Part shown: piece after piece, positions 1 to 64,000 of the stretch | How the letters are laid out: the number at the start of each line of letters is the position of its first letter | Position numbering within the stretch: the first letter of the stretch is position 1 | Source: an uncultured bacterium | GTDB lineage: Bacteria > Omnitrophota > Gorgyraeia > Zapsychrales > Aceulaceae | DNA length: 64,000 nucleotides | Direction of reading: 5' to 3' | Assembly (NCBI GenBank): GCA_937930175.1 | Contig: CALGLP010000006.1 | Coordinates: 65,749 to 129,748 of the forward strand | Position numbers and translations under genes: made by a program | The notes under the pieces: model-generated | The model's input: only the letters and a program-made list of their open reading frames with translations | Told to the model about the DNA's origin: nothing | Databases searched by the model: none

Positions 1-661
1 AGTATACATTGCTGATGCCGATAAGAAGGCGGCGAAGAAGATCAAAGCCAAAGGTATTCAGTTTGTTTATCTTGATATAACGTCAGAAGATTCTATTAAC
101 AAGGCTTTGGGTGAAGTTTATAAAAAAGCTAAAAAAATTGATGTTTTGATCAATTGCGCCTATCCCAGGACCAGCGATTGGTGTTTAAAGCTTGAAGACG
201 TACCTTTTGATTCCTGGAAAGACAATGTAAACAATCATCTGGGAGGATATTTTTTGTGCTCCAAGGTGGCGGCAGATCTGATGAAGAATAAGGCAAAGGG
301 GGTCATTATTAATTTTGCTTCTATTTACGGGGTTGTGGCTCCAGATTTTAGCATATATAAGGGCACTCACATGACCATGCCGGTTGCATATTCCGCGATC
401 AAAGGCGGCATCATTGCCTTTACGAAATACATGGCCACGTATTATGCAAAAGATAATATTCGAGCCAATGTGATCTCGCCCGGAGGCGTTTTTAATGGTC
501 AAGATAGAGCTTTCGTAAAAAAATATGCAATGAAAACACCACTTTGTAGGATGGCAAACCCCAAAGATATTGTTGGCGCGGTCATTTTTCTTTCTTCGGA
601 TGCCTCTTCATATCTTACGGGTCAAAATCTTGTTGTGGACGGTGGATGGAGTGCTTGGTAA
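1..661 (+). CDS. short-chain dehydrogenase/reductase (SDR), 5' end outside window
   Basis: The reading frame is open from position 2 and runs in from upstream. Catalytic YxxxK (YSAIKGG) and the SDR core are present. First gene of the acetamidino-sugar block, resembling PtmA-type SDRs. Confidence 0.75.
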   Translation, partial: VYIADADKKAAKKIKAKGIQFVYLDITSEDSINKALGEVYKKAKKIDVLINCAYPRTSDWCLKLEDVPFDSWKDNVNNHLGGYFLCSKVAADLMKNKAKGVIINFASIYGVVAPDFSIYKGTHMTMPVAYSAIKGGIIAFTKYMATYYAKDNIRANVISPGGVFNGQDRAFVKKYAMKTPLCRMANPKDIVGAVIFLSSDASSYLTGQNLVVDGGWSAW

Positions 662-1608
662 TGAACGTATTGCTGGTTGGTTGCGGTTCTATTGGTAAAA
701 GGCATTTGAAAAACTTGATCGATGTCCATCAGGTAAAGAAAATTTTTGTTTACTCGAAAGTTAAAGATTGCCTAAGCGGATTGAAAAAGACAAGCAAAGT
801 TTTTCGCGTGGAATCGCTTAAAGATGTTGCGGCTGATTTTGCCATTATTGCCAATGAAACGTATCAACATGTCGATACAGCGCTCTTGTTGGCAAAAAAA
901 GGTATCCATTTGTTTATTGAAAAACCGCTTTCACATGGTCGATCGCGCAAGCTCAGCGCGCTCAAAGTGATCATGCGGCGAAAAAAGATAAACATTGGCA
1001 TTGGCTATAATTTAAGATTTCTTGGCGCGATGAAATGGATCAAAACGATTTTATCAAAAGGTATTCTTGGAGATCTTTATTTTGTCAAGATCGAGGCTGG
1101 GCAGTATTTGCCTGGCTGGAGAAGCGGACGCGATTATCGATCTTCCTATAGTGCTTCCCAAAGACGAGGCGGCGGGGTAGCGTTAGATTTGTCACACGAA
1201 ATAGACTACATGCGTTATCTTTTTGGAGATCCATATTCTTTTAAAACAGTAAAAGCCAAGGTGAGTGATCTAAAGATCGACTCAGATGACATTTTTGAAG
1301 GAATTTATGTTTACGACAGGTTTCTTTGTAATGTCCATTTGGATTATTTACAGAAAAATAAAAAGCGCGTTATTCAGATTGAGGCAAGCAAGGGCTCTGT
1401 TGTTTGTGACTTGATTAGCAAAAAGATGATCATCGAGATTAGCGGTAAGAAGAAAGTGATTGCCGACCAAAAGTTTTTTGATTTGGATAAGACATATCGT
1501 GAAGAAATTTTAAGTTTTATACGATCAATGGAAAAAGGGCAAAAACCAGAAGTGACTTTTGATAATGGCTTAAAGGTTCTGGAGCTCATCGAGGCTAAGC
1601 ATGTATAA
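646..1608 (+). CDS. Gfo/Idh/MocA family NAD(P)-dependent oxidoreductase
   Basis: N-terminal Rossmann motif VLLVGCGSIGKRH and an EKPL motif. An alternative ATG at 661 overlaps the upstream stop (TAATG). Confidence 0.8.
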   Translation: MECLVMNVLLVGCGSIGKRHLKNLIDVHQVKKIFVYSKVKDCLSGLKKTSKVFRVESLKDVAADFAIIANETYQHVDTALLLAKKGIHLFIEKPLSHGRSRKLSALKVIMRRKKINIGIGYNLRFLGAMKWIKTILSKGILGDLYFVKIEAGQYLPGWRSGRDYRSSYSASQRRGGGVALDLSHEIDYMRYLFGDPYSFKTVKAKVSDLKIDSDDIFEGIYVYDRFLCNVHLDYLQKNKKRVIQIEASKGSVVCDLISKKMIIEISGKKKVIADQKFFDLDKTYREEILSFIRSMEKGQKPEVTFDNGLKVLELIEAKHV

Positions 1609-2293
1609 AGGTAAAAAAATAGTTTGTATCATTCCCACCAGAGGCGGGTCAAAGGGTTTACCTGGAAAGAACATTAAGATGTTTTCTGACAAGCCACTAA
1701 TTGCTCATACTATTGAACAAGCAAAGCGATCTGGATTGATCGACAGGGTCATTGTTTCTACAGATGATCAAAAGATCGCAACGATATCAAAAAAATATGG
1801 CGCTGAAGTTCCTTTTATAAGGCCTTTCTTTTTAGCCCAAGACAAAAGTAGCACCATGGATGTTTTATTGCACGCTGCAGATTGGCTTAAAAAAAATGGC
1901 TATTTGTTTGATGTTCTTGTTCTTTTGCACGCGACCGCTCCGCTAAGGACTCCGGAAGACATTAATAAAAGCATCAAATTATTATTTAGCAAGAATGTGT
2001 CCAATGTTTTTTCTGTGACGCAAGCGCACAGGAATCCGTATTTTAATATGGTGGAAACACGTCGGGCTAGAATCAGACTTGTCAAAGAAAGCCGTTTTGC
2101 CTCAAGGCAGCAAGCGCCCAAGGTTTATGATATGAATGCGTCCATCTACGTTTGGTGGAACGATGTTTTGATGAAGAACAAAAAGATTTTTTTAAAAAAT
2201 AGCCGTCTATATATCATGCCTAAAGAAAGATCCATTGACATTGATGATGAGCTGGATTTTAGGATAGCAGAATTTCTTAAGGAAAATCATTGA
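1601..2293 (+). CDS. acylneuraminate cytidylyltransferase family protein (CMP-nonulosonic acid synthetase-like)
   Basis: IVCIIPTRGGSKGLPGKNI N-terminal motif typical of NeuA/PseF/LegF/PtmB. 8-nt overlap with the upstream gene. Confidence 0.8.
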   Translation: MYKGKKIVCIIPTRGGSKGLPGKNIKMFSDKPLIAHTIEQAKRSGLIDRVIVSTDDQKIATISKKYGAEVPFIRPFFLAQDKSSTMDVLLHAADWLKKNGYLFDVLVLLHATAPLRTPEDINKSIKLLFSKNVSNVFSVTQAHRNPYFNMVETRRARIRLVKESRFASRQQAPKVYDMNASIYVWWNDVLMKNKKIFLKNSRLYIMPKERSIDIDDELDFRIAEFLKENH

Positions 2294-2307
2294 AGGGCAG
2301 GAGAACT

Positions 2308-3423
2308 ATGGCACAAAAAATATTTTGGTGTAAACATTGTTTAAATATGTCAACGCGGCCGAGGATCCAGTTTGACGCAAGAGGCTGGTGCAATGCGTGT
2401 CAGTGGATGGAAGAAAAAAAGAAGATGGATTGGGCGCCTCGCAAGGCAGAGCTAGCAACGTTGCTTGACAAGTATCGCTCAACATCCGGAGGCTTTGATT
2501 GTATTGTGCCTGTTAGCGGAGGGAAAGATGGTTGCAGTATTGCCTATCGATTAAGGGATCTGCACGGAATGCATCCTCTGACCGTTACGGTGCGACCTGC
2601 CCTTGAGCTATCTATTGGCAATGAAAACCTTTTGAATTTTATTAACAAGGGTTTTAACCATGTTCACGTAACTCCTGATGTTCATGCGATGAGAAAGATA
2701 AATACGTTGGGGTTTGTTGAAATGGGTTTTCCTTACTATGGGTGGCTTATTGCTATTCTTACCGCCGTGATTCGCGTGGCGATTAATTTTAATATCCCGC
2801 TTATTTTTTATGGTGAAGACGGGGAAGTTGAATACGGCGGCTCTACAGAGTCCAAGCACAAGAGTTTATTTGACATTGAATATATGAAGCGTATTTATTT
2901 TGAAGCAGGATATGAAAAAGTCTTTGCGAAGTTGGATCTCAACAAGAAGGACTGTTATTTTTTTACTTTCCCAACGTCTGAAGAGTTAGCCGGAAAAAGC
3001 CTTTATTCGACACATTGGGGTTATTTTGACCCGTGGGATTCTTATAAAAATTATCTTGTGGCCAAGGAACACTGTGGATTAAAAGAAGTGGCTTCGACCA
3101 ACGCCGGGACTTTTACAAATTTTGCGCAAAATGATCAAGCGCTTTATGCCTTGCACACCTATATGATGTATTTAAAATTTGGATTTGGAAGGGCGACGCA
3201 GGATGCCGGTATTGAGATCAGGCGCGGCGCCATGACCAGAGACCAGGCGGTTGAATTGGTACGCCTCTATGATAATTATTATCCCGAAGAGTTCGTCGAG
3301 TTATATCTCGATTATTATCAGATGACACGTAGTGCCTTTGAGGCGGTATTAGACCGATGGGTCAATAAAGATCTTTTTGAAAAAATAAACGGTAGATGGC
3401 AGCCCAAGTTTCAGGTTCAATAG
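2308..3423 (+). CDS. N-acetyl sugar amidotransferase (PP-loop ATPase, WbuX/PseA/LfnA-like)
   Basis: PP-loop SGGKDGC and an N-terminal Cys cluster (CKHC...CNAC). AGGAGA RBS 5 nt before ATG 2308. Followed by HisH and HisF homologues, the conserved triad. Confidence 0.85.
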   Translation: MAQKIFWCKHCLNMSTRPRIQFDARGWCNACQWMEEKKKMDWAPRKAELATLLDKYRSTSGGFDCIVPVSGGKDGCSIAYRLRDLHGMHPLTVTVRPALELSIGNENLLNFINKGFNHVHVTPDVHAMRKINTLGFVEMGFPYYGWLIAILTAVIRVAINFNIPLIFYGEDGEVEYGGSTESKHKSLFDIEYMKRIYFEAGYEKVFAKLDLNKKDCYFFTFPTSEELAGKSLYSTHWGYFDPWDSYKNYLVAKEHCGLKEVASTNAGTFTNFAQNDQALYALHTYMMYLKFGFGRATQDAGIEIRRGAMTRDQAVELVRLYDNYYPEEFVELYLDYYQMTRSAFEAVLDRWVNKDLFEKINGRWQPKFQVQ

Positions 3424-3432
3424 GATACTCCA

Positions 3433-4050
3433 ATGATTGTGATCGTTGATTATGGGATGGGTAATCTTTTTTCTATTCAGGCAGCTATCCATTATTTAGG
3501 CGCTGAGTCGATGATCAGCGCTGACCCTAGCGTTATTCAAAATGCGCCAAAGCTTATTTTGCCTGGTGTGGGTTCTTTTAAAAAAGCTATGATCAATTTA
3601 CAGAAAGATGATCTAGGCCGCATCATCAAAGAGTCCGTATTGAAAAGACAAACACCTATCCTTGGCATTTGCTTGGGGATGCAATTATTAGGCTTATCAA
3701 GCACGGAAGACGGCTTGAATGATGGGCTTGGATTTATTGATTCTCCCGTTGAGCGATTTGATGATAAAGCCAACAGCAATCTTAAAGTTCCGCATGTAGG
3801 GTTTGAGACAGTTTCGGTTGTACGAAAAAGCAAATTATTTGAAGGCCTAGAGCCACAAATCGATTTTTATTTTACACATAGCTATCGGATAGCGTTTAAG
3901 CAGCAGCCGTATGCCATAGGGACGTGTTTTCATGGGGAGACGTTTGTTGCTGCCTTTGAGAAGGGGAATATTTGCGGCACACAGTTTCATCCTGAAAAAA
4001 GCCAAACCAACGGCTTGGCTCTGCTGAACAATTTTATCGAGAAATTTTAA
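3433..4050 (+). CDS. hisH: imidazole glycerol phosphate synthase HisH-like glutamine amidotransferase (WbuY-type)
   Basis: MIVIVDYGMGNLFS start; catalytic Cys in GICLGMQ; class-I glutamine amidotransferase His/Glu near the C-terminus. Confidence 0.85.
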   Translation: MIVIVDYGMGNLFSIQAAIHYLGAESMISADPSVIQNAPKLILPGVGSFKKAMINLQKDDLGRIIKESVLKRQTPILGICLGMQLLGLSSTEDGLNDGLGFIDSPVERFDDKANSNLKVPHVGFETVSVVRKSKLFEGLEPQIDFYFTHSYRIAFKQQPYAIGTCFHGETFVAAFEKGNICGTQFHPEKSQTNGLALLNNFIEKF

Positions 4051-4865
4051 TGGCTAAAAAAAGATTGATCTTTACTCTTTTGTACGATGATGGCGGGTTT
4101 ATGCTGAGCCGCAATTTCAGGCTGCAGCGTGCCGGTGACATCACATGGCTCAAGAGTAATTATAATTTTAAAAAAATTGCTTTTGCAATCGATGAGTTAA
4201 TTGTTCTAGATGTCTCGCGAGGCAAAAAGAATGTAGCGAAGTTTTGCGATCATATCAAAAGTATCGGTGAAGAATGTTTTATTCCTATCGCTGCCGGTGG
4301 AGGCATTTCTTCTTGTGAGCAGGCCAAGGCCATCATGAACTCAGGGGCAGATAAACTGGTGGTCAATTCAGCCTTGCTTGACAATCCTTCGCTTGTTAAA
4401 GAATTGGTAAGCATTTACGGAAGTCAATGCATTATTGGCTCCATGGATGTTAAGCGGTGCAATGACAAGTTTGAATGTTATGTCGATAATGGTTTTAAGA
4501 AAGTCGAGCTAGGGTTTTTAGAATACATTGATCATATTGTCCATTTGGGCGTTGGCGAGATCTACCTTAATTCTATGGATAAAGATGGAACTGGCCATGG
4601 CTACATGCTTGATCTTTTGACTTTGTTAAAAGAAAAAGTAAGGATGCCCATTATTATTGCTGGAGGAGCTGGAAATTGGCATCACCTTCTAGACGGTTTA
4701 CAACAAAATATCATTGATGCTGCGGCAACAGCGAATTTGTTTAATTTTATTGGCGAGGGTTTTCCTGTTGCGCGCAAGCAGTTATTGAATAATGGTATCA
4801 ACTTAGCGCGATGGGAAGTAAAAAATTTAGATAGCTTCGAAGAACAAAGATTATTAATACCATAA
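4050..4865 (+). CDS. hisF: HisF-like cyclase subunit (WbuZ-type)
   Basis: HisA/HisF TIM-barrel motifs (DELIVLDV, IAAGGGIS, IIAGGAG). Stop of hisH-like gene overlaps this start. Confidence 0.85.
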   Translation: MAKKRLIFTLLYDDGGFMLSRNFRLQRAGDITWLKSNYNFKKIAFAIDELIVLDVSRGKKNVAKFCDHIKSIGEECFIPIAAGGGISSCEQAKAIMNSGADKLVVNSALLDNPSLVKELVSIYGSQCIIGSMDVKRCNDKFECYVDNGFKKVELGFLEYIDHIVHLGVGEIYLNSMDKDGTGHGYMLDLLTLLKEKVRMPIIIAGGAGNWHHLLDGLQQNIIDAAATANLFNFIGEGFPVARKQLLNNGINLARWEVKNLDSFEEQRLLIP

Positions 4866-4896
4866 GTAAATAAATTTTAGAAAGGAAAATAGTTAA

Positions 4897-6087
4897 ATGT
4901 CCATAAATAAAACTCCAATGATTAAGATGAAGTTGATGCGGCGTAATTGTGAATGCTGCAACAGTAATGATATGGAGTTAGTTTGGTCAAGCCAGAGCGT
5001 GGTTAGGCGCGCTACGGCAACTTGGTTGTTTTCTGTTCGGGTGGTTGTTTGTCGTCAATGCGGATTCTGTTTTGCATCTCCAAGTCCGGACCCTAAAGAG
5101 TTAAACCGTTATTATGCTGACGGTCTTTCTGGTTGCAAAAGCATAGGGTTGCCTTATTCTATTGAGAGCCGAATTCCCGTGCTCTCACGTCATTGTTCTC
5201 CGTCGGGGATATTTGTTGAGGTTGGCGGTGATTGGTCCGATGAATTTCACAAGCGTTGCGCTGGATTATTTGGAAAAATGCTTAATGTTGAAATAGCCAA
5301 AGACGCGTCAGCCGATTATCGTAGCGTTGAAGAACTCCTTCCTGGATCTGTTGACGTATTGGCGCATTATGATGTCTTAGAGCATATTTCTGATATCAAG
5401 AAGTTTTTTCATGCTTGCCGCCGAGCGTTAAAAACGCATGGTATTATGGTCTGTGAAGTGCCAGATGTCCGGCTCTATCCTCGCAATCTTTTACTTTTGG
5501 AATTTGAACATGTTAATCATTTCTCCGCCACAACGCTAGCTACCATAGCTCAGGCATGCGGGTTTAAGTTAATAGAATTAGGCCATATTTGCAGCCGTCC
5601 CTATGGATTTGTTTCGGTCTTTCGAAAGACTCAGCCCTTGGAAGGTTTTTATCCTCCCATGCCATTTGAGTATCTAGATACACTTGCTTGCGTAAAAGGG
5701 GGTATTGAACAAATAGAGCGCTTATTGGCATCCATTAAATTACTTCAAATTAAAATAAATAAATTAACAGCGCAAGGAAAAAAAATAACTTTATGGGGAG
5801 TAACAGAAATGGTGCGCCGATTTTTAGAAAATTATCGGCTTCCTGATGATGCAATCATAGTAGACTCAGATCCGCGGCGTAAACTGCATTTGGAAAAGGA
5901 AGGGGTTTTAGTTCAATTGCCTATGGATTGCCGCGATCATATTGCGCAAAGCGAGTTAGTGGTCATTTTTGTTCCACGCTATAAAACAGAGATACTGGAA
6001 TGGATAAAAAAAGAAGTGGGAAAATTATCTGATGCCGTGGAAGTCGTCGTTATGGGCGGCGGCCCAAATGGCGAATCATTGACATAA
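4897..6087 (+). CDS. SAM-dependent C-methyltransferase-like protein (Zn-ribbon + class I MTase + C-terminal Methyltransf_14-like domain)
   Basis: N-terminal CxCC...CxxCxxC zinc ribbon, methyltransferase core (DVLEHISD), and a C-terminal Rossmann-like domain as in TylCIII-type sugar C-methyltransferases. Confidence 0.6.
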   Translation: MSINKTPMIKMKLMRRNCECCNSNDMELVWSSQSVVRRATATWLFSVRVVVCRQCGFCFASPSPDPKELNRYYADGLSGCKSIGLPYSIESRIPVLSRHCSPSGIFVEVGGDWSDEFHKRCAGLFGKMLNVEIAKDASADYRSVEELLPGSVDVLAHYDVLEHISDIKKFFHACRRALKTHGIMVCEVPDVRLYPRNLLLLEFEHVNHFSATTLATIAQACGFKLIELGHICSRPYGFVSVFRKTQPLEGFYPPMPFEYLDTLACVKGGIEQIERLLASIKLLQIKINKLTAQGKKITLWGVTEMVRRFLENYRLPDDAIIVDSDPRRKLHLEKEGVLVQLPMDCRDHIAQSELVVIFVPRYKTEILEWIKKEVGKLSDAVEVVVMGGGPNGESLT

Positions 6088-6101
6088 GGAGATATTCTAC
6101 A

Positions 6102-6983
6102 ATGAAAAAACCTAAAAAACGTACTCTTAAAAATCGTTTGATTTCCGGATTAAACAGTTTGCGCTTTGTGGCGACGGAGCCTGTGCTTTTGCGCATGGCG
6201 CGGATGAAATATGAAAAATTATATGCTGATCCGCAGTCAACACCACTGGTTAGTGTCTGTGTTCCAACTTATAATAGGGGAAAATTGTTGATCGAGCGTG
6301 CCGTTGCGTCTGTTTTATCCCAAACATATAGTAACCTTGAGCTGATTGTCGTTGGGGATCATTGCACTGACAATACCGCTGAATTGATCTCACAAATTAA
6401 AGATCCTCGGCTTCGTTTCTACAACCTTCCTGCGCGTCAAAGAAGTTATCCGCAGACCGTGGAAAATCACTGGTTTGTTGGTGGAGCCGTTCCCGCTAAC
6501 AAAGCTATGGACATGGCCCGTGGCCAATGGTTGGCGCGCGTAGATGATGATGATACCTGGACACCCGATCATATCGAGGTATTGTTGCGATTTGCTCAGC
6601 AAAATCAGTATGAATTTGTATCGAGCGCCTATGTTGCAGAACGGTTTGGAAAACAAGTCGTAGTTCAAGGAGAAGTGATGAGCGCGCATCATCCTCAGAA
6701 TAATGCGCCTTTAGCTGAAAATGGTCCCAAAATAGGCGGAGTTCAAACCTGGCTTTATCGTTCGTATCTTCGTTTTATGAAATACAATGTTGATTGTTGG
6801 CAAAAGAGCTGGAATTGTGTGTGGGATGTTGATCTTGCGCAGCGCATATACAAAGCAGGAGTGCGCATTGGCTTCATTGATCAAGTCTTGGCACACGTGT
6901 TGCCACGTCCTGGAGAATCGACCATAGGGTTGGAGGCTTACAGGCTTACGGAAGAAGAAAAGTTAAAGCAATACAAGTTTTAA
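6102..6983 (+). CDS. glycosyltransferase family 2
   Basis: VSVCVPTYNRG...LELIVVGDHCTDNT and DDDD motif; strong AAGGAG RBS. Confidence 0.85.
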   Translation: MKKPKKRTLKNRLISGLNSLRFVATEPVLLRMARMKYEKLYADPQSTPLVSVCVPTYNRGKLLIERAVASVLSQTYSNLELIVVGDHCTDNTAELISQIKDPRLRFYNLPARQRSYPQTVENHWFVGGAVPANKAMDMARGQWLARVDDDDTWTPDHIEVLLRFAQQNQYEFVSSAYVAERFGKQVVVQGEVMSAHHPQNNAPLAENGPKIGGVQTWLYRSYLRFMKYNVDCWQKSWNCVWDVDLAQRIYKAGVRIGFIDQVLAHVLPRPGESTIGLEAYRLTEEEKLKQYKF

Positions 6984-7024
6984 ACCATTCTTTCAGTCAA
7001 TTTATTTTAACTTTGTGATAAAAT

Positions 7025-7741
7025 ATGGGGGGGTATATGGGAAAAACAAATAATGTTGTGATCGTTGGCGCATCATCAAGCATTGGAAGATCTGTTGTTG
7101 ATCAATTTCAACCATCATCAAAGCATATTATTGCATCCTATTTATCAAAACAGCATATGAAGCCTAAGGAGAACGTATCCTTTCTCAAGCTTGATTTAAG
7201 CATAGATAAAAGCATAGGAAGCTTTGTAAAGGAAGTCCACTCGGTCATGCCCCATCTTGACACTTTAATTTTTCTCGCAGGAATATTGCCAGGAAAGAAT
7301 CTTCGCGAGTATCAGCCAGAAGATATTGAGAAGGTAATGACTGTTAATTTTACTGGTCAAGCAAAAGTCATCAAAGGCTTGTTGCCCTTGCTTGATGCAT
7401 CGTCGCAGATCATCATGGTTTCGTCCATATCAGCTCAAAAGGGAAGTTATGATCCTATTTATTCAGCCTCGAAAGGAGCTATTTTATCTTTTGTAAAATC
7501 TCTTTCGTCTGGGTTGGGTGGAGTTCGTGTCAACGCCATAGCTCCTGGGTTGATCGAGGAGAGTACTATGGCAAGGGAAATGTCCGCATCAAGGAGAGAA
7601 TTCCATCGGCAACAAACGTCCAGCAAAGAATTATTGTCAATGTCAGACTTGGCCCAAGTTATTTTTGATGTCTCACAAAAACATTGGAAGCATATGAACG
7701 GCGCATGCATTGATTTAAATGGAGGACAATATGTCAGGTAA
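7025..7741 (+). CDS. SDR family oxidoreductase
   Basis: VVIVGASSSIGRS glycine-rich motif and YSASKGA catalytic motif. Confidence 0.8.
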   Translation: MGGYMGKTNNVVIVGASSSIGRSVVDQFQPSSKHIIASYLSKQHMKPKENVSFLKLDLSIDKSIGSFVKEVHSVMPHLDTLIFLAGILPGKNLREYQPEDIEKVMTVNFTGQAKVIKGLLPLLDASSQIIMVSSISAQKGSYDPIYSASKGAILSFVKSLSSGLGGVRVNAIAPGLIEESTMAREMSASRREFHRQQTSSKELLSMSDLAQVIFDVSQKHWKHMNGACIDLNGGQYVR

Positions 7742-8858
7742 TCATAAAAAAGTAGCTGTTGTCGGCGCAGGCGTTTTTGGCTGCAATGTCGCCTTAGCCA
7801 TTGCTCAGTCAGGCTACCAGGTGACGCTGTTTGAACGGTTGCCTGATATTGTTATGGGTACTACCAAGAATAATACAAATCGAGTTCATCAAGGGTTTCA
7901 TTATCCTCGCAATAGACATACGGCCATCGAATGCAGGGACAATTATAAAAGATTCGAAGTGGAATTTAAAGAGGCTTTGCTGGGGCATCATCCCAATATT
8001 TATTGTATCGCTCAAGAAAAATCATTAACAACAAAGGACGAGTTTATCAAATTTATTGATTCTGTCGGCCTTTCGTATTCCGCGATCGATTTAAAGAGTT
8101 TTCGCACTGAAATCAATGGCTGTAGTTTAGGTATTTTTTGCCAGGAGACGATTCTTGATTCAGATGTGCTGAGGCAAATTCTCCGTTTACGCATATTAAA
8201 CAATAAACAGGTGACATTGTCATGCAACGCTGATGTATCTATCATCAAGAAAATCGCAGATCATTATGTCTTGTCTTTTCGTGATGAAAAAAAGCCAAGC
8301 CAGTCCTTTGATGCTGTTGTTAATTGTTCCTATGCCAATATCAATACTCTGACCGAGCAGCTAGGACACGAAGTCCACGAGGAACAATACGAATATACGA
8401 TCGTTCCGATCATCAGTTTGGATTTGCCCCCAACATCGATCACGATCATGGACGGTCCGTTCATGACCCTTTTCCCTTATGGTAAAACAAATAAATTTTT
8501 GTTGTATCATGTAGAGTATTCTGTTCTTAAACGAGAAATTGCCAAAAAATTAAATCCTGATTGGCTTGACCCGCACAAAGCACCGTTTAGCAGCATGGAT
8601 CAAGTGAAATATTTTGATACCATGATCAAAGCCTGTAGCCAGTATGTTCCTGCTCTCGCCCATGCAACATTATGCGGATATCTTGAAGCGCCACGCATGG
8701 TCCTTCCGAAGCACGAGAAGGATGACGCGCGGCCATCCTTTATCAATGACTACGGTGAAGGGTATTTAACTGTTTTCTCGGGCAAGATCGATCGCAGCTT
8801 ATCCATCGCAGACTCTGTGTGCCTTAAAATAAAAAATTATTTTGCAAAAAAGAATTGA
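7731..8858 (+). CDS. FAD/NAD(P)-binding oxidoreductase
   Basis: KVAVVGAGVFGCNVALAIAQSGYQVTLFE dinucleotide-binding fold. GGAGGA RBS before ATG 7731; the ORF track gives 7719. Confidence 0.65.
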   Translation: MSGNHKKVAVVGAGVFGCNVALAIAQSGYQVTLFERLPDIVMGTTKNNTNRVHQGFHYPRNRHTAIECRDNYKRFEVEFKEALLGHHPNIYCIAQEKSLTTKDEFIKFIDSVGLSYSAIDLKSFRTEINGCSLGIFCQETILDSDVLRQILRLRILNNKQVTLSCNADVSIIKKIADHYVLSFRDEKKPSQSFDAVVNCSYANINTLTEQLGHEVHEEQYEYTIVPIISLDLPPTSITIMDGPFMTLFPYGKTNKFLLYHVEYSVLKREIAKKLNPDWLDPHKAPFSSMDQVKYFDTMIKACSQYVPALAHATLCGYLEAPRMVLPKHEKDDARPSFINDYGEGYLTVFSGKIDRSLSIADSVCLKIKNYFAKKN

Positions 8859-8864
8859 GATGAT

Positions 8865-10370
8865 ATGAATAATCCCAGGCCGACTGAAAACCGGCAGCAG
8901 ATTATCAAGAATTCCACGCGCTATTTTTTTGCAACGTTTATTGGACAAGGCGTCGGACTCATAAGATCGATCTGGATACCTATACTATTTACTCCGGCTC
9001 AGCTGGGTGTTTGGAACTTAATGAATGTTGTGGTTGGTTATGGAAGCAATATTCATTTGGGCATGTTGCACGGCATGAATAAACTCATCCCTGTATTGCG
9101 CGGGCAGGGACGCTTGGCAGAAGCTGAAGATATTAAAAATAGTGTTTTTTGGGCTAATGCCTTTTTAAGCACCGTGGGTTTTGCCTGCATCTGGAGCGCT
9201 TCTTATTTTTTACAACCAGCGTATCAAATGCCGTTAAAGGTTACAGCGGTCGTTGTTTTATTTTCTTGTTTTTTTTATTATGCTTTTTCTCTTTTGCGTG
9301 CTGATAACCGATTTAAAGTGCTCAGCGTTGGGGTAGGCGGGCTATCAATTTTGTCGACTTTTTTTGTTCTGACGCTGGCGTATTTTTTTCCGGATCGTCT
9401 TATAGGAGCTTTGATTGGATTAGCCGTGGCTTATTTCTTGGTGGTTTTATATTGGTTTTGGACTGGGCGATATGGTTATGGATTTCAAGTCAAGATAAAC
9501 GCTGTGCGCGTATCTTTTGCTGCTGGCGCGCCATTGCTTATTCTTGGTGTTTTAGACTCGCTTTTTCTTAGCATTGATCGCTTGGTTATTGTTGCTAAAT
9601 TAGATGTAACAGTGCTTGGTTATTATGCTTTGGCTATTATGGCCAGCAGTTTGATCGGCATAGTCCCGGGGTCCATTGCGAGTGTTATTTATCCTAAAAT
9701 GCTAGAGCGTTTCGGTAAGGAAGGGAGCGCAGTTGCTTTGCGTAGCCTGATGATCGGGCCAGGACGCGCTATCGCTGTTGTCATGACCCTGATCATCGGA
9801 GGCGCTGTTTTAGTTTTGCCTTTGTTTGTCCGTGTTTTTGTCCCCAAATATCTTCCTTCCGTGCCGTTATTCAATATTTTGATCCCAGCAGCTTTTTTTT
9901 ATACCACAGCGTCCATTCCAGGAAGTTTTATCATAGCTGTGAATAAGCAGAAAATGTTAATTCTCATCCAGGTTGTGGCCATTTGCTTGGCTTTCCTGTT
10001 TGATATTTTAGCTATCAAGATGGGTCTGGGGGTTGTGGGAATAGCTTGGAGCACGGCAGCAGCGTATGCTGTTTATGGCATAAGCTATGTTGCGATAGCC
10101 GTCTATTATGTTTTTGATTTGCGCTCCGATCGAGTAAATTTCTTTATTGAAGTGTACGGGTTATTTGTGGCAATGGTTTTAGGCCTGATCATCGCAAGAT
10201 GGCTTCTTCCGGCGGGTGAAACGCTAGGGAGCATGGTTGCTTTGACTGGTTTGCGCCTAATTTTGTTTTTTGTTGTTTTACTTCCTGCCTTATGGTGGTC
10301 AAACTACCGCGGCAATCTATTTGCGGTTGTGCGGGAGGTATTTCATTCATTTGTTAATAGAAAAAAGTAG
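8865..10370 (+). CDS. oligosaccharide flippase (Wzx / polysaccharide biosynthesis protein, MOP superfamily)
   Basis: About 12-14 predicted TM helices, size and composition typical of Wzx O-unit flippases, sited within the glycan locus. Confidence 0.75.
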   Translation: MNNPRPTENRQQIIKNSTRYFFATFIGQGVGLIRSIWIPILFTPAQLGVWNLMNVVVGYGSNIHLGMLHGMNKLIPVLRGQGRLAEAEDIKNSVFWANAFLSTVGFACIWSASYFLQPAYQMPLKVTAVVVLFSCFFYYAFSLLRADNRFKVLSVGVGGLSILSTFFVLTLAYFFPDRLIGALIGLAVAYFLVVLYWFWTGRYGYGFQVKINAVRVSFAAGAPLLILGVLDSLFLSIDRLVIVAKLDVTVLGYYALAIMASSLIGIVPGSIASVIYPKMLERFGKEGSAVALRSLMIGPGRAIAVVMTLIIGGAVLVLPLFVRVFVPKYLPSVPLFNILIPAAFFYTTASIPGSFIIAVNKQKMLILIQVVAICLAFLFDILAIKMGLGVVGIAWSTAAAYAVYGISYVAIAVYYVFDLRSDRVNFFIEVYGLFVAMVLGLIIARWLLPAGETLGSMVALTGLRLILFFVVLLPALWWSNYRGNLFAVVREVFHSFVNRKK

Positions 10371-10384
10371 ATCTTGAGGTTTTT

Positions 10385-11953
10385 ATGAGCGTGGAAAGTA
10401 TGAACAGAAATTTGCAGCTATCTATTGATTTAGTCAAAGCATGGGGACAAGCAAAACTTCCTAACGGCAAGACGTTTGGGCAGATGTTGACCTATGATGC
10501 TGTTTCGTTTTGGGACCTTATGAGCATCCATGTGGCGCTTTACTATGTTCCGGAGGCGCTGTCTCCTTTTAGAAAAAAACAACCGCATGTATTAAGTTTA
10601 ACAAAAACATATTTAAGCGCGTGTAAGCAACATCTCATGAACAAAAAGAATATTTATTTGTGCGCAGGTAAAGTTCCTCAAAAATCGCTAAAGCCGGTAT
10701 TTTTATTCCTTGGTTTTCAGCCTTATTTTTATAAGGATACGATTCAGCCGGTAGTACAAAGCATGGTGGATGATAAAAAAATAGACAGCGTGTCTCTTGG
10801 CGAAAATTTGTCTGGCCAGAGTTTTGATGAACGAAGTGATCAGCGCTCTGAAGTTCAGTCCATCTGGCAGTACTGGAATAAAGATGTGCAAGATTACGCC
10901 GATAGCGTCATGTCATCATTTAAAAAGGCCATCAAAGAGTTAAAGGTTATGAATATCTTGCCTAAGATCATTGAACATCAAGGACAAACTCTGTGGCCTC
11001 AGCTAGAAAATGCTTTTGATGAGCTTTTTATTTTTTGTTTACCTTATTTTGTAAAACGTTATGCCATTGCAAAGCACGTGCTTGAGCATCATAGGCCTGC
11101 GGTCATTATTTCTTCGGATGTGGCGGATCCTCGAACTCAAATGTACTGCTTGCTGGGCCGGCGGCTGCATATTCCAACTCTGGAAGTGCAGTTTGGAGCT
11201 TATGGGCCGGATTCTGTCGAATGGCAGTTTGCTCTTGCCGACCGCATTGCTGCGTGGGGAGAAACATCACGTGATACTTTTTTGGCGCATGGGGTTGAGC
11301 AGGAAAAAATCGTTCTTGCTGGTTCACCGCGCCATGACAGCATGGTGTCGATCGACCAAAATGAAGTTGCTCAAACGCGGGCGATGCTTGGGATCCCTAA
11401 AGAGAAAGCGATGATCTTGTTTGCCTCTTGTTACTCAAGTATATACGATCAAATAGAATGGCCAGATTTGGTTGACTCTGTCAAGCGCGCGATATTTCAA
11501 TCCGTTGGTCAAAACAAGGATGTCTGTTTAGTTGTCAAGCCCCATCCATTGGAAAAAGAAAAGCTTACAAAAAAAATTTCAGGCAAGCAAGCGAACATTA
11601 TTTTTGCTGATAAAAATGATGATATTAAAAGGCTGATCCGGGCTTGCGATGTCTTTATCTCCCTTGGCACAACAGCAACCTTAGATGCCCTTATTGCCCA
11701 TAAGCTTGTCATTTGTCCCAATTTTCCTGGCTGGATTTGGAGTGATCTTTTTGTTAACAGCCAGGCAGTGTTAGCGCCAAGATCCAAGGAAGAATTGACG
11801 CAGGCGATCCAAAATACGGGAGATGGCGAGCGTCAAAAAGTTCTTGCAGACTTAGAACCGGCAAGGAAACATTTCTTGCAGAAGTGGATTTATCAGCTAG
11901 ATGGACAAGCGGCTATGCGCATTTCGGCATTAGCTAAGCAAATGGCGGGTTGA
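10385..11953 (+). CDS. GT-B fold transferase, TagB/TagF (CDP-glycerol glycerophosphotransferase)- or KpsS/KpsC-like
   Basis: C-terminal KPHP motif with a downstream GTTATLDAL segment, reminiscent of Glyphos_transf/Capsule_synth families. N-terminal half has no recognisable motifs. Confidence 0.45.
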   Translation: MSVESMNRNLQLSIDLVKAWGQAKLPNGKTFGQMLTYDAVSFWDLMSIHVALYYVPEALSPFRKKQPHVLSLTKTYLSACKQHLMNKKNIYLCAGKVPQKSLKPVFLFLGFQPYFYKDTIQPVVQSMVDDKKIDSVSLGENLSGQSFDERSDQRSEVQSIWQYWNKDVQDYADSVMSSFKKAIKELKVMNILPKIIEHQGQTLWPQLENAFDELFIFCLPYFVKRYAIAKHVLEHHRPAVIISSDVADPRTQMYCLLGRRLHIPTLEVQFGAYGPDSVEWQFALADRIAAWGETSRDTFLAHGVEQEKIVLAGSPRHDSMVSIDQNEVAQTRAMLGIPKEKAMILFASCYSSIYDQIEWPDLVDSVKRAIFQSVGQNKDVCLVVKPHPLEKEKLTKKISGKQANIIFADKNDDIKRLIRACDVFISLGTTATLDALIAHKLVICPNFPGWIWSDLFVNSQAVLAPRSKEELTQAIQNTGDGERQKVLADLEPARKHFLQKWIYQLDGQAAMRISALAKQMAG

Positions 11954-12125
11954 ATCGTTAACATAAAAAGCGGCTATTTCTTTTTAAGAATTAGCGCAAT
12001 TTATGGGCGTTGAAGGTCGTTTATTTTAGGATTAATTATTTTAAGTGTAATTCAAGCAAGGCTGGCTGTAAATCAGCGGCAGTATAATGTTAATATCAAA
12101 CTAGATAAAAAAGCAGAAATTTATA

Positions 12126-15100
12126 ATGAAAATGCATGAAAAAATTTGCACATTTTTATATCACTTTGGCGTTGTGCTCTTGGTTTATCTGACCGGCATC
12201 ACGTTGGTGTTTTTGAGCTATCAATATTGGCAGCAGAATAGCCGCTTAAGCATTGATGCCGACCATGGGTGTAAAATTGTTTTTACGCCTCGCACTAAAA
12301 CGCGCCCAAGCATAAGCGCCTTGACCGTTGATTTGAAAGCGCTTGGGAAAAATCCTGGTTCTTTGATGTTTCGCCTAAGGCGAGTAAGCCTTGGAACAAC
12401 AAATGGAGCTTACAACTGGGACTGGAAGGGAGCGCCTCTACAGTCTGATTTTAGTTTTGTTGATATGACGAAAATGATACGCCAGGAGGCTAAGGTTACC
12501 TCATGGGATGTCGTTGTAGCCAAGCCAGGCATGGTTCGCCTTAAGATTTGGCAAGATCTAGGAGATAGATGGAGCGTTGTTGCTCAAACAGATAAGGTTA
12601 TGGCCATGTCGGGCCTCAATCATTTTATCCTTAAAGACCCTTTGCCCGTGCGTCCAGGTGATTTTTTGGGGCTTTATACAGCCGTAGGCACGATCAAACT
12701 AGTTTCACTCTCGAGGCTTGGCGTGTCTGAAGATTTAGCTAACCAAGATCTTTCTAATATTGATCATGCGAGGGAGCGTGGGCTGCAAGTGAATTTTTCT
12801 GGTGATGAGGATTTTGGGCTCAAGAGTTCTTCTGTTGCGGCACCAAATCCAGGATATGCTTTCAAAGTTAATTTATCATCAATTCCGATCCAAGAATCCA
12901 AGTGTCAAGTTCAACTAGGACGTTCTTTTTATAAGTTTGAAATCGCAGATCAAACATTTGCTGTTGATGAACAGGTAGAATTGTTCATTGAAGCCAGGGA
13001 GCGAACTCGGGTATTGATATATCCTCATTTTTTGTGGCGCTTGAGCGGCCCTCATGCGTATGTGGGATTAGAATTCAATACTCCATTTAAACCTAAGGGC
13101 GTAGATCAAGTTTTATATTCTCAAAAGAAATCAATTTTTAACGTTCTCATTATTCTTCTAGCCATTGTCAGTGGCCTTTTTATGTTTGTTCCTCGGAGAA
13201 GAATGCGGGAGCCAGCCTTGGCTGCTTTTCCAATCGTCGTTGCTGTAATGATAGGGAAGGGATCGATTATTGCGCATCCGATTCTGCAGTCAACCCCAGC
13301 CGTATTAGCCTTTTTATTTCTACCAGGTTATGTTGTTCTGGAATTAGCCTTTCCTTTTTTGGCACAAAAAATGGGAAAGATTGAGCGTCCGCCACTTCTT
13401 TTTGGGCTTAGCCTGGCTGTTTGGACAGTTATTGCTATTCCGTCTTATTGGGCGCAGTGGAGCGCCGCATGGGTCATAGCTGGCATGCTTTTAGCTTGCT
13501 TGATCGGCGTTATAATAATGATTTGCTTGAGGCCTGTTTGTTCATCCTCGTCGGTTGTTTCTGATAGCTCGCTGCCAGCGTTTCCTTTCAGGCGTGTATA
13601 TGTCGCGATCCTTGTAGCAGTTTTGATTATCGTGGCTGTAGCCGTAGGCTTTAGGTCTCAATTTATGCGCGCTGACTTTGACACCATTACACATTTGGCG
13701 GGTTTTCAAAGGATCGTTCATCTTGATCGCATTATGGGCGGCAATCCTTTTTTAGAACCAGGCAAGACCGCCTTGTTTCATTATGCGTCTAATCCGTGGT
13801 ATCTGGTTTGCGGATTGACTGCTCGGTTGGCCCATATTGAGGCGTTTTGGTTGTACAGTATTCTTGCAGCTTTATTGACAGTCCTGGCGTTTATGGCATT
13901 TTTATGCTTGTTGTATATTCTAATCAATGACATGCGCGTTGCTTTCATTGGGACTTTTTTGGCAGTATTGTTTTCGCTGTATGGGTGGGCAACGGATTGG
14001 GCAGGATGTTATAGTTTTTATTTGGAGTTTATTTCTTATCCGCACACATTGGACCAACTTATTATGTGGCCGCTTGTGCTTTTTTGCGTATTGAGATATG
14101 TAAGGTTTAAGGACATGAATAGCTTGGGTTTAACGGCGCTGATTGCTCTTGCCACGATGGGTCAGCACGTTCTGTTTATCGTTTGGGTCGTCGGCATAAC
14201 GAGTTTGATACTTGTCGTCACGATGTTTTTTCGTGATTTCAAGAAGGATAGGCTTCGCACGCTAATGCTTATCGTGATCATCCTAGCAAGCGCAGCTGTC
14301 GTGGCTTTTTTTATGTTGAAATTTCCTTTGGCAGGCCACATGAAAAAAAAGGCAGCAGAAGAAATAGCAGGATGGGCTAAGCTCAAAGGGATGTCGTTTT
14401 ATTTTAAGACATTGTATGCTGCGGATATTCATTACCTTGGCAAAGAAGGATGGAAGCAGGTTCTTGGATTCGCGGTTATTATTTTTTATACCTGTGTCTT
14501 GAGTTGTCAAAAGCTAAAGCTATGCGTGCCTCACAAAGCAGATCAACATTTTCTTATTGTTGTGGGCGTTGCTCTTTTTGGGCCCTATCTTGTTATTTTT
14601 AATCCTTTTATCGTTCCTTGGATTTGTCAGTTGTTTCATTGGCCGCAGGTTATTTATCGATGGCCTAATCTTGTCGCGCTGCCCAATGCTGTGGCCTATG
14701 GGGCAATGGCATGTGTTCTTGTTCTTTGTTTTCAAGCCAAGAGTAAATGGTCTAAAGCTTTTTATATTTTTCCTTTGATTGTTTGTTTTACTCTTGGAGC
14801 CTATCCTTTTTTCAATCCATCTCTTAGGAAAACCTTGGCCAGCGCTTTAGACAATCGGGGCTGGTATCCGAGCATGTTTGACCTTGCCCATGATCCCTTA
14901 TACCAGAGCCTTGGCCATCTCAAGCCAGGAGTTGTGGCAATCGAGCGGCCTAAAACCGGATATGTTGTAGCGCTCACGCATCATTATTTAGTTGCAGGAC
15001 ATTATAATACCAATAGCGTTGTATTTTCTCTCGAAGATGAACAGTCCTTAGCCAAGCGATGGTCTGATAATCAAAAGATCTTGGATTTTGAGATGACGGC

Positions 15101-15257
15101 TCAGCAGATGCGTCAACTCCTCGATGAGTATCACTGCAAATATGTGGTTGTTTCAAGGAGCTCGCCTAGGCTTAACCAATTTATGGCTAGTGCAGATTTA
15201 TTTGATCTGATCTTAAAAACAGAAACAGATTTTCTTTTTTCTGTTAAACGAACATGA
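12126..15257 (+). CDS. large polytopic membrane protein (1043 aa), putative GT-C type glycosyltransferase/polymerase
   Basis: N-terminal TM, about 300-aa soluble domain, about 15 TM helices and about 150-aa C-terminal soluble domain. No recognisable catalytic motif. Immediately upstream of a GtrB/Dpm1-like polyprenyl-phosphate sugar synthase. Confidence 0.5.
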   Translation: MKMHEKICTFLYHFGVVLLVYLTGITLVFLSYQYWQQNSRLSIDADHGCKIVFTPRTKTRPSISALTVDLKALGKNPGSLMFRLRRVSLGTTNGAYNWDWKGAPLQSDFSFVDMTKMIRQEAKVTSWDVVVAKPGMVRLKIWQDLGDRWSVVAQTDKVMAMSGLNHFILKDPLPVRPGDFLGLYTAVGTIKLVSLSRLGVSEDLANQDLSNIDHARERGLQVNFSGDEDFGLKSSSVAAPNPGYAFKVNLSSIPIQESKCQVQLGRSFYKFEIADQTFAVDEQVELFIEARERTRVLIYPHFLWRLSGPHAYVGLEFNTPFKPKGVDQVLYSQKKSIFNVLIILLAIVSGLFMFVPRRRMREPALAAFPIVVAVMIGKGSIIAHPILQSTPAVLAFLFLPGYVVLELAFPFLAQKMGKIERPPLLFGLSLAVWTVIAIPSYWAQWSAAWVIAGMLLACLIGVIIMICLRPVCSSSSVVSDSSLPAFPFRRVYVAILVAVLIIVAVAVGFRSQFMRADFDTITHLAGFQRIVHLDRIMGGNPFLEPGKTALFHYASNPWYLVCGLTARLAHIEAFWLYSILAALLTVLAFMAFLCLLYILINDMRVAFIGTFLAVLFSLYGWATDWAGCYSFYLEFISYPHTLDQLIMWPLVLFCVLRYVRFKDMNSLGLTALIALATMGQHVLFIVWVVGITSLILVVTMFFRDFKKDRLRTLMLIVIILASAAVVAFFMLKFPLAGHMKKKAAEEIAGWAKLKGMSFYFKTLYAADIHYLGKEGWKQVLGFAVIIFYTCVLSCQKLKLCVPHKADQHFLIVVGVALFGPYLVIFNPFIVPWICQLFHWPQVIYRWPNLVALPNAVAYGAMACVLVLCFQAKSKWSKAFYIFPLIVCFTLGAYPFFNPSLRKTLASALDNRGWYPSMFDLAHDPLYQSLGHLKPGVVAIERPKTGYVVALTHHYLVAGHYNTNSVVFSLEDEQSLAKRWSDNQKILDFEMTAQQMRQLLDEYHCKYVVVSRSSPRLNQFMASADLFDLILKTETDFLFSVKRT

Positions 15258-15295
15258 GGCTATAGCTTATCAATGATAAATAACAAGGAGATCTC

Positions 15296-16264
15296 ATGAA
15301 CAAGTTAATTATTCAGATTCCTTGCCACAACGAGGCGCCGACCTTAGGTCTAACGCTCAAAGATCTCCCTCGGAAAGTCGATGGGTTTGATCGAGTCGAG
15401 TGGCTTATTATTGACGACGGCAGCAGTGATGATACCGTAGCCGTTGCCAGAGAAAATGGCGTTGACCATATCATCTCTTTTAATAAAAATCATGGTTTAG
15501 CCAGGGCTTTTATGGCTGGAATCGAGGCTTCTTTGGATTTAGGCGCCGATGTCATTGTGAATACCGATGCGGATAATCAATACAATGCCCAAGATATCCC
15601 GTTGCTTGTCAAGCCCATATTAGACAACAAAGCAGACACGGTCATTGGCACCCGTCCTATCAATTCCATAGAACATTTCTCAGTCTTAAAAAAATTTTTA
15701 CAAAAATTTGGAAGCTGGGTTGTCAAGATCGTTAGCAAAACGACTGTCACGGATGCCCCGAGCGGTTTTCGCGCCATTAGCCGGGATGCCGCGATGCGTT
15801 TGAACGTATTTAATACCTACACCTATACACTGGAGACCATCATACAGGCAGGTCAAAAGGACATGTTCATTGTATCTGTTCCTATCCGTACGAACAAAGA
15901 CCTTCGTCCTTCAAGACTAGTTAAAGGCATTTTTTCTTATGTCAAGCGTTCGATCTTTACCATTGTGCGCATTTTTGTTGTTTATAAACCATTTAGGTTC
16001 TTTTTATCCATTGGTTTAATCTTTTTTGCCGTGGGTTTCTTGCTTGCTTTGCGGTATCTGATCTTTTTGCTGACAGGAGAGAGAGGTGCGCATATTCAGT
16101 CTTTGATCTTGGCCTCTATTTTAATTGGCATGGGCTTTCAGACTATTTTGATGGCTTTTTTATCTGATCTAATGGCTGTTAATCGAAGGCTTATTGAGGA
16201 TGTCCAATATCGGTTTAAAAAAATGAAATACGATCATAAAACTGATCAGGTGGAGAAAAAATAG
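15296..16264 (+). CDS. polyprenyl-phosphate glycosyltransferase (GT2, Dpm1/GtrB/ArnC-like)
   Basis: IQIPCHNEA...IIDDGSSDDT...NTDADNQ motifs plus two C-terminal TM helices, the GtrB architecture. AAGGAG RBS. Confidence 0.85.
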   Translation: MNKLIIQIPCHNEAPTLGLTLKDLPRKVDGFDRVEWLIIDDGSSDDTVAVARENGVDHIISFNKNHGLARAFMAGIEASLDLGADVIVNTDADNQYNAQDIPLLVKPILDNKADTVIGTRPINSIEHFSVLKKFLQKFGSWVVKIVSKTTVTDAPSGFRAISRDAAMRLNVFNTYTYTLETIIQAGQKDMFIVSVPIRTNKDLRPSRLVKGIFSYVKRSIFTIVRIFVVYKPFRFFLSIGLIFFAVGFLLALRYLIFLLTGERGAHIQSLILASILIGMGFQTILMAFLSDLMAVNRRLIEDVQYRFKKMKYDHKTDQVEKK

Positions 16265-16266
16265 CC

Positions 16267-16812
16267 ATGGCAGATCAGGCAAAGGGTCTATTATCACCGT
16301 GGTTAAGAAAAAAGCGTATCGAGATGGTTTATCCGTTTTTAAAAGGGAAAGTTTTGGACGTAGGCTGTGGGATCGGGTTTTTATCTCAATTTATTGACCC
16401 TGAGCATTATCTTGGTATCGATATCGACGAGGAGTCTTTAGGCATTGCTCATCTAAAGAATCCCTCAAAACGTTTCCAGAAAGAATACCCTTCAGACGAG
16501 CTTTTTGATACGATCATCCTCTTGGCCGTCCTTGAACATGTGGAGGATCCGGTACAATTTTTAAACAGTTTAAAAATGTTGCTAAAACCTGGGGGCCGCA
16601 TCATTTTGACCACGCCTCATCCGTCCATGATCAAATGGCATCATTGGGGCGCAAAAGTCGGCATCTTTAGCAAGGAAGCGGGTGAAGAGCATAAAGATAT
16701 TTTTGATGATCAAAAGATCAAAAGTATTTTGACCCAAGCAAAACTTGTTGTGATCCACAAGCGGCGTTTTCTTTTTGGTGCGAATCAGTTTTTTGTTGTT
16801 GGGAGTCCATAA
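16267..16812 (+). CDS. class I SAM-dependent methyltransferase
   Basis: Motif I VLDVGCGIGFLS; LLKPGGRII post-II motif. Confidence 0.8.
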   Translation: MADQAKGLLSPWLRKKRIEMVYPFLKGKVLDVGCGIGFLSQFIDPEHYLGIDIDEESLGIAHLKNPSKRFQKEYPSDELFDTIILLAVLEHVEDPVQFLNSLKMLLKPGGRIILTTPHPSMIKWHHWGAKVGIFSKEAGEEHKDIFDDQKIKSILTQAKLVVIHKRRFLFGANQFFVVGSP

Positions 16813-16899
16813 AGTTATAAAAGGGTATTGGTAGATTCTGACTTTGGCCTAAGGAATGTTCTTAACGTTAAAAGTTTTAAGAAAACAAGGAACGAATAC

Positions 16900-17550
16900 A
16901 TGTCTGGTGCGAAGGCTCGATTTGAAGACGGCACGATCATTGGCAATATTTATGATAAATATCAGACCAAAAATCCTATCGCCAAATATTTAATGAAAGG
17001 ATTTTTGCGTGCCTTGGATAGCTTGGTTTCGCTTTCTGGTGTTTCGCAAATACATGAAGTGGGTTGTGGTGAGGGACATTTAAGTGTACGGTTAGCCAAG
17101 CAACAAAAGGAAGTTTGCGCCAGTGACTTTTCTGAGATCATTGTTAGCCAGGCACGTGAAAACGCAAAGAGAAATAAGGTTGAGATCCATTTTAAAGTAT
17201 GTAGTATCTATCAATTAGACCCTAAGGAAGATTCTTCTGGGCTTGTGATTTGTGTTGAAGTGCTGGAACATCTTAAGGACCCGGTGGCCGCGTTAAAGGT
17301 TTTGCAACAACTTGCTAACCCGTATCTTATTGTGAGTGTGCCGAGGGAGCCGATTTGGAGGATTTTAAATTTCTTAAGAGGAAAATACATGGCGACTTTT
17401 GGTAATGTTCCTGCGCATGTGCAACATTGGTCAAGGCGATCTTTTGTAAAATTATTGGCACAGCATTTGGATATTGTAAAGATTTTAACTCCCTTGCCCT
17501 GGACCATGGTTTTATGTCGAAGAAAGGAAATCTCAATCTATGAACACTGA
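16900..17550 (+). CDS. class I SAM-dependent methyltransferase
   Basis: Motif I HEVGCGEGHLS. ATG 16900 is preceded by an AAGGAA RBS; the ORF track start 16828 is TTG. Confidence 0.75.
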   Translation: MSGAKARFEDGTIIGNIYDKYQTKNPIAKYLMKGFLRALDSLVSLSGVSQIHEVGCGEGHLSVRLAKQQKEVCASDFSEIIVSQARENAKRNKVEIHFKVCSIYQLDPKEDSSGLVICVEVLEHLKDPVAALKVLQQLANPYLIVSVPREPIWRILNFLRGKYMATFGNVPAHVQHWSRRSFVKLLAQHLDIVKILTPLPWTMVLCRRKEISIYEH

Positions 17551-17896
17551 CAGCTATAAATTAGCTTTAGCCATTTGTGGCGTAGGTCGTTTTGCGACCA
17601 AGCGCATCATTCCTGCTATCGCGATGTGTTCGAATGTTGAGCTTGTTGCCGTCATCGATCCCTTGGGGCAAGAGCAGTTTTTGCTCCCAGGCGTACGGCC
17701 ATTTAAATCCTTGGAGGATTATCTTGATTCTAAACCCAAGGGCGCCATTTATATTGCAACGCCGAATTATCTTTACGCTCAACATTCCATAAAAAGTTTG
17801 TTGGCAGGGTGGAATGGTCAGTTGAAAAATAATCTTCGGGACGTTTCTCATCTGGTATTGAGCAATCTGTTCATGAAAGAGGGGAAGATCAAGTGA
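17540..17896 (+). pseudogene. truncated Gfo/Idh/MocA oxidoreductase (N-terminal about 95 aa only, then frame decay)
   Basis: Intact Rossmann N-terminus (ICGVGRFATKRIIPA...ELVAVID) but the frame ends after 118 aa with unrelated sequence. Full-length homologues are about 330 aa. Confidence 0.6.
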
Positions 17897-17997
17897 AGAG
17901 CGTCAGGTTTTAGTCGCTGATAGCGCGTCAATCAACAATACGCAATAAGAGGCTTGCGCGTTGCGAAAACTAATGTAAATTATAGGGGAGGGTATAC

Positions 17998-19026
17998 GTG
18001 TCGAATAAAATTTTAATTACTGGTGGTGCCGGGTTTATTGGTTGTAACGTGGCGGCTCGTTTCATTGCAAAAGGGGAGCAAGTAACAATTTATGATAACT
18101 TGTCACGCCATGGAGCACATAAGAATCTGCTGTGGCTGAGCGAAACATTCGGACCGACGGGATTTGAGTTTCTACAAAATGACGTTCGTGATACTGCAGC
18201 CCTCAAATTAGCAGCGCAGGATAAAAATATCATTCTTCATTTGGCAGGACAGGTGGCGGTGACAACATCCGTTCGAGATCCACGGACTGACTTTGAAATT
18301 AACGCGCTTGGAACATTCAATCTGTTAGAGGCGGCTAGGTTGAGCGACAATAATCCGATTGTGATATTTTCTTCAACGAATAAAGTCTATGGAAAAATGG
18401 AAACAGCAGCTACTTTTCTAAACGAAAGTCGTTATCAGTATCGCGATTATGTCATGGGTATTCCTGAAAATTATCCACTCGATTTTCATTCGCCCTATGG
18501 TTGTTCGAAGGGAGCTGCTGATCAGTATGTGCGCGATTACTTTCGCATTTATGGATTACGAACAGTCGTGTTTCGCCAATCTTGCATATATGGCCCTCGA
18601 CAGATGGGAGTAGAGGATCAGGGGTGGTTGGCGTGGTTTTGTATCGCGGCCTTGAGAGGTAATCCTATTACCATTTATGGTGATGGCAAGCAGGTACGTG
18701 ACGTGCTCTACGTGGATGATTTGATTGATGCTTATCAGGCAGCGATACATCGAATTGATAGTACGGCTGGACAAGTGTACAATATTGGCGGTGGATCGGC
18801 CAATACCCTTTCGATCTGGTCAGAGCTTTGCCCGCATATTGAGCGATTAGCAGGACGCCCTATTTTAGTTTCTTACGCTGATTGGCGCCCAGGTGATCAG
18901 AATATTTATGTTTCAGATATTCGAAAGTCACAATGTGATATGGGTTGGTCTCCTCGTATTGATGTTAACAAAGGCATACAGCGCCTGTGGACTTGGGCGG
19001 CGAACAATCGTAGTCTTTTTGAATAA
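17998..19026 (+). CDS. CDP-paratose 2-epimerase family NAD-dependent epimerase (RfbE/Tyv-like)
   Basis: Strong colinear match to the Tyv family as recalled: FDNLSR, HLAGQVAVTTS, DFHSPYGCSKGAADQY, DQGWLAWF, GDGKQVRDVL. GTG start. Confidence 0.8.
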   Translation: MSNKILITGGAGFIGCNVAARFIAKGEQVTIYDNLSRHGAHKNLLWLSETFGPTGFEFLQNDVRDTAALKLAAQDKNIILHLAGQVAVTTSVRDPRTDFEINALGTFNLLEAARLSDNNPIVIFSSTNKVYGKMETAATFLNESRYQYRDYVMGIPENYPLDFHSPYGCSKGAADQYVRDYFRIYGLRTVVFRQSCIYGPRQMGVEDQGWLAWFCIAALRGNPITIYGDGKQVRDVLYVDDLIDAYQAAIHRIDSTAGQVYNIGGGSANTLSIWSELCPHIERLAGRPILVSYADWRPGDQNIYVSDIRKSQCDMGWSPRIDVNKGIQRLWTWAANNRSLFE

Positions 19027-19047
19027 AGAATATGTAAGGAGTTTTAG

Positions 19048-20217
19048 ATGCGTATAGCATTTTTTCATAATTTGCCTGCAGGTGGAGGCAAGCGATCAGC
19101 ACATGAGTGGGTTAAGCGTATGGCAAAAAACCATGATGTGGACTTGTATTTATTTGATTCTCAAGCTGAAGATTTTCTCGACATGCGACCATTTGTTAGA
19201 AAAACCATTCTTATGTCAAGACGCAAAACATCTTATGGAGGACATGTTGGTCGTTTAGTTTCTTTGTGCAGAGCTCGTTTGCTCTCTAAACAAATTGCCC
19301 AACGTATTAATAGCGGTAATTATGATTTGGCGTTTATTATGCAATGCAAAGTATATAACACACCATTTGTATTGCGCTATCTGCAGATTCCTGCACTTTA
19401 TTTTTGCCATGAGCCTTTAATCAAAGCACTGGAGCCACACTCCATTGTGAATAGAGGTAGGTTAGCACCTTTGAAGCGGTTGTTTACAGAATTGTTAGGC
19501 CAGCTCGATCGCTCTAACGCCAAGTACGCTACTCTGATTTGCACCAATTCGCTTTATTCGCGAGAAAGTATATATCGTTCCTATGCTGTGTATCCGCGCC
19601 TGAATTATCTAGGCGTAGATCCAGAACACTTCCATCCGCTCTTTATGAAACGTGAGCCGGTGATCTTATCAGTGGGGAGCCTATTTCCAAGCAAAGCTCC
19701 GGATTTTATCATTGAAAGTGTGGCAACAACTAAAACAAAACCTGCTATTCGTTTCATTTACCATGTCAGCGATAAGCACTATCAGGCACAACTTGCCCAG
19801 TTAGCTGAACAGCTTGGAGTTTCGGTCTCCTTTGACTATTTACCGACCCAAAAAGATTTAATGATTGCTTATAATCGAGCGGCTCTCACAGCGTTTCCTT
19901 GCATGCTAGAACCACTTGGCTTGGTTCCTTTGGAGTCTATGGCTTGCGGTACTCCAGTTGTAGGCATTGCGGAAGCCGGGATTCGCGAAACAGTACAACA
20001 CAATGAAAACGGTTTGCTTACAGAGCGAGATCCGCATGAATTTGGTCAAGCAATCGATACACTTATGGAAGATAAAAATATGTGGAAAAGAATGAGTAGC
20101 CTTGGACATCAGCGAGTGCTAGAACGCTGGACTTGGGAAAAATCATATCAGCAGTTAGAAAAACATATGCAGATGGCAGTAAAAATGCATAAAGCACGTA
20201 TGTTGCGAGGTGGCTAG
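19048..20217 (+). CDS. glycosyltransferase family 4 (GT-B)
   Basis: EPLGLVPLESMACGTPVV E-x7-E motif region; AAGGAG RBS. Confidence 0.85.
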   Translation: MRIAFFHNLPAGGGKRSAHEWVKRMAKNHDVDLYLFDSQAEDFLDMRPFVRKTILMSRRKTSYGGHVGRLVSLCRARLLSKQIAQRINSGNYDLAFIMQCKVYNTPFVLRYLQIPALYFCHEPLIKALEPHSIVNRGRLAPLKRLFTELLGQLDRSNAKYATLICTNSLYSRESIYRSYAVYPRLNYLGVDPEHFHPLFMKREPVILSVGSLFPSKAPDFIIESVATTKTKPAIRFIYHVSDKHYQAQLAQLAEQLGVSVSFDYLPTQKDLMIAYNRAALTAFPCMLEPLGLVPLESMACGTPVVGIAEAGIRETVQHNENGLLTERDPHEFGQAIDTLMEDKNMWKRMSSLGHQRVLERWTWEKSYQQLEKHMQMAVKMHKARMLRGG

Positions 20218-20271
20218 CCTTAGCCCGTTTTGCCTTACTTAAAGTGGTATAGTTTTAGAGAAATTTTCAGA

Positions 20272-21279
20272 ATGATTAAATGCACAGTTGCGATACCGGT
20301 TTATAATCGAAAAAATAACATCTTAAATTTTAAAGCTGTTGATTCGGCCCTTAGGCAGAGAACAGCAGATTTAGAAATTTTAGTCGTTGATGACTGTTCA
20401 ATGGATGGCACCTGGGAATTGTTGCAAACGTATCATGATCCTCGCTTGCGTTTGGTACGCAATGAGCAAAGGTTAGGATTGTTTGGTAATTTTAGTCGCT
20501 GTTTGGAACTAGCGCAAGGTGAGTATGTGCGCTTGCTTTGTTCTGATGACTGCTTGATGCCTGATTGTTTGGATCAAGAAATCGCTATGATGGAAAAGTA
20601 TCCGCAGGTGGCGTTACTTTTAACACGAGGTAGGAGAGTCGATGAAAAAGGAACCCTGTTAGGATGGCTAGGGGATCATTTTCAGCCTGGGATCTATTTA
20701 GGCCAAAGCGCGATTCGTTCGGCTTTATGGTTTGAAGCTTACTATGCGTTTAATGCCTTTACTTGTCCGTCGGGGATATTGCTTCGTCGTACGATAGCTC
20801 TGCAGGTTGGCAAGTTTGATACGACGATGTGCATGTATGGCGATGTGGATTTTTATTTACGCATGCTTGAGCATGGAGATCTTTTTGTCTCTACTTCTAT
20901 TGGTTTTGAGATGACCATTCATGATAGCCAGGAAACAGCGCGCTTAATAGGCCATGTGGCTATTATGCGAGAGCTTCTTTCGCTTGTTGAACGGTACCAG
21001 TCTTTTTTTAAAGAAAAAGGGATGTATACATCTGTTCGCCAACAGCTTAGCGCCTACATGCTTGGACTGGCTTTTAAATTCTGGTCTATGGGGTTGCCAG
21101 AGCATGCTAAGGCGCATTTAGCATTGGTCAGGCAAATAGGTGTTGCTCCGCAAAGAACTTTGATCGGCGTATTGCGATTGCTGGGGTTGCGATTTTGGAT
21201 GAAAATAAGCGGAAAGCGGCTCATGCCTGATGAACCTTATGTAGCGCTCGTTCTATCCAAAGAAAGATTAGATTCATGA
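20272..21279 (+). CDS. glycosyltransferase family 2
   Basis: CTVAIPVYNRKNN...EILVVDDCSMDGT. ATG 20272 preferred over the TTG at 20230. Confidence 0.8.
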   Translation: MIKCTVAIPVYNRKNNILNFKAVDSALRQRTADLEILVVDDCSMDGTWELLQTYHDPRLRLVRNEQRLGLFGNFSRCLELAQGEYVRLLCSDDCLMPDCLDQEIAMMEKYPQVALLLTRGRRVDEKGTLLGWLGDHFQPGIYLGQSAIRSALWFEAYYAFNAFTCPSGILLRRTIALQVGKFDTTMCMYGDVDFYLRMLEHGDLFVSTSIGFEMTIHDSQETARLIGHVAIMRELLSLVERYQSFFKEKGMYTSVRQQLSAYMLGLAFKFWSMGLPEHAKAHLALVRQIGVAPQRTLIGVLRLLGLRFWMKISGKRLMPDEPYVALVLSKERLDS

Positions 21280-22670
21280 TAACCTCAAGTTGGTTTTTAA
21301 TATTCGTTTTGATACCTACAGGATTGCTTTTGCTCTGGCATTGTTTCTTTCGTCCGTCAATCATTCTTTATGCGCTTGCTCTGGCTGTGTCCTTTATTGC
21401 TGTGAATATCCATGTGGGGTTTACAATTTATGCCTCACGCGTGTTCTTGTTGATGTTGATCGTGGTTATTGTGCTTCGTTCCTTGATATATGGAAAAAGC
21501 GGAATTTATTTAAATATTAATCCGGTTTTTGTTATTTTATTTATCTTAATTCTTTTTGTGCAATCGTTGTCTTTGCCGTTAGCTGAAAATCCTGTTGAAC
21601 ATGCACGCATCATGTTTATTTATGTCAGTATGATGGCGATTTTTATTGCAGTATTGATACTGGGCTCTAGCATAAAGGCTCTAAAAAAAGCTGTCAGGTT
21701 TTTCTTGGGTTTTGGTATTGTGCAGGGAGCGGTAGGGGTCTATCAAGTGGTTGGAGCCATACAGGGATGGCCAATGTATCAGAAGTTGATCTATGGTAAT
21801 CAAGCGGATACGATCAAGACGGGTAATCCACGGCACCTGATGGGAGTTTTTTATTCGGGTTTTGATGCTATGCCACGCGCCTTTGGCTTTCTTTCTGACG
21901 TGAACCAGTATGGAGGCTATCTGGTCGTTGTGATTTTATTGGCGTTGGCTTTTCTTGTTTTTAATCGGCGGGATATCCTTGCCTATTTGGCTTTATTCTT
22001 CGGAGGAGCTGGCCTGGTCTTATCACTTTCGCGCAGCGCTTGGCTAACGTTAATCGTGTTTGGGCTGCCGGCTTTGATATTTCTTATGAAGCGAGCTGGT
22101 TTTTTTTCTCACCGGCTCAGAGGACTCATGATAAGAATAGGTTTTGTTGTTATGTTGATTCTGGCCGCAGGATTTTTTGCGAATCAAAAAGGTTTATTTA
22201 ATATCCAAGAAGTCATTTCAAAAAGAATTGTGAGTTTTGTATCGAATGAATCTTCTGCAGAAGGTCATATCTTAACTCGACTTGCTGCCTTAGACGCGTG
22301 GAAGACTAGTCCGCTTATTGGGATCGGTTTTGATTATATTTATTCTGGATGGTATTCGGCAAGGTATGATCACTTATGGTTTGGAGCGCATTCGCATTAT
22401 TTTAATGTGTTGGCTGGATGTGGAATATTTGGATTGGGTCTGGAGATGTTTTTTATGGCGGTAGTATTTTTGTATATGTGGCGAGGGCTAAACCGTAGCC
22501 GTTCTGATAGCCAGGAACGCATGCTCATGGTTGGGTTGCTGGCTGTCTTTATTTCTATTTTATTTGGCAATCTTTTTTATCATTATTACATGAATGATTT
22601 TGTTTGGTTTATTATGGGGTGCGGCGTGGCCCTTAGCCGTAGGATTGTGTGTGAAACTAAGATAAGCTAA
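21276..22670 (+). CDS. O-antigen ligase/polymerase family membrane protein (Wzy_C domain)
   Basis: About 10-12 TM helices with the SRSAWLTLIVFGL segment characteristic of the Wzy_C/O-antigen ligase domain. ATGA overlap with the upstream gene. Confidence 0.75.
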   Translation: MITSSWFLIFVLIPTGLLLLWHCFFRPSIILYALALAVSFIAVNIHVGFTIYASRVFLLMLIVVIVLRSLIYGKSGIYLNINPVFVILFILILFVQSLSLPLAENPVEHARIMFIYVSMMAIFIAVLILGSSIKALKKAVRFFLGFGIVQGAVGVYQVVGAIQGWPMYQKLIYGNQADTIKTGNPRHLMGVFYSGFDAMPRAFGFLSDVNQYGGYLVVVILLALAFLVFNRRDILAYLALFFGGAGLVLSLSRSAWLTLIVFGLPALIFLMKRAGFFSHRLRGLMIRIGFVVMLILAAGFFANQKGLFNIQEVISKRIVSFVSNESSAEGHILTRLAALDAWKTSPLIGIGFDYIYSGWYSARYDHLWFGAHSHYFNVLAGCGIFGLGLEMFFMAVVFLYMWRGLNRSRSDSQERMLMVGLLAVFISILFGNLFYHYYMNDFVWFIMGCGVALSRRIVCETKIS

Positions 22671-22700
22671 AATATGTAACGTGTAAAAAAGGACGGAGCT

Positions 22701-23474
22701 TTGATTGATTTTCTAAAATTATGTTCAACCCCGTTGGTCTGGTCCTTGTCTTTGCTTTTGCTAGGCTTGTGGCTTGCAAGAAACACAAAGCAACAACCAT
22801 CCGAGAAATGGGGAAGACGTGCCTTGTTGTTGGGAACATTGATCATTTTTTTGTTAAGCCTAAAGCCTGTAGCAAATTCTTTCATTTATGCTTTAGAATC
22901 TGAATATAAGCCTGCGCCTAATGGATTGGTGTCAGGTTTAGATGTGGTGGTGATTTTGGGTGGTGGGATCTATCCGTCGGGAGGCTTGAGGGTTTCTTCG
23001 GAACCATCAGGACTTACGTATTCGCGCGTGTGTAGTGGTGTCGATTTATTTATTCGCAGTAGCGCAAAGACGCTCGTTTTATCCGGTGGCATTCCAGAGT
23101 TTGCCAAGCAAAGTGAAGCCGAGGTCATGGCAAGCTTGGTCACAAAACTAGGAGTCTCGCCGAAAAAAGTGATCCTTGAAACAAAATCACGTAATACCAT
23201 CGAGCAAGTGTATGAAATTGAGAAAATATTTCCGCCCAAAATGAGAAAGCGTATCGGCATCGTTACTTCGGCAGCTCATATGTCGCGGTCTTATCGTGCT
23301 TTTCAAAAGAGGTATCCGAAAGAAGACATTGTGCCGTTGCCAGTTAACTATATATCATCTTTGCAAAGGTATAATATAAAAAGCTTTGTTCCATCCGTAG
23401 ACGCGTTTCAGATTAGTTGTTCGGCGATCCATGAATGGATTGGAATGGTATGGTATTTTTGTTGCAAAAGTTAG
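22701..23474 (+). CDS. DUF218 (YdcF/SanA/ElyC-like) domain protein
   Basis: N-terminal TM and VVILGGGIYPSGG...LSGG DUF218 core. TTG start with strong AAGGACGGAG RBS. Confidence 0.7.
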   Translation: MIDFLKLCSTPLVWSLSLLLLGLWLARNTKQQPSEKWGRRALLLGTLIIFLLSLKPVANSFIYALESEYKPAPNGLVSGLDVVVILGGGIYPSGGLRVSSEPSGLTYSRVCSGVDLFIRSSAKTLVLSGGIPEFAKQSEAEVMASLVTKLGVSPKKVILETKSRNTIEQVYEIEKIFPPKMRKRIGIVTSAAHMSRSYRAFQKRYPKEDIVPLPVNYISSLQRYNIKSFVPSVDAFQISCSAIHEWIGMVWYFCCKS

Positions 23475-23508
23475 TGCGGAAATTTAACAAAAAAGTTATG
23501 GATAATTC

Positions 23509-24651
23509 ATGCGAATATTAAATGTCCTTGATGTTATGAATCCTGTTTTTGGTGGCGGCGGAACAGAACGATCCTACCAAATGAGCCGATATTTAGTGGG
23601 CACCGGTGAAAGTGTTGATCTTTTGACCACGAACTGGAATTTCGACACGGAATATGCTTCTAAATTAAAAGGGATCCATTGTTATTCTGTTAACGCTTTG
23701 TATTGTCGATATCTAGTTCCCTTGGGAGTAAAAAAGTGGTTGGCGCGCCATATTGATAACTATGATGTTATTCATCTCTCAAAGAATTGGAGCTTGTTAT
23801 CGCAGATAGCCGGTGTCGTTGCCGCGGAACATAACATTCCTTATGTGTTTTCTTCCATGGGGTTTATTGCGGTCCATAATCGTTCGCGCATGTTAAAGAA
23901 TTTTTATCGAACTTATTTAACGATTCCTTTGGTTAAAAAAGCAGCCGGCTGTATTGCTGTGACCAAGGAAGAGACGGCCGATTTGATCGATGCTGGTGTT
24001 TCACCCGAAAAGGTACACTTGATCCCTAACGGTATTATTCCAGTTGATTTTTTGCATGAGGATCATGATGGTTTTCGTCGACAGCATCAATTAGATCATC
24101 GGAAAATTATTCTTTTTGTTGGTCAAATGAATCCACTCAAAGGCGTGCATCTTCTCATTGAGGCTTTCAACAAAAATCGCGCAAAGCTTGACGATTGGAT
24201 GCTCGTGCTCGTTGGGACAAAGACGCCGTATCGTCATGCTATGGAGCGAAAAGTGGCACAGCTTAATCTTGCCAAGAGCGTTTTCTTTTTGGATCCTCTT
24301 TTTGGACGGCAAAAAAGCGAAGCTTATCATGCCGCGGAATTTTTGGTTGTCCCGTCGATCAAAGACGCCATGACGATTGTTGCTCCGGAGGCGGCGTGTT
24401 GCGCGAGGCCTGTTTTGTTAACTTACACATCTGGCTTTGGAGAATTAGCTAGGCGTGGCGGAGCAAAGGAAGTTGAGCCTTCTGTTGAAGGGCTTGCGCG
24501 TGGCTTAGATTTCTTTACAAGCAGTCAATGTGATCGCATCGGCATGGGGAAAAAAGGATATGATTATGTTCTCAATCATTTTCAGTGGAAACATGTGGTG
24601 TTAAAATATAAAGAATTATTTCAATCCATTCACGCATCTGCAAAAAGATAA
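23509..24651 (+). CDS. glycosyltransferase family 4 (GT-B)
   Basis: GT1/GT4-like C-terminal domain (FVGQMNPLKG...FLVVPS), N-terminal Glyco_trans_4-like. Confidence 0.8.
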   Translation: MRILNVLDVMNPVFGGGGTERSYQMSRYLVGTGESVDLLTTNWNFDTEYASKLKGIHCYSVNALYCRYLVPLGVKKWLARHIDNYDVIHLSKNWSLLSQIAGVVAAEHNIPYVFSSMGFIAVHNRSRMLKNFYRTYLTIPLVKKAAGCIAVTKEETADLIDAGVSPEKVHLIPNGIIPVDFLHEDHDGFRRQHQLDHRKIILFVGQMNPLKGVHLLIEAFNKNRAKLDDWMLVLVGTKTPYRHAMERKVAQLNLAKSVFFLDPLFGRQKSEAYHAAEFLVVPSIKDAMTIVAPEAACCARPVLLTYTSGFGELARRGGAKEVEPSVEGLARGLDFFTSSQCDRIGMGKKGYDYVLNHFQWKHVVLKYKELFQSIHASAKR

Positions 24652-24705
24652 GATTAAAAAGCTTGGAAGAACTTAAAAATATAAAGCAGAAAAGGAACCA
24701 ACATT

Positions 24706-26199
24706 ATGAAAGTACAGTTAATATTAGCGCCGCCTAGTACTCCGCATAAAGAAGGGGAACTTAACGAACGGATCGCGCCGCCTTTGGGTATTCTTTATCT
24801 AGCGTCTTATTTGCGAAAAAATATGGCGGGTATCGAATTATCGATCATTGATGGCCAAATCGAGGGTTTTGAAGGAACCATTTCTCAGATTAATCATTTT
24901 GGCCCTGATATCTTAGGCATATCGGTTCATACGCTTGTTGCTAACGGAGCCTATGAAGTTGCTCGACGGATCAAAAAAGAGCACCCGCAGACATTGGTCA
25001 TCATGGGTGGTTGTCATTGCACTGGTTTTCCGGAAGATGTGATCAAAAAATCAGGAGCAGATTTGGTGTGCGTTGGTGAGGGAGAGCAAACGATGCTTGA
25101 AGTCACCCAGACCTTTAGCCGCAAACAGGGAAATCTTTCAAGCGTTGATTTTTCTAAAGTCGACGGTTTAGTCTACAGCAATAAGGGAGAGATTATTTAT
25201 ACCAAACCGCGGCAATTCATCGAAGACCTCGATACCATTCCTTTTCCTGCCAGGGATTTGGTTGATTTGAAAGATTATTCTGGATGGTATATTACAAAAC
25301 GTTTACCGGAAACAAGAATCATGTCTACTCGGGGATGCCCGTTTCATTGCACGTTTTGTTCTTGCGCGGTATGGAAATCCTCCAAGCCGGCCACAAGAGT
25401 GCGCTCTGCTAAGAATGTTGTTGACGAGATCGAGCAGCTTATGACAGATTACGGTATCCGTGAATTTGGCGATGATTGCGATGAATACAACTGCAACATC
25501 AAGGTCGCTTCCGAAACATGCAAAGAAATCATGAGAAGAAAGCTGGATATTCCCTGGAGGTCGCAGGTCAGAGCCTATCCTTTGCCTGATGATTTTGTGC
25601 GTTTAATGGCGCAGTCAGGCTGCTGGCAGGTTCATATGGGCATTGAAAGCGGAAACGAAAGAACATTAAAAGGGATCGGCAAGAATATAACACTTCAGCA
25701 GGTCGAAGATGGATGCCGGATGCTTCGCAAATATAACATCGAAGTTGTTGGCATGTTCATGTTGTATAACGTGTGGGAAGAAGAGGGAAATTTGTGTTTT
25801 GAAAACACAAAGGAAACCAAGCAGACCATGGAATATGCGCTCAAGCTTTATAAACAAGGTCTGCTTAATCAGTTTATGTGGGGACCGACCAATCCTTATC
25901 CAGGAAGCAAGCTCTTTGAGATTGCTCGTCAGAGAAATTTGATCAAGGACTCTTTGTTAGATGACTGGGAGGCCTGGCGAAGAGATGAGCTCTATGCCAT
26001 GAAGCTTCCAGGCGTCGATGTTGTTGAGCAGACAAGGATGAGGACAGTAGGGCAATTTTTGAAACTGAAACACCTTTTGTCTTCAAAAGGAAGATTCAAT
26101 ATCAAAGATTGGAAGTATTTTGCGGAAAAAGGTCTTCGGATTGTTAAAGATGAAATCCACGCGATGAGGGAAAAGAAGAAAAGCAAACTTCTTAAATAA
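24706..26199 (+). CDS. B12-binding domain radical SAM protein (class B radical SAM)
   Basis: N-terminal cobalamin-binding fold followed by the CPFHCTFCS CxxxCxxC radical SAM motif; AAAGGAA RBS. Confidence 0.85.
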   Translation: MKVQLILAPPSTPHKEGELNERIAPPLGILYLASYLRKNMAGIELSIIDGQIEGFEGTISQINHFGPDILGISVHTLVANGAYEVARRIKKEHPQTLVIMGGCHCTGFPEDVIKKSGADLVCVGEGEQTMLEVTQTFSRKQGNLSSVDFSKVDGLVYSNKGEIIYTKPRQFIEDLDTIPFPARDLVDLKDYSGWYITKRLPETRIMSTRGCPFHCTFCSCAVWKSSKPATRVRSAKNVVDEIEQLMTDYGIREFGDDCDEYNCNIKVASETCKEIMRRKLDIPWRSQVRAYPLPDDFVRLMAQSGCWQVHMGIESGNERTLKGIGKNITLQQVEDGCRMLRKYNIEVVGMFMLYNVWEEEGNLCFENTKETKQTMEYALKLYKQGLLNQFMWGPTNPYPGSKLFEIARQRNLIKDSLLDDWEAWRRDELYAMKLPGVDVVEQTRMRTVGQFLKLKHLLSSKGRFNIKDWKYFAEKGLRIVKDEIHAMREKKKSKLLK

Positions 26200-26220
26200 T
26201 AAAGAGAAAAAAGTAATCAC

Positions 26221-27117
26221 ATGGTTGATATTTCTATTTGCATGGTTTCTTTAAATTGCTGGGATGTGTTGCAAAGCTGCATGCATTCGATTGAACAGAG
26301 CCAGCCATCCATCCGCTATGAGGTGATCATCGTCGATAACGCTTCGTCAGACGATACCCTAGCCAACCTGAAAGTAAAGTCATTTTCCCAAACAAAAGTG
26401 CTTCAAAATAATAAAAATATTGGTTTTGCTAGGGCAACCAATCAAGCTATTAGGCTATCTACGGGTAAATACATCCTTTGGCTTAACACGGATACTATTT
26501 TAAATCCGGATGCGCTGTATCAACTGTGGAAATTTATGGAAGAGAATCCTAAGGCTGGTATTGTTGGCCCTAAAGTATTAAATGCCGATGGTACATTTCA
26601 GCCTCAATGCCGTCGAGGCCTACCGACTCCTTTAGCGTCAGTAGCTTATTTGCTAAAACTTGATCGAATATGGCCTGCGCATCCCGGCGTGGGGCAATAT
26701 TTATTGACATATTTACCTGTTGACCAAGCTTGTCAGGTGGAAGCTGTTTCAGGTTGTTGCCTCATGGCTCGTCGAGAAGCTTGGGACTCGATTGGCCCTT
26801 TAGATGAAAGCATTTTTGGCTTTGGTGAGGATCTTGATTGGTGTGTGCGGGCCAAGCAAGGGGGATGGGAGGTTTGGTATGACCCTGGCAGCGTGATCGT
26901 TCATTTAAAAGGACAGGGAGGTGCTCATGCCAAGCCGTTTCACAAGGTTTGGGGCATCCATCAGGCGATGTGGATTTTCTACCGTAAGCACTTGATATCA
27001 AAATATCCACGGGTTGTTGGAATTTCTGTTTGGCTGGGAATAGGCATAAGCCTGTTTTTTTCCATGATTTGGGCAATGCTTTGTCAGATTAAACGAGTTT
27101 TTTTTCATAGGAGTTAA
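26221..27117 (+). CDS. glycosyltransferase family 2
   Basis: ISICMVSLN...IIVDNASSDDT and a later DxD region. Confidence 0.8.
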   Translation: MVDISICMVSLNCWDVLQSCMHSIEQSQPSIRYEVIIVDNASSDDTLANLKVKSFSQTKVLQNNKNIGFARATNQAIRLSTGKYILWLNTDTILNPDALYQLWKFMEENPKAGIVGPKVLNADGTFQPQCRRGLPTPLASVAYLLKLDRIWPAHPGVGQYLLTYLPVDQACQVEAVSGCCLMARREAWDSIGPLDESIFGFGEDLDWCVRAKQGGWEVWYDPGSVIVHLKGQGGAHAKPFHKVWGIHQAMWIFYRKHLISKYPRVVGISVWLGIGISLFFSMIWAMLCQIKRVFFHRS

Positions 27118-27118
27118 C

Positions 27119-28066
27119 ATGTCTTTGCTTGTTACGGGCGCGGATGGTTTTATAGGCTCTGCCTTAGGTCATAAAATACTTGAAGATAATATAAAGGTAA
27201 AAGGAGTTGTCCAAACCTTAACAAATGTTTCAAGATTGCCAAAGGGCATTGAAATTGTTGAGATCAATGATATTTCTCAACAAGCGGATTGGACACAGGC
27301 TTTAACAGGAGTGGATGCGGTTATTCATTTGGCAGCGCGCGTTCATATTATTAAAGAATCTGCCGCAGATCCGCTTGAAGCTTTTCGCAAAACAAATGTG
27401 CTTGGCACAGAGCATTTCGCGAGAATGGCTGCAAAGGCAGGGGTTAAGCGATTTCTTTTTATGAGCTCAATCGGCGTTCATGGAGAAGCTAACCTGGGGA
27501 AACCTTTTACAGAAAAAGATGTTCCTTGTCCCGTGAGCGCGTATGCGATTTCAAAGTGGGAGGCAGAACAAGCCTTGCGCAAAGTGGCAGAGAATAGCAA
27601 AATGGAAGTTATTATTTTACGCTCACCTTTGGTTTATGGACCCGGCGCTCCAGGTCATTTTGCGCGATTAGTGCGCTTGGTGAAGAAGGGCGTTCCTTTG
27701 CCGTTAGGGCATATAAAGAATTTGCGTAGTTTTACTTATCTCGGTAATTTGATTGATGCCATAATGACTTGCATGCGACACCCTAAAGCGGCAGGTGAAA
27801 ATTTTTTGGTAAACGATGGTCAAGATGTGTCGACATCAGACTTGATCCAGATGATGGCAATAGCCATGAACAAGAAGGCGAATTTGTTTTCTATGCATCC
27901 TTTCATCTTAAAATTCTTGAGCAGGATCATTGGTAAAAGCCAAGAACTGGAGAAATTAACAGGAACGCTTGTTGTTGATAGTAGCAAGATCAGGAACGTG
28001 CTTGGGTGGAAACCACCGTTTACGATGGACGAGGGAATTCGGGAGAGCGTGGGACGTGAAACGTGA
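27119..28066 (+). CDS. NAD-dependent epimerase/dehydratase family protein
   Basis: LLVTGADGFIGSAL Rossmann motif; YAISKWEAE catalytic YxxxK. Confidence 0.85.
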   Translation: MSLLVTGADGFIGSALGHKILEDNIKVKGVVQTLTNVSRLPKGIEIVEINDISQQADWTQALTGVDAVIHLAARVHIIKESAADPLEAFRKTNVLGTEHFARMAAKAGVKRFLFMSSIGVHGEANLGKPFTEKDVPCPVSAYAISKWEAEQALRKVAENSKMEVIILRSPLVYGPGAPGHFARLVRLVKKGVPLPLGHIKNLRSFTYLGNLIDAIMTCMRHPKAAGENFLVNDGQDVSTSDLIQMMAIAMNKKANLFSMHPFILKFLSRIIGKSQELEKLTGTLVVDSSKIRNVLGWKPPFTMDEGIRESVGRET

Positions 28067-28118
28067 GACGTGAAGAGTGAATATGGTAAATTAAATAGTA
28101 TAATTTATGCAGACTAAT

Positions 28119-28211
28119 GATACCCTTTAGGGTGTATAAAACGAATACTTATGCTTCTTATAGTGCATTTATATGAATAAATTGTTGATATTATACCCTA
28201 AAGGTGATATA
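28119..28211. promoter_or_regulatory. two related palindromic sites (ATACCCTTTAGGGTGTAT and TATACCCTAAAGGTGATATA) plus a TATAAT box upstream of hipB-like gene
   Basis: Read directly: self-complementary ACCCTTTAGGGT at 28122-28133 and an inverted copy at 28193-28210 just before ATG 28220; TATAAT at 28100-28105. Confidence 0.4.
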
Positions 28212-28219
28212 TTTCTAAT

Positions 28220-28453
28220 ATGATAAGATTAGATATCTCTGAGAAGCATATGGTCAATATAGTTTCTCAAATAAAAGAATTGCGTAAGAAAATTGGATTA
28301 ACTCAAGTGGAATTTGCCAGGAGGGTCGGAGTTGGCTTGCGTTTTTTAAGGGAGCTTGAGCAAGGGAAGGCCACTGTGAGAATGGACAAGCTTGCGCGTG
28401 TTTTGGATTTTTTGGGATATCATTTGGAATTAAGGAAAAATGAGGTGAAATGA
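28220..28453 (+). CDS. hipB: HTH XRE-family antitoxin (HipB-like)
   Basis: 77-aa helix-turn-helix (LTQVEFARRVGVGLRFLRELEQGK); 4-nt ATGA overlap with the next gene. Confidence 0.75.
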   Translation: MIRLDISEKHMVNIVSQIKELRKKIGLTQVEFARRVGVGLRFLRELEQGKATVRMDKLARVLDFLGYHLELRKNEVK

Positions 28454-28785
28454 ATATGATGAGAAAAGCGGAAGTTTTTTATAGTGATGAATTGGCAGGC
28501 TATTTGACAGAGACGACAAGCGGATATACCTTTCAGTATGATCCTGAATTTTTAAAGAAAAATATCCCGATCGCCGTATCCTTGCCTCCTCGCGCAGAGC
28601 CTTATCAATCTAAAGAATTATTTCCATTCTTTAAGGGACTTTTACCTGAAGGGTGGTATTTAGATATTGTTAGCGCAGCGCAGAAAATTGACAGCAAAGA
28701 TTACTTTGGGTTGCTGATTGGCACTGCAAAGACGGACACAGCCGGTACTGTTACCATTCAGAAAGTTGATATGGTCCATGAATAA
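28450..28785 (+). CDS. hipS: HipA N-terminal-domain-like protein (HipS-like)
   Basis: 111 aa, resembles the N-terminal subdomain of HipA, encoded as a separate ORF. Its stop overlaps the next start (ATGAATAA). Confidence 0.65.
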   Translation: MNMMRKAEVFYSDELAGYLTETTSGYTFQYDPEFLKKNIPIAVSLPPRAEPYQSKELFPFFKGLLPEGWYLDIVSAAQKIDSKDYFGLLIGTAKTDTAGTVTIQKVDMVHE

Positions 28786-29635
28786 AAAGCTCTTGAAAGA
28801 GATGTTTCATTCTTCAAAATGGCCAAGCATAGACTTTGGCTTGGCAGATGTGTCGCAACAGGCGCAAAGATTAGCGGGGAAATTCTCTATTTCTGGTGTT
28901 CAGCCAAAGCTATCTGTCAAATTGGATAAAAAACAAAACATGCTCATTGTTGTTGGTGCGGGAGGAGAATATATTCTAAAACCGCAACAAACTTTTCTGC
29001 GTATCCCCGAGAATGAGCAATGCTGTATGGATCTTGCGCAAAAATTGGGCATCGAAGTTCCGCTCCATTGCCTTCTTCCTTTAAAGGATAAAAGCCTTGC
29101 CTATGTGGTCAAACGGTTTGATCGGGACAAAGGGGCTAAAATTCAGCAGGAAGATTTTGTTCAGATCCTTGGGGTCAATGATAAATACACAGGCTCGGTA
29201 GAACAAGTAGGCCGGAAACTAAAAGATATCTCCTCGGCGCCAGGATACGATGTTCAGCTTTTTTTTGATCGGGTTGTGCTTAACTTTATTCTCGGCAATG
29301 GTGATGCGCACTTAAAGAATTATGCGATATTATATAAAGAAGGGGGCATCCGATTAGCTCCAGCTTATGATATTGTGTGTTCAAGGCTGGTGATCCTTAA
29401 CGAGGACGAGTCCGCGATCAGCATTCATGGCAAAAAGAATCGTTTGCTGAGAGAGGATTTTGATCGTTTAGCTGAATATTTTAATGTACCGATCAAGGTG
29501 CGCTATGAACGGTTTGAAAAGAAGTTTAGCTTGATGAGAGAGATCATCACAGCTTCTCAGATGAGTGATGAAGATCAGGTGAGATTTCTTGATATTGTCA
29601 AAGAGAGGCTGAATCGGTTGCACATAGCCCAATAG
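28778..29635 (+). CDS. hipT: HipA-family Ser/Thr kinase core (HipT-like toxin)
   Basis: GVQPKLSV glycine-rich loop, VKRFDR catalytic region and LGNGDAHLKNYA motif (HipA GNxDxHxKN). Confidence 0.75.
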   Translation: MNKKLLKEMFHSSKWPSIDFGLADVSQQAQRLAGKFSISGVQPKLSVKLDKKQNMLIVVGAGGEYILKPQQTFLRIPENEQCCMDLAQKLGIEVPLHCLLPLKDKSLAYVVKRFDRDKGAKIQQEDFVQILGVNDKYTGSVEQVGRKLKDISSAPGYDVQLFFDRVVLNFILGNGDAHLKNYAILYKEGGIRLAPAYDIVCSRLVILNEDESAISIHGKKNRLLREDFDRLAEYFNVPIKVRYERFEKKFSLMREIITASQMSDEDQVRFLDIVKERLNRLHIAQ

Positions 29636-29707
29636 TTTGTCTTTTGTCCTGCCTTGTGTGTTCTTAAAAGGAGCGAGGGATCACTTGTTAATAAGTGACA
29701 AGGAATT

Positions 29708-30283
29708 ATGCGGAGGATCATGCTTAAACGCATTTTTGATCTTATTTTAGCTGTATTCTTAATCGTTTTCTTTAGCCTTCCGATGTTGGTTGTCGCGGCA
29801 TGGATCAGATTGGGCTCTAAAGGCCCTGTTATCTTTTGGACAGATCGCGTTGGTATCAACAATGCTATTTTTAAGATGGCAAAGTTTCGGACGATGAGAA
29901 CCGATACGCCTCAAGTGGCAACACATTTGATGAAAGATCCTGAAAAGTATCTGATCCCCGGCGGAGAGCTTTTACGTAAATACAGCCTCGATGAACTTCC
30001 TCAATTATTGAATGTTCTCAAAGGGGATATGAGTTTTGTAGGTCCCAGACCTGCCTTGTTTAATCAAGATGATTTAGTGGCATTGCGCACACAAAAAGGT
30101 GTGCATGTTCTTGTTCCAGGCATAACAGGCTGGGCGCAAGTTAACGGCAGAGATGATCTGCCCATTCCTCTCAAAGCTTCTTTCGATGAATACTATCTCC
30201 ATCATCGTTCGCTTGCATTCGATCTTCGCATTCTTTTTCTCACGGCTTGGAAGGTTGTCAAAAAAGAAGGCGTGCAGCATTAA
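29708..30283 (+). CDS. polyprenyl-phosphate sugar-phosphate transferase (bacterial sugar transferase, PglC/WbaP C-terminal type)
   Basis: Single N-terminal TM then FRTM...DELPQLLNVLKGDMSFVGPRP motifs of the Bac_transf family. Alternative ATG at 29720. Confidence 0.85.
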   Translation: MRRIMLKRIFDLILAVFLIVFFSLPMLVVAAWIRLGSKGPVIFWTDRVGINNAIFKMAKFRTMRTDTPQVATHLMKDPEKYLIPGGELLRKYSLDELPQLLNVLKGDMSFVGPRPALFNQDDLVALRTQKGVHVLVPGITGWAQVNGRDDLPIPLKASFDEYYLHHRSLAFDLRILFLTAWKVVKKEGVQH

Positions 30284-30294
30284 GAGCAATTAGC

Positions 30295-30337
30295 GAAGAG
30301 TGAAGGGTGAAGGATAAATGTCTTAAGTCCAAAGTTC
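30295..30337. repeat. intergenic repeat copy A (GAAGAGTGAAGGGTGAAGG...TCTTAAGTCCAAAGTTC)
   Basis: Shares an about 35-bp core with 32117-32149; related GAGCGGATAG motif at 30404 and 32096. Confidence 0.55.
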
Positions 30338-30514
30338 GAGGTTGAAAAGGACAGGATGACGGAGGAGAAAGGTATTTGTGTTTAGTATAATAGGAAAGCG
30401 GTGAGCGGATAGCGTTTAGCGGGGAGGCAAGACGGAATAAGGAGATCTTGCAAACAGGCAAGAAAACTCGCGAGTATATTTGACTATAGTCAAAAATAAT
30501 GGTATATTGATCTC

Positions 30515-31624
30515 ATGAAACGATATTTAGAGCCTCAGATCATAAAAGATCTTGGCCGGAAAATGGTGTTTTTAGGTGGCCCACGCCAAGTCGGGAAGAC
30601 GACGCTTGCGCTTGATATCGTGAAAGACACATCATCCTATTTGAATTGGGATGTGGCTGAGCATCGCGAGAGAATCCTTAAGCGCGAACTTCCGATATCA
30701 AAAACTTTAGTTTTTGATGAAATTCATAAATACCGCGGTTGGCGCAACTATCTTAAGGGCCTCTTTGATCTTTATCGAGGGGCAAAGAGAATCCTCGTTA
30801 CGGGAAGCGCCCGCTTGGATTTGTATCGTTTTGGCGGAGATTCTCTGCAAGGGCGTTATCATTATTTGCGACTGCATCCATTATCGGCCGCCGAGCTTAA
30901 AATACGTACTTCTAAAGCGTTGATGGACCTTCTTGAGCTGGGTGGTTTTCCTGAGCCTTTTTTGCAAGGATCACAGGTGGAAGCCAAGCGCTGGTCTAGG
31001 GAATATCGCGCGCGTCTTTTGAGAGAAGACGTAGCTTCTCTAGAGAGAGTTGAAGATCTTGGTCGTCTTGAACTTTTGATGCTGCGCCTTCCTGAACTTG
31101 TTGGCAGTCCGCTTTCGATCAACGCCCTTCGTGAAGATCTTCAGGTAAGTTTTAAAGCTGTTGCAAGCTGGATCAATATCCTCGAAAGGACGTATGCAGT
31201 TTTCCGCCTTTCTCCGATTGGTGCGCCACGCATACGCGCGGTAAAAAAAGAACAAAAGCACTATCATTTTGATTGGTCCCTTATTCCTGACAAGGCAAAG
31301 CGTTTTGAAAACATGATCGCTTCACATCTTTTGAAATGGGTTCATTTTGAGCAAGATACAAAAGGACGCGATATTGAACTTAATTATTTTCGTGATATCG
31401 ATGGACGAGAAGTTGATTTTGTGATCGTTGACAATGGCAATCCAGTCTTTCTTGTTGAATGCAAATGGTCAGACGACCAAGTTTCGAAATCTTTAAGATA
31501 TCTTAAGGCGAAGTATCCCAAAGCTGCGGCTTGGCAGTTACATATGACGGGAACAAAAGACTATGAGGCGCCTGAAGATATTCGCGTTGCCCCTGCTACG
31601 GTATTTTTAAAAGATCTTGTTTAA
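30515..31624 (+). CDS. AAA-type ATPase (DUF4143 family ATP-binding protein)
   Basis: Walker A GGPRQVGKTT near the N-terminus; length and overall pattern match DUF4143 ATPases. Confidence 0.7.
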   Translation: MKRYLEPQIIKDLGRKMVFLGGPRQVGKTTLALDIVKDTSSYLNWDVAEHRERILKRELPISKTLVFDEIHKYRGWRNYLKGLFDLYRGAKRILVTGSARLDLYRFGGDSLQGRYHYLRLHPLSAAELKIRTSKALMDLLELGGFPEPFLQGSQVEAKRWSREYRARLLREDVASLERVEDLGRLELLMLRLPELVGSPLSINALREDLQVSFKAVASWINILERTYAVFRLSPIGAPRIRAVKKEQKHYHFDWSLIPDKAKRFENMIASHLLKWVHFEQDTKGRDIELNYFRDIDGREVDFVIVDNGNPVFLVECKWSDDQVSKSLRYLKAKYPKAAAWQLHMTGTKDYEAPEDIRVAPATVFLKDLV

Positions 31625-31934
31625 ACACAATATTGTTAAGGTTAGCCTTATCATTTTCTGGACAGGTTACGTTAATTGCAAAAAAGTGATCTTCAGAATG
31701 GTAGGATGAAGACTATGCACCATCGTGTAATAAGGTCCTGACTTTTTTACGCCATGGTGTATATTTTTATTATGGATAAATTGCTGGCAACTGTATGTTT
31801 GACACTTTTCTTGTGTCTTGCAGAATAATACCGTTGCTTTTGATATTCATGAATTTTATAAGCTGAATTGAGGTCTACTATGTATGAAAAGTTTCTCTTT
31901 TTATCTTTTGATGTGTTAAAAAGGGGAGCAGTAT

Positions 31935-32021
31935 AGATTTCTTGTTGTTGATAGCCGTAAGATTCGTCATATGTTGGTCTGGAAGCCATCGTTTATCATG
32001 GAGGAGGGAATCAGGAAAAGT
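31935..32021 (+). pseudogene. 3' remnant of an NAD-dependent epimerase gene
   Basis: Translates FLVVDSRKIRHMLVWKPSFIMEEGIRKSI*, colinear with the C-terminus TLVVDSSKIRNVLGWKPPFTMDEGIRESV of the epimerase at 27119-28066. No upstream ORF. Confidence 0.65.
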
Positions 32022-32116
32022 ATTTAGCATGCAGGATGGCGGATAGCTTCCGCCTTCGCCGCAGGCTTTGGCGGACAAAGATAGCGTAGAGTGTTGAGCG
32101 GATAGTGTATAGAGAT

Positions 32117-32149
32117 TAGTGAATAGTGAAGGTCTTAAGTCCAAAGTTC
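32117..32149. repeat. intergenic repeat copy B (TAGTGAATAGTGAAGG TCTTAAGTCCAAAGTTC)
   Basis: Same core as 30295-30337, followed by the related AAGTCTAAAGTCC. Confidence 0.55.
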
Positions 32150-32241
32150 TAAGTTCGGAAGTCTAAAGTCCGAGATTCTGATTGGAAAGTTTTTGATTGG
32201 ATCAGTTGCTAAAATCATTTCCTCATATATAATATATTCTT

Positions 32242-34092
32242 ATGAATATTAAGGCATTAGCTCTCAAGTTTCGTCGTGTGATCACGATGGGTGTTCACTT
32301 CATTTTGATCAGCTGTGCGTATATCTTCGCCTTTTATCTTCGGTTTGATTTTAGCGTTGCTCGAAGTTTTTGGAATACTATTTTCACAACCCTTCCTCTT
32401 CTTATTCTTATCAAAATGGTTCTTTTTGGTTACCATGGCCTTTTTTCTGGTTTATGGAAATATGCAGGCATTGATGATGTTTGGAGAATCGCCAAGGCCA
32501 ATGTGTTGTCGACCCTAGGCTTTATGGCTGCAGCTGCTTTTCTTTACCCTGGCCTTGGGATCCCACGATCGATTATTGTTTTGGATTGCCTTTTATGTTT
32601 TTGCTTGATGACTGGAGTACGCTTTGCCGTTCGTCTTTTTCGAGAACGTTTTCGTCCTATGCTTAAAGGGAGTAAGCGTAAAAGAGCTCTGGTCGTCGGA
32701 GCAGGAGAGGCTGGTGTTTTAGTTCTAAGAGAAGCGCGCAATAACCCAGAAGCCAACATCGATATTGTTGGCTTTATTGATGATGATCCTGGCAAAAGAG
32801 GTTTTCGTCTTCAGGGTGTCAAGATCATGGGGACGCGTTATGATATTGAAGCCTTGGTTGAAAAGCATGATATTGATGAGGTGGTGATCGCGATCCCATC
32901 GGCAAGCGGGGCCGTCATTCGGGATATTGTTGCCCATTGCCAGATACCGTCGATTAAGATCCGTATGGTTCCTGGGTTGCAAAAAATATTAAGCGGAGAA
33001 CAAGAGATCAAACCACGTGCCATTATTCCTGACGATCTTTTGGGTCGAGAAGCAGTCCATGTCAACGAGCAAGAAATTAAAGACTACGTCAGCAATAAAA
33101 TTGTTTTAGTGACGGGTGCAGGGGGGTCAATAGGATCAGTATTATGCAAGCAAATCGCTCGATTTTGTCCTAAAGAAATATTATTGTTTGATCACAACGA
33201 AAACGATGTTTATTTTCTAACCCTTGATTTTCTAAAGCAATACAAAGGTGTTAAATTTACAACGATTATCGGAGATATCAAGGATGTTGGAGTTTTAAAG
33301 CATGCCTTTTCACGTTACAAGCCGCAGGTTGTGTTCCATGCGGCTGCCCACAAACATGTTCCTCTCTTAGAAGAAAATCCCGTGGCCGCAGTTAAAAATA
33401 ATGTTTTGGGAACAGCCAATATGATTTATGCCTCGCATCATTATAAGGTTGAGCGATTCATTCTGATTTCAACAGATAAGGCTGTTAATCCATCGAGTGT
33501 GATGGGTGCCACCAAGCGTGTGGCGGAGATGCTCTTACAGGCCAAGGCAGAAAAGAGTCAGACCAAGTTTATGGCTGTGCGTTTTGGCAATGTGTTGGGG
33601 TCAGCGGGTAGCATTGTGCCTTTATTTATGAAGCAAATTGAGGAAGGCGGTCCATTGACCGTAACACATCCAGAGGCGCAGCGGTATTTTATGAGTATTA
33701 ACGAAGCCGTGTTGTTGGTCTTACAGGCAAGTGTGATGGGGCAGGGCGGAGAGATCTTTGTTTTGGATATGGGTGAGCAGATTAAAATTGTTGATCTGGC
33801 GAAGGATCTGATTATTCTTTCTGGGCTTGTGCCGGAGAAAGATATCAAAATTGCTTTTGTTGGACTTCGTCCAGGGGAGAAGCTAAAAGAAGAGCTATTT
33901 CTTAATCGAGAGCGAGATAAGGCTACTCATTATGATAAAATTTTTGTAGCGCCACCGGATACCTTTGACATTCGAGCCTTAAGAAGGAAAATTCATAAGC
34001 TTTTATTATGTGCGCGGGATTATGATTGTGTGAAAACCGTTGAGCTGTTAAATGAGATTGTTGCGGAAGCTGAGCCAAGGGGAAAAGTATAA
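32242..34092 (+). CDS. membrane-anchored NDP-sugar 4,6-dehydratase (CapD/WbpM/PglF family polysaccharide biosynthesis protein)
   Basis: Four N-terminal TM helices, a first Rossmann-like domain (LVVGAGEAG) and a second SDR domain (LVTGAGGSIGS...MGATKR). Typical 600+ aa architecture. Confidence 0.9.
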   Translation: MNIKALALKFRRVITMGVHFILISCAYIFAFYLRFDFSVARSFWNTIFTTLPLLILIKMVLFGYHGLFSGLWKYAGIDDVWRIAKANVLSTLGFMAAAAFLYPGLGIPRSIIVLDCLLCFCLMTGVRFAVRLFRERFRPMLKGSKRKRALVVGAGEAGVLVLREARNNPEANIDIVGFIDDDPGKRGFRLQGVKIMGTRYDIEALVEKHDIDEVVIAIPSASGAVIRDIVAHCQIPSIKIRMVPGLQKILSGEQEIKPRAIIPDDLLGREAVHVNEQEIKDYVSNKIVLVTGAGGSIGSVLCKQIARFCPKEILLFDHNENDVYFLTLDFLKQYKGVKFTTIIGDIKDVGVLKHAFSRYKPQVVFHAAAHKHVPLLEENPVAAVKNNVLGTANMIYASHHYKVERFILISTDKAVNPSSVMGATKRVAEMLLQAKAEKSQTKFMAVRFGNVLGSAGSIVPLFMKQIEEGGPLTVTHPEAQRYFMSINEAVLLVLQASVMGQGGEIFVLDMGEQIKIVDLAKDLIILSGLVPEKDIKIAFVGLRPGEKLKEELFLNRERDKATHYDKIFVAPPDTFDIRALRRKIHKLLLCARDYDCVKTVELLNEIVAEAEPRGKV

Positions 34093-34118
34093 ATTCTAAA
34101 AAGAAAAAAGGTTAAAGA

Positions 34119-35327
34119 GTGAATCGCCAAAGAATCGCTGCTGTATCAGAAAAAGTCATCGAGTATGGCTTTTATGGTTTGATCTTTTTTCTTCCAATCT
34201 CCAAAGCACTCGTTGAATCATTCGTAGGCCTTGTTATTTTCGCGTTCATCATTAAAAAGATAGCGAGTCGGGATTTTTCACGTATCAAGGCAGATGCTGA
34301 AATATTTTGGCTTCTTTTGGCCCTGCTTGTTTTTAATGCGCTGTCTTTGATTAATAGTGGACCTTTCTTAGCCAAAGGGCTCAAGGCTTTATTGACGAAA
34401 TGGACAGAGTATTTTCTTATTTTTATGATCGCGATCGATCATTTTAAAGACGCGAAATTGATCAAAAGATTTCTTTATGTCTTTGTTTGTGGCGCCATGT
34501 TTGTTGGGATTTCAGCCCTTACTCAGAGATTTCTTGGATTTGAATTCTTTCGACATCGAAGCCTGGCAGGGCAAGCCGTGACAGGACCTTTTGAAAATCC
34601 AAATAGTCTTTCTTCCTATCTTGTTCTTTGTTTACCGTTGGTCATTGCTCTAGCGTGTCTTCATTGGCGCAAGAAAGTGATCGCCATGTTGATAGCCTTG
34701 GCTTGCCTTACGTTATTGGGTGCCCTTCTCTTAACCTTTTCGAGATCTGGATGGCTAGGATTTCTTTTAGGCATGGTTGCCACCATCCTCGTGTTTAGAA
34801 AAAAGAAACTGTCATTATTTATTTTGGCAAGTTTTATTTTAGCTTTATTCTTGATGCTTCCTTTTGGTCAAAGGATTTCGCAGTCTTTCACTGTAGGAGG
34901 CGATTCCCAGAGATTTGTTCTTTGGCGGGGAGCTATTGAAATGATTCTTGAGCATCCATTCTTGGGCAAGGGTTTGGGGACCTTTATGGACTATTCTTCT
35001 TTGTATGTGCCTGGCCTCGGTGGTTACTACGCGCATAATTCTTTTTTACAAATGTGGGCTGAGAGCGGGGTATTTACGTTGATTGCTTTTTTATCTTTGG
35101 TTATTTTTGTTTTGTATTCTGGAGTACTTGTTTATTTCAAAAATCGCTTAGACAGTTCTAGCATTTTTCTTGGTGGCTTAATAGGTGGTCTTTTTGGTTT
35201 TTTGGTAGCCAGTTTCTTTGATGTTCAACTGTATTCGGTGCAATTGAGTGTTCTTTTTTGGGTGATGCTTGGGGTGACCGCGGCTCTTGAGAGTATTCTT
35301 TTAAGAAAAGGTGATAGTCGTGTCTAA
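34119..35327 (+). CDS. O-antigen ligase family membrane protein (Wzy_C)
   Basis: Polytopic protein with SRSGWLGFLLG and a periplasmic loop. GTG start. Paralogous to the next gene. Confidence 0.75.
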   Translation: MNRQRIAAVSEKVIEYGFYGLIFFLPISKALVESFVGLVIFAFIIKKIASRDFSRIKADAEIFWLLLALLVFNALSLINSGPFLAKGLKALLTKWTEYFLIFMIAIDHFKDAKLIKRFLYVFVCGAMFVGISALTQRFLGFEFFRHRSLAGQAVTGPFENPNSLSSYLVLCLPLVIALACLHWRKKVIAMLIALACLTLLGALLLTFSRSGWLGFLLGMVATILVFRKKKLSLFILASFILALFLMLPFGQRISQSFTVGGDSQRFVLWRGAIEMILEHPFLGKGLGTFMDYSSLYVPGLGGYYAHNSFLQMWAESGVFTLIAFLSLVIFVLYSGVLVYFKNRLDSSSIFLGGLIGGLFGFLVASFFDVQLYSVQLSVLFWVMLGVTAALESILLRKGDSRV

Positions 35328-36618
35328 GGAAGATATCATAAGAATAGCAGATAAGGTTATTGAGTATGCCCTTTATGGGCTTATTGTTTTTATTCCTATT
35401 TCTATTGCGGGGGTTGGGATTTTATGTCCTTTAGCTATTGTTGCTTTTCTTGTTAAGACGTGCTTGAGCCCTGATTTTCAGTTTATCAAGGATAATAAGC
35501 TTATATATATTTTTCTTTTGTTGTTTATTATTTTTATGGCGATGTCGTTATTAAACAGCGGTCCTTATTTGATTAAAGGGTTAAGAGCTCTTTTTGGTAA
35601 ATGGATGCAGTATATTTTTATTTTTATCATTGCGGCCGATACTTTTAGAAAGCCTAAGCGTGCAAGGAATGCCATTGTTTTAATGTTGTGTGTTCTTGGG
35701 ATAGTTGTTTTATCTGGGTATTCTCAAAGATTTCTTGGTTTTGAGTTTTTGCGAAACGAAAGCGATGCTCTGGGTCAAGGTGCTATTGCTGACGTGACTT
35801 CTGCGTTTAAGAATCGCAACGCGCTTGCTGGATATCTTGTGTTCTTCTTAGCTTTGGTTCTGAGCGTAAGCGTTATTCGATTTAAGAAAAAGATTTATGA
35901 GTTCTTCGCATCCGCTCTTGTGTTTCTTTCTGGGGGAGTGCTTTTGCTAACGCTTTCACGGGGAGGATGGCTAGGATTCTTCTTGGGCGGGTTTATGTTA
36001 GCCGCAATAACAAAAAGATATAAGCTCATTCTATTATTTCTAATTCTTTTTATTGTTGGTATATTCTCAATGTCAGTTTTGAGAGAAAGAGCAATGGTTG
36101 CTTTTGGTCCTAGCGCGAGCTCTCCGATCAGCCTTGTGGGGGAATCTTCCGATAATGGGAGCGCAATCGGAACATCTCGCTTTGTCGGAGATCCTTCAAG
36201 ATTTGCCATATGGCAGGCAGCACTAGCTATGATCAAAGAAAATCCTTTTTTAGGAAAAGGGCTTGGGACATTTATGGATTATTTCCCCCAATACACAAAG
36301 GATATAGGTATATTTTATACTCACAATTGTTACCTACAGATATGGGCTGAGAGCGGGATTTTCTCACTCCTCTTTTTTCTTTCTTTTGTAGGGTTTATTT
36401 TATGTCAAGCAGGTTCTATTGCCTTCATTAATCGACAGAATAATCTTGGCCTTATTTTAGGAGGCTTTGTTGCTGGTCTTTTTGGTTTTTTGATCCACAG
36501 TGCTTTTGATAATCATCTTTATTCAGTCCAGCTCAAGGCGCTTTTCTGGCTTATGCTGGGGATGACTCAGGCGATATGTGCGCTGGTTTGCGGCGATCGA
36601 GATGAGAGCGTTCGATAG
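35311..36618 (+). CDS. O-antigen ligase family membrane protein (Wzy_C), tandem paralogue
   Basis: Colinear with 34119-35327 (RIADKVIEYALYGLIVFIPIS versus RIAAVSEKVIEYGFYGLIFFLPIS; SRGGWLGFFLG; HNCYLQIWAESG versus HNSFLQMWAESG). Confidence 0.75.
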   Translation: MIVVSKEDIIRIADKVIEYALYGLIVFIPISIAGVGILCPLAIVAFLVKTCLSPDFQFIKDNKLIYIFLLLFIIFMAMSLLNSGPYLIKGLRALFGKWMQYIFIFIIAADTFRKPKRARNAIVLMLCVLGIVVLSGYSQRFLGFEFLRNESDALGQGAIADVTSAFKNRNALAGYLVFFLALVLSVSVIRFKKKIYEFFASALVFLSGGVLLLTLSRGGWLGFFLGGFMLAAITKRYKLILLFLILFIVGIFSMSVLRERAMVAFGPSASSPISLVGESSDNGSAIGTSRFVGDPSRFAIWQAALAMIKENPFLGKGLGTFMDYFPQYTKDIGIFYTHNCYLQIWAESGIFSLLFFLSFVGFILCQAGSIAFINRQNNLGLILGGFVAGLFGFLIHSAFDNHLYSVQLKALFWLMLGMTQAICALVCGDRDESVR

Positions 36619-36723
36619 TTAGCACTATGCGCCTTTGTTTTAAGTTATTTAACGGATCGATATTTAAGGGTATTTAGTTAGAAAAGAAATAAGCTGTTAT
36701 TAATAGTGAGGAATAGCGCGAAA

Positions 36724-37851
36724 ATGAACTTTTATCAGGTAAAAGATTATCCTAAAGAAGTTTTTGAGCATTTCACGCGTAAAAAAAAGTATTTACGTTT
36801 ACAGGGAGTTGTCAAGACTATTGCGTTTCATAAGCCAGGAGCTGGGCTTGGTGATCTTGTTTTGTGCGTCCCTGTCTTGCGGGCGCTTAAGAAAATGTTC
36901 CCATCAGCAAAATTGTATTTTTTTGGTTCTTATAGCCCTGTCTATGATTCTGTTTTTAAGGCTATTCCTTATATTGATGGCTTTATTTCAAATGTTGAGC
37001 CAGCAAAGCAAGAAATTTTTAAAGGTTTTTCGATCTTTTTTAAAAAGTATTTTAAGAAATTCGACCTTATTATCTCTGGGCAGTCTAAGCTTAAGCCTTC
37101 GCTGCGTTTGTGGTTGTTGTTCCCGGCGATTTATATCTCGCGAAATCCTTTTTTGTCGCGATGGAAGATACTTGATTCTCGATTTTACAAAAAAAGTAAT
37201 GTTCATGTTGTTTCTCAAATGGCGGCACCTGTTAAAGTCCTCGGCGCAGGAGAGATCGATTATAGTCCAAAGATAGAGATTTCTGAAAAATACCTTTCTC
37301 TTGCCAAGTCTTTTCTTGCTCATTTTACAGGTCCATTTATATCGATCATACCTTCTTCGGGTAATTTTCACAGGAATTGGGAAGAGGCTAAGTATGCCTT
37401 GCTTGGAGATCGATTAGTACAGATGGGGTATCGCATTATATTGGTTGGTAATGATAAAGAAATTCTTCTTCGTCTAAGAAATTTAATGCATGCAAAGCCG
37501 ATTATTCCTTGCCTTGAAGAGGAAAAGTTTGGGCAAGATCCAGTCTATAGCATAGGTCTCTTAAAGCTTTCACGTTTAGCTATTGGAAGTGATGGAGGGG
37601 GAGTGCATCTCTCGTCGCTAGCGGGTTGTCCTGTTGTGGCGTTATACGGACCAAGCTCATTTGTTAAATGGGGCCCTTTAGGTCAAAACAATGTTGTTAT
37701 CTCAAAAGATCCTGAATGTTCGCCTTGCCGGTATGTTCATATGAAGGAATTAAAGGAATGTGAATATGATCGAAAATGCTTAAAATTGATAACCGTTGAC
37801 GAAGTGATGAACGCGGTTAATTTTATTCTAGAGAAGACGAATTCACACTAG
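36724..37851 (+). CDS. glycosyltransferase family 9 (heptosyltransferase-like)
   Basis: GAGLGDLVLCVPVLRALKK and GSDGGGVHLSSLAGCPVVALYGPS motifs of GT9. GAGGAA RBS before ATG 36724. Confidence 0.85.
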   Translation: MNFYQVKDYPKEVFEHFTRKKKYLRLQGVVKTIAFHKPGAGLGDLVLCVPVLRALKKMFPSAKLYFFGSYSPVYDSVFKAIPYIDGFISNVEPAKQEIFKGFSIFFKKYFKKFDLIISGQSKLKPSLRLWLLFPAIYISRNPFLSRWKILDSRFYKKSNVHVVSQMAAPVKVLGAGEIDYSPKIEISEKYLSLAKSFLAHFTGPFISIIPSSGNFHRNWEEAKYALLGDRLVQMGYRIILVGNDKEILLRLRNLMHAKPIIPCLEEEKFGQDPVYSIGLLKLSRLAIGSDGGGVHLSSLAGCPVVALYGPSSFVKWGPLGQNNVVISKDPECSPCRYVHMKELKECEYDRKCLKLITVDEVMNAVNFILEKTNSH

Positions 37852-37860
37852 GAAAGTTTA

Positions 37861-39066
37861 GTGATGTTGGACTCATTAACACAAGGATTCTGTGTTGGAG
37901 GGTTTTTCTTGAAAAGAAAGTTTATAATTATTTTAATTCTAGCCATAGGGGTTAAGCTTTCTCTCTTCATATGTGGCACTATGAGTGTGCCTGAAAGCAG
38001 GATGATGCCGGATTCAGCTTCTTATATGGAAATTGCAAAGAACCTGGCTGAAAGGGGGCAATTTGAAAGGCAGGGTCCAAAGAGTGTTTTTGCGCCAGAG
38101 ATTTTGCGTACCCCCGGATATCCTTTTTTTCTTCTTTTTTTCCATCACTGTTTGAACATTCCTATCCTTGGCGTGCTTTTTATTCAACTTATGTTAACGG
38201 TTGCTGTAGGTGGGATAACTTATTTTATAGCTCAGCGTGTTGATAGTAAAATTGCGCTGCTTAGCGCCACAATTGTTTTATTTGACCCGCCTGTTTCTAT
38301 TTTTTCTGTTATGGTGTTGACTGAGGCTTTATTCTTGTTGTTATTAACAATATTTTTATTTCTCGTTATTCAATATATGAATGATAAGAAATTTTATTGG
38401 CTAGGGTGGTCAGCGCTTTCTTTGGCTTTAGCTACTTATGTTCGACCGATTGGTTATTTCTTAGCCATTCCTGTGGCGTGTTTTATCGTGTGCGTTCATC
38501 GTCGGTATGGCTTTAAGCGGGTCGTTGGACATATTTTGATATTTTTGGCTCTCGTTTATGGTTTGCTGGGGGCGTGGCAAGTTAGGAATTACTATTGTTG
38601 CGGCACTAGTTCTTTTGCAACGGTTGGTAATCAAAACTTTAGAAAACATGGCTTTTTTCGATCTTTTACACAGGAGAATGATCTTTTTTCTCAGGCAGTA
38701 AGTTTTGTCGATACGGGGTGGAGATGTTTTCTTTCTATGATGACGGAACCTGGATCCTTAAAATATTTTAAAAGCACGTTTGCAACGAAGATCGGGAAGT
38801 CTTTCTTTTATCCTTGGATGGCTTTCTGGTTTATGGGTTTCTTGGCAGGGTGTCTGTGTGTTAGAAAAGATACTCGCTATCAGTTTCTTTTTATGGTTAT
38901 TTTGTATTTTTTAGGAGTTACAATTTTAAATATTGGCTTTGCTGCATCTGACAGATTTCGCGTGCCGATTGTGCCGGCGATTGCTATCTTATCGGCTTAT
39001 GGATGGTCACAAATCGTTGCTTGGGCGCAAAAGATATGGTCGCGGAGGTGTTTTAAGTGTTGTTAA
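37861..39066 (+). CDS. polytopic membrane protein, putative lipid-carrier-dependent GT-C glycosyltransferase (ArnT/PMT-like)
   Basis: About 11 TM helices with an N-terminal periplasmic-loop PDSASYMEIAKNLAERG motif resembling GT39/GT83 enzymes; no other diagnostic motif. Confidence 0.5.
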   Translation: MMLDSLTQGFCVGGFFLKRKFIIILILAIGVKLSLFICGTMSVPESRMMPDSASYMEIAKNLAERGQFERQGPKSVFAPEILRTPGYPFFLLFFHHCLNIPILGVLFIQLMLTVAVGGITYFIAQRVDSKIALLSATIVLFDPPVSIFSVMVLTEALFLLLLTIFLFLVIQYMNDKKFYWLGWSALSLALATYVRPIGYFLAIPVACFIVCVHRRYGFKRVVGHILIFLALVYGLLGAWQVRNYYCCGTSSFATVGNQNFRKHGFFRSFTQENDLFSQAVSFVDTGWRCFLSMMTEPGSLKYFKSTFATKIGKSFFYPWMAFWFMGFLAGCLCVRKDTRYQFLFMVILYFLGVTILNIGFAASDRFRVPIVPAIAILSAYGWSQIVAWAQKIWSRRCFKCC

Positions 39067-39085
39067 GAAAGAGGAGGAAAGCAGC

Positions 39086-39523
39086 ATGACTGTTTTGCAT
39101 AAAATCCTGATCAAAGATATTATGGTGACAAAGGTGATTTCTCTGGGCCTGGATGCCAAATTTAGCCAGGTTTGGGAGATGTTTACGGTTCATAAGATTC
39201 GCCACTTGCCGGTTGTGAATCATGAAAAAAAGCTCAAAGGCCTTATCACGCAAAGGGACTTTTATCGCATTGTTCCACCGCGTAGAGAAGTGGAGGATGA
39301 TGGATCTTTTTATTTAAATGAAGAGCTTGATAAGTTTATCCTGCAGAAAGTCATGACGCAGAGCGTCATGACGCTTTTACCCCAAGATACCCTGGGAAAG
39401 GCGATCAATGTGATGGTTACACGAAAATACGGATGCCTTCCTATTGTTGATGAAAAAGGTATTTTGGTTGGAATTCTTACCCAGACAGACGCCCTCCGGG
39501 CGATCGCCAATTATTTTCTCTAA
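39086..39523 (+). CDS. CBS domain pair protein
   Basis: Two CBS repeats (IMVTKVISL... and GCLPIVDEKGILVGILTQTD). Strong GAGGAGGAAAG RBS before ATG 39086; the ORF track start 38933 overlaps the upstream gene. Confidence 0.75.
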   Translation: MTVLHKILIKDIMVTKVISLGLDAKFSQVWEMFTVHKIRHLPVVNHEKKLKGLITQRDFYRIVPPRREVEDDGSFYLNEELDKFILQKVMTQSVMTLLPQDTLGKAINVMVTRKYGCLPIVDEKGILVGILTQTDALRAIANYFL

Positions 39524-39586
39524 TATTATAATTGTGTACTTAGCTAATTTTTAAGAAATAAAATGGCAAATTTGTGTCTTTTTAGT

Positions 39587-39614
39587 TTGACTCTTTGAAC
39601 CTCTATATTATAAT
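39587..39614 (+). promoter_or_regulatory. sigma70-like promoter (-35 TTGACT, 16-nt spacer, -10 TATAAT)
   Basis: TTGACT at 39587-39592 and TATAAT at 39609-39614. The -10 box lies inside operator palindrome 1. Confidence 0.55.
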
Positions 39615-39633
39615 GAGCATATGCTCATTATAA
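39608..39633. promoter_or_regulatory. perfect 26-bp palindrome TTATAATGAGCATATGCTCATTATAA (operator site 1)
   Basis: Its reverse complement is identical to itself. Overlaps the -10 element. Confidence 0.7.
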
Positions 39634-39641
39634 ATGGGCGG

Positions 39642-39667
39642 TTATAATGAGCATATGCTCAGAATAA
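39642..39667. promoter_or_regulatory. second copy of the palindrome core TGAGCATATGCTCA (operator site 2)
   Basis: TTATAATGAGCATATGCTCAGAATAA. The 14-bp core is perfect and the flanks are imperfect. Centre-to-centre distance 34 bp from site 1, 52 bp upstream of the DUF134 start. Confidence 0.65.
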
Positions 39668-39718
39668 ATAGGCTAAAAAATAGGGTAAGCAGGGAAGAGG
39701 TAATAGAGGAAAAAATGC

Positions 39719-40144
39719 ATGGAAAAAAGAGGTAGGCCAAAAAAGGTTCGATACATCCAGCGAATGCCTAAGGTTACCCTTTTTAGCCCTAGAGGAAAGC
39801 CTGGGCGTCCAGATGAAATACTTTTAAGCATTGATCAATACGAAGCTTTGAAGCTTGCAGATTATCAGGGCTTTGATCAGGTTCAAGGCGCGATTGTTAT
39901 GAAGGTTTCAAGACCTAGTTTTGGACGCATTTTAAGAAGCGCTCGCAAGAACGTTTCAGATGCCTTGGTTAATGGCAAGATCATTAAAATAGGCATTGGC
40001 GACACCCAGATCGGGGTCAGATCCAAGGAGTTCATTTCGATGCGCGAAATAGGCATCCTTAAAGAACGCCGCGCTAATGATAGGCGCCAATCTGACCGAA
40101 GGGTCAGTTTTGGTGGTCAATCTCCTGACCAAAATCCAGTCTAA
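39719..40144 (+). CDS. DUF134/UPF0251 family predicted DNA-binding protein
   Basis: GRPKKVRYI...LSIDQYEALKLADYQGF...VSRPSFGRILRSARKNVSDALVNGKIIKI matches the conserved DUF134 pattern (RPKKxR...EExEAxRLxDxEGL...VSRxTFxRxLxxARxKxAxALVxGKAIxI). AGAGGA RBS. Confidence 0.8.
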   Translation: MEKRGRPKKVRYIQRMPKVTLFSPRGKPGRPDEILLSIDQYEALKLADYQGFDQVQGAIVMKVSRPSFGRILRSARKNVSDALVNGKIIKIGIGDTQIGVRSKEFISMREIGILKERRANDRRQSDRRVSFGGQSPDQNPV

Positions 40145-40152
40145 TTCCCGAT

Positions 40153-40195
40153 TTACTTAAACTTACCGATTTTCCTCTTACTTAAACTTACCGAT
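40153..40195. repeat. two 18-bp direct repeats TTACTTAAACTTACCGAT, 25-bp period
   Basis: Read directly. Related ACTTACCGGG at 40603-40612 and an inverted ATCGGTAA at 40960-40967. Confidence 0.6.
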
Positions 40196-40337
40196 ATTAC
40201 ATATGGTCTTGCGGATGGGTGGATGAAATTGCGGTAAGTTTTTAACCGTTTCTTTTGAAAGCGGATCAAACCTAACGGCGTTAGACGTTGGGCGCTACCA
40301 TAGATCTTAATATGTAAATATATGTAAGGGATGCAAG

Positions 40338-40364
40338 GAATGTAAAGAATGTAAAGAATGTCAA
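40338..40364. repeat. 3x tandem 9-mer GAATGTAAA
   Basis: Read directly; degenerate ATGTAAA/ATGTAAG copies just upstream. Confidence 0.6.
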
Positions 40365-40983
40365 ACGTTGAGCCAGCTCTAAAGCTAGAGGATTTTATTG
40401 CCAAAGATAAGCCCAATACCAATCAATAAGCCAGCCGTAAAGACCCTATGTAAAGACTATAAATGATGATAAATCTCTCTATATAACTACTTCCTATAAT
40501 ATATCTTATGTTAACTAGAATATATAGAAATGTATGATGTAAGTTGTTGTTAGCAATGTACTTATGATATTGTAGGAATTGCCTGTTGATAACTGTTTCC
40601 AAACTTACCGGGATTATGATGCCCTGTTTAAATCAGACATAATTTTGACAAATCTTGCCAGGTATTATGCATTTTATTGATGTTTAGATGTATTTTATCA
40701 TGAGTTAGTTTATGTATTTGTTTCTCGCCAGTTTCCCCTGTTTTTTGCAGGATATTACTTATTGTCTTTGCATATGGCTAGGATGGAATTTTACCTCTTT
40801 TGTAGGATGTCACAACAGCTTACCCGCCATTATTTCGATGGTGGACTTGCTTGCCACTGATTTTATGGGGTTTACATTGCCTTGATGATTTAGGATTGCT
40901 TATTTTGGAGTGCTTGGCTCTAGTTTGTGCATTTCTTTTAATGTAAACTGAATAGAAAATCGGTAAAATTTTGATAGAAAAAG

Positions 40984-41014
40984 GGCCCTGTTTTTTGTTC
41001 AAAAACAGGGCCCC
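40984..41014 (-). terminator. intrinsic terminator hairpin (13-bp perfect stem GGGCCCTGTTTTT / AAAAACAGGGCCC, 5-nt loop) with flanking A/T tracts
   Basis: Perfect inverted repeat. On the minus strand it is followed by TTTTTCTATC and lies 30 nt after the stop of the 41044-41451 gene. It may terminate transcription in both directions. Confidence 0.8.
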
Positions 41015-41043
41015 ACAAAGCGCAAATTCCCTAGTATTTTTGC

Positions 41044-41451
41044 CTAAAAAACAACCCCTTGCGGTGTCTGATCGTTTTGGCTCATGGCTTCGGCCTCAAC
41101 AATGGATATCTCAACAAGCACCATATTTTGGTCTTCAGGGCCTGAAAAATACTGCCTCAACATTGGCATTTGCTCCCACATAAGCTCGCGCTTGGCCGTG
41201 TCTGTGGTAACTTTTGCTTTTCCAGCCAATCGGCAATACGCCATTTTCCGGTCAACAAAACAAAGCTCAACTTGAGGGTTTTTTTGGATTTGGGCAAGGC
41301 TTCTGCGGCCATTAAAAAGCGCTGCTAAAAAAGTGTTATTTTCAGTCAAATATGGCGCAATCGCGCGAACGCGCGGTTGATTTCCTTCCGTGGTTGCCAG
41401 AAACCCAAAACCAGCATCTTTAATCAGGTCAATAGCGGCTTGTTTGTCCAT
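41044..41451 (-). CDS. pyridoxamine 5'-phosphate oxidase-like FMN-binding split-barrel protein
   Basis: GFGFLATTEGNQPRVRAI...VELCFVD pattern of PNPOx-like proteins. Confidence 0.7.
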   Translation of the reverse strand: MDKQAAIDLIKDAGFGFLATTEGNQPRVRAIAPYLTENNTFLAALFNGRRSLAQIQKNPQVELCFVDRKMAYCRLAGKAKVTTDTAKRELMWEQMPMLRQYFSGPEDQNMVLVEISIVEAEAMSQNDQTPQGVVF

Positions 41452-41534
41452 GTGAAAAACTCCTTTCTAATTGTAATTCTAAATACCGGGATTGCCAGTA
41501 TTTTAAAAAGGCTTTTGCCTGTACTTTGACGATC

Positions 41535-42329
41535 TTACTTAGATCTAAACTTTGAAGATCCCATCAAATCTTTGTTAATAATAGAAACAATTTCAGCAGA
41601 AATTGAAACCGCGATTTCTTGCGGAGACAGAGCTCCAATATCCAATCCTATGGGCATTTTGACAGCCTTAATCAGGCTATCTGGGATCCGTAAGCTTTGC
41701 AATTTTCTGACAAATTCTTGCTTTTTCGATTGGCTGCAAATAATACCAATATAGCCAGCTTTGGACTTGATGATCTTTTTGAGGCACTGGAAATCCGTAT
41801 CATGGCTGGCGGTAATCAGCACCATTAATGTGTTCTGGTCTACGGCAATTGTTGACAAGCCCTTGGTAAAGCTATGGCAAATGACATGATCGGCATGCGG
41901 AAACCTTCTTTTGTTGGCAAATTCTTTACGGTTATCCAGGACCGTGACCTTAAATCCAAGGGTTTTTCCTATGATGGATAAGGGCAAGCCAATATGGCCG
42001 CCACCGCAGATAACAAGGTGTTTCTGGGCCAAAAGAGGCTCAATAAAGACCTTTATTTGGCCACCGCAGAGGAATCCATCTTTTTTAGAATAGCTTAAGG
42101 GGACAAGGCTATATTTGCGGGTTTTCATGGCTTTGAGGCATTCTTTACGTGTTTTTTCCTCATTAAGCCCCCCTCCTACAGTCCCAAAACAGGTTCCATC
42201 GCTAAAAACAACCATTTTAGCGCCGATTTTCTGCGGAGTGCCTTTCATGGATTGAACAACCGTGGCAAGAGCGCACGGTTGGCCATTTTCAAGCGATTTC
42301 ATGGCTTCAAGAAGGACTTTTTCCATCAT
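41535..42329 (-). CDS. xdhC: XdhC/CoxI family molybdoenzyme maturation (MoCo insertion) protein
   Basis: N-terminal XdhC_CoxI domain (PCALATVV...GTVGGG) and a C-terminal Rossmann-like XdhC_C domain. Confidence 0.8.
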   Translation of the reverse strand: MMEKVLLEAMKSLENGQPCALATVVQSMKGTPQKIGAKMVVFSDGTCFGTVGGGLNEEKTRKECLKAMKTRKYSLVPLSYSKKDGFLCGGQIKVFIEPLLAQKHLVICGGGHIGLPLSIIGKTLGFKVTVLDNRKEFANKRRFPHADHVICHSFTKGLSTIAVDQNTLMVLITASHDTDFQCLKKIIKSKAGYIGIICSQSKKQEFVRKLQSLRIPDSLIKAVKMPIGLDIGALSPQEIAVSISAEIVSIINKDLMGSSKFRSK

Positions 42330-42343
42330 AAGAAAGCGATGTT

Positions 42344-42913
42344 TTATTCCTGCTTCACAGAAGCTTTAATGATCTTCTGGACTTCTGTTGGCCTGTCACC
42401 AGGTCCTTTGGCGCAATTTTCAATTCTTTCAACCACATCATAGCCCTTGATGACTTCGCCAAAGATGGTATGTTTCATGTTAAGCCACGGAGTGGGGATC
42501 GTTGTAATGAAAAATTGGCTTCCATTGGTGTTGGGCCCAGCATTAGCCATGGCCAAAAGGCCTTTGCGGTCAAAAATCAAGGATGGTGTGACTTCATCTT
42601 CAAAGGATTTTCCCCAAAGACTTTCTCCGCCGCGGCCAGTACCGGTTGGGTCGCCGCCTTGGATCATGAAGTTTTTAATGACGCGGTGGAAAATCAGGCC
42701 ATCATAATATCCTTTTTTGATAAGCCCGAGCATGTTTTCACAGGTTTTGGGTGCGGCAGCGGGAAAAAGCTCGATTTCAATGATGCCTTGATTTGTTTCA
42801 AAGACAATAATGGGCTTGGATGCTTTAGTGGCGTCTTGCGCAAACGCTTTTCCAGGATTGACGCTGCAAAGAAAAAACACAGCAGCAAGTAAAATTATTT
42901 TTTCTACGACCAT
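42344..42913 (-). CDS. cyclophilin-type peptidyl-prolyl cis-trans isomerase, signal peptide
   Basis: [15 protein letters not shown]...[15 protein letters not shown] cyclophilin core; N-terminal signal sequence. Confidence 0.9.
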
Positions 42914-42979
42914 GGCAAACTCCTTTTTTAAATTGGTTAATTGTTATGAGTTAAAGACGTTAACGTTAAGTTTTTTCCT

Positions 42980-43375
42980 TTAGGTTTCTTGCGAGGATGG
43001 TTTGTTTGTCTCTGGTGCTTGTTTGTCGACGCTTTTTAAATCTTGGGTTTCTGGTTTTGGTGCATCGGGTGTTTTGAGTTTTTGTTCAAAATCTTCTGCA
43101 GATTGCGCAAGGCTTATTTTGACATCGTCAACAGGCTTAATGACGGGTTCTTCAACTTTTTTTGGTTTTTCTTCATTGAGATTAAAACGATTGAGAAATG
43201 GCGACGATGGCGCTGTTTTAGGTGTTTCGTGGGGCGTATCATCGGGATTTTCATCAATTTCCAGGCTGTTTAAGAGATCCACCGGCGAAGGCTTGCTGTT
43301 TTTGCTTTCGTTTAATAAAATAACGACCACGGCAATAATGCCAACTGTCAGAATTCCAAGATAGATGATAATCAC
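42980..43375 (-). CDS. small membrane-anchored protein with Pro/Lys/Glu-rich disordered tail
   Basis: One TM (IIIYLGILTVGIIAVVVILL) then low-complexity PKPET-rich sequence. GTG start at 43375 with AAAGGAGG RBS is preferred over the ORF-track start 43423. Confidence 0.5.
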   Translation of the reverse strand: MIIIYLGILTVGIIAVVVILLNESKNSKPSPVDLLNSLEIDENPDDTPHETPKTAPSSPFLNRFNLNEEKPKKVEEPVIKPVDDVKISLAQSAEDFEQKLKTPDAPKPETQDLKSVDKQAPETNKPSSQET

Positions 43376-43544
43376 CAAAACCTCCTTTGCATGACCAAAC
43401 AATAACCAAACATCAAGAAACAATGATCAAGCGAAAGTAATTAATAGTAAAGATTTTTTATTTATGATGTATTAGAATTTTTTTTATTTTGTATCTTGTA
43501 TCTTGGTTATTGGAAATTGCTCCTATTTTCTATATAATACTTTT

Positions 43545-44132
43545 ATGATTTCATGTCTCTTGCTTTGCGCAGGACAAAGTTCACGTTTTGGATCGCCGAA
43601 AGCGCTAGCACTCATTCAGGGCCAAACGGTTATCAGCCGTTTGCAGCAGATGTTACTTGATAGCTGCGTTGATGAAATCATTATTGTCACCGGAGCGCAT
43701 GCGCAAGAAATCACGCCCTATCTATTAAACCACAAAAAGATAAAGCATGTCTATAATAAAAATTATATTTTAGGGCAAACCTCATCGTTTCAGGCCGGTC
43801 TGGATGAGGTTTGCCCCCAAGCTCAAGGCCTCATGCTGTTACCTGTTGATTATCCTCTTGTCACGACGCCCACCATCAATCTCCTCGTCGACAAATTCAT
43901 CCAAGACCCGCTAAAAATTGTCATTCCCACATACAATGGCCAAAAAGGCCACCCACCCATCTTCCCTGTTGTACTAAAAAATGAATTTTTATCTCTGGAT
44001 TCTAAGGAAGGACTCAACGTTGTCCAGCGCCGGCATAAGGAAATAATTGTTTGCTGGCCGGTCACTGACCCTGGCGTGAGCCAAAGTTTTAACACGCTAG
44101 AGGAATTTAAGAGACTAGAAAACTCAAATTGA
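43545..44132 (+). CDS. mocA: molybdenum cofactor cytidylyltransferase (MobA-like NTP transferase, MocA-type)
   Basis: N-terminus MISCLLLCAGQSSRFGSPKAL (LAAGxSxRxG motif). Adjacent to XdhC and the xanthine-dehydrogenase-family genes. TATAAT at 43533-43538 immediately upstream. Confidence 0.7.
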   Translation: MISCLLLCAGQSSRFGSPKALALIQGQTVISRLQQMLLDSCVDEIIIVTGAHAQEITPYLLNHKKIKHVYNKNYILGQTSSFQAGLDEVCPQAQGLMLLPVDYPLVTTPTINLLVDKFIQDPLKIVIPTYNGQKGHPPIFPVVLKNEFLSLDSKEGLNVVQRRHKEIIVCWPVTDPGVSQSFNTLEEFKRLENSN

Positions 44133-44249
44133 TTTTGTACTCATTCTTGAGTGCAACTGTACTCAAGAAGGGATTATGTTCTTTGCGCCCACTTTCCCAC
44201 TTGACACCCAGTCGAGGGCATGGTATTCTTTAGACACAGGAGGGTAAAG

Positions 44250-44591
44250 ATGAAAATTGTCAAGAATTCGGATCACGGAAATCATGTTGTCAAGGTACAA
44301 GAAAAATTTATGGCTGTTGATACGCGGCCTCTTGACGCAAAACATCGCATTACGCTAGGCGGAAGGTTGCAGAAACTCATTGCGCGCAAGATGAAGGTCG
44401 ATGCGTATCAGGTTTTTGTTGGCCAAGACGGAGATATTCTTCTACGGCCTGCGGTATCCGTTTCGAGCCGCGAGGCGTGGATTTATCAGAATCCTCGGAT
44501 TATTAGTAAAGTCCGCAACGGCCTTAAGGAGGCCAGCGAAGGCCAGATGGAAAAAGTTAGTGATTTAGAAAAGTTTATCAATGACCTATGA
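44250..44591 (+). CDS. putative antitoxin, AbrB/MazE (swapped-hairpin) type
   Basis: RITLGGRLQKLIARKMKVDAYQVFVGQDGDILLRP resembles SpoVT/AbrB/MazE DNA-binding cores. AGGAGGG RBS before ATG 44250. Stop overlaps the next start (ATGA). Confidence 0.5.
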   Translation: MKIVKNSDHGNHVVKVQEKFMAVDTRPLDAKHRITLGGRLQKLIARKMKVDAYQVFVGQDGDILLRPAVSVSSREAWIYQNPRIISKVRNGLKEASEGQMEKVSDLEKFINDL

Positions 44592-44884
44592 GTTTTTTGT
44601 TGAGTTTTACTCCGAGCGCGAAGCAGAGCCTGAAAAACCTCAAAGACAATGCCCATTTGGAAAAGAATTTTAAGGCCGTAGTTAAGGCCTTAAAATATCT
44701 TGCAGAAAACCCGCGCCACCCCAGCTTGCAAACCCACCAGTATCATTCCCTCTCCGGCCCCAGCGGTGAAAAGATTTTTGAGGCTTATGCCCAGCAAGAC
44801 ACGCCGGCTGCCTATCGTATCTTTTTTTATTACGGAAGCACGCGTTACGAAATAGTTGTTTTTGCGATTACTCCGCATCCTTAA
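44588..44884 (+). CDS. RelE/ParE-superfamily toxin-like protein
   Basis: 98 aa. C-terminal AYRIFFYYGSTRYEIVVFAITPH resembles the RelE/ParE beta-sheet core (YRxxYxxx...IxIxxIxH). Translationally coupled to the upstream small gene. Confidence 0.5.
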   Translation: MSFLLSFTPSAKQSLKNLKDNAHLEKNFKAVVKALKYLAENPRHPSLQTHQYHSLSGPSGEKIFEAYAQQDTPAAYRIFFYYGSTRYEIVVFAITPHP

Positions 44885-44934
44885 AGAATCCCTGCAAAGA
44901 ATGTCTGCGAATCGCGTGGCATGATTTTAAGGTG

Positions 44935-45068
44935 GAAGATTTTATCCAGCGCCGGCATCCGGAGAAGATTCTTTGCTGGCTGGTCACTGACCTTGGCGTG
45001 AGCCAAAGTTTTAACACACGGGAAGAATTTAAAGATCTACACGGGTTGTTAAAACTAGATATGCGCTA
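44935..45068 (+). pseudogene. 3' fragment of a mocA-like gene
   Basis: Translates DFIQRRHPEKILCWLVTDLGVSQSFNTREEFKDL, colinear with the mocA C-terminus VQRRHKEIIVCWPVTDPGVSQSFNTLEEFKRL. A 47-bp core has only 2 mismatches. Confidence 0.7.
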
Positions 45069-45076
45069 AATTTTTG

Positions 45077-45718
45077 CTATTTAGTGCATTGATAGTTTGG
45101 GTCGTCAAGTTCGCAGGGAAATGAATTGTCTGTATGAATATCATTACAGACAGGGTAATCTCTGATTCCGTGATAATCAGTGCTTCCAACATCAACACAT
45201 TTTGAATTAGAAGCCCAAGGATCAATATATAGACTCTCAGGACTGCCGGATGATGTTATTTTAAATTGATAATCGATTCTCCACATCTGTTCACAGCCAG
45301 CTGGTTCTTCGTTGACACAGCGAAAGGCAAAGCAGTAAATGGTATCTTTCTGTCTGCGACAGCGAAAGCGCACGTCGCCTCCATTGTCCCATGCTTGTCC
45401 AATCCCCATGTCAAAACGTGACCCAAGATCAGCAGTTGATCCAACGATTGACGAGGAGTTCCAGCAGACATCTCCTCCTCCCGGACAGTTAGTGGTGAAA
45501 TATTCTTCATCTTTATAGCTAGCGCACTGCGTTGGCAGCATAGAACATGCAAGTGTTTGCAATCGAGTGACAGCTTGGGCAAGATTATCGCCTTCACCCT
45601 CAACAGAAGGAACACTTTCACTTTCTGCGTTTTGGACATTAAAAATGAAAAAAGTTAAAACAAGAATGAAAAGAAAGAAAAATCTTAATTTTTGGAAATT
45701 ATTCTTTTGAGATCTCAT
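45077..45718 (-). CDS. secreted Cys-rich protein (12 Cys), unknown function
   Basis: Own AGGAGA RBS 6 nt before ATG (minus-strand 45718). Signal peptide MRSQKNNFQKLRFFFLFILVLTFFIFNVQNA. Mature part is rich in C, G, D and N. In frame with the upstream gene, with no stop codon between them. Confidence 0.6.
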   Translation of the reverse strand: MRSQKNNFQKLRFFFLFILVLTFFIFNVQNAESESVPSVEGEGDNLAQAVTRLQTLACSMLPTQCASYKDEEYFTTNCPGGGDVCWNSSSIVGSTADLGSRFDMGIGQAWDNGGDVRFRCRRQKDTIYCFAFRCVNEEPAGCEQMWRIDYQFKITSSGSPESLYIDPWASNSKCVDVGSTDYHGIRDYPVCNDIHTDNSFPCELDDPNYQCTK

Positions 45719-48040
45719 TTTTTTCTCCTGATCGTTTTTTATTTTAAGTGCTTTTAAAACTTTCTCCGGCGTGATAGGAAGGTCTTTGATGCGCACGCCG
45801 ACGGCGTCTTCGATGGCGTTGGCGATGGCGGCCGCGGTAGGCAAAAGCGCTGCCTCACCCATGCCCTTGGCGCCAAAGGGGCCTTGTGGGTCATTGGTCT
45901 CGATCAAGATTGATTCAACTGGACAGGCACTGATCGAGCGCGCCAAGCGGTAGTTGGCAAAATTGGGGTTGACCACGCGCCCATCTTTAAACTGAAGATT
46001 TTCCCAAAGCGTGTACCCGATTCCCATAAAAAGTGAGCCTTCGATCTGGCCTTTGACCGATTGCGGGTTGATGGCGCGACCCACATCATGGGCATCCCAC
46101 ATTTTCAAGACCTTGACGTGACCGGTTTCGGTATTGACCTCGACCTCGGCTATTTGCGCTTCAAAACTGTAACTTCCTGAGACATTGCCCTCCCCTGTTC
46201 TAAAATCAACCGGCGTTGTCTTGGGGTTATAGCTCCCCCGGCCAATAATTTGTGTTCCGTAGTTAAAGGAATAGCAAAGCTCTACGGCTTTATCAAAGGT
46301 CATGACAACAGAGTTTGTTTGGGTGTTGATGACTTGTTCAGCTTGGATATCCAAGATGTTCACATCTAAATTTTTCTCATGGGCCACAATGTCAAGAATC
46401 TGACGCTTGGCATCAGCGGCCGCGAGCTTGGTGGCATTTCCAGAAATAAAGGTCACGCGGCTGGCAAAGCTTCCGGTGTCAAAGGGTGTGATGGCCGTAT
46501 CCGCAGCTGTAATGCGAATGCGATTGTAGCTTATGCCAAGCTCTTGGGCGGCGATCTGTGAAAGAACGGTATTTGAGCCTTGTCCAGTATCCGCAGCGCC
46601 TGTTAGGACATAGACCGAGGCATCCTCCTCGACCTTGATCACGGTGCCAGCGGATTCGTGGGATTTGTACATCTTTGAACCCATGACATCCGCGGCAATG
46701 CCGATGCCAAGCCCGCGCCTAACATGTTTTTGTTTGCCGTGTCTTTGTTTCCACTGACAGCTTTCCGCGGCTTTCTCAATGCACTCTTTGAGGCCATTAG
46801 AGGAGAGGATCATTTTGTTGACGGTGACCATGTTGGGCTCAGTAATATTTTTAAGGCGAAAGGCAACAGGATCCATGCCGATGCCTTGGGCGAGCAAGTC
46901 GATATGCGATTCCACAGCAAAGCCGGATTGCACGCCTCCAAAGCCTCTGATCGCGCCGCTAATAGGATTGTTGGTATAGACCCGATAGCCTGTAATTTTT
47001 AAGTTTTGAATTTTGTAAACCATCATGATGCGCATCATGGATGCGGCCAAGACCGTTGGCCCATAGCTGCAATAGGCGCCTCCGTCGGCAATGACTTCGC
47101 CAGAGATGGCCATGAGGGTCCCGTCTTTTTTGACCCCGGACTTGAGTCGGTAAATCATGGGGTGTTTGCGACGAGAAAAAGAAAACTCTTCTTCGCGGGT
47201 GTACATGATCTTGACCGGCGCACCTTTTGCTTTTTTGGACAAAAGACAAGCTGCGAAATCCATGGGGAGCATTTCAAGTTTTCCGCCAAAGCCACCGCCT
47301 ACCGCAAGTTTGATCACGCGTACATCATTGAGGTTCATATGCAAACATTTGGCAAGGGTTTCTCGGATTTTAAATGGGGCTTGGGTGGAGACCCAAAGTG
47401 TCACTTTTTGCGTATGCTCTTCCCATTGTCCGATGCAGACATGGGGCTCCAGGCATGTATGCGCAGCGGAAGGAAGATAAAACGTGTCCTCGCGCACGTA
47501 GTCAGATTCTTTGAGCGCACGCTCGACATTGCCGAAATTGGTTGGCAGGATGAGGGCGATATTGTTGCGCGCCTCATGAATTTGAGGCGCGCCAGGCTTC
47601 ATGGCTTCTAAGGCGTCAAAGACTGCAGGCAAGATTTCATAGTGGACGTCGATGAGCTTTAAAGCGCGCTCGGCTGTTTCTTCATCCACGGCCGCGACCG
47701 CAGCGATTTCATCGCCAATGTAGCGCACCTTATCCGCTTCCAGGGCTTGTTGGTCCGCGGTTTGTGGGAAAAAATATTCATTGGAACCAAACTTGACGCC
47801 TAAGGTGTCCTTGGCCGTGATAATGGCCTTGACTCCGTGGAGCTCTTCAGCTTTAGAGGTGTCAATTTTCAAGATCTTGGCATGCGCATGAGGACTGCGC
47901 AGCATTTTACCAAACAGCATTCCAGGAAGAACAAGATCCGAAACGTATTTTGTTTGGCCCGTGACAAAACCTCGGCCGTCAATGCGCGGGACATTCTTGC
48001 CAACAGGATTGAGGGATAAGGGATCGTTATTATTTTTCAT
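45719..48040 (-). CDS. xanthine dehydrogenase family molybdopterin-binding (large) subunit
   Basis: N-terminal a/b hammerhead domain (VPRIDGRGFVTGQTKYVSDL), about 770 aa of aldehyde oxidase/xanthine dehydrogenase large-subunit architecture. No in-frame stop before the downstream Cys-rich ORF. Confidence 0.85.
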
Positions 48041-48500
48041 GAGGGTTCATCTTCTCCCCTGCGTCTTTAATTGCTTCAAAAATCTTCAAGTATCCGCCGC
48101 AGCGACAAACATGGCCATCGAGTGATTTTTTGATCTCCTCAAGGCTGGGATTTGGCTTTTGATCGAGCAAAGCCTTGGCCGAAAGAATAAAGCCTGGCGC
48201 GCAAAAGCCGCACTGGACAGCGCCTTGATCTAGAAAAGCTTGCTGGATGGGGTGCAGATGTTCGCCGTCACTTAATCCTTCAATGGTTGTGATCGCGTCA
48301 CCTTCGACATCCTTGGCAAGAGTGATGCAGGAAAGAATCGCCTTGCCATTGACAAGCACGGTACATGTTCCGCATTCTGCTTCAGTGCACGCTGTTTTTG
48401 TTCCTGTGAGCCCTAGATGGTCGCGCAAAACCTCAAGCAGCGTTTCATGGCCCTGGATATCGATAGTGTATTCTTTATTATTAATATGAAAGGTTGTCAT
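48030..48500 (-). CDS. xanthine dehydrogenase family [2Fe-2S] small subunit
   Basis: Plant-type ferredoxin Cys cluster CTEAECGTCTV and second cluster CGFCAPG...CRCGGY. Confidence 0.9.
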   Translation of the reverse strand: MTTFHINNKEYTIDIQGHETLLEVLRDHLGLTGTKTACTEAECGTCTVLVNGKAILSCITLAKDVEGDAITTIEGLSDGEHLHPIQQAFLDQGAVQCGFCAPGFILSAKALLDQKPNPSLEEIKKSLDGHVCRCGGYLKIFEAIKDAGEKMNPHEK

Positions 48501-49345
48501 TGTATTTTTACCATTAATTCCTGCGCTGCGTCCTTGATGGTTGCAACGAGAATGGTTTTTTGATGCTCTGTTAATGTCCCTTCATCGATGGGCCAGACAC
48601 ATGACGCTAGGCGTTCTTGCATTGCTTTTCCTGGAGGGAGCCCTTCGAGGATTTGCTCACATTTTTTTTCGCGCTTGGGAAAGAATGTTGCGCATCCAAT
48701 CACAACGTGGACATCGGTCAAGGCGTTTTCTTGGGTGTGCGCGCTTAGGCAAACCGTTAAAAGTGGAATGTCCACATCAGAACATTTGGGGATGCGACGG
48801 TAAACCGCGATGGTCTTTTCTTTGGGCTCGATCGACACTGCGGTTAAGATCCCTGCACATTTGGCGTTTTTAGACAGGAAATCATCGATTGCTACTGTTG
48901 TCTTTTTTTTATCAGGAAGACCAAAATGCAGTTTTGCGTCAAGTGCCAAAAGGCCGGTGTTAAATTCTGTCCACGTGTGTCGACTGGCAATATTGCCTCC
49001 GATGGTGGCCATGTTGCGGATTTGCGTTGTCGCGATGTTTTGCGCGATGGCAACAAGCACGGGACAGCTTTGGGCGAGTTCCTGCGATGAAAGGATCTCA
49101 GCGCACGTTGTCATGGCGCCGATGCTAATGCTGTGATGGTCCACGCGGATGCCTTTCAGTTCTTTGATCTTTTTAAGGCTGATCAGGTGCGCGGGTGTCT
49201 TGAGCCCTCTTTTCTTTAAAGTTTTGAGGGTATTGATGACAAAGGTCCCTCCTGCAATAAGTTTAGCATCAGGAAGCGAGGTTAAAAGGTCGCTTGCCTC
49301 GTTTAGAGTTTTTGGTTGATGATAGGAAAAAGGATTTAAGAGCAT
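48497..49345 (-). CDS. xanthine dehydrogenase family FAD-binding (medium) subunit
   Basis: FAD_binding_5-type domain (KLIAGGTFVI...IRNMATIGGNIA) and CO-dehydrogenase flavoprotein C-terminal region. Confidence 0.8.
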   Translation of the reverse strand: MLLNPFSYHQPKTLNEASDLLTSLPDAKLIAGGTFVINTLKTLKKRGLKTPAHLISLKKIKELKGIRVDHHSISIGAMTTCAEILSSQELAQSCPVLVAIAQNIATTQIRNMATIGGNIASRHTWTEFNTGLLALDAKLHFGLPDKKKTTVAIDDFLSKNAKCAGILTAVSIEPKEKTIAVYRRIPKCSDVDIPLLTVCLSAHTQENALTDVHVVIGCATFFPKREKKCEQILEGLPPGKAMQERLASCVWPIDEGTLTEHQKTILVATIKDAAQELMVKIQ

Positions 49346-49390
49346 CGATTTTATCTTTTATGGAACACGTTGTATTATAAAGACAGCTGT

Positions 49391-51232
49391 TTAATTTGCA
49401 ATCTTGTTTTTTGCTGTCAGCTTTAAGGCCTCATCCACCACAACGCCATCCCAGCCATGGCGGATGAGGTCTTGACGCAGGTCATCCGCGGTCTTGCCTG
49501 CCCTATTTTGGGGGTCGGCCAGAAAATATTTTAGGATATTAAGGTTGAAAATCTGGATCTTTCCAAGAATGACGCCGTGTGTTTTTTCAATATCAGGCCT
49601 ATTGGCCACAAAAGAAATTAGGCCTAAAAGAAGAGGAAGCCCCAGGACCAGAAGGCAGGTGTAAAAATCAAAAGCTTGAGCTTTACCTAGAAGAAATCCT
49701 GCGCAACCCCAGAAGGCATCAAAAAGAAAATGTCCCACGATGACAGGAATAATGCCGTAGCGAAGATAGAAAAAAGAAAGTAAGAGTCCTAAGCATGCGA
49801 CTTCAAGGCCACGAAACCACGCTGGAAAAATTGGATAATGTGTGTGTCCAAATCCCCAGACGATGGATGTCAGGAAGCAGGCGATGAAAACATTCTTAAG
49901 TATTTTTTCTCCCCAGCTGATACCAAAAAGGCGAAAGAAGATTTCTTCGGAGACGCCGGCGCGAAAGCTGATGGCCAGGACGGTTAAGAATGGCCAAAGG
50001 GATGAGGAGGCTTGAGCCACTTGAAAGCGTTCGGTCCAGACGTGGCAATAGGTGCGCCCAATATGGAAAAGAAGGGATTGAAGCCCTAGCATCATCATGG
50101 CAATAAAATATCCTAGAACAATGAGGCCTGTCACTTTACGGGAGCGAAAGGTTGATTGGATGTAGCTGACGAAGCCTTGGCCTTTATGTTTTAATTCGCT
50201 AGTTAAGGATTCCCCTGCAATGCCAGGCAAGATGATCGCGATGGCCGAAAATGTTCCTGCGGCCAAGAGCCCAAGGCTCATTTCGCTAAAAAAGACGCTT
50301 AGAGTTGATGTTGTTGGGTAATCAAAAAGAATATCAGGAATATTATTGATGTAAAATAAAATAATCATAATAAAAAGAATCAGCGCGAGAAGAATATAAA
50401 ATTTTTTAGATATTTGCATAATCAAATGATGGCGTTTGATCACAACCAAGTACGTTGCCGCCATGATCAGGCCATAGTAGAAAACAAGAAAGATGCCTGT
50501 TAAGATGCGTCCTGATTGCGTTGATCTTTCGATGGAGCGGTTAAATTCATCAGGGATGTCCAGGGATGCCGCATCAAAGGAAAGAATATCCTGGCCAGAG
50601 ACCTTGGCCCGAATGAGGAGCTTGGCGGTTCCAGCATTGGATTTTTCGCTCCAGGGGATGCTGACATTATTATGCTGCCAGCTAAAGGAATGATCAGTCC
50701 TGTTGTCATATTTCTTTGTTGTTTTTTCTTTGGGCATGTAGTCGTCAAATCGGACTGAAAAGGCTTGGGTTAAAAATGTTTTTGCTTGGTGATAGGCGTC
50801 GTCTAGCGGCAGCTCTTCTCGGGCCGCTGTTTCTTCCAGGATATGTCGGTAGGAAACAATTTTTCCATCTGAGGTGTCAACGACGACAACGTATTCTTCC
50901 TTCTCCCCTTCTTGAAAGAAACGGATCACCCAAAGGAAGAGATTAAGTTTGTATTCTTTAAGAAAGGCGATTTCGCCTTGAAACCCTAAGGTTTTTTGAA
51001 GGTAGCGATCTGCGCTGTCGTTAGTCTGTAGGATGATCGCATAACGGTATTCTTGAGGGGTGATGCCTTGAGAGGATAGATAGTCTTGGGCTATTTTAAG
51101 CGCTTGCGTCTTGCCAATAGACAGATCAACAAAAGAAAATTCAGGGTATCCCAGGCGCAACCAAAGGATAAAAGCGATAACGCTTAAGGCAAGATACACA
51201 ATCCACGTTTTTTTGGTTAGAGGCATTTGCAA
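49391..51232 (-). CDS. CPBP family intramembrane metalloprotease (CAAX protease-like) with large N-terminal extracytoplasmic domain
   Basis: C-terminal motifs SEEIFFRLFG (EExxxR), FGHTHY (FxxxH) and HFLFD (HxxxD) in a polytopic region. Confidence 0.75.
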   Translation of the reverse strand: MQMPLTKKTWIVYLALSVIAFILWLRLGYPEFSFVDLSIGKTQALKIAQDYLSSQGITPQEYRYAIILQTNDSADRYLQKTLGFQGEIAFLKEYKLNLFLWVIRFFQEGEKEEYVVVVDTSDGKIVSYRHILEETAAREELPLDDAYHQAKTFLTQAFSVRFDDYMPKEKTTKKYDNRTDHSFSWQHNNVSIPWSEKSNAGTAKLLIRAKVSGQDILSFDAASLDIPDEFNRSIERSTQSGRILTGIFLVFYYGLIMAATYLVVIKRHHLIMQISKKFYILLALILFIMIILFYINNIPDILFDYPTTSTLSVFFSEMSLGLLAAGTFSAIAIILPGIAGESLTSELKHKGQGFVSYIQSTFRSRKVTGLIVLGYFIAMMMLGLQSLLFHIGRTYCHVWTERFQVAQASSSLWPFLTVLAISFRAGVSEEIFFRLFGISWGEKILKNVFIACFLTSIVWGFGHTHYPIFPAWFRGLEVACLGLLLSFFYLRYGIIPVIVGHFLFDAFWGCAGFLLGKAQAFDFYTCLLVLGLPLLLGLISFVANRPDIEKTHGVILGKIQIFNLNILKYFLADPQNRAGKTADDLRQDLIRHGWDGVVVDEALKLTAKNKIAN

Positions 51233-51252
51233 GATATGTGCTTGACGCCCTG

Positions 51253-51918
51253 TTAAAGCAGTTGAATGACTTCGGCTGGAAGTCGCCGGAGTTCTTGGTT
51301 CCCCAAAATCTTAATGGACCAGCGTAATAACTCAAGCTTTTGTTTAAGCCGTTCATCGTCCTGAGCGATCGTGCTGAGTTTCTTTCGGGAGAGAAAAAAC
51401 ATTTTACGTAAGGTATTAAAAACAATACGCGCTTCACGGCTTCGGTTTTGGCCCTTTTTAAGAATGTTGTTGATGTATGTATAGGTGAGCTCGTTGACAA
51501 TTTTGTTGTAGTGGTCAAGCCGTTGTAGGAGAAAGGGAACCATGGATTCAAAATATTTATAGCGATCCATGATACATAGTGTATGCCGTATTTCGATCTC
51601 GACGTAAATGGAGTTTGTAAGCGCTGATCGCCTTAGAAGGGCTTTTTCGATCAAGATTTTTTCTCTGGAGAAAACAATTTCACTGTATTTTCTTTTGAAA
51701 ACATTGATCGCGGCCGCGGTGATGTAGGGTGACAAATTGTCATCGTTGATCATAGCGATGAGAACATCTTTGGATTCGTTTTCATATTGTTTGGCGTACC
51801 CTTCCAGAAGTTTCTTATCGTCAAAGATCGGAGAATCATTTTGAGCGGATACCAAGCGCGGAAAAAGGAAAGGATACGCTAGCGATAGGATAAGAAATAA
51901 GACCGCAAAACGTTTCAT
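51253..51918 (-). CDS. hypothetical secreted protein
   Basis: Signal peptide MKRFAVLFLILSLAYPFLFPRLVSA; no recognisable domain. Confidence 0.5.
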   Translation of the reverse strand: MKRFAVLFLILSLAYPFLFPRLVSAQNDSPIFDDKKLLEGYAKQYENESKDVLIAMINDDNLSPYITAAAINVFKRKYSEIVFSREKILIEKALLRRSALTNSIYVEIEIRHTLCIMDRYKYFESMVPFLLQRLDHYNKIVNELTYTYINNILKKGQNRSREARIVFNTLRKMFFLSRKKLSTIAQDDERLKQKLELLRWSIKILGNQELRRLPAEVIQLL

Positions 51919-51919
51919 G

Positions 51920-52774
51920 TTAAATGATGATCTCCATGGAAATATTGATAGCTTTTTTACTATGGGTCAGCGCACCAATGGAGATGCGCTTAATGCCTGT
52001 TTTGGCAACAGCGCGAATGTTCCTTAAGGTCACTCCTCCTGAGACTTCAAGGATGGGTTTATTCTTTGAGGGATCATTGTTGGCCAAGCGCACAGCGCTT
52101 TTGATCTGGGAAATGGTCATGTTGTCGAGCAAAATAAGATGAGGTTTGGCAGCCCAGGCTTCTGTAAAATCATTGATCGTCTCAACTTCGATGCCAATGG
52201 GTTTTAAGGTTTTGTTCCTGGCTTTTGTTATCATATCCGTAATCGATAAATGAGAAATGAGGTGGTGATTGTCTTTGATTAAAACCATTTCGTTTAAGTC
52301 GAGACGATGGTTAACTCCTTTGGCGCAGCGAATTGCTTCTTTTTCAAGCAAGCGAAATCCTGGCGTTGTTTTGCGTGTGTCCACAATTTGAATCTGGAGG
52401 GGATGCACTTTCTGGATAAAGGCGGTTGTGTTGGTCGCAATGGCCGATAAGTGACTTAAGAAATTGAGCGCAACGCGTTCACCGCTTAGCAGGGCCTTTG
52501 TCTTCCCTCGGATCTCAATAACAGTTTTTTCCTTGGTGACGATATCGCCATCTTTGAAAAGAGTGCGGACAGCAACTGCTTTGTCGAGTTTCTTAAAAAC
52601 GTGTTTGACGACCTCAAGTCCTGCCAAGGTGGCTGTTTCATGGATAATGATTTTAGCCTTGGAAAACATAGTCCTTGGGACAAAAATATCAGTGGTAATG
52701 TCTCCCCTGCCGATGTCTTCGCGCAAGGCAAGATCAATGATGCGGTCCATGCTTTTGATGATGCGGGAATTCAT
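51920..52774 (-). CDS. nadC: nicotinate-nucleotide diphosphorylase (carboxylating), quinolinate phosphoribosyltransferase
   Basis: DIGRGDITT, ERVALNFLSHLSAIAT, DTRKTTPGFR and EVSGG motifs of NadC. Confidence 0.9.
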   Translation of the reverse strand: MNSRIIKSMDRIIDLALREDIGRGDITTDIFVPRTMFSKAKIIIHETATLAGLEVVKHVFKKLDKAVAVRTLFKDGDIVTKEKTVIEIRGKTKALLSGERVALNFLSHLSAIATNTTAFIQKVHPLQIQIVDTRKTTPGFRLLEKEAIRCAKGVNHRLDLNEMVLIKDNHHLISHLSITDMITKARNKTLKPIGIEVETINDFTEAWAAKPHLILLDNMTISQIKSAVRLANNDPSKNKPILEVSGGVTLRNIRAVAKTGIKRISIGALTHSKKAINISMEIII

Positions 52775-52775
52775 T

Positions 52776-55409
52776 TTACGAAAGCTCTTTGAGGGTATTG
52801 TTAAGGTCGTTCATTTTTGTCTTGAGTTCTTTAAGCCGAGCCCTTTCTTTCTCTACGACTTCTTTGGGCGCGCGCTTAAGAAAATTTTCATCGTGAAGTC
52901 TTACTATAAGATTTTCGCATGTTTGTGAGCAACTTTCAATTTCTGTTTTAATTCTTTTCTTCTCTTGCTCTAGATCAATAAGGCCTTGAAGCGGGATGTA
53001 GAGTTTGATTTGTCCGCAAAGACCCGTGGCCATGTCTTTGGCATCAAGAGTTGCGGCTATCGACATTTTTTCAACGCGTGCTAAAGATTTGATAATAGAA
53101 AGATTTTTTTCTAGCCACGTGTATTGGCCGCTAGGACACTGGACAAAGCAGGAAATCGCTGTGGATTGCGGGATGCGCCATTGAGACCTGACATTGCGCA
53201 ACGTGGTGATAAAGTCAAAAAGGCTGTCCATTTGTTTTTCAATTTTGGGATGATGAAGCTTGGGATTGATGGTCGGCCAACTTTGTAAGGAGAGTACATC
53301 TTGGGAGATGTTGATCTCTTGCCAAATCTCTTCGCTGACAAAAGGCATAAAGGGGTGAATAAGGCGCAAAAGCTGGTCGAGCACATAGACCGAAACGATT
53401 TGAACATCCTTTTTGGTAAAATCACCTTTGATCATTTCAAGATACCAGTCGCAGAAATGTTTCCAAATAAAATCATAGATCAGGCTTTCCGCCTCGGAAA
53501 AGCGATACTTTTCGATTGCGATTTCCATATCCTTGGTGGTTGTTTGAAGTTTGGAAAGAATCCACAAGCATGGCATGGGAAGCTCTGCTTTGTTGATTTT
53601 CTTAAATTCATCGTAGAGGTGAGCGCCTTGGACTAAAGGCGCATTCATAAAAATAAGGCGTGAGGCATTCCAGATCTTATTGGCGAAATTGCGGCCAATT
53701 TCAAATTTTTCTTTGGAGATAAAAAGATCTTGTCCTGAATTAATGATCAGGCTAAAGCGAAGTGCATCGGCCCCGTATTCTTTAATGATCTCAAGAGGGT
53801 CAATGGCATTGCCTAAGGATTTTGACATTTTACGTCCCTGGGCATCGCGGACTGTTCCGTGGATGTAAACCGTGGAAAAAGGAATTTGACCTTTGAATGC
53901 GAGCCCTGCCATGATCATGCGTGCGACCCAGAAGAAAATAATTTCAGGCGCTGTAAAAAGGGTTGCGGTCGGATAAAAATAATCTAAGTCTTTGCTTTTT
54001 TGGGGCCAACCTAGCGTGGCAAAAGGCCATAGCCATGAGGAAAACCATGTGTCTAAAACATCAGGGTCTTGGTAGAGGTCTCTGCCACGGCATTTGGGGC
54101 AATGCGTAGGTTTTTCTTCGCTAACCATATAGTGGTCTTCCCCGCAGGGCTTGCAGTACCATATGGGAATGCGATGTCCCCACCAAATTTGTCGCGAGAT
54201 GCACCAGTCGCGAATATTCTCCATCCAGTTGAGATAAACCTTGGTCCAGCGATCAGGATAAAAGGTGATTGTTTTCTTTTTCACAACATCCATGGCGCGC
54301 TTGGCCAAGGGTTTCATTTTGACAAACCATTGGCGGGACAAGAAGGGCTCGACAATCGTATGGCAGCGGTAGCAATGTCCGACGGCATGGGCATGGGTTT
54401 GTGTTTTTTCAAGAAGGCCTTGGGCTTGGAGATCTTCAAGAACTGCGTGCCTGGCTTTAAATCGGTCAAGGCCGCAATAGGCTCCAGCGTTTTTGTTTAA
54501 GTGTCCGTTATTTTCAAGGATATTGATAAAGGCGAGATTGTGACGTTTGCCCATTTCAAAGTCGTTGGGGTCATGGGCTGGTGTGACTTTGACGGCTCCG
54601 GTTCCAAATTGAGGATCAACAAAAGTATCCGCGATGATTTTGATTTCACGGTTGACCAGAGGCAGTAGAAGGGTTTGGCCGATGAAGGATTGATATCGTT
54701 GATCTTTGGGGTTGACGGCAACAGCTGTGTCCCCGAGCATCGTTTCTGGACGTGTTGTGGCAACAATGATCACTTGCTGGGGATTATTTTTAAATGGATA
54801 TTTGATGTGGTAAAGCGTGCCTGTTGTGTCTTGGTGTTCAGCCTCTTCGTCAGAAAGCGCGGTCTGGCAACGCGGGCACCAATTGATGATGCGCTGTCCT
54901 CGATAAACTAGGCCTTTTTTATGAAGCTTGATAAAAACAGTTTTAACAGCTTTGCTGTAATCCTCATCCATGGTAAATCGTGTGCGATCCCAGTCGCAGG
55001 AGGAACCAAGTTTCTTGAGCTGATGGATAATGGTTTCGCCATATTGTTTTTTCCAGTCCCAGAGACGTTGCGTAAATTCTTCGCGTGTCAAGTCGTGTCG
55101 GGTTTTCCCTTCTTTGGCGAGTTGTTTTTCGACGACATTCTGAGTTGCGATACCTGCGTGATCAGTGCCTGGCATCCAAAGAGCCTCAAAGCCTTTCATG
55201 CGTTTGTAGCGGATAAGGATATCTTGAAGGGTATTGTTTAAGGCATGTCCCATGTGCAAGATGCCCGTTACGTTAGGGGGAGGGATCACAATGGTGTAGG
55301 GTTTTTTCCCACGCTTAGGTTTGGCGTGAAAAAGATGGTTGCTTTCCCAAACGTGGCGATGCGCGTCTTCCACGATGCCTGGACTGTATCGAGTGGACAA
55401 TTCTTTCAT
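52776..55409 (-). CDS. valS: valine--tRNA ligase
   Basis: HIGH motif (PPPNVTGILHMGHA), KMSKS (KMSKSLGN), an editing domain and a C-terminal coiled coil; 877 aa. Confidence 0.95.
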   Translation of the reverse strand: MKELSTRYSPGIVEDAHRHVWESNHLFHAKPKRGKKPYTIVIPPPNVTGILHMGHALNNTLQDILIRYKRMKGFEALWMPGTDHAGIATQNVVEKQLAKEGKTRHDLTREEFTQRLWDWKKQYGETIIHQLKKLGSSCDWDRTRFTMDEDYSKAVKTVFIKLHKKGLVYRGQRIINWCPRCQTALSDEEAEHQDTTGTLYHIKYPFKNNPQQVIIVATTRPETMLGDTAVAVNPKDQRYQSFIGQTLLLPLVNREIKIIADTFVDPQFGTGAVKVTPAHDPNDFEMGKRHNLAFINILENNGHLNKNAGAYCGLDRFKARHAVLEDLQAQGLLEKTQTHAHAVGHCYRCHTIVEPFLSRQWFVKMKPLAKRAMDVVKKKTITFYPDRWTKVYLNWMENIRDWCISRQIWWGHRIPIWYCKPCGEDHYMVSEEKPTHCPKCRGRDLYQDPDVLDTWFSSWLWPFATLGWPQKSKDLDYFYPTATLFTAPEIIFFWVARMIMAGLAFKGQIPFSTVYIHGTVRDAQGRKMSKSLGNAIDPLEIIKEYGADALRFSLIINSGQDLFISKEKFEIGRNFANKIWNASRLIFMNAPLVQGAHLYDEFKKINKAELPMPCLWILSKLQTTTKDMEIAIEKYRFSEAESLIYDFIWKHFCDWYLEMIKGDFTKKDVQIVSVYVLDQLLRLIHPFMPFVSEEIWQEINISQDVLSLQSWPTINPKLHHPKIEKQMDSLFDFITTLRNVRSQWRIPQSTAISCFVQCPSGQYTWLEKNLSIIKSLARVEKMSIAATLDAKDMATGLCGQIKLYIPLQGLIDLEQEKKRIKTEIESCSQTCENLIVRLHDENFLKRAPKEVVEKERARLKELKTKMNDLNNTLKELS

Positions 55410-55411
55410 GA

Positions 55412-56980
55412 TTATTTTTTGAGATCTTTGAGGAGTTTATATTCGATACTATCGATCAAGGCTTCCCAGCTTGCTTCAATGACGTTTTCATGAACGCCAA
55501 CGGTGGTCCAGGAATCTGTTTCGTCTTGAGATTCAATTAAAACACGGACCTTGGCGGCTGTTGCCGCTTTCGAGTTGATCACGCGGACCTTGTAGTCGGT
55601 CAAGTGCATTTCTTTGAGATTGGGATAAAATTTTGTCAGGACTTTGCGTAAGGCGCGATCAAGGGCATCTACCGGACCGTCGCCATCTGAGGCGCTAAAT
55701 TCTTTCTGGCCGTTGATCGCGATGCGCAGTGATGCTTCAGCAAAGGTTTTGCCATCGTTACGTTTTTCCGTAGTAACTTTAAAACTTTCTAGATCAAAGA
55801 AGGGTTTGTATTCTTTGAGTTGGCGCTTGACTAGGATTTCAAAGGAGGCATCCGCGGCCTCAAATTGATAGCCCTCAAGCTCTTTGTCTTGCAATAGTTT
55901 TAAAATATTTTTTGTGGCTTCGGACTTTTTATCAAGCGTGATCCCTAGGGCTTGGGCTTTAATGACAATGGGCATCTTCCCTGCTAATTCGGAGGTAAGA
56001 AAGCGGCGATGATTGCCGACGGTATTGGGATCTAGATGTTCGTAGGCCTGAAGATTTTTAAGCATCGCATCAATATGAACTCCGCCTTTATGAGCAAACG
56101 CTGAATGGCCAACAAAGGCATGGTTGTCCTGGAGCTTGATATTGCTAATTTCGCTGATAAAGTAGGCGGCTTCTGTTAGCTGTTTTATTTTTGACGCGGG
56201 AATTGATTTGAAGTTTGTTTTTGTATGTAGGATACCGATAATCGTTGTGAGATCGGCATTTCCACAGCGTTCCCCGAGTCCGTTAAAGGTCCCTTGGATT
56301 TGGCGTGCCCCTGTTTCAATAGCGATTAAGCTATTGGCGACAGCCAAGTCAAGATCATTGTGGCAATGAATGCCAAGCGGGGTCTTGATGTGCGCTTTGA
56401 CTTCATGGATGATTCGACGGATATCCTCCGGAAGGGTTCCACCATTGGTATCGCAGAGAATGATGTAGTTGGCTTTCGCGTCTTGGGCTTTAAGAATTGT
56501 TTTTAAGGCGTAGTCTGGATTCTTTTTGTAAGCATCAAAAAAATGTTCCGCGTCGTAGAAAACTTCTGTGGTTTTGCTTTTAAGAAAATGCACGGAGTCA
56601 TAAATCATTTGGAGGTTTTCTTCAAGCGTTGTTTTAAGGACGTCAAGGACATGAAAGTCAGAGCTTTTGCCGAAAATGGTAATGGTCTTCGCTTGAGATG
56701 CGACAAGCTCTTGAAGGTTGCTATCGTCTTTGGGGTCGATATGCGCTCGCCGGGTTGATCCAAAGGCTGCCACAACCGTATTTTTAAGCTTTTTTGTTTG
56801 GATGAGCTTAAAAAATTCTTTATCTTTAGGATTAGAGCCCGGCCATCCGCCTTCAACGTAATGGATCCCAAGATCGTCGAGTTTTTCGGTGATATGGATC
56901 TTATCATTGACAGAAAACGACACCCCTTCGGTTTGAGAACCGTCACGCAGGGTTGTATCGTAGATAGTAACGTGAGACAT
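55412..56980 (-). CDS. cimA: citramalate synthase / 2-isopropylmalate synthase family enzyme (CimA-like)
   Basis: TLRDGSQTEGVSFS...VEGGWPGSNPKD N-terminus typical of the CimA/LeuA clade; HMGL-like TIM barrel plus a C-terminal LeuA-dimer domain. Cannot separate CimA from LeuA by sequence alone. Confidence 0.75.
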   Translation of the reverse strand: MSHVTIYDTTLRDGSQTEGVSFSVNDKIHITEKLDDLGIHYVEGGWPGSNPKDKEFFKLIQTKKLKNTVVAAFGSTRRAHIDPKDDSNLQELVASQAKTITIFGKSSDFHVLDVLKTTLEENLQMIYDSVHFLKSKTTEVFYDAEHFFDAYKKNPDYALKTILKAQDAKANYIILCDTNGGTLPEDIRRIIHEVKAHIKTPLGIHCHNDLDLAVANSLIAIETGARQIQGTFNGLGERCGNADLTTIIGILHTKTNFKSIPASKIKQLTEAAYFISEISNIKLQDNHAFVGHSAFAHKGGVHIDAMLKNLQAYEHLDPNTVGNHRRFLTSELAGKMPIVIKAQALGITLDKKSEATKNILKLLQDKELEGYQFEAADASFEILVKRQLKEYKPFFDLESFKVTTEKRNDGKTFAEASLRIAINGQKEFSASDGDGPVDALDRALRKVLTKFYPNLKEMHLTDYKVRVINSKAATAAKVRVLIESQDETDSWTTVGVHENVIEASWEALIDSIEYKLLKDLKK

Positions 56981-58206
56981 TATCCAGCCTTTTCGAGGTT
57001 AAATTTTTTGTGAAGAATTTGAACAGCCTTGTCGGAGAATCGTTGATTAATGATACAGGAAATGCTGATCTCCGAGGTTGTGATCATTTCGATATTAATT
57101 TTGGAATCCGCTAGAGTTTGAAACATTTTCGCCGCAACGCCTCGGTGGGAACGCATCCCTGATCCAACGACGGAAACGCGGGCAATGTCTTTATCAGAAA
57201 GAATATCGCCAATTTTCATTTGGTTTGAAATGCCTTGAACGGTTTTGAGTGTTTTGGCTAGGTCAACCTTGGGCACTGTAAAGGAAATATCGGTTTGTTT
57301 GGTGTGGCTAACATTTTGAACAATGGTGTCAACGTTGATCCCTGCCTTGGAAATGGCTGTAAAGATTTTGGCCGCAATCCCAGGCTTGTCAGGGACGTTA
57401 CAGATGGTGACCTTCGCCTCAGATTTGTTGCAAGTGACGCTGCGGACAGCGACGCTTTCCATTTTTTCATCTTTTTGGGTGATCATGGTTCCTTCCTCCT
57501 TGGAAAAGCTTGATCGAACGTGTAGTGAGATATTGTATTTTTTGGCAACCTCAATGGAGCGCGCTTGCATGACTTGAGCGCCCAGAACGGCCATTTCCAA
57601 CATTTCTTCATGGGTAATATGCTTTAACTTACGTGCATTTTTAACAACGCGCGGATCAGTGGTATAAATGCCTGTCACATCTGTATAGATTTCGCAAACA
57701 TCCGCGGCGAGGGCCTTGGCCAAGGCGACCGCGGTTAAGTCGGATCCTCCTCGACCTAAGGTCGTGATCTCATCATCCGTTGTAATACCTTGAAATCCTG
57801 CCACAATTACAATTTTATTCTCGGCAAGGGCTTTGCGGATACGCTTGGGATCAATTTTAATGATTTTGGCTTTGGTGTGAACGTTGTCGGTGCGAATCCC
57901 AACCTGAGCGCCAGTAAATGAGATAGCGTCGAGGCCAAGCTTTTTAACTGCCATAGCTAAGAGCGCGCAGGAAACCTGTTCCCCGGTTGAAATGAGCATG
58001 TCCATTTCTCGCTCGGGTGGTGTGGGGTCAATGGCAAAAGCAAGCTCTTCAAGCTCATCGGTGGTGTCCCCTAGCGCAGAAACCACTACAACGACATCAT
58101 GGTTGTTCTTTTTGTAGTCAACAACACGTTGAGCCACATTTTTGATGCGGTCAATATTAGCGACGGAGGAACCGCCAAATTTTTGGACAATAAGTTGTTT
58201 ACCCAT
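56980..58206 (-). CDS. lysC: aspartate kinase
   Basis: LIVQKFGGSSVA N-terminal kinase motif, amino-acid kinase domain plus two C-terminal ACT domains. Confidence 0.9.
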   Translation of the reverse strand: MGKQLIVQKFGGSSVANIDRIKNVAQRVVDYKKNNHDVVVVVSALGDTTDELEELAFAIDPTPPEREMDMLISTGEQVSCALLAMAVKKLGLDAISFTGAQVGIRTDNVHTKAKIIKIDPKRIRKALAENKIVIVAGFQGITTDDEITTLGRGGSDLTAVALAKALAADVCEIYTDVTGIYTTDPRVVKNARKLKHITHEEMLEMAVLGAQVMQARSIEVAKKYNISLHVRSSFSKEEGTMITQKDEKMESVAVRSVTCNKSEAKVTICNVPDKPGIAAKIFTAISKAGINVDTIVQNVSHTKQTDISFTVPKVDLAKTLKTVQGISNQMKIGDILSDKDIARVSVVGSGMRSHRGVAAKMFQTLADSKINIEMITTSEISISCIINQRFSDKAVQILHKKFNLEKAG

Positions 58207-59815
58207 CTCTTCTCCTGTTGTTAAAAGTAGTCAAAACTTCAGAAATCAGCGATAGAGTTGTTATTATAAGAATTGTAGAAATAATTACAAGTAAAAATTC
58301 CTGATTTCTCCACTGGGAGGGAATCTTGATGAGGAGGGCTGTTAAGGAGGTTGCCAGCATAAAGAGAGCTGGCAATAAGGCATAAAGAAATCCGGTTTTT
58401 GTCTTTTGGAGAAGCCAGCATGCAACGACTATCAGGGCCAAGGCGCCGACAAGCTGATTGGATGCCCCAAAAATAGGCCAGATCTTTTTCCACACAGGAA
58501 GGCCTCTCTTGTCTTGGGCGAGGGCCAGTGATCCTGCGCAGATTATAACAGCGAGGGTTGATAAAAATCTGTTTTTGATGACGAGGATTTCTTGGGTGAT
58601 GTAGCGCGCGATGCGTGTCGCGGAGTCCAGTGTTGTTAAAATAAAGGCATTGAGAATAAGGAGGGCAATCAATGTTCCCCAAGGGCCTAAGAAGACTTGC
58701 GTGACCCGACCAAACCCTTCTCCAAACAAGGCAATGGGGTTTGTATTCATGGCGCGATGAGTTTCAAATTCAGGTAAAGAAAAGCTAGACGCAAAAATAA
58801 CAATCACCAGCGTGGCGAGGAAGCCTTCGACGAGCATTCCCCCGAGCCCGATACGCTTGGCGTCTTGTTCGCGGGCAATTTGCTTAGAGGTTGTTCCTGA
58901 AGAGATGAGCGCATGAAACCCTGAAATAGCCCCACAGGCCACGGTGATAAACATCATGGGCCATAAAAAACCTTGAGAACTGTCAAGGGAGACAAGCGCT
59001 GGAGTCTTGATTGTAGGATGTGTGATGAGCACTCCTATGACGCTCAAGAGAATTCCTATAAAAAGAAGAAAGCTTGAAAGATAATCGCGGGGTTGTAGAA
59101 GATAATGGACAGGGATGACGGATGCCATAAAACAGTAAATTAACAAAGCCATGATCCATGATGCTTGTGCGTTGGCGCCAAGATTAACGGGAAAGGCATT
59201 TCCGAGAGCCACTAATCCTGCCAAGGCGCTTAGGCTCGCGATCGTCACAAGAGTTAGAGGATATTTGAATCGATAGAGTGCTAGTCCAGCAAACAAAGCC
59301 ACCGGGATGAGTGCTAGCGATGGAACAACAATTTTAGGTTCGCTGACAAAGGTGTTAGCCGCGAGATAAGAAAAGACCGCAACGATGAGGATCAGGGTAA
59401 ACCAGATAAAGACAGAAAAAATAAGTTTTGCTTTCTTAGAAATGGAAGAAGCGGCGATGTTCCCTACCGAGTTTCCTTTTTCTTTGATCGAGATCATGAG
59501 AGAGCCATAATCATGGATACCGCCTAAGAGAATGGAGCCTATGACCACCCAAACAAGGGCTGGAGCCCAGCCCCAGATTAGGCACGCCATGATGGGCCCG
59601 ACGACAGGACCGGCTCCAGCAATGGAAGAAAAATGATGGCCAAAAAGAACGAGCCAGTTTTTTGCCGGGACAAAATCGATGCCATCATTTTGCGTGATGG
59701 CAGGTGTTGGGCGTGAGGGATTAAGGCCAAAAAGAGATTCAAGTAATCGTCCATAAAAATGGTACGCAAGGATAAAGATGATCAAGACGCTTAGGACGAT
59801 GGCGATGGCGCTCAT
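58199..59815 (-). CDS. cstA: carbon starvation protein A family transporter
   Basis: Characteristic N-terminus YHFYGRLLESLFGLNPSRPTPA...FGHHFSSIAGAGPVVGP; about 16 TM helices. Confidence 0.85.
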   Translation of the reverse strand: MSAIAIVLSVLIIFILAYHFYGRLLESLFGLNPSRPTPAITQNDGIDFVPAKNWLVLFGHHFSSIAGAGPVVGPIMACLIWGWAPALVWVVIGSILLGGIHDYGSLMISIKEKGNSVGNIAASSISKKAKLIFSVFIWFTLILIVAVFSYLAANTFVSEPKIVVPSLALIPVALFAGLALYRFKYPLTLVTIASLSALAGLVALGNAFPVNLGANAQASWIMALLIYCFMASVIPVHYLLQPRDYLSSFLLFIGILLSVIGVLITHPTIKTPALVSLDSSQGFLWPMMFITVACGAISGFHALISSGTTSKQIAREQDAKRIGLGGMLVEGFLATLVIVIFASSFSLPEFETHRAMNTNPIALFGEGFGRVTQVFLGPWGTLIALLILNAFILTTLDSATRIARYITQEILVIKNRFLSTLAVIICAGSLALAQDKRGLPVWKKIWPIFGASNQLVGALALIVVACWLLQKTKTGFLYALLPALFMLATSLTALLIKIPSQWRNQEFLLVIISTILIITTLSLISEVLTTFNNRRRDG

Positions 59816-61023
59816 GTGGTGGGGAGATTTTCTTTAATAAAATATGTCATTAGCTCTTCCCCGCTGTTGAAGAAGACTTTCGATTCTTCTGCGGTTTTTT
59901 CTGAGAATGTCGAAAATCCTTGGGTTGGGATATGGGTTCCCGCCATGACAAAGCAGACCGCTTCCGAGGTGTGTGTTTGTTTCTTAACCGGTGTGCGGTG
60001 ATCTGGCAAGATCAGAATGCGGCAATCCTTGGTGTTTTCTTGATAGTTGATGATCGTTTCGATCACCTCTTTATCAATTTTTTCAAGGGATTCAATCTTC
60101 ATTTTCAAATCCCCATTGTGGCTTGCTTCATCTGGAGCCTCGATGTGAACAAAAACAAAATCATTTTCTTTTAGTGAATCTAGTGCGTATTGGGCCTTGC
60201 CCTTGTAGTTGGTATCATAATAGCCTGTGACGCCTGGGACACTGATCACGTGAAGACCGGCAAGTTTGCCAATACCGTTGACAAGGTCAACGGCGGAGAT
60301 CACGGAGCCGCTGAGCCCAAATTTTTCTTTAAATAAAGGAAGTTCTGGTTTTTGTCCTTGGCCCCAAAGCCAAATCATTGTTGCGGGATTATTTTGAGAA
60401 TTGATTCTGGACTCGTTCACGGGATGATCTTTAAGGATATTTTTAGACCATGTCATCAAATCAAGGAGAGTTTTTGCCTGGTCGCCTTGAGGAAGAAAGC
60501 TGTGGATGGTCTTCCCTGTGATGTCATGCGGTGGCGTGCATGATATGGCTGCAAGTTTTTTTGTATCGCGGGATTTCATGACCATAAGATGACGATAGCT
60601 TTTGCCAGCAAAAAACTTTATATTGGACCGTTCGTTGTTTTGATTGAGGGTGTCGATGAGCAGAGCCGCTTCTTGCGTTGTGATGTGTCCAGCGCTGTAA
60701 TCAAGCATTTTCTCATCTTGAATGGTTACGAGATTGCAGCGAAAAGCAACTTCATCGGGGGTAAGCGTTATGTTCATATTGGCGGCTTCCAGAGGTGCTC
60801 GGCCGGAAAAGGATTTTCGTGGGTCATAACCCATCGCGGATAAATTACCCACATCGGAGCCAGGAGGAAGCCCCGGAGGGATGGTTTGGACAAATCCAAT
60901 CATGCCTTGTTTTGCAAGGCGATCCATGTTGGGTGTTTTAGCATGCTCTAGGGGTGTCTTGTCGTGAAGCTCAGCGATAGGATAATCGGCCATGCCATCG
61001 GGTACAACGACGATATATTTCAT
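59812..61023 (-). CDS. apgM: cofactor-independent phosphoglycerate mutase, archaeal-type (ApgM family)
   Basis: [15 protein letters not shown]...PGSDVGNLSAMGYDP metalloenzyme-superfamily pattern of aPGAM proteins, about 400 aa. Confidence 0.8.
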   Translation of the reverse strand: MKYIVVVPDGMADYPIAELHDKTPLEHAKTPNMDRLAKQGMIGFVQTIPPGLPPGSDVGNLSAMGYDPRKSFSGRAPLEAANMNITLTPDEVAFRCNLVTIQDEKMLDYSAGHITTQEAALLIDTLNQNNERSNIKFFAGKSYRHLMVMKSRDTKKLAAISCTPPHDITGKTIHSFLPQGDQAKTLLDLMTWSKNILKDHPVNESRINSQNNPATMIWLWGQGQKPELPLFKEKFGLSGSVISAVDLVNGIGKLAGLHVISVPGVTGYYDTNYKGKAQYALDSLKENDFVFVHIEAPDEASHNGDLKMKIESLEKIDKEVIETIINYQENTKDCRILILPDHRTPVKKQTHTSEAVCFVMAGTHIPTQGFSTFSEKTAEESKVFFNSGEELMTYFIKENLPTT

Positions 61024-61673
61024 AATTGCTCCTTGATCGTTTTGATGAGCGTAGAGGCGATTTTTCTTCGTGCATTGGCTTTTGCTAAGACGTAGCCGTG
61101 GGTATCAATAATGGAAGCCTGATAGCCTTTTGGGGTGATGGTGTTTGCTACGACAAGATTGCAGTGGGCATCGTTAATTAATTGCTTAGCTTTTTTATAC
61201 AAACTATTTTTTTTGGGATTGCTTTCAAGTTTAAAGCCAACGAGAAAAGTCTTGGGGCGTATTTTTTTTATTTGGTTGATGAGTTTTGGCGTTGGCGTTA
61301 AGCGCAGCGTAAGATTCTCAAAATGAGATGACATTTTTCTTGTCGATACAGTTTTGAGTTTGTAGTCAGAAACAGCTGCCGCATGGATGACGATATCGTA
61401 AGGTGTTTTCTTTAATTCTTTTTTTAACAAATAAGAAAGTTCGTCAAAGTACTTGAAGGTAGTAATCTTAACCGACGGGCATGGCGTTTGATGCGTGATG
61501 GGTCCTTGAAGAAGAGTCACGCGCGCTTTTTCTTGGGAAAGGTTTTGAGCGATCGTATGGGCAAGCTCTCCAGAGGAAATATTGCTGATGACGCGAACAG
61601 GATCGATGCGAACCCATGTCGGACCGCACGTGATAAGAACCTTTTTATGTTGAAGTGACCCGTTATATCCCAA
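61020..61673 (-). CDS. coaB: phosphopantothenate--cysteine ligase (stand-alone CoaB domain)
   Basis: [33 protein letters not shown]...[11 protein letters not shown]...LVGFKLES matches the DFP/CoaB C-terminal domain pattern (KxLITxGPTxExIDPVRxIxNxSSG...AAAVxDxK...VGFxxET). Confidence 0.8.
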
Positions 61674-62718
61674 TTTCTTTCAGTATGCTCTTGAGATGAG
61701 GGTCAACAACAACAGGCTTGGTAATATTTTGGATGACAAGGTTGGGGTCTTTGAGACCATGCCCTGTCAACGTGCAGACAATGTTACCCCTTTGACCCTG
61801 GAAAAAGTTGTTTTGGTGAAGTTTTAATATACCTGCTACCGAGGCGGCTGATGCTGGTTCAACAAAAACGCCTTCTTTTTGTGCCAAAAGTTTATAAGCG
61901 AGTAAGATTTCATCATCGGTGACTTTATCAATCAGTCCCTTCGATTCATCGCGTGCTGCTTCGGCTGTTTTCCAACTTGCCGGATTACCAATACGAATCG
62001 CTGTGGCAAGTGTTTCTGGTTTTTCAATGATGTGGCCATCGACAATGGGTGCGGATTTGGCAGCTTGAAATCCGAGCATGCGTGGAAGCCCTGTTTTTTT
62101 TACAAGATCGTATTCTTTGTAGCCTTTCCAATAGGCTGTGATATTGCCAGCATTGCCAACAGGAATGGCATGAAAGGTTGGAGCGCTTTGAAGGAAGTCG
62201 CAGATTTCAAAGGCAGCGGTCTTTTGCCCTTCAATGCGAAAAGGATTGAGAGAATTCACAAGCTCGATAGGATACTGGGAGGTGATTTCTTTAACGAGAT
62301 TGAGCGCTTCGTCAAAGTTTCCCCGGATCGCGATCACCTGCGCTTGATGGATCATGGCTTGGGCGAGCTTGCCCAAAGCAATATTGCCATCAGGAATAAG
62401 GACAATGCATTTCATTCCACAGCGTGCTGCATAGGCCGCGGCCGAGGCCGAGGTATTTCCCGTTGAGGCGCACATGACCGCGAGGATCTTTTTTTCCTTG
62501 GCTTTAGAGATCGCCATGGTCATGCCGCGGTCTTTAAAGGAACCTGTAGGGTTGGCCCCTTCAAATTTTAAATAAACATCTAAGCCAATTTCCTGAGTTA
62601 GAAAATGGGCCTTGATTAACGGTGTATTCCCTTCGCACAACGTGATCACAGGGGTTTTGTCTGTGACGGGCAGAAAGGCACGGTAGTGCTCAATGAGGCC
62701 TTCCCATTTTATGATCAT
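61663..62718 (-). CDS. thrC: threonine synthase
   Basis: PLP-lysine motif GSFKDRGM; glycine-rich PLP-binding CASTGNTS; about 350 aa. Confidence 0.9.
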
Positions 62719-64000
62719 AAGGTCTCCATGCGGATCGCGACAGGGTTACTGCGCACAACCGACAGCGCGGTGATCTTTTCAAGGGCTAAACGCAGCTGGG
62801 TTTCCTTGGCGCGATGCGTGAGCATGACAACGGGAACCGCTGCGCGGCGTTTTTGCACTTTTTGATTAACGGAGTCAATGCTAATGCCATGCTTGCCCAA
62901 GATGCCGGTAATCTTTGACAGGACGCCAGGCTTATCAATGGCCATAAAGCGAATATAGAATTGTGTGGAAACATGGCGCATTCGTCCTAGCTTGATCGAT
63001 CGATCTTCAAAGGCAATTTGCGCCATACGAATCCTTGAAACGCGTTCTCCCTTGGTGCAGAGATTAATCAAGTCACTGACAACACCAGAGGCGGCGGTCA
63101 TCTGGCCTGCCCCTTGTCCGTAGAGCAAGATATCGCCGAGAGGGTCGGTTTGAAAGAAAATAGCATTAAAGACCCCATCGACGGAAGCTAAGGGGTGTTC
63201 TTCATCAATCAAGGTTGGATGCACGCGAAGCTCAATTGCACCATCAACAATTTTTGCGATTGCGAGCGGCTTGATCACAAGTCCCAGTTCTTTGGCGTAT
63301 TTGATGTCGTCATGAGAAATTTGGGTAATACCTTCCACGTAAATATCTTCAACAGCAACAGCTTTACCAAAGGCAAGCTTGACCAAGACGCTTAATTTGT
63401 GCGCCGCATCCATGCCATTAATATCAAGAGTGGGATTACGCTCGGCATAGCCATGTTTTTGGGCTTTTTTAAGCGCTTCTGAAAAGGTGCATAAGGTATC
63501 GGACATCTCGCTTAAAATAAAATTGGATGTTCCGTTGATGATCCCATAAAGGCCTGTAAAGCGATTGGCACAAAGTCCTTCGGTGATGGCGCTGATAATG
63601 GGCACTCCAGCTCCGACAGTAGACTCAAAATAGATATTACGTTTTTGGCGGATGGCCATTTTAAAAAGTTCGCTTCCGTATTTGGCAATGACGGCTTTGT
63701 TGGCTGTGACCACATGTTTTTTCTGGGTTAAAGCTTCCAGGATAAATTCTTTAGCAGGATGAAGGCCTCCGATCAACTCGATCACAACACTGATTTCGGG
63801 ATCTTGCAAAATGTCTTGAACGTTGGTTGTGAATAGGTGTTTATCAAGGCTGAGCTTTTGTGCTGCCGCAGGATTTTTGTCGCACACTTTTTTAACGATA
63901 AGGCGGAGATTGTATTTTTTCTCAAAAAGATCTCGATGTTTCTTGATGATTTTGATCACGCCGCCACCGACTGTGCCGCAACCGATGAGACCAATATTTA
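62715..64000 (-). CDS. hom: homoserine dehydrogenase, N-terminus beyond window edge
   Basis: The frame stays open to the window end: [15 protein letters not shown] Rossmann motif at 63960-64000. NAD-binding, catalytic and C-terminal ACT domains are present. Confidence 0.9.

Follow-up and report, generated by a model that had tools for sequence, protein, structure and literature searches.

The hipB-hipS-hipT locus on the plus strand of the window, i.e., of the whole stretch of 64,000 nucleotides analyzed here, spans positions 28220-29635 and most likely represents a type II toxin-antitoxin operon of the tripartite HipBST type that is functional, belongs to a Legionella-like subclade and lies in the genome of an Omnitrophota bacterium (probability about 0.85). 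Candidatus Omnitrophota is an uncultured phylum of very small, possibly host-dependent bacteria, and the locus extends the HipBST split-kinase family into this phylum. The module is abundant in Omnitrophota, with 3648 database proteins at E < 1e-10 and 62 species-level loci recovered. The HipBST family itself is known; the locus adds a member to it without changing the current understanding of the family. The features of the locus and its surroundings are listed in Table 1.

Table 1. Features of the hipBST locus and its flanking genes; positions refer to the window.
Feature	Position	Strand	Description
NAD-dependent sugar epimerase/dehydratase	27119-28066	+	Pfam Epimerase 5.5e-38; upstream edge of the slot
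Distal operator-like palindrome ATACCCTTTAGGGTGTAT	28120-28137		Inverted repeat I3; core ACCCTTTAGGGT at 28122-28133
Promoter-like site	28185-28213	+	TTGATA, 17 nt, TATATT; TG before the -10 hexamer
Proximal operator-like palindrome TATACCCTAAAGGTGATA	28192-28209		Core 28195-28205; between -35 and -10
hipB	28220-28453	+	XRE/HTH protein, 77 aa; 67 aa if started at the ATG at 28250
hipS	28450-28785	+	111 aa; stand-alone HipA N-subdomain-1 protein, putative antitoxin
PEGW motif of HipS, Glu-Gly-Trp codons	28648-28656	+	E67/W69 (111-aa numbering), E65/W67 (109-aa numbering)
hipT	28778-29635	+	285 aa; HipA-core Ser/Thr kinase without N-subdomain-1, putative toxin
Gly-rich loop Ser37-Ile38-Ser39 (KFSISGVQPK)	28886-28894	+	Aligns with E. 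coli HipT positions 57-59
Catalytic motif GNGDAHLKN	29294-29320	+	Residues 173-181; Asp176 at 29303-29305
Mg-binding motif PAYD	29360-29371	+	Asp198 at 29369-29371
Bac_transf (PglC-like) initiating sugar transferase	29708-30283	+	Pfam Bac_transf 2.2e-56; downstream edge of the slot
AAA_14/DUF4143 ATPase	30515-31624	+	Second non-glycan accessory gene; AAA_14 3.4e-23, DUF4143 6.7e-24
Degenerate 3' end of an epimerase gene	31941-32027	+	28 codons, then stop; just before the CapD-like gene

Gene organization

Each of the three genes overlaps or abuts the next. The initial annotation had described three translationally coupled genes encoding proteins of 77, 111 and 285 amino acids, a GNGDAHLKN motif in the largest of them and a 111-aa protein resembling only the N-terminal subdomain of HipA; the open reading frames and the motif were located as described, and the Couple_hipA, PDB and Foldseek matches presented below agree with the proposed nature of the 111-aa protein. 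The junction between hipB and hipS is an ATGA overlap, and hipS and hipT share 8 nt (ATGAATAA) in different frames. The shorter, 67-aa version of hipB is the choice of the gene callers on two identical contigs. An alternative ATG of hipS at 28456, preceded by GAGGTG at 28443-28448, would yield a protein of 109 aa, which is present in exactly this form in public collections; a length of 111 aa is common among the homologs. The start of hipT at 28778 is backed by the N-terminal consensus MNEKFLKEMF derived from 43 homologs. A 305-aa TTG-start frame from the mechanical list of open reading frames is unlikely to represent hipT. No further copy of HipA, HipT or HipS was found within the window. Purifying selection acts on each of the three genes, with dN/dS values of 0.16 for hipB (compared with locus L063 of a close relative), 0.10-0.11 for hipS and 0.09-0.11 for hipT.

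hipS and hipT are separate genes

HipS and HipT are jointly colinear with HipA (E. coli K-12 HipA, 440 aa, and Shewanella HipA) and share its kinase motifs, and HipBA systems likewise encode an HTH protein HipB upstream, which presumably autoregulates the operon. In HipBA, however, the kinase polypeptide includes N-subdomain-1 and HipB serves as the antitoxin, whereas the window encodes this subdomain by a gene of its own. The colinearity and the overlap of the two frames could be taken to mean that the 111-aa and 285-aa reading frames are two parts of one full-length hipA that a frameshift or a sequencing error has interrupted, i.e., a decayed or mis-assembled bipartite hipBA, an explanation against which the initial annotation had proposed to check. 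We consider the chance of this to be negligible. Of the related loci with upstream DNA, all 61 keep the order hipB-hipS-hipT and have hipS and hipT split. The junctions vary from -20 to +197 nt, hipS is always ended by a stop codon, and the relative frames of the two genes are +1 in 30 loci, +2 in 27 and 0 in 4. All 120 listed homologs of HipS are stand-alone proteins of 103-126 aa with PF13657 as their only domain, and the dN/dS of about 0.1 is alike in hipS and hipT. The split proteins of other HipBST systems are also far more similar than HipA, which is matched only weakly by HipT (1.8e-6, versus 4e-45 for the HipT of Legionella) and by HipS (2.4e-4). A true hipBA with a fused 407-aa kinase does adjoin hipBST in L063, but it is only 32-33% identical. 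Thus, the split is not a frameshift, and both a pseudogene and a bipartite HipBA were rejected. An assembly error at the junction is very unlikely, because the identical protein is encoded on eight contigs that come from independent samples.

The HipT kinase

In profile searches, which had been suggested as a further check on the relationship to HipA, HipT matches HipA_C only (5e-47) and HipS matches Couple_hipA (2.8e-24); like the profile matches of HipB given below, these far exceed chance level. The best PDB match of HipT is the HipT of Legionella pneumophila, HipT(Lp), with 37.9% identity over 264 aligned residues (residues 18-282 of 285), while the match to the HipT of E. coli O127:H6, HipT(Ec), is partial and covers residues 16-201. 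HipT aligns to HipT(Lp) at positions 35-309, and to HipA only from approximately residue 165-199 onward (4pu5, 3tpd). Judged from these alignments, HipT is a kinase homologous to HipA but without the N-subdomain-1 of about 100 aa.

The motifs expected of such a kinase are in place. GNGDAHLKN aligns with GNEDMHLKN of HipT(Lp) and with LGNNDMHLRN of HipT(Ec), which holds the catalytic Asp210 (PMC10627512), and residues N174 to Y182 are invariant in 44 sequences. PAYD aligns with PAYD of HipT(Lp) and with PVYD of HipT(Ec), whose Asp is taken as the Mg-binding Asp233 of the same study (PMC10627512); P195, A196 and D198 are invariant in the clade, and an RxDR motif is invariant or nearly so. The Gly-rich loop has the sequence S-I-S, which is kept across 62 clade members, and Ser37 and Ser39 correspond to S57 and S59 of the S-psi-S loop of HipT(Ec), the reference being A57-I-S59 in chain 7ab3_C of the S57A crystal. 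The loop serines of HipT(Ec) are autophosphorylation sites (PMC10627512). An AF2 model of HipT calculated with 44 close homologs reached a mean pLDDT of 49 and was unusable, because the alignment was too shallow (every member is at least 68% identical); the kinase fold is therefore backed by sequence alignment only.

The HipS protein

Among PDB entries, HipS matches HI_0666 of the Haemophilus influenzae HipBST system (6e-16), HipS(Lp) (2.7e-13), HipS(Ec) (2e-11) and residues 6-104 of HipA. The score is thus slightly better for HI_0666, and the percent identity is highest for HipS(Lp) with 41%. An AF2 model of HipS has a moderate pLDDT of 64, with residues 69-96 below 50. Foldseek searches with this model gave 13 matches at E < 0.01, all of which are HipS proteins or the N-terminus of HipA; the TM-scores against HipS are about 0.5-0.6 with a high rmsd over the full length, and the superposition on HipA is good for the N-terminal 65 residues only (2.5-2.9 A). 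Together with the profile and PDB matches, this identifies HipS, as far as homology goes, as a stand-alone counterpart of the HipA N-subdomain-1. The Glu and Trp of the PEGW motif, E67 and W69, align with E63 and W65 of E. coli HipS and are invariant in 42 homologs. In E. coli, this Glu/Trp pair blocks the kinase. Antitoxin function of HipS(Ec) requires W65 (PMC10627512).

HipB and candidate operators

HipB matches HTH_3 (1.4e-11) and the TIGR03070 couple_hipB model (3.6e-21; 74.9 bits, above the cut-off of 71.65), and among PDB entries it is matched best by HipB(Lp) 8ezt (3.7e-8). By these matches, HipB belongs to the HipB/Y4mF type of HTH proteins. Two operator-like palindromes lie upstream of hipB, 73 nt apart from start to start, and the proximal one overlaps a promoter-like site that matches 10 of 12 consensus positions. 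The number of promoter-like sites in the region does not exceed that of shuffled controls; the site was called because of its position and its overlap with the conserved palindrome. This overlap fits autoregulation by HipB, which would bind the palindrome.

The homologous loci point to the candidate operator consensus TATACCYT-N2-4-ARGGTATA, which is approximately 780-fold enriched upstream of hipB: in 59 loci, the density of ACCYT-N2-4-ARGGT is 5.87 per kb within the 200 nt preceding hipB, versus 0.0075 per kb in the rest of these loci. For the clade, this provides a candidate HipB operator consensus with a 31-nt phasing, which is the modal operator spacing in the wider Omnitrophota clade. 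The operators bound by HipB in Legionella are inverted repeats of 18 nt with gaps of 53 bp between them, and operator O1 overlaps the promoter (PMC10653801). The window resembles this arrangement in its layout, in that it has 18-nt inverted-repeat sites upstream, one of them inside the promoter-like site, with a spacing of 73 nt compared with 71 nt in Legionella; the latter differs from the modal 31 nt of the wider Omnitrophota clade.

Relationship to characterized systems

The initial annotation had recognized the module as HipBST and named the system of enteropathogenic E. coli as its model. The identification itself stands, since architecture, gene order, translational coupling and the best PDB matches all point to HipBST; however, the nearest relative is Legionella rather than E. 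coli. HipT matches HipT(Lp) over its full length with 4e-45, and the far weaker, partial match to HipT(Ec) (2.6e-22) led us to reject membership in the E. coli O127 subclade. Based on the pairwise similarity of the components, the module is clearly closest to the Legionella HipBST subclade (Lin et al. 2023). The L. pneumophila system (Lpg2368-2370; PDB 8ezr/8ezs/8ezt, 7vkb, 7wcf) consists of the same three genes in the same order, provides the best match for HipT and HipB and the second-best PDB match for HipS, and shares with the window a short HipB of about 76 aa. It differs in that HipT of the window is 27 residues shorter, mainly at the N-terminus, in that the HipT loop reads S-V-Q rather than S-I-S, and in that HipS(Lp) has no PEGW Trp and does not need it. 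E. coli O127:H6 HipBST (PDB 7ab3-7ab5) shares the tripartite split-HipA architecture, the S-psi-S loop, the catalytic and Mg-binding motifs around D210 and D233 and the HipS Glu63/Trp65 equivalents with the window; however, HipS is only 33% identical, HipT(Ec) is larger (335 versus 285 aa), and its target TrpS cannot be assumed for the window. A small HipA-core kinase together with a HipS-like domain is also a property of the hipJS, hipIN and HipL systems (Gerdes et al. 2021, PMC8262856); there, the HipS-like part is encoded downstream of the kinase or within the same polypeptide, often with HIRAN, and no upstream hipB has been described, unlike the order hipB-hipS-hipT of the window, which is without HIRAN.

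The Omnitrophota HipBST clade, which is very large and highly conserved, may be a hybrid that combines a Legionella-like backbone with an E. coli-like S-I-S loop and a HipS Trp, and it may have a target of its own. The module shows that the Legionella-like subclade can possess the S-psi-S loop and the HipS Trp, features that published work ties to the E. coli type, and this combination helps to select residues for testing how HipS inhibits HipT.

Proposed mechanism

Mechanisms have been published for the HipBST systems of E. coli and Legionella (PMC10627512, PMC9325769, PMC10653801, PMC6581861). Either of them may fit in detail, since the Legionella system, the closest characterized one, works without a HipS Trp and its loop reads S-V-Q. 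Toxicity, neutralization by HipS and the binding of HipB to DNA are extrapolated from characterized proteins that are 33-41% identical, and autophosphorylation and the nature of the target are likewise proposed by homology. By analogy, free HipT would phosphorylate an essential cellular protein, thereby causing growth arrest; the most likely substrate is a translation factor, for example an aminoacyl-tRNA synthetase. HipS would bind to HipT beside the Gly-rich loop, probably by inserting its conserved Trp, and would keep the loop ejected and incompetent for ATP binding; HipS is therefore proposed to be the antitoxin. A HipB dimer is expected to bind both palindromes, of which one lies inside the promoter-like site, thereby repressing the operon, and a ternary complex that includes HipB and HipT is probable as well. 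The likely autophosphorylation sites of HipT are Ser37 and Ser39, and their modification could tune both the activity of the kinase and the binding of HipS.

A variable slot in a surface-polysaccharide locus

The module lies within a co-directional cluster of approximately 40 kb; the annotated part, from about 21.3 to 38 kb, includes glycosyltransferase, Wzy_C and CapD-like genes. It occupies a slot between the epimerase, whose orthologs in the close relatives L063, L067 and L068 are 50-62% identical, and the initiating sugar transferase, which is 76-81% identical in the relatives. The slot contains different accessory genes in each close relative, namely AbiEi/AbiEii, RhuM (PDC-S05), AAA_14/DUF4143 (PDC-S01) and DUF1016-SNase genes (weak matches to PDC-S02), and one relative has AbiE and no hipBST. 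The module had initially been read as an insertion into a glycan operon, and this is borne out by the way in which the relatives fill the same slot with other toxin-antitoxin or defence-type genes. The comparisons thus support the view that the module resides in a variable accessory slot of a surface-polysaccharide locus and lies outside the glycan pathway. No compositional sign of a recent insertion was seen in the GC content, which is 0.38-0.43 in the module and the same in its flanks.

Synteny of the window flanks was not found across the 62 genome loci and emerged only when the CapD-like gene and the closest HipT homolog were used as anchors. The neighbors in the 61 other loci are heterogeneous, comprising 127 Pfam families in 103 open reading frames, of which defence-type genes are a small minority. 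The second accessory gene in the window, the AAA_14/DUF4143 ATPase located 0.9 kb downstream of the module, matches the PADLOC candidate PDC-S01 (7.8e-46); it shares only 24% identity with its L063 counterpart, which lies on the opposite side of Bac_transf. The remnant of an epimerase gene further downstream matches epimerase residues 284-311 with 68% identity (tblastn) and positions 27968-28038 with 75% identity over 71 nt (blastn, E 5e-10).

Possible biological roles

Since the module is co-directional with and tightly packed into the glycan operon, and the search for a terminator-like site between hipT and Bac_transf found none, HipT might be a kinase that regulates the polysaccharide pathway, for instance by acting on the initiating transferase or a polymerase, instead of being a toxin. 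This is highly improbable, as homologous modules with 58-78% identity occur in unrelated contexts in 61 loci where glycan genes are rare among the neighbors, the same glycan genes are accompanied by AbiE in place of hipBST in one close relative, and a promoter-like site and operator motifs belong to the module itself.

The toxin-antitoxin reading itself is compatible with more than one role. In one scenario, the same machinery would serve in abortive infection: a phage would free HipT from HipS/HipB, the growth arrest caused by the kinase would abort the infection, and the module would be an interchangeable cassette of a small defence islet within the glycan locus. The defence-type genes in the slot of the relatives and the PDC-S01 homolog next to the module are in line with this idea, as are weak matches of HipT and HipS to the PADLOC candidate PDC-M03A/B (1.9e-8 and 2.2e-6); furthermore, a role in phage defence has been validated for HipAD/DS-6, a HipA-family kinase system distinct from HipBST (PMC13092281). 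However, the PADLOC matches of HipT and HipS are to candidates and none is to a validated defence system, defence-type genes are scarce around the module in the wider set of loci, and no demonstration of phage defence by HipBST was found in the literature surveyed. A role in abortive infection, derived from the neighborhood and the weak candidate matches, is thus speculation; it is conceivable, although the odds are against it.

A broader version of this idea combines two proposals, that in this Omnitrophota lineage the slot directly upstream of the initiating glycosyltransferase is a dedicated hotspot for interchangeable toxin-antitoxin and Abi cassettes and that the hybrid Omnitrophota HipBST clade acts on its own target. 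Cassettes that may be swapped in and out of the hotspot are hipBST, hipBA, AbiE, the PDC-S01 ATPase, the DUF1016 nuclease and RhuM. Taken jointly, these proposals are rather unlikely to hold; if true, the hotspot would physically link suicide modules directed against phages with the genes for a likely phage receptor. The toxin-antitoxin or defence slot in the glycan operon in any case offers a small, concrete example of suicide modules nested in surface-polysaccharide loci.

Alternatively, the HipBST machinery could be a selfish or addictive element that stabilizes itself and the variable glycan region and has no dedicated physiological or defence role, a possibility to which we give no more than about one chance in three. 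No integrase or transposase was seen adjoining the module in the window, the GC content does not set the module apart, and stabilization by a chromosomal toxin-antitoxin system is hard to tell from defence by sequence alone. Consistent with such an element, the flanking context is not conserved across the 61 loci, the epimerase remnant points to a past rearrangement at the site, and the module is better conserved among close relatives (85-93% amino acid identity) than the flanking genes (50-83%). In addition, two assemblies yielded two loci each (L016/L029 and L015/L056).

Identity and gene structure of the module

The window encodes three proteins in the same direction between positions 28100 and 29635, two of which the initial annotation had likened to parts of HipA and the third to an XRE helix-turn-helix protein. 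The profile searches bear this out. HipB matches the Pfam family HTH_3 (1.4e-11) and, over the curated cut-off, the NCBIfam model TIGR03070 couple_hipB (3.6e-21), whereas HipS matches Couple_hipA, HipA's N-terminal domain (2.8e-24), and HipT matches HipA_C (5e-47). In a search of all PDB sequences, components of solved HipBST systems were the top matches for all three proteins. HipT aligned with HipT of Legionella pneumophila over residues 18-282 (4e-45, 37.9% identity), but with HipT of enteropathogenic E. coli O127 only over residues 16-201 (2.6e-22), and with HipA at 1.8e-6. HipS matched H. influenzae HI_0666 (6e-16), HipS of L. pneumophila (2.7e-13, 41% identity), HipS of E. coli (2e-11) and residues 6-104 of HipA (2.4e-4), and HipB matched its L. 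pneumophila counterpart (3.7e-8). An AlphaFold2 model of HipS of moderate quality (pLDDT 64) gave 13 Foldseek matches in the PDB with E <0.01, all of them HipS chains or the N-terminal subdomain of HipA, in agreement with the earlier description of this 111-aa protein; the HipT model (pLDDT 49) was too poor for use.

Judged from its sequence, the module is a HipBST system, as had been proposed: the gene order, a HipT without N-subdomain-1, the kinase motifs, a stand-alone HipS and a helix-turn-helix HipB all agree with this type. An assignment as bipartite HipBA does not fit the definition of that type and was rejected. The E. coli system, with which the module had initially been compared, is however not the closest one by overall sequence, which is that of Legionella.

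The hipB and hipS genes overlap by ATGA, and the ATG of hipT lies within the last codons of hipS (ATGAATAA, 8-nt overlap). The mechanical ORF list places the start of hipT at TTG 28718; the ATG at 28778 is preferred because the N-termini of 43 homologues give the consensus MNEKFLKEMF... On the opposite strand, the module has no ORFs other than two short ones (50 and 54 aa), which show no sign of being genes.

Features of the hipBST module and its surroundings (positions in the window)
Feature	Position	Strand	Remarks
B12-binding radical SAM enzyme	24706-26199	+	497 aa
Epimerase	27119-28066	+	
Palindrome	28120-28137		ATACCCTTTAGGGTGTAT; upstream of hipB
Palindrome	28192-28209		TATACCCTAAAGGTGATA; between TTGATA (-35-like) and TG-n-TATATT (-10-like)
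hipB	28220-28453	+	77 aa; alternative in-frame ATG 28250 (67 aa)
hipS	28450-28785	+	111 aa; alternative ATG 28456 (109 aa) with GAGGTG in front of it (28443-28448)
hipT	28778-29635	+	285 aa
Bac_transf initiating transferase	29708-30283	+	
AAA_14/DUF4143 ATPase	30515-31624	+	
Epimerase remnant	31941-32027	+	within spacer 31625-32241
Large ORF	12126-15257	+	1043 aa
Large ORF	45077-48040	-	987 aa

The split between hipS and hipT

The two genes might also be the halves of one hipA broken by a frameshift, an alternative that the initial annotation had raised itself. A scan of species-representative genomes yielded 62 loci with relatives of the kinase (58-78% identity), nearly all in metagenome-assembled genomes of Candidatus Omnitrophota. 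In all 61 loci having upstream DNA, the order HTH protein, HipS-like protein, kinase is the same and a stop codon closes hipS. The junction varies from -20 to +197 nt, with an 8-nt overlap in 18 loci and spacings of +8 in ten and +5 in eight, and hipT lies in the +1 (30 loci), +2 (27) or same frame (4) relative to hipS. All 120 HipS homologues listed stand alone, with lengths of 103-126 aa and Couple_hipA as their only domain. Furthermore, dN/dS against two close relatives is 0.10-0.11 for hipS and 0.09-0.11 for hipT. The frameshift is refuted by this conserved split, the varied junctions and frames, the stand-alone HipS proteins, the dN/dS values and the presence of the exact HipT sequence on eight contigs from independent samples. 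For hipB, dN/dS is 0.16. Two assemblies (JAHIKK01 and CAYING01) contain two separate hipBST loci each, and some Omnitrophota genomes therefore have more than one copy.

Functional residues and relation to known HipBST systems

The Gly-rich loop of HipT, KFS37-I38-S39GVQPK, aligns with positions 57-59 of E. coli HipT, which read A57-I-S59 in the aligned S57A crystal chain and of which 57 and 59 are the two autophosphorylation sites (PMC10627512). R113-x-D-R116 aligns with the matching E. coli motif, GNGD176AHLKN is the counterpart of the motif holding the catalytic D210, and PAYD198 that of the Mg-binding D233 (numbering of PMC10627512). All four motifs are invariant or nearly so across the clade. 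In HipS, a PEGW motif, invariant in 42 homologues, gives the equivalents of E63 and W65 of E. coli HipS; W65 wedges into the pocket of the ejected Gly-rich loop and is required for antitoxin activity (PMC10627512). In contrast, the loop of Legionella HipT reads S-V-Q instead of S-I-S, and Legionella HipS lacks the tryptophan and does not depend on that position (PMC10653801). The S-I-S loop and the tryptophan are shared with the E. coli type. Thus, the system of the window combines a Legionella-like backbone with two E. coli-type features.

The survey of Gerdes et al. 2021, as quoted in PMC10627512, comprised 48 HipT orthologues, and for the Legionella type 86 representatives have been surveyed, with a concentration in the FCB group (PMC10653801). 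A database search revealed a large Omnitrophota clade (3648 proteins with E <1e-10), of which no discussion was found in the cited HipBST literature. With the module, metagenomic data extend a known family and do not reveal a new kind of system; beyond routine annotation, there are only the operator consensus, the hybrid of loop and tryptophan features, and the glycan-operon slot with its variable cassettes.

Candidate operators upstream of hipB

The gap of 153 nt in front of hipB holds two imperfect palindromes. In the related loci, the motif ACCYT-N2-4-ARGGT occurs 69 times in the 11.75 kb directly upstream of hipB (5.87 per kb), against four occurrences in the other 535 kb (0.0075 per kb). 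One site or more was found in 41 of the 59 loci, and often there are two or three. Within 200 nt upstream of hipB, the extended form TATACCYT-N2-4-ARGGTATA recurs two to four times in a locus, at a start-to-start spacing of most frequently 31 nt, about three helical turns, and also of 62, 72-73 and 81-83 nt; the right half-site frequently merges with a TATAAT-like -10 element. This arrangement parallels that of Legionella, where three inverted-repeat operators of 18 nt, with gaps of 53 bp between them, are bound by HipB and one of the three overlaps the promoter (PMC10653801). By analogy, we naturally infer that HipB regulates its own operon via these candidate operators. No terminator-like structure was found between hipT and the Bac_transf gene.

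A variable slot in the glycan locus

The module lies within a co-directional cluster of around 40 kb, in whose annotated stretch genes for Wzy_C, DUF218, GT4, a B12-binding radical SAM enzyme, GT2 and an NAD-dependent epimerase precede hipBST, and genes for Bac_transf, AAA_14/DUF4143, a CapD/PglF-like dehydratase, further Wzy_C proteins and GT9 follow it. The radical SAM gene thus stands among glycosyltransferase genes, and the ATPase gene, flanked by the genes for the initiating transferase and the CapD-like protein, is a second non-glycan gene of the locus. In GC content, the module (0.38-0.43) resembles its flanks.

No conservation of the flanks was found across the 62 loci. Their 103 immediate neighbours matched 127 different Pfam families, few of which recur: AAA_14/DUF4143 (4), Fic (3), DUF1016_N (3) and GAF (3). 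Such unconserved flanks and heterogeneous neighbours are the pattern expected of an autonomous, mobile toxin-antitoxin unit. In one locus, L015 (assembly CAYING01), hipT is directly followed downstream by an AAA_14/DUF4143 gene.

Three close relatives carry the same glycan genes (CapD-like protein 82-83% and Bac_transf 76-81% identical). Between epimerase and Bac_transf, where the window has hipBST, L063 contains AAA_14/DUF4143, a bipartite hipBA with a 407-aa kinase, DUF1016-SNase, hipBST (HipT 88% identical) and a second AAA_14/DUF4143; L067 contains a deacetylase, a methyltransferase, DUF1016-SNase and hipBST (HipT 93%); and L068 contains RhuM, AAA_14/DUF4143, DUF1016-SNase and an AbiEi/AbiEii pair, without hipBST. 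This makes the slot an accessory islet of variable content, with hipBST as one among several interchangeable toxin-antitoxin or defence-type cassettes, and supports the earlier reading of the module as an insertion into a surface-polysaccharide operon. Among these relatives, the hipBST proteins are better conserved (85-93% identical) than the flanking proteins (50-83%).

The hipBA of L063 (6673-8120; GCA_028693815.1, JAQUUP010000015.1) encodes a 78-aa HTH protein and a kinase in which Couple_hipA and HipA_C are fused. It is located 1.3 kb upstream of that genome's hipBST, so that fused and split Hip kinases are neighbours there; the fused kinase is only 32-33% identical to HipS and HipT of the window. 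In L068 (2838-8313; JGI 3300022868, Ga0222697_1000108; CapD-like protein 83% identical), RhuM corresponds to PDC-S05 and AAA_14/DUF4143 to PDC-S01, and a second DUF1016-SNase/Bac_transf/CapD unit follows downstream. The AAA_14/DUF4143 protein of the window also matches this PADLOC single-gene defence candidate, PDC-S01 (7.8e-46); the copies in the relatives are unrelated (24% identity) and occupy other positions of the slot.

Just upstream of the CapD-like gene, in a spacer of low GC content (0.33), lies a degenerate copy of the last 28 epimerase codons followed by a stop (68% amino acid identity; 75% nucleotide identity over 71 nt to 27968-28038). This copy and the 3' end of the intact epimerase gene lie on either side of the stretch with hipBST, Bac_transf and the ATPase gene, which suggests an old rearrangement or cassette exchange.

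Proposed mechanism and biological role

If the module works like its two characterised homologues (PMC6581861, PMC10627512, PMC9325769, PMC10653801), free HipT would phosphorylate an essential protein and thereby stop growth. HipS is predicted to bind beside the Gly-rich loop of HipT and to keep it ejected, so that ATP could not bind, whereas HipB would repress the operon at the palindromes and join the complex via HipT. TrpS is the target of HipT of E. coli, Haemophilus and Tolumonas; however, neither TrpS nor GltX rescues the toxicity of Legionella HipT, the closest relative of the window protein, for which no target has been validated.

A role in anti-phage defence is possible: in the relatives, many neighbouring genes are candidates for abortive infection or known to act in it, HipT and HipS give weak matches to PDC-M03, a candidate system of PADLOC, and for another kinase system of the HipA family, different from HipBST, a part in defence has been validated (PMC13092281). 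No literature report of defence by a HipBST system was found. Selfish maintenance or stabilisation of the locus is an equally good explanation. Regulation of glycan synthesis by HipBST is disfavoured, as the homologues sit in unrelated contexts and AbiE replaces hipBST in L068. Elsewhere in the window, the ORF list contains two large ORFs of 1043 and 987 aa.

Follow-up and report, generated by a model that had tools for sequence, protein, structure and literature searches.

Upstream of a gene for a small protein of the DUF134/UPF0251 family (COG1342), the genome of an uncultured member of the Omnitrophota carries a promoter with two nearly identical palindromes. The layout raises two questions, namely which protein binds the palindromes and what the binding does to the gene. 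The DNA analyzed here (the window, a stretch of 64,000 nucleotides) was compared with related DUF134 loci of the Omnitrophota and with metagenome contigs from other phyla. DUF134 itself is very probably the protein that binds both sites, judging by the sequence comparisons described below.

A Promoter with Twin Palindromes Upstream of the DUF134 Gene

The features of the locus are listed in table 1. The promoter TTGACT-16-TATAAT (39587-39614) is the top sigma70-like match within positions 39000-41500 and agrees at 11 out of 12 positions; in the close relatives L005, L006, L007, and L009 a -35-like hexamer is likewise found 16-17 nt 5' of TATAAT. The core of the first palindrome, the putative operator O1, is the 14-mer TGAGCATATGCTCA (39614-39627), and its center coincides with the predicted transcription start at approximately 39621. 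The second palindrome, O2, lies 34 bp downstream, measured from start to start as well as from center to center, and has an imperfect right flank (GAATAA vs. TTATAA). It is predicted to fall within the DNA that encodes the 5' UTR, 5' of the Shine-Dalgarno-like sequence and the start codon. O1 and O2 are not independent palindromes but a single 34-bp unit duplicated in tandem, because the two copies (39608-39639 and 39642-39673) form a direct repeat.

Table 1. Features of the DUF134 locus (positions within the window)
Feature	Position	Strand	Basis or remark
-35 hexamer TTGACT	39587-39592	+	16-nt spacer to the -10 hexamer
Tandem duplication of a 34-bp unit	39608-39673	+	32-nt direct repeat, 91% identical (family D2)
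Operator O1 (putative), perfect 26-bp palindrome TTATAATGAGCATATGCTCATTATAA	39608-39633	no strand	26-bp PWM 36.5 bits
-10 hexamer TATAAT	39609-39614	+	Final T doubles as the first base of the operator core
Operator O2 (putative)	39642-39667	no strand	Identical 14-bp core at 39648-39661; PWM 35.6 bits
Shine-Dalgarno-like GAGG (putative)	39706-39709	+	9 nt 5' of the start codon; read from the sequence
DUF134/UPF0251 gene, 141 aa	39719-40144	+	Pfam, orthologues, AF2 model, Foldseek
Long hairpin AAACTTACCG / CGGTAAGTTT, then U-run	40159-40241	+	Inverted repeats I2 and I18; GTAAG-repeat copies
dif-like XerC/D site ACTTCCTATAATATATCTTATGTTAACT	40489-40516	+	28 nt; 344 bp from the DUF134 gene
Conserved motifs: DnaA-box-like TGTTGATAA (40584-92) and AAACTTACC (40601-09)	40584-40609	no strand	Fixed distance from dif

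The palindromes stand out from the rest of the window. Allowing up to two mismatches, the 14-mer occurs at two places only in the 64 kb, where 0.22 occurrences are expected, and at least two occurrences were found in 2 out of 100 shuffles. The 26-bp palindrome, with arms of 13 nt, is the longest in the window (the runners-up have 8-nt arms) and 13-nt arms were also reached in 1 out of 100 mononucleotide shuffles. A scan with the 26-bp weight matrix described below identified no further boxes in the window, and no site other than O1 and O2 reaches 10 bits. An earlier note, made from the sequence alone, had described the promoter, whose -10 box lies within a perfect 26-bp palindrome, and a second copy of the 14-bp core 34 bp downstream, before the ribosome-binding site of the DUF134 gene. 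Both are present as described, the second core being an exact copy, and the shuffles agree with its judgment that such a palindrome is unlikely to arise by chance in 64 kb.

Conservation of the Palindromes within the Omnitrophota

A total of 80 DUF134 loci with 49-89% protein identity were taken from species-representative Omnitrophota genomes. The 14-mer is present with up to three mismatches within 300 bp 5' of DUF134 in approximately 60 out of 80 genomes, and the remaining loci carry the related dyad TGAGTA-NN-TACTCA. In four species (the window, L005, L006, and L007) both cores, the A/T flanks and the 34-bp spacing are invariant, and the surrounding intergenic DNA 5' of DUF134 is no longer alignable. 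A symmetrised 26-bp weight matrix was built from 98 sites; the full consensus reads TTATWA-TGAGCATATGCTCA-TWATAA. In the surroundings of 83 related DUF134 genes, approximately 397 kb in total, 112 matches to this matrix are located within 220 bp upstream of a DUF134 gene and a single match is located elsewhere.

Paired sites that are exactly 34 bp apart were identified in 37 cases with a strict threshold and in 46 cases with a looser one. The distance from the proximal site (O2) to the ATG varies between loci from 8 to 104 nt, and the combination of a fixed spacing with a variable distance to the start codon therefore indicates that the second site is positioned by the first site and not by the ribosome-binding site. 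A recognizable promoter was found in 49 loci. The distal site (O1) covers the -10/+1 region in all three geometries that were observed, in which the -10 box ends, counted from the core, at position -1 (22 loci, the geometry of the window), +5 (11 loci), or -12 (11 loci). The two sites are about equally conserved (1.76 mismatches in O1 vs. 1.87 in O2). Judged from this pattern of conservation, both palindromes are real, deeply conserved sites under selection.

Two further candidate signals at these loci were considered and rejected. Symmetry of the palindrome flanks within loci, which could be evidence of a hairpin or cruciform through structural covariation, exceeds the between-locus expectation modestly (377 vs. 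343), and most of this excess arises because the consensus TTATWA-core-TWATAA is itself symmetric. A CBS gene was considered as a conserved partner of DUF134 and is linked in just 3 out of 83 loci.

The DUF134 Protein

The protein matches PF02001 over residues 1-96 with 77.9 bits (cut-off 27), which is its sole Pfam match, and the top homologues all bear the same domain. Its relatives belong to Candidatus Omnitrophota, with 'Ca. Aceula' as the nearest named genus. An HTH is located at residues 54-85 with Arg65 opening the recognition helix. The AF2 model is of moderate confidence overall (pLDDT 71.5) and reaches approximately 86-95 for the core residues 31-100; it contains helices at residues 38-49, 54-61, and 65-85, such that residues 65 and 69 begin the third helix of the HTH. 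In a Foldseek search the HTH core superposes with 0.6-0.9 A on both region 4 of sigma-70 and the DNA-binding domain of DeoR. A basic N-terminal arm (RGRPKK) precedes the core, and AT-hook-like stretches were read from the sequence at residues 3-11 (KRGRPKKVR) and 27-31 (KPGRP). This RGRPKK arm may read the A/T-rich flanks of the operators.

In a profile search against the PDB the match is confined to the 38 residues of the HTH (DeoR, E = 0.03), and no solved DUF134 structure was found. Comparison with DeoR by sequence aligns the helix ISRPTVSRLL with VSRPSFGRIL and places Arg65 of DUF134 at the position of DeoR Arg39. The SorC sugar-phosphate effector domain is absent from the 141-aa protein. 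DUF134 is not a member of the SorC/DeoR family, which it resembles in the DNA-binding domain only. A sigma-70 or ECF sigma factor was likewise rejected: approximately 47 residues match region 4, region 2 is missing and there is no sigma Pfam match.

Covariation between the Palindromes and the DUF134 Protein

The two versions of the palindrome allow the binding protein to be approached through covariation. Among loci that encode Arg65/Gly69 proteins (helix S-R-x-x-F-G-R), 53 out of 54 carry boxes with C5/G10 (GAGCA/TGCTC). The 24 loci with Gln65/Ser69 proteins (helix S-Q-Q-x-F-S-R) carry T5/A10 boxes (GAGTA/TACTC), in 20 cases in both half-sites and in four cases in one. Five Arg65 proteins whose overall similarity is slightly greater to the Gln clade retain GAGCA boxes; across these alignments the base changes in the operator track residue 65 and not the overall phylogeny. 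In the metagenome contigs described below, all 75 alignable DUF134 proteins beside a GAGCA box carry Arg65, among the matches listed. Residue 69 of the same proteins is Q in 41, G in 32, and A in two cases, again among the matches listed. Residue 65 is the discriminating residue because residue 69 varies next to GAGCA boxes.

Arg-G and Gln-A are classical residue-base pairings. The switch from Arg to Gln together with that from C to T probably occurred only once, and the covariation would thus amount to essentially one evolutionary event, although in the chemically expected direction. In DeoR, the corresponding Arg39 makes base contacts in the solved complex (PMC11229326).

The earlier note had read the locus as a promoter with a two-operator repressor layout, had named DUF134 itself or an unlinked dimeric regulator as the likely binder and had reasoned that a motif scattered genome-wide like a dispersed repeat would speak against this reading. 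The footprint, the fixed spacing and the overlap with -10/+1 favor the repressor layout, the covariation of operator bases 5 and 10 with residue 65 points to DUF134, and the search of the 397 kb gave the opposite of a dispersed repeat. The tandem duplication of the 34-bp unit, the occurrence of the box across the family and before further genes of other phyla, and the neighboring dif site go beyond what the note had described.

Distribution of the Box beyond the Omnitrophota

Metagenome contigs were scanned for the perfect core with A/T flanks, and 120 contigs are listed. A DUF134 start codon is located within 300 bp 3' of the box in 79 out of 120 contigs among the matches listed, a count that gives no fraction of DUF134 genes with a box since the scan chose perfect cores. 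Ten of the 120 listed contigs end too near to the box to be judged. Among the matches listed, the DUF134 proteins are mostly not of the Omnitrophota type: they begin with 'MPRPxKCRRV...', some are fused to NifX-like domains, and their contigs range from 29% to 66% GC. Their genes usually have just one box, 30-45 bp 5' of the start codon, and twin boxes with the 34-bp spacing are rare in phyla other than the Omnitrophota (one case), both among the matches listed.

Many of the sites in the remaining 31 listed contigs, from genomes of up to 70% GC, have the layout TTGACA-N17-TATAAT or are perfect palindromes of 30-34 bp. The Pfam-confirmed genes that follow the box in these 31 listed contigs encode DUF5320 (4), Nitro_FeMo-Co/NifX-like (2), and rhodanese (2) proteins as well as FeS_assembly_P/DUF59, DUF364+DUF4213, and an ARMT1-like protein; a CoA-disulfide-reductase-like protein and others were identified by ORF reading alone. 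Since in other phyla the same box precedes DUF134 as well as further genes, TGAGCATATGCTCA has the appearance of a box used throughout the DUF134 family, and the candidate regulon looks as if it leans toward metal-cluster and sulfur handling. Homologues of DUF5320, NifX-like, and DUF59 proteins were sought in the window as regulon candidates and were not found there.

Alternative Explanations

Four alternatives to autorepression by DUF134 were weighed. The best surviving one accepts DUF134 as the binding protein and assigns a different effect to the binding, such as activation, a dual switch, or a roadblock or attenuator at O2. It is consistent with the position of O2 within the transcribed leader, with the nearly equal conservation of O1 and O2, and with the single site close to the start codon in loci outside the Omnitrophota. 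The distal site, however, lies over -10/+1 wherever a promoter can be recognized and is therefore incompatible with classical activation, and we regard this alternative as quite unlikely.

The second alternative, in which an unlinked dimeric regulator binds the palindromes and DUF134 is one member of its regulon, draws on the fact that palindromes by themselves do not name their binder and that the metagenome boxes also precede genes for DUF5320, NifX-like, DUF59, rhodanese, and other proteins. An unlinked regulator would, however, not predict that an operator base covaries with residue 65 of DUF134. The box also follows DUF134 across phyla (the 79 out of 120 contigs among the matches listed) and is almost exclusive to the upstream regions of DUF134 within the 397 kb of Omnitrophota loci, which makes an unlinked regulator very unlikely.

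Thirdly, the palindromes might function within the 5' UTR as RNA hairpins that affect stability or translation and not as DNA sites for a protein. Transcription would cover the whole of O2, which can fold (-7.3 kcal/mol), as can the O1 26-mer (-12.1 kcal/mol), but half of O1 is located upstream of the predicted transcription start, and the distance of O2 is kept to O1 and not to the ribosome-binding site. What is conserved is the sequence, beyond pairing alone, and the mismatches within the core display no wobble or strand bias (39 are G.U-compatible in sense, 44 in antisense, and 42 are other changes). A search of the whole window at the Rfam gathering thresholds gave no match, positions 40100-41100 gave terminator-like matches below the thresholds only, and a search for tRNA and tmRNA genes as a check for RNA elements found none. 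A role as RNA hairpins is on this evidence highly implausible.

Finally, the two units might be duplicated promoters or a local or mobile repeat devoid of operator function, as each 34-bp unit contains a TATAAT and the units form a tandem duplication. The place where a -35 would serve the second TATAAT is, however, occupied by O1 and offers no usable hexamer. The invariant GAGCA..TGCTC dyad is unexplained by promoter function, and the element is not dispersed and keeps its position phylum-wide; the probability of this alternative is extremely low.

Proposed Mechanism of Regulation

The full model of negative autoregulation by DUF134, combining promoter occlusion at O1 with a second, cooperative site at O2, is considered probable. 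A dimer of DUF134, with its HTH resembling sigma region 4 and DeoR, would bind each TGAGCATATGCTCA palindrome. Arg65 would read the G:C pairs at positions 5 and 10 of the core, and the symmetric A/T-rich flanks (TTATWA) would probably be read by the basic N-terminal arm. As O1 covers the -10 hexamer and the predicted start, bound DUF134 would exclude RNA polymerase. A second dimer at O2 (approximately +34) would either join the first in a dimer of dimers and so add cooperativity, or act as a roadblock, and these are the most likely roles of O2 because its distance is fixed relative to O1 and not to the start codon. The spacing of 34 bp corresponds to approximately 3.2 helical turns, and the two dimers would therefore not lie on the same face of the DNA unless the DNA is distorted; contact between the dimers at O1 and O2 would need such a distortion. 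The outcome would be negative feedback on DUF134 synthesis that is lifted by some signal. The comparisons show that the sites exist, are conserved, are almost exclusive to DUF134 upstream regions in the Omnitrophota, keep their spacing, overlap the promoter, and covary with the protein. Binding itself, its stoichiometry, repression as its effect, the position at which transcription starts, and the function of the N-terminal arm are what we infer.

The nearest solved relatives of the DUF134 DNA-binding domain are the SorC-family repressors DeoR and CggR of Bacillus subtilis (Foldseek rmsd 0.7 A), in which a tetramer occupies two half-operators (PMC11229326). The likeness lies in dimers that bind palindromic half-operators and a tetramer that binds two of them, at or beside the promoter, and CggR too regulates its own operon. 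DUF134 differs in its length of 141 aa without the SorC effector domain, in its operator sequence, in the spacing of the sites (34 bp compared with approximately 21-23 bp), and in its extra N-terminal basic arm and beta-hairpin/C-terminal helix.

A dyad operator that covers the regulator's own -10/+1 region, together with a nearby second site, produces negative feedback in lambda CI/Cro at OR, in LexA, and in TetR. The DUF134 locus would follow the same logic, with no homology to these regulators.

A dif-like Site Downstream of the DUF134 Gene

The long hairpin that follows the gene probably terminates transcription of DUF134 (RNAfold -22.6 kcal/mol for 40140-40262). Beyond it, the 28-nt dif-like site is identical to the canonical dif of B. 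subtilis at 25 out of 28 positions and to that of E. coli at 20 out of 28 positions (sequences from PMC3025954). In 76 out of 84 Omnitrophota loci the same block follows the stop codon of DUF134, usually with a gap of 16-380 bp, and it is often 100% identical where the DUF134 proteins are only approximately 50% identical. Alignment A3 contains the invariant columns ATAAT and TTATGT.A with variable central positions, and 40489-40516 has the organization of a dif site, with conserved 11-nt arms on both sides of a variable 6-nt center. An RNA gene was rejected as an explanation of the ultra-conserved block, since the block is dif. The site is present in a single copy in the window and the genes of the window converge on it. 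The GC skew, which would switch sign at the replication terminus, dips to approximately zero near dif and is positive on both sides with no change of sign, the window being a partial chromosome; it thus gives no separate confirmation of a terminus location. Because only 5 out of 120 metagenome contigs listed carry the block, the linkage between DUF134 and dif is specific to the Omnitrophota; at least two of these five (L150 and L170) also carry the 34-bp dual site.

To the right of dif, 42 out of 45 loci have a TGTGGAWAA-like motif at 94-96 nt, counted from the first base of dif, which forms a set of conserved motifs at fixed distances together with ACTTAC repeats. No consensus RNA structure was found in this conserved module of approximately 130 nt (0 pairs). 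In the Gln65 clade, copies of the GTAAG repeat lie 3' of the operator and 5' of the start codon. GTAAG repeats were rejected as FtsK-orienting (KOPS-like) words, as they display neither strand skew nor enrichment in the window.

A small DNA-binding protein that is encoded in the terminus and autoregulated through a high-affinity site over its own promoter is known from tus-TerB of E. coli and rtp-IRI of B. subtilis, and the DUF134 gene with two strong sites 344 bp from dif is similar to these. DUF134 is, however, not homologous to Tus or RTP, its sites are symmetric with no built-in polarity, and outside the Omnitrophota it behaves like an ordinary transcription factor. A system of the Tus-Ter or RTP-Ter type was rejected: the sites have palindromic symmetry and, within the window, are confined to the left of dif, and the protein matches DUF134 alone. 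The 23 kb of the window beyond dif contain no operator boxes. Genes that stay immediately beside the chromosomal dif across a lineage are also known from xerS-difSL and xerH-difH. The linked gene is a recombinase in these cases, whereas DUF134 is an HTH protein at a variable distance from dif (16-380 bp).

It is unlikely that the DUF134 gene, the twin palindromes, and dif form a single terminus module with a chromosome-level role beyond self-repression. If they did, the complex of DUF134 and DNA could resemble tus-TerB and rtp-IRI in being a barrier or landmark near dif. In another version, the repressor could be removed from the DNA by FtsK/XerCD activity at dif, such that the gene fires once per division.

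Implications for the DUF134 Family and the Omnitrophota

The DUF134 locus would belong to a known kind, the autoregulated HTH repressor with tandem operators, while the DUF134 family itself has no characterized member in Pfam, NCBIfam, the PDB, or the searchable literature. Pfam and NCBIfam label DUF134/UPF0251 (COG1342) as 'hypothetical' or 'unknown function', and literature searches for DUF134, UPF0251, COG1342, PF02001, DUF5320, and the motif string found nothing relevant. The palindrome of 14-26 bp would be the first predicted DNA motif for this family, which is widespread in bacteria and archaea. The analysis further offers a putative one-residue recognition rule, in which Arg65 goes with G:C and Gln65 with A:T, a likely mode of action through autorepression via twin operators, and candidate regulon genes in other phyla (DUF5320, NifX-like Nitro_FeMo-Co, DUF59/FeS-assembly, DUF364, and rhodanese). 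For the Omnitrophota, the phylum-wide linkage between DUF134 and dif, of which no published description was found, provides an entry to the chromosome biology of an uncultured phylum.

A dif-like site and a conserved module downstream of DUF134

A 28-bp dif-like XerC/D site lies 344 bp beyond the stop codon of the DUF134 gene in the window (table). The 28-bp block is also present downstream of DUF134 in 76 out of 84 Omnitrophota loci, but DUF134 loci of other phyla hardly ever carry it. An alignment of dif and its flanking DNA (A3) revealed a conserved module on the right side of the site, the component motifs of which keep fixed distances from dif; RNAalifold detected no RNA structure within the module.

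Features around the DUF134 gene and the dif-like site (window positions)
Feature	Position	Strand	Remarks
CBS-pair gene	39086-39523		upstream of DUF134; neighbour conserved in only 3 of 83 loci
15-mer GGTAAGTTTAAGTAA	40153-40167, 40178-40192 (-), 40232-40241 (+)		two exact copies and an inverted partial one
dif-like XerC/D site	40489-40516		28 bp; 25/28 identity with Bacillus subtilis dif
Conserved module	40517-40663		right side of dif; alignment A3
TGrnCATATTG motif			in module; adjoins dif
IHF-like TAAnnnnTTG motif			in module
AGTTA motif			in module
DnaA-box-like TGTGGAWAA	40584-92		in module; window version TGTTGATAA
ACTTAC repeats	40601-09		in module
TTGACA-like element	~150 nt from dif		in module
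57-aa ORF	40712-40885		called as a gene in the source annotation for L001 and L002, two identical contigs
GC-rich strong hairpin	40982-41014		14 bp, GGGCCCTGTTTTT/AAAAACAGGGCCC; T-runs flank both sides
PNPOx-like gene (FMN-binding split-barrel)	41044-41451	-	convergent with DUF134

Nearly all large ORFs in the window are on the plus strand to the left of ~39.5 kb and on the minus strand to the right of ~41 kb. Despite this convergence the GC skew is positive on both sides (~0.17, ~0 at 40-46 kb, then ~0.12), and the GC content reaches up to 0.48 at 44-50 kb, a pattern that could stem from an island, from rearrangement of the region or from contigs having been joined at dif during assembly.

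Probable terminators and neighbouring genes

In the window, the copies of GGTAAGTTTAAGTAA and the inverted partial copy build a long hairpin with a U-run behind it, a structure that probably terminates the DUF134 transcript. The 15-mer is also located immediately 5' of the DUF134 start codon in two distant loci (L059 and L070). The gap between DUF134 and dif also contains ~4 copies of tandem 9-nt repeats (ATGTAAAGA/ATGCAAGGA, 40322-40365), which are not conserved among the relatives inspected.

The PNPOx-like gene is a conserved neighbour of DUF134 in 32 out of 83 loci but lacks its own DUF134 box; the GC-rich hairpin is probably a bidirectional terminator that closes this gene. The 57-aa ORF is probably not a real gene, because it has no Pfam match and is not kept even in L009, a relative with 89% identity.

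Operator variation among DUF134 loci

Upstream of DUF134, the Gln65 clade (loci L052, L056, L058, L059, L061, L065 and L069-L088) carries only one operator (TGAGTA-NN-TACTCA). Downstream of it comes a conserved leader, AATAAATAGGGCGTTAAAA-ARGTAAG-N3-ARGTAAA, with direct repeats phased at 10 nt that occupy the place of the second operator in the clade of the window.

In four metagenome loci (L102, L107, L109 and L195) the DUF134 box is located within perfect palindromes of 30-34 bp, and the organisms with such palindromes include genomes of 64-70% GC. The outer arms vary by locus (e.g., TCCGCTATTA-core-TAATAGCGGA), and these extended palindromes may reflect either extended recognition or local hairpin-templated symmetry.

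Follow-up and report, generated by a model that had tools for sequence, protein, structure and literature searches.

A probable stop-codon loss joins the genes of a molybdenum hydroxylase subunit and a cysteine-rich, putatively secreted protein in one Omnitrophota population

Organization of the locus

The window, that is, the whole stretch of 64,000 nucleotides that was analysed, carries on its minus strand an open reading frame (45077..48040) that reads as 987 open codons without an internal stop, in which the molybdenum-cofactor-binding (Mo) subunit of a xanthine dehydrogenase (XDH)-type enzyme is joined in frame to a Cys-rich protein, just as the earlier note had described. The features of this region are the following:

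41535..42329, minus strand: XdhC-type Mo-cofactor insertion chaperone (Pfam XdhC_CoxI, XdhC_C)
43503..44132, plus strand: MobA/MocA-like nucleotidyltransferase (Mo-cofactor maturation), convergent with the operon (Pfam NTP_transf_3)
45077..45718, minus strand: gene for the 213-aa Cys-rich protein with 12 Cys, codons 775-987, plus TAG stop (standalone homologues)
45620..45718, minus strand: signal-peptide-like N-terminus of about 31-33 residues (basic n-region, Phe/Leu-rich core, hydrophobicity)
45718..45724, minus strand: run of seven A, probably arising from the stop loss (three-frame translation of the junction)
45719..45721, minus strand: AAA codon K774, probably once intergenic spacer (corresponds to the GAA between stop and ATG in locus L001)
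45722..45724, minus strand: AAA codon K773, at the position of the presumed ancestral TAA stop (junction alignment with relatives)
45725..45729, minus strand: Shine-Dalgarno-like AGGAG, 6 nt 5' of the internal ATG (read from the sequence)
45725..48040, minus strand: Mo-cofactor-binding (large) subunit part, codons 1-772 (Pfam Ald_Xan_dh_C, MoCoBD_1, MoCoBD_2)
48030..48500, minus strand: [2Fe-2S] small subunit gene, 156 aa, overlapping the Mo gene by 11 nt (Pfam Fer2, Fer2_2)
48497..49345, minus strand: FAD-binding medium subunit gene, 282 aa (Pfam FAD_binding_5)
49391..51232, minus strand: 613-aa membrane protein with a CPBP/Rce1-like protease domain, first in the conserved block (Pfam Rce1-like)

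The fused frame starts with the 772-residue Mo subunit, continues through K773 and K774, and ends with the 213-residue Cys-rich protein, which begins at M775 (ATG at 45718..45716); the residues past E772 thus form a C-terminal extension of 215 residues. The second gene still has a ribosome-binding site and a start codon of its own (AGGAG at 45729..45725 and the ATG of M775), and out-of-frame TAA triplets, of which the earlier note gave two, are present near the junction at 45756-45754, 45746-45744 and 45741-45739. No promoter-like or terminator-like sites were found at the junction, and neither Rfam families nor tRNAs were found in the window. An alternative genetic code was considered and rejected, since TAA, TGA and TAG end 32, 16 and 10 long ORFs in the window, respectively, and the codon concerned here is AAA. 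Judging from the homologues of both halves, which lie side by side as two genes in related genomes, the fused frame is not a chance ORF.

The Mo subunit and its operon

On its sequence, the Mo part is assigned to the XDH/aldehyde oxidase family as the Mo-cofactor-binding subunit: Ald_Xan_dh_C, MoCoBD_1 and MoCoBD_2 score 110, 267 and 242 bits against Pfam gathering cut-offs of 31, 27 and 27, and the NCBIfam profile matches extend to about residue 766. The genes form the same trio of FAD, 2x[2Fe-2S] and Mo subunits as in XdhABC, PucCDE and HcrABC, with XdhC and MobA/MocA-like genes nearby. The Mo part scores below every NCBIfam equivalog cut-off, including those of the XdhA equivalog NF043082 (624.9 bits against 780), of the 4-hydroxybenzoyl-CoA reductase (4-HBCR) alpha subunit TIGR03194 (754.1 against 994.55) and of PaoC (327 against 1180). 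The FAD subunit matches the 4-HBCR beta profile TIGR03195 with its residues 3-121 only (72 bits, cut-off 404), and covers only the first third of this profile. Going by these profiles, the term 'xanthine dehydrogenase' is used for this enzyme as a family label only.

The [2Fe-2S]-subunit profiles match the 156-aa subunit from residue 3-6 on, so that an N-terminal signal peptide would not fit ahead of the match. The gene for the CPBP/Rce1-like protein has the same position in three other Omnitrophota loci (L001, L013 and L015), and the MobA/MocA-like gene is kept directly after the Cys-rich gene in relatives. The operon does not seem to be decaying, since none of its other genes is disrupted or unusual in length. 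In our literature search, Omnitrophota were not found linked to this XDH-family enzyme.

The Cys-rich protein

No other 19-residue stretch of the 987-aa ORF is as hydrophobic as that in the N-terminus of the Cys-rich protein (MRSQKNNFQKLR-FFFLFILVLTFFIF-NVQNAESES). By inspection, this N-terminus has an n-region with five Lys/Arg (two Arg and three Lys) and a 14-residue Phe/Leu-rich core, and the -3/-1 rule alone would place possible cleavage-type sites at NA|ES or AES|ES. The hydrophobicity maximum and the charge distribution suggest a signal peptide, in agreement with what had been proposed for the second gene. The homologues all have comparable N-termini, and the AF2 model shows a helix at residues 5-25 followed by a low-confidence linker. 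The product of the Cys-rich gene is probably a small, Sec-exported and disulfide-rich protein, from what its sequence indicates. The 12 cysteines given in the earlier note are the exact count, and the mature domain is closer to 180 than to the 190 residues that it proposed.

No Pfam or NCBIfam profile matches the Cys-rich protein, no structural match was found, and CxxC and CxxCH motifs are absent from it; the metal-binding or adhesin-like role offered in the earlier note is thus far a conjecture. The statement that it belongs to no recognisable family therefore holds for curated families, but a small homologous family does exist, made up of 33 clusters whose representatives are all standalone proteins (33/33, 78-238 aa) and including the standalone genes P0001 (59% identity), P0008, P0009, P0002 and P0003. 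Its core motif is CWNSSSIVGS...GDVRFRCR.Q..YCFAFRC..EPAGC.Q.WR. Scans of genome contigs and metagenome contigs for the family returned only the Ga0172381 locus, which was already known, and a profile search of 90% clusters returned only six proteins. The fold of the Cys-rich domain may be confined to Omnitrophota, with neither a solved nor a viral relative.

The order of a long hydrophobic helix followed by beta-sheet in the AF2 model is shared with type IV pilins and type II secretion pseudopilins (PulG, Geobacter PilA-N), as is a pattern of the form ...L..L..A...Y....YP after the hydrophobic helix, which is common to the Cys-rich family. The family profile had three sequence matches in the PDB, all of them to pilin N-terminal helices (E 0.5-0.9). 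However, hhalign gave a probability of only 3.7% against PulG, the G/F-x-x-x-E prepilin motif was not found in the protein, Foldseek returned no pilin match for it, and none of 29 family members matched the T2SSG or N_methyl Pfam profiles. We conclude that the Cys-rich protein is not a type IV pilin or pseudopilin, and keep the likeness as a lead only.

The two genes are separate in relatives

The end of the Mo subunit aligns with E772 in L001, L013 and L015, and the TAA stop codon of these three loci aligns with the AAA at 45724..45722 of the window. At the junction the window reads GAG AAA AAA ATG, L001 reads GAA TAA GAA ATG, and L013 reads GAG TAA AA ATG. In L001, the closest locus, the Mo gene and the Cys-rich gene already lie in one frame, whereas in L003 and L004 the Mo stop and the Cys-rich start overlap as ATGA. 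The Mo subunit of the relatives usually extends to ...K(N/T)KNNQE, and their purine-rich, Shine-Dalgarno-like stretch occupies the same place as the AGGAG of the window. Compared end to end with the separate subunits of 771/772 aa, the Mo part of the window shows 85% (L001) and 84% (L013) identity.

Since the TAA of the relatives aligns with AAA in the window and the genes of L001 share a frame, the change is best described as a TAA>AAA substitution and not as an indel, and with the two genes in one frame beforehand, as in L001, a single substitution would have sufficed for the fusion. This agrees with one of the options of the earlier note, a stop-loss fusion of two normally separate genes, but not with its location of the event: a 1-nt homopolymer difference creating a stop after ...KAL is not what the homologous operons indicate, as no homopolymer has changed in length and the ancestral TAA corresponds to 45724..45722, seven codons 3' of the A-run. 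The informative site is accordingly this AAA codon, not the A-run at 45740-45755 that had been singled out for inspection.

Reproducibility of the junction

The same junction is present in four further assemblies derived from at least three data sets: one NCBI MAG (GCA_036722365.1), two single-run Logan assemblies (SRR3330211 and SRR3330212) and one ENA SPAdes assembly (ERZ724082). The five sequences are 99.94-100% identical and therefore represent one population, which is close to Candidatus Aceula; they may share one site or project, so that they are independent as runs and assemblers but not as lineages. The run and assembly accessions concerned were not found mentioned in our literature search.

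These data bear on the reading of the junction as a sequencing or assembly artefact, in which case the true genome would have TAA or another stop and two ordinary, separate genes. The altered base is at the start of the 7-A run, the near-identical assemblies might go back to one library or be affected by one systematic error, and the ERZ724082 contig has a coverage of about 6.5x according to its name. Nevertheless, exactly the same bases were obtained by different assemblers, the change relative to the relatives is a substitution and not a homopolymer length difference, and the ERZ724082 contig has the same junction despite carrying a different local haplotype (E744Y/D745N). The agreement of four other assemblies from several data sets makes an assembler error, including the assembly indel considered in the earlier note, unlikely, and we give the artefact explanation very little weight.

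Recoding at the junction

The same run of seven A could, in a different explanation, be a recoding site, at which ribosomal +1 (or transcriptional) slippage would lead to the TGA of ATGA, yielding a Mo subunit of normal length, with reinitiation at the ATG. The sequence would allow for this, as the +1 frame reads AGG AGA AAA AAA TGA in which the TGA overlaps the start codon (the -1 frame reaches a TAA five codons on), and a Shine-Dalgarno-like AGGAG lies 3 nt 5' of the second AAA. Runs of Lys AAA codons are prone to frameshifting, and the layout of AGGAG plus A7 resembles that which the prfB +1 site is said to have. However, the 0 frame has no slow or stop codon at which the ribosome would pause, no stimulatory RNA structure was detected at the junction (z = +0.96), and the window has many A7/T7 runs (40 in 64 kb, plus 16 runs of eight). 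The site is also not conserved, the relatives having a plain stop. The junction thus lacks the attributes of a programmed frameshift site of the prfB or dnaX type, the unusual termination or reinitiation suggested earlier finds no support, and recoding deserves hardly any credence.

Predicted products of the fused genes

We favour a genuine, probably recent TAA>AAA stop loss that joins the Mo and Cys-rich genes in one Omnitrophota population and is likely tolerated, a reading to which we assign a probability of about three in four. In the ancestral layout the genes would have been closely coupled as a stop, 2-3 nt and the ATG, in one frame as in L001. Ribosomes starting at the kept AGGAG/ATG would still produce the normal 213-aa precursor, whereas those coming from the Mo gene would produce a 987-aa chain with an internal signal sequence. 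Being flanked by basic residues on its N-terminal side and by acidic ones on its C-terminal side, this sequence would be expected to insert N-in/C-out via Sec. Leader peptidase reportedly cleaves internal signal sequences, according to work with E. coli Lep model proteins, and signal peptidase I would then set the Cys-rich domain free outside the cell in its normal mature form. The Mo subunit would stay in the cytoplasm, its C-terminus prolonged by a tail of some 35 residues that may be membrane-associated. Given that near-normal products are expected, the mutation is likely tolerated, either neutral or mildly harmful, and not a designed architecture. A point against this reading is that the hydrophobic core, at about 14 residues, is rather short to anchor a protein stably in the membrane. 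We consider it unlikely that the 987-aa chain is made and that both products come mainly from it, as a membrane-spanning polyprotein from which the Cys-rich domain is exported and cut free while the Mo hydroxylase is tethered on the cytoplasmic side.

A more far-reaching proposal is that the fusion is adaptive, with the internal signal tethering the Mo enzyme to the membrane and the Cys-rich protein being made in a 1:1 ratio as part of a membrane-spanning polyprotein. In its favour, the two halves are conserved and undamaged, the Cys-rich one retaining its core motif and all 12 Cys, the charge distribution favours the N-in/C-out orientation, and at least five species-level lineages have the Cys-rich gene closely coupled to that of the Mo subunit. 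On the other hand, a single population carries the fusion, the 119 closest Mo-subunit orthologues (730-792 aa) all lacking the Cys-rich extension, and the Shine-Dalgarno sequence and ATG of the second gene are kept, as a recent event would predict. Moreover, an obligate partnership with XDH was rejected because family members occur away from XDH genes: in L012 the Cys-rich family gene directly follows the CPBP gene without XDH genes, and those of L018 and L019 have other neighbours. We therefore regard an adaptive fusion as rather improbable. In our view, the fusion is a genuine mutation that stands alone and does not amount to a new type of system.

The locus matters mainly for annotation: in this MAG and its near-identical counterparts, the 987-aa 'molybdopterin oxidoreductase' consists of two proteins that appear to be joined by a one-base stop loss, and it should not be taken for a novel XDH-family domain architecture. 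The locus also points to a small, uncharacterised, disulfide-rich secreted family that, in some Omnitrophota, is closely coupled to a Mo enzyme operon conserved across the phylum.

We know of no described member of the XDH/aldehyde oxidoreductase family with a C-terminal signal peptide and exported domain. The enzyme of the window shares an extracytoplasmic connection with E. coli PaoABC, described as a periplasmic aldehyde oxidoreductase of the XDH family, but in PaoABC the whole enzyme is periplasmic, whereas the export signal of the window, of Sec type by inspection, is on the appended Cys-rich domain only (PMC3958847). As in stop-loss read-through fusions, closely spaced genes are here joined by one stop-codon substitution and the downstream start signals are kept. 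The present case differs in that the downstream partner is a secretory precursor, and the signal sequence therefore lands in the middle of what would be a cytoplasmic, cofactor-containing enzyme subunit, which makes this locus a natural test case for the joining of such a cofactor-loaded subunit to a secretory precursor.

A fused molybdenum subunit and Cys-rich reading frame

The large (Mo) subunit gene of a xanthine dehydrogenase (XDH)-family enzyme reads in frame into the gene for a protein with 12 cysteines, as the earlier note had described, and the frame is open throughout:

48040 to 45077, minus strand: fused ORF, 987 codons, no internal stop
45729 to 45725, minus strand: AGGAG, 6 nt 5' of the internal ATG
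45718 to 45716, minus strand: internal ATG (M775)

Residues 1-772 form a complete xanthine dehydrogenase/aldehyde oxidase-family large subunit, in which Ald_Xan_dh_C, MoCoBD_1 and MoCoBD_2 (Pfam) all score well over threshold and NCBIfam profiles align to their final positions, at about residue 766. K773 and K774 follow, and then M775-R-S-Q-K-N-N, which opens a signal-peptide-like start composed of a basic stretch, a 14-residue Phe/Leu-rich core, the hydrophobicity maximum of the whole 987-aa ORF, and NVQNAESES. The downstream part has 213 residues and exactly 12 cysteines; the cysteine count reported earlier thus stands, whereas the mature domain, then put at 190 aa, is closer to 180 aa. The out-of-frame TAA triplets noticed earlier in the A-rich junction are also present, within 45739-45756.

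The enzyme (45725-49345, minus strand) is highly conserved in Omnitrophota, where over 100 clusters share 73-86% identity with it. Its source labels vary between 4-hydroxybenzoyl-CoA reductase (4-HBCR) alpha and xanthine dehydrogenase, and its scores stay under every equivalog cut-off of NCBIfam. Of the 4-HBCR beta profile, just the first third is matched by the FAD subunit (282 aa).

The junction in related genomes and other assemblies

Over the full length, the Mo part shares 85% and 84% identity with the subunits of two related loci, L001 (GCA_028693815.1) and L013 (GCA_030765185.1, whose Mo subunit is named Candidatus Aceula meridiana by one source), and E772 aligns with the last residue of both. 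Comparison of homologous operons at the DNA level, suggested in the earlier note as a check, revealed separate Mo and Cys-rich genes in L001, L013 and a third related locus, L015, with a TAA stop at the codon where the window has AAA (45724 to 45722).

Junction between the Mo and Cys-rich genes
Window: CAG GAG AAA AAA ATG
L001: CAG GAA TAA GAA ATG
L013: AAG GAG TAA AA ATG
L015: GAA CAA TAA AA ATG

In L001 the Mo gene (5682..7997) and the downstream gene (8001..) already lie in one frame, so that from such an arrangement a single T>A is enough to produce the fused ORF. A real stop-loss substitution is very probable (about 0.85), in line with the stop-loss fusion proposed earlier. The accompanying proposal, a 1-nt homopolymer difference with a stop after ...KAL, was mistaken in mechanism and position, since the change is a substitution at 45724 to 45722 and the normal C-terminus of the Mo subunit reaches 7 codons past ...KAL.

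The exact 987-aa product has been recorded from other assemblies too, and four of these contain the junction CAGGAGAAAAAAATGAG:

L006, NCBI GCA_036722365.1: junction identical
L007, Logan single-run assembly of SRR3330212: junction identical
L008, Logan single-run assembly of SRR3330211: junction identical
L009, ENA SPAdes assembly ERZ724082: junction identical

The first three are 100% identical to the window, and L009 differs by only three clustered substitutions in 5.4 kb, at the equivalent of window ~45806-45811 (GAAGAC>TACAAC; Mo-subunit changes E744Y and D745N), which represent a multi-nucleotide variant, or else a small patch of recombination, inside the population; Tyr at position 744 is also found in L013 and L015. 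Over its first 47 nt the L009 contig has no alignment with the window. All five junction-bearing sequences stand for only one population, which leaves some room for a sequencing or assembly error, but an assembler error or random read error is unlikely given that the junction recurs in four other assemblies. The difference is, besides, a substitution and not one of homopolymer length. We consider an artefact, including the assembly indel raised earlier, very unlikely.

Rarity and possible processing of the fusion

Each of the 119 Mo-subunit clusters nearest to the window's (73-86% identity; with few exceptions, the named ones are Omnitrophota) is 730-792 aa long and covers at most 79% of the query; the C-terminal extension is absent from all of them and carried only by the window's own cluster. 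Being private to one lineage, the fusion is presumably recent. The remainder of the Mo-enzyme cluster, i.e. the FAD (282 aa) and FeS (156 aa) subunits, XdhC (264 aa) and the MobA-like gene, is intact, indicating that the operon is not decaying. The event is a new case of a known kind, read-through gene fusion, with one unusual feature, a secretory precursor appended to a cytoplasmic molybdoenzyme subunit. An adaptive role, as a membrane tether for the Mo enzyme or as a polyprotein, is attractive but unlikely: its support comes from a single population, and the genes are unfused in every relative.

The Shine-Dalgarno sequence and ATG of the Cys-rich gene are kept while the stop between the genes is gone, and no promoter-like or terminator-like signal was found at the junction. 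In a tentative scenario drawn from these sequence features, some ribosomes would use the internal ATG and give the normal Cys-rich precursor, whereas those translating the Mo gene would run on into the 987-aa chain. The segment past residue 772 is flanked by strongly basic sequence on its N-terminal side (KIKNDQEKKMRSQKNNFQKLR) and by acidic sequence on its C-terminal side, from which we infer that it should enter the Sec pathway, keeping the Mo part in the cell and placing the Cys-rich part outside. Signal peptidase could then cleave at about NA|ES or AES|ES, freeing the usual mature Cys-rich domain; a hydrophobic tail of ~35 residues would remain on the Mo subunit. Both mature products would be near normal, which may be why the mutation is tolerated.

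Alternatively, recoding could rescue the stop loss, as this created a 7-A run straight after AGGAG; a shift to +1 would meet a TGA that overlaps the ATG, and a shift to -1 would meet a stop 5 codons further on. However, the site is not conserved and has neither a pause codon nor a stimulatory structure (RNA structure at the junction was not significant, z = +0.96), and the window has many comparable runs (40 of A7/T7 and 16 of length 8), making recoding very improbable.

The Cys-rich protein family

Neither the window protein nor 29 family members match Pfam or NCBIfam, which agrees with the earlier view that there is no recognisable family, yet the homologue search yielded one: when 1.84 billion cluster representatives were searched with a profile, 33 members of 78-238 aa came up, none longer. 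Every homologue is a standalone protein, e.g. P0001 (216 aa, 59% identity, Candidatus Omnitrophica MAG), P0002 (175 aa) and P0003 (222 aa), every member opens with an ordinary signal-peptide-like segment, and all named members are Omnitrophota. The family core reads CWNSSSIVGS ... GDVRFRCR.Q ... YCFA(F/Y)RC ... EPAGC(K/E)Q.WR, with four or five invariant or near-invariant cysteines. The window protein lacks CxxC and CxxCH motifs, so its cysteines would seem to stabilise an extracytoplasmic protein through disulfides rather than to form any obvious site for a metal or haem. In the AlphaFold2 model of the protein (29-sequence alignment; mean pLDDT 80, pTM 0.74), the signal helix is followed by a long one (38-66) and by a domain that is mainly beta. 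The family is uncharacterised, and a modest point of interest on its own.

We do not class the protein as a pilin: the only three PDB sequence matches of the family profile, all pilin N-terminal helices, are weak (E = 0.5-0.9), hhalign against PulG gave 3.7% probability (the N-terminus of the PulG sequence used agrees with PDB data), and the protein has no prepilin motif.

Gene neighbourhood

The window has the gene order of L001: ValRS, QRPTase, a 221-aa protein, a CPBP/Rce1-like membrane protein, FAD subunit, FeS subunit, Mo subunit (771 aa in L001), Cys-rich protein and a convergent MobA-like gene. The Mo and Cys-rich genes are also adjacent in L013, L015-L017 and L003/L004, 2-3 nt apart or with an ATGA overlap. 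Only one subclade of the Cys-rich family shows the XDH link. In a distant relative (L012, 458-2972) a CPBP/Rce1-like gene (599 aa) is followed directly by P0003 with no XDH genes between, suggesting that the Cys-rich protein may go with the CPBP protease rather than the Mo enzyme; judged from gene order, a functional tie to either seems equally plausible. In L019 (107-1254) the tandem paralogues P0021 (196 aa) and P0011 (175 aa) have no Mo-subunit gene upstream, and in L018 the neighbours are ferredoxin-like and ArsB/CitMHS-type.

The conserved block combines cytoplasmic Mo-enzyme genes with extracytoplasmic ones:

51253-51918, minus strand: 221-aa protein, signal-peptide-like N-terminus, no Pfam match
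42980-43423, minus strand: small Pro/Glu/Lys-rich protein, one hydrophobic helix
42344-42913, minus strand: cyclophilin with signal-peptide-like N-terminus

A two-gene cassette with a 4-nt overlap (44220-44884, plus strand; 123 aa and 98 aa) lies between the Cys-rich and MobA-like genes only in the window lineage, including L006-L009; in L001, L013, L015 and L003 the MobA-like gene directly follows the Cys-rich gene. The 98-aa product has a weak ParE toxin match, under the cut-off (E = 0.004), and the cassette looks like a toxin-antitoxin insertion. The 64 kb window contains no tRNA genes or Rfam families at the gathering threshold; its GC content is 42.8%, and its longest A or T run is 8, despite 56 runs of 7-8.
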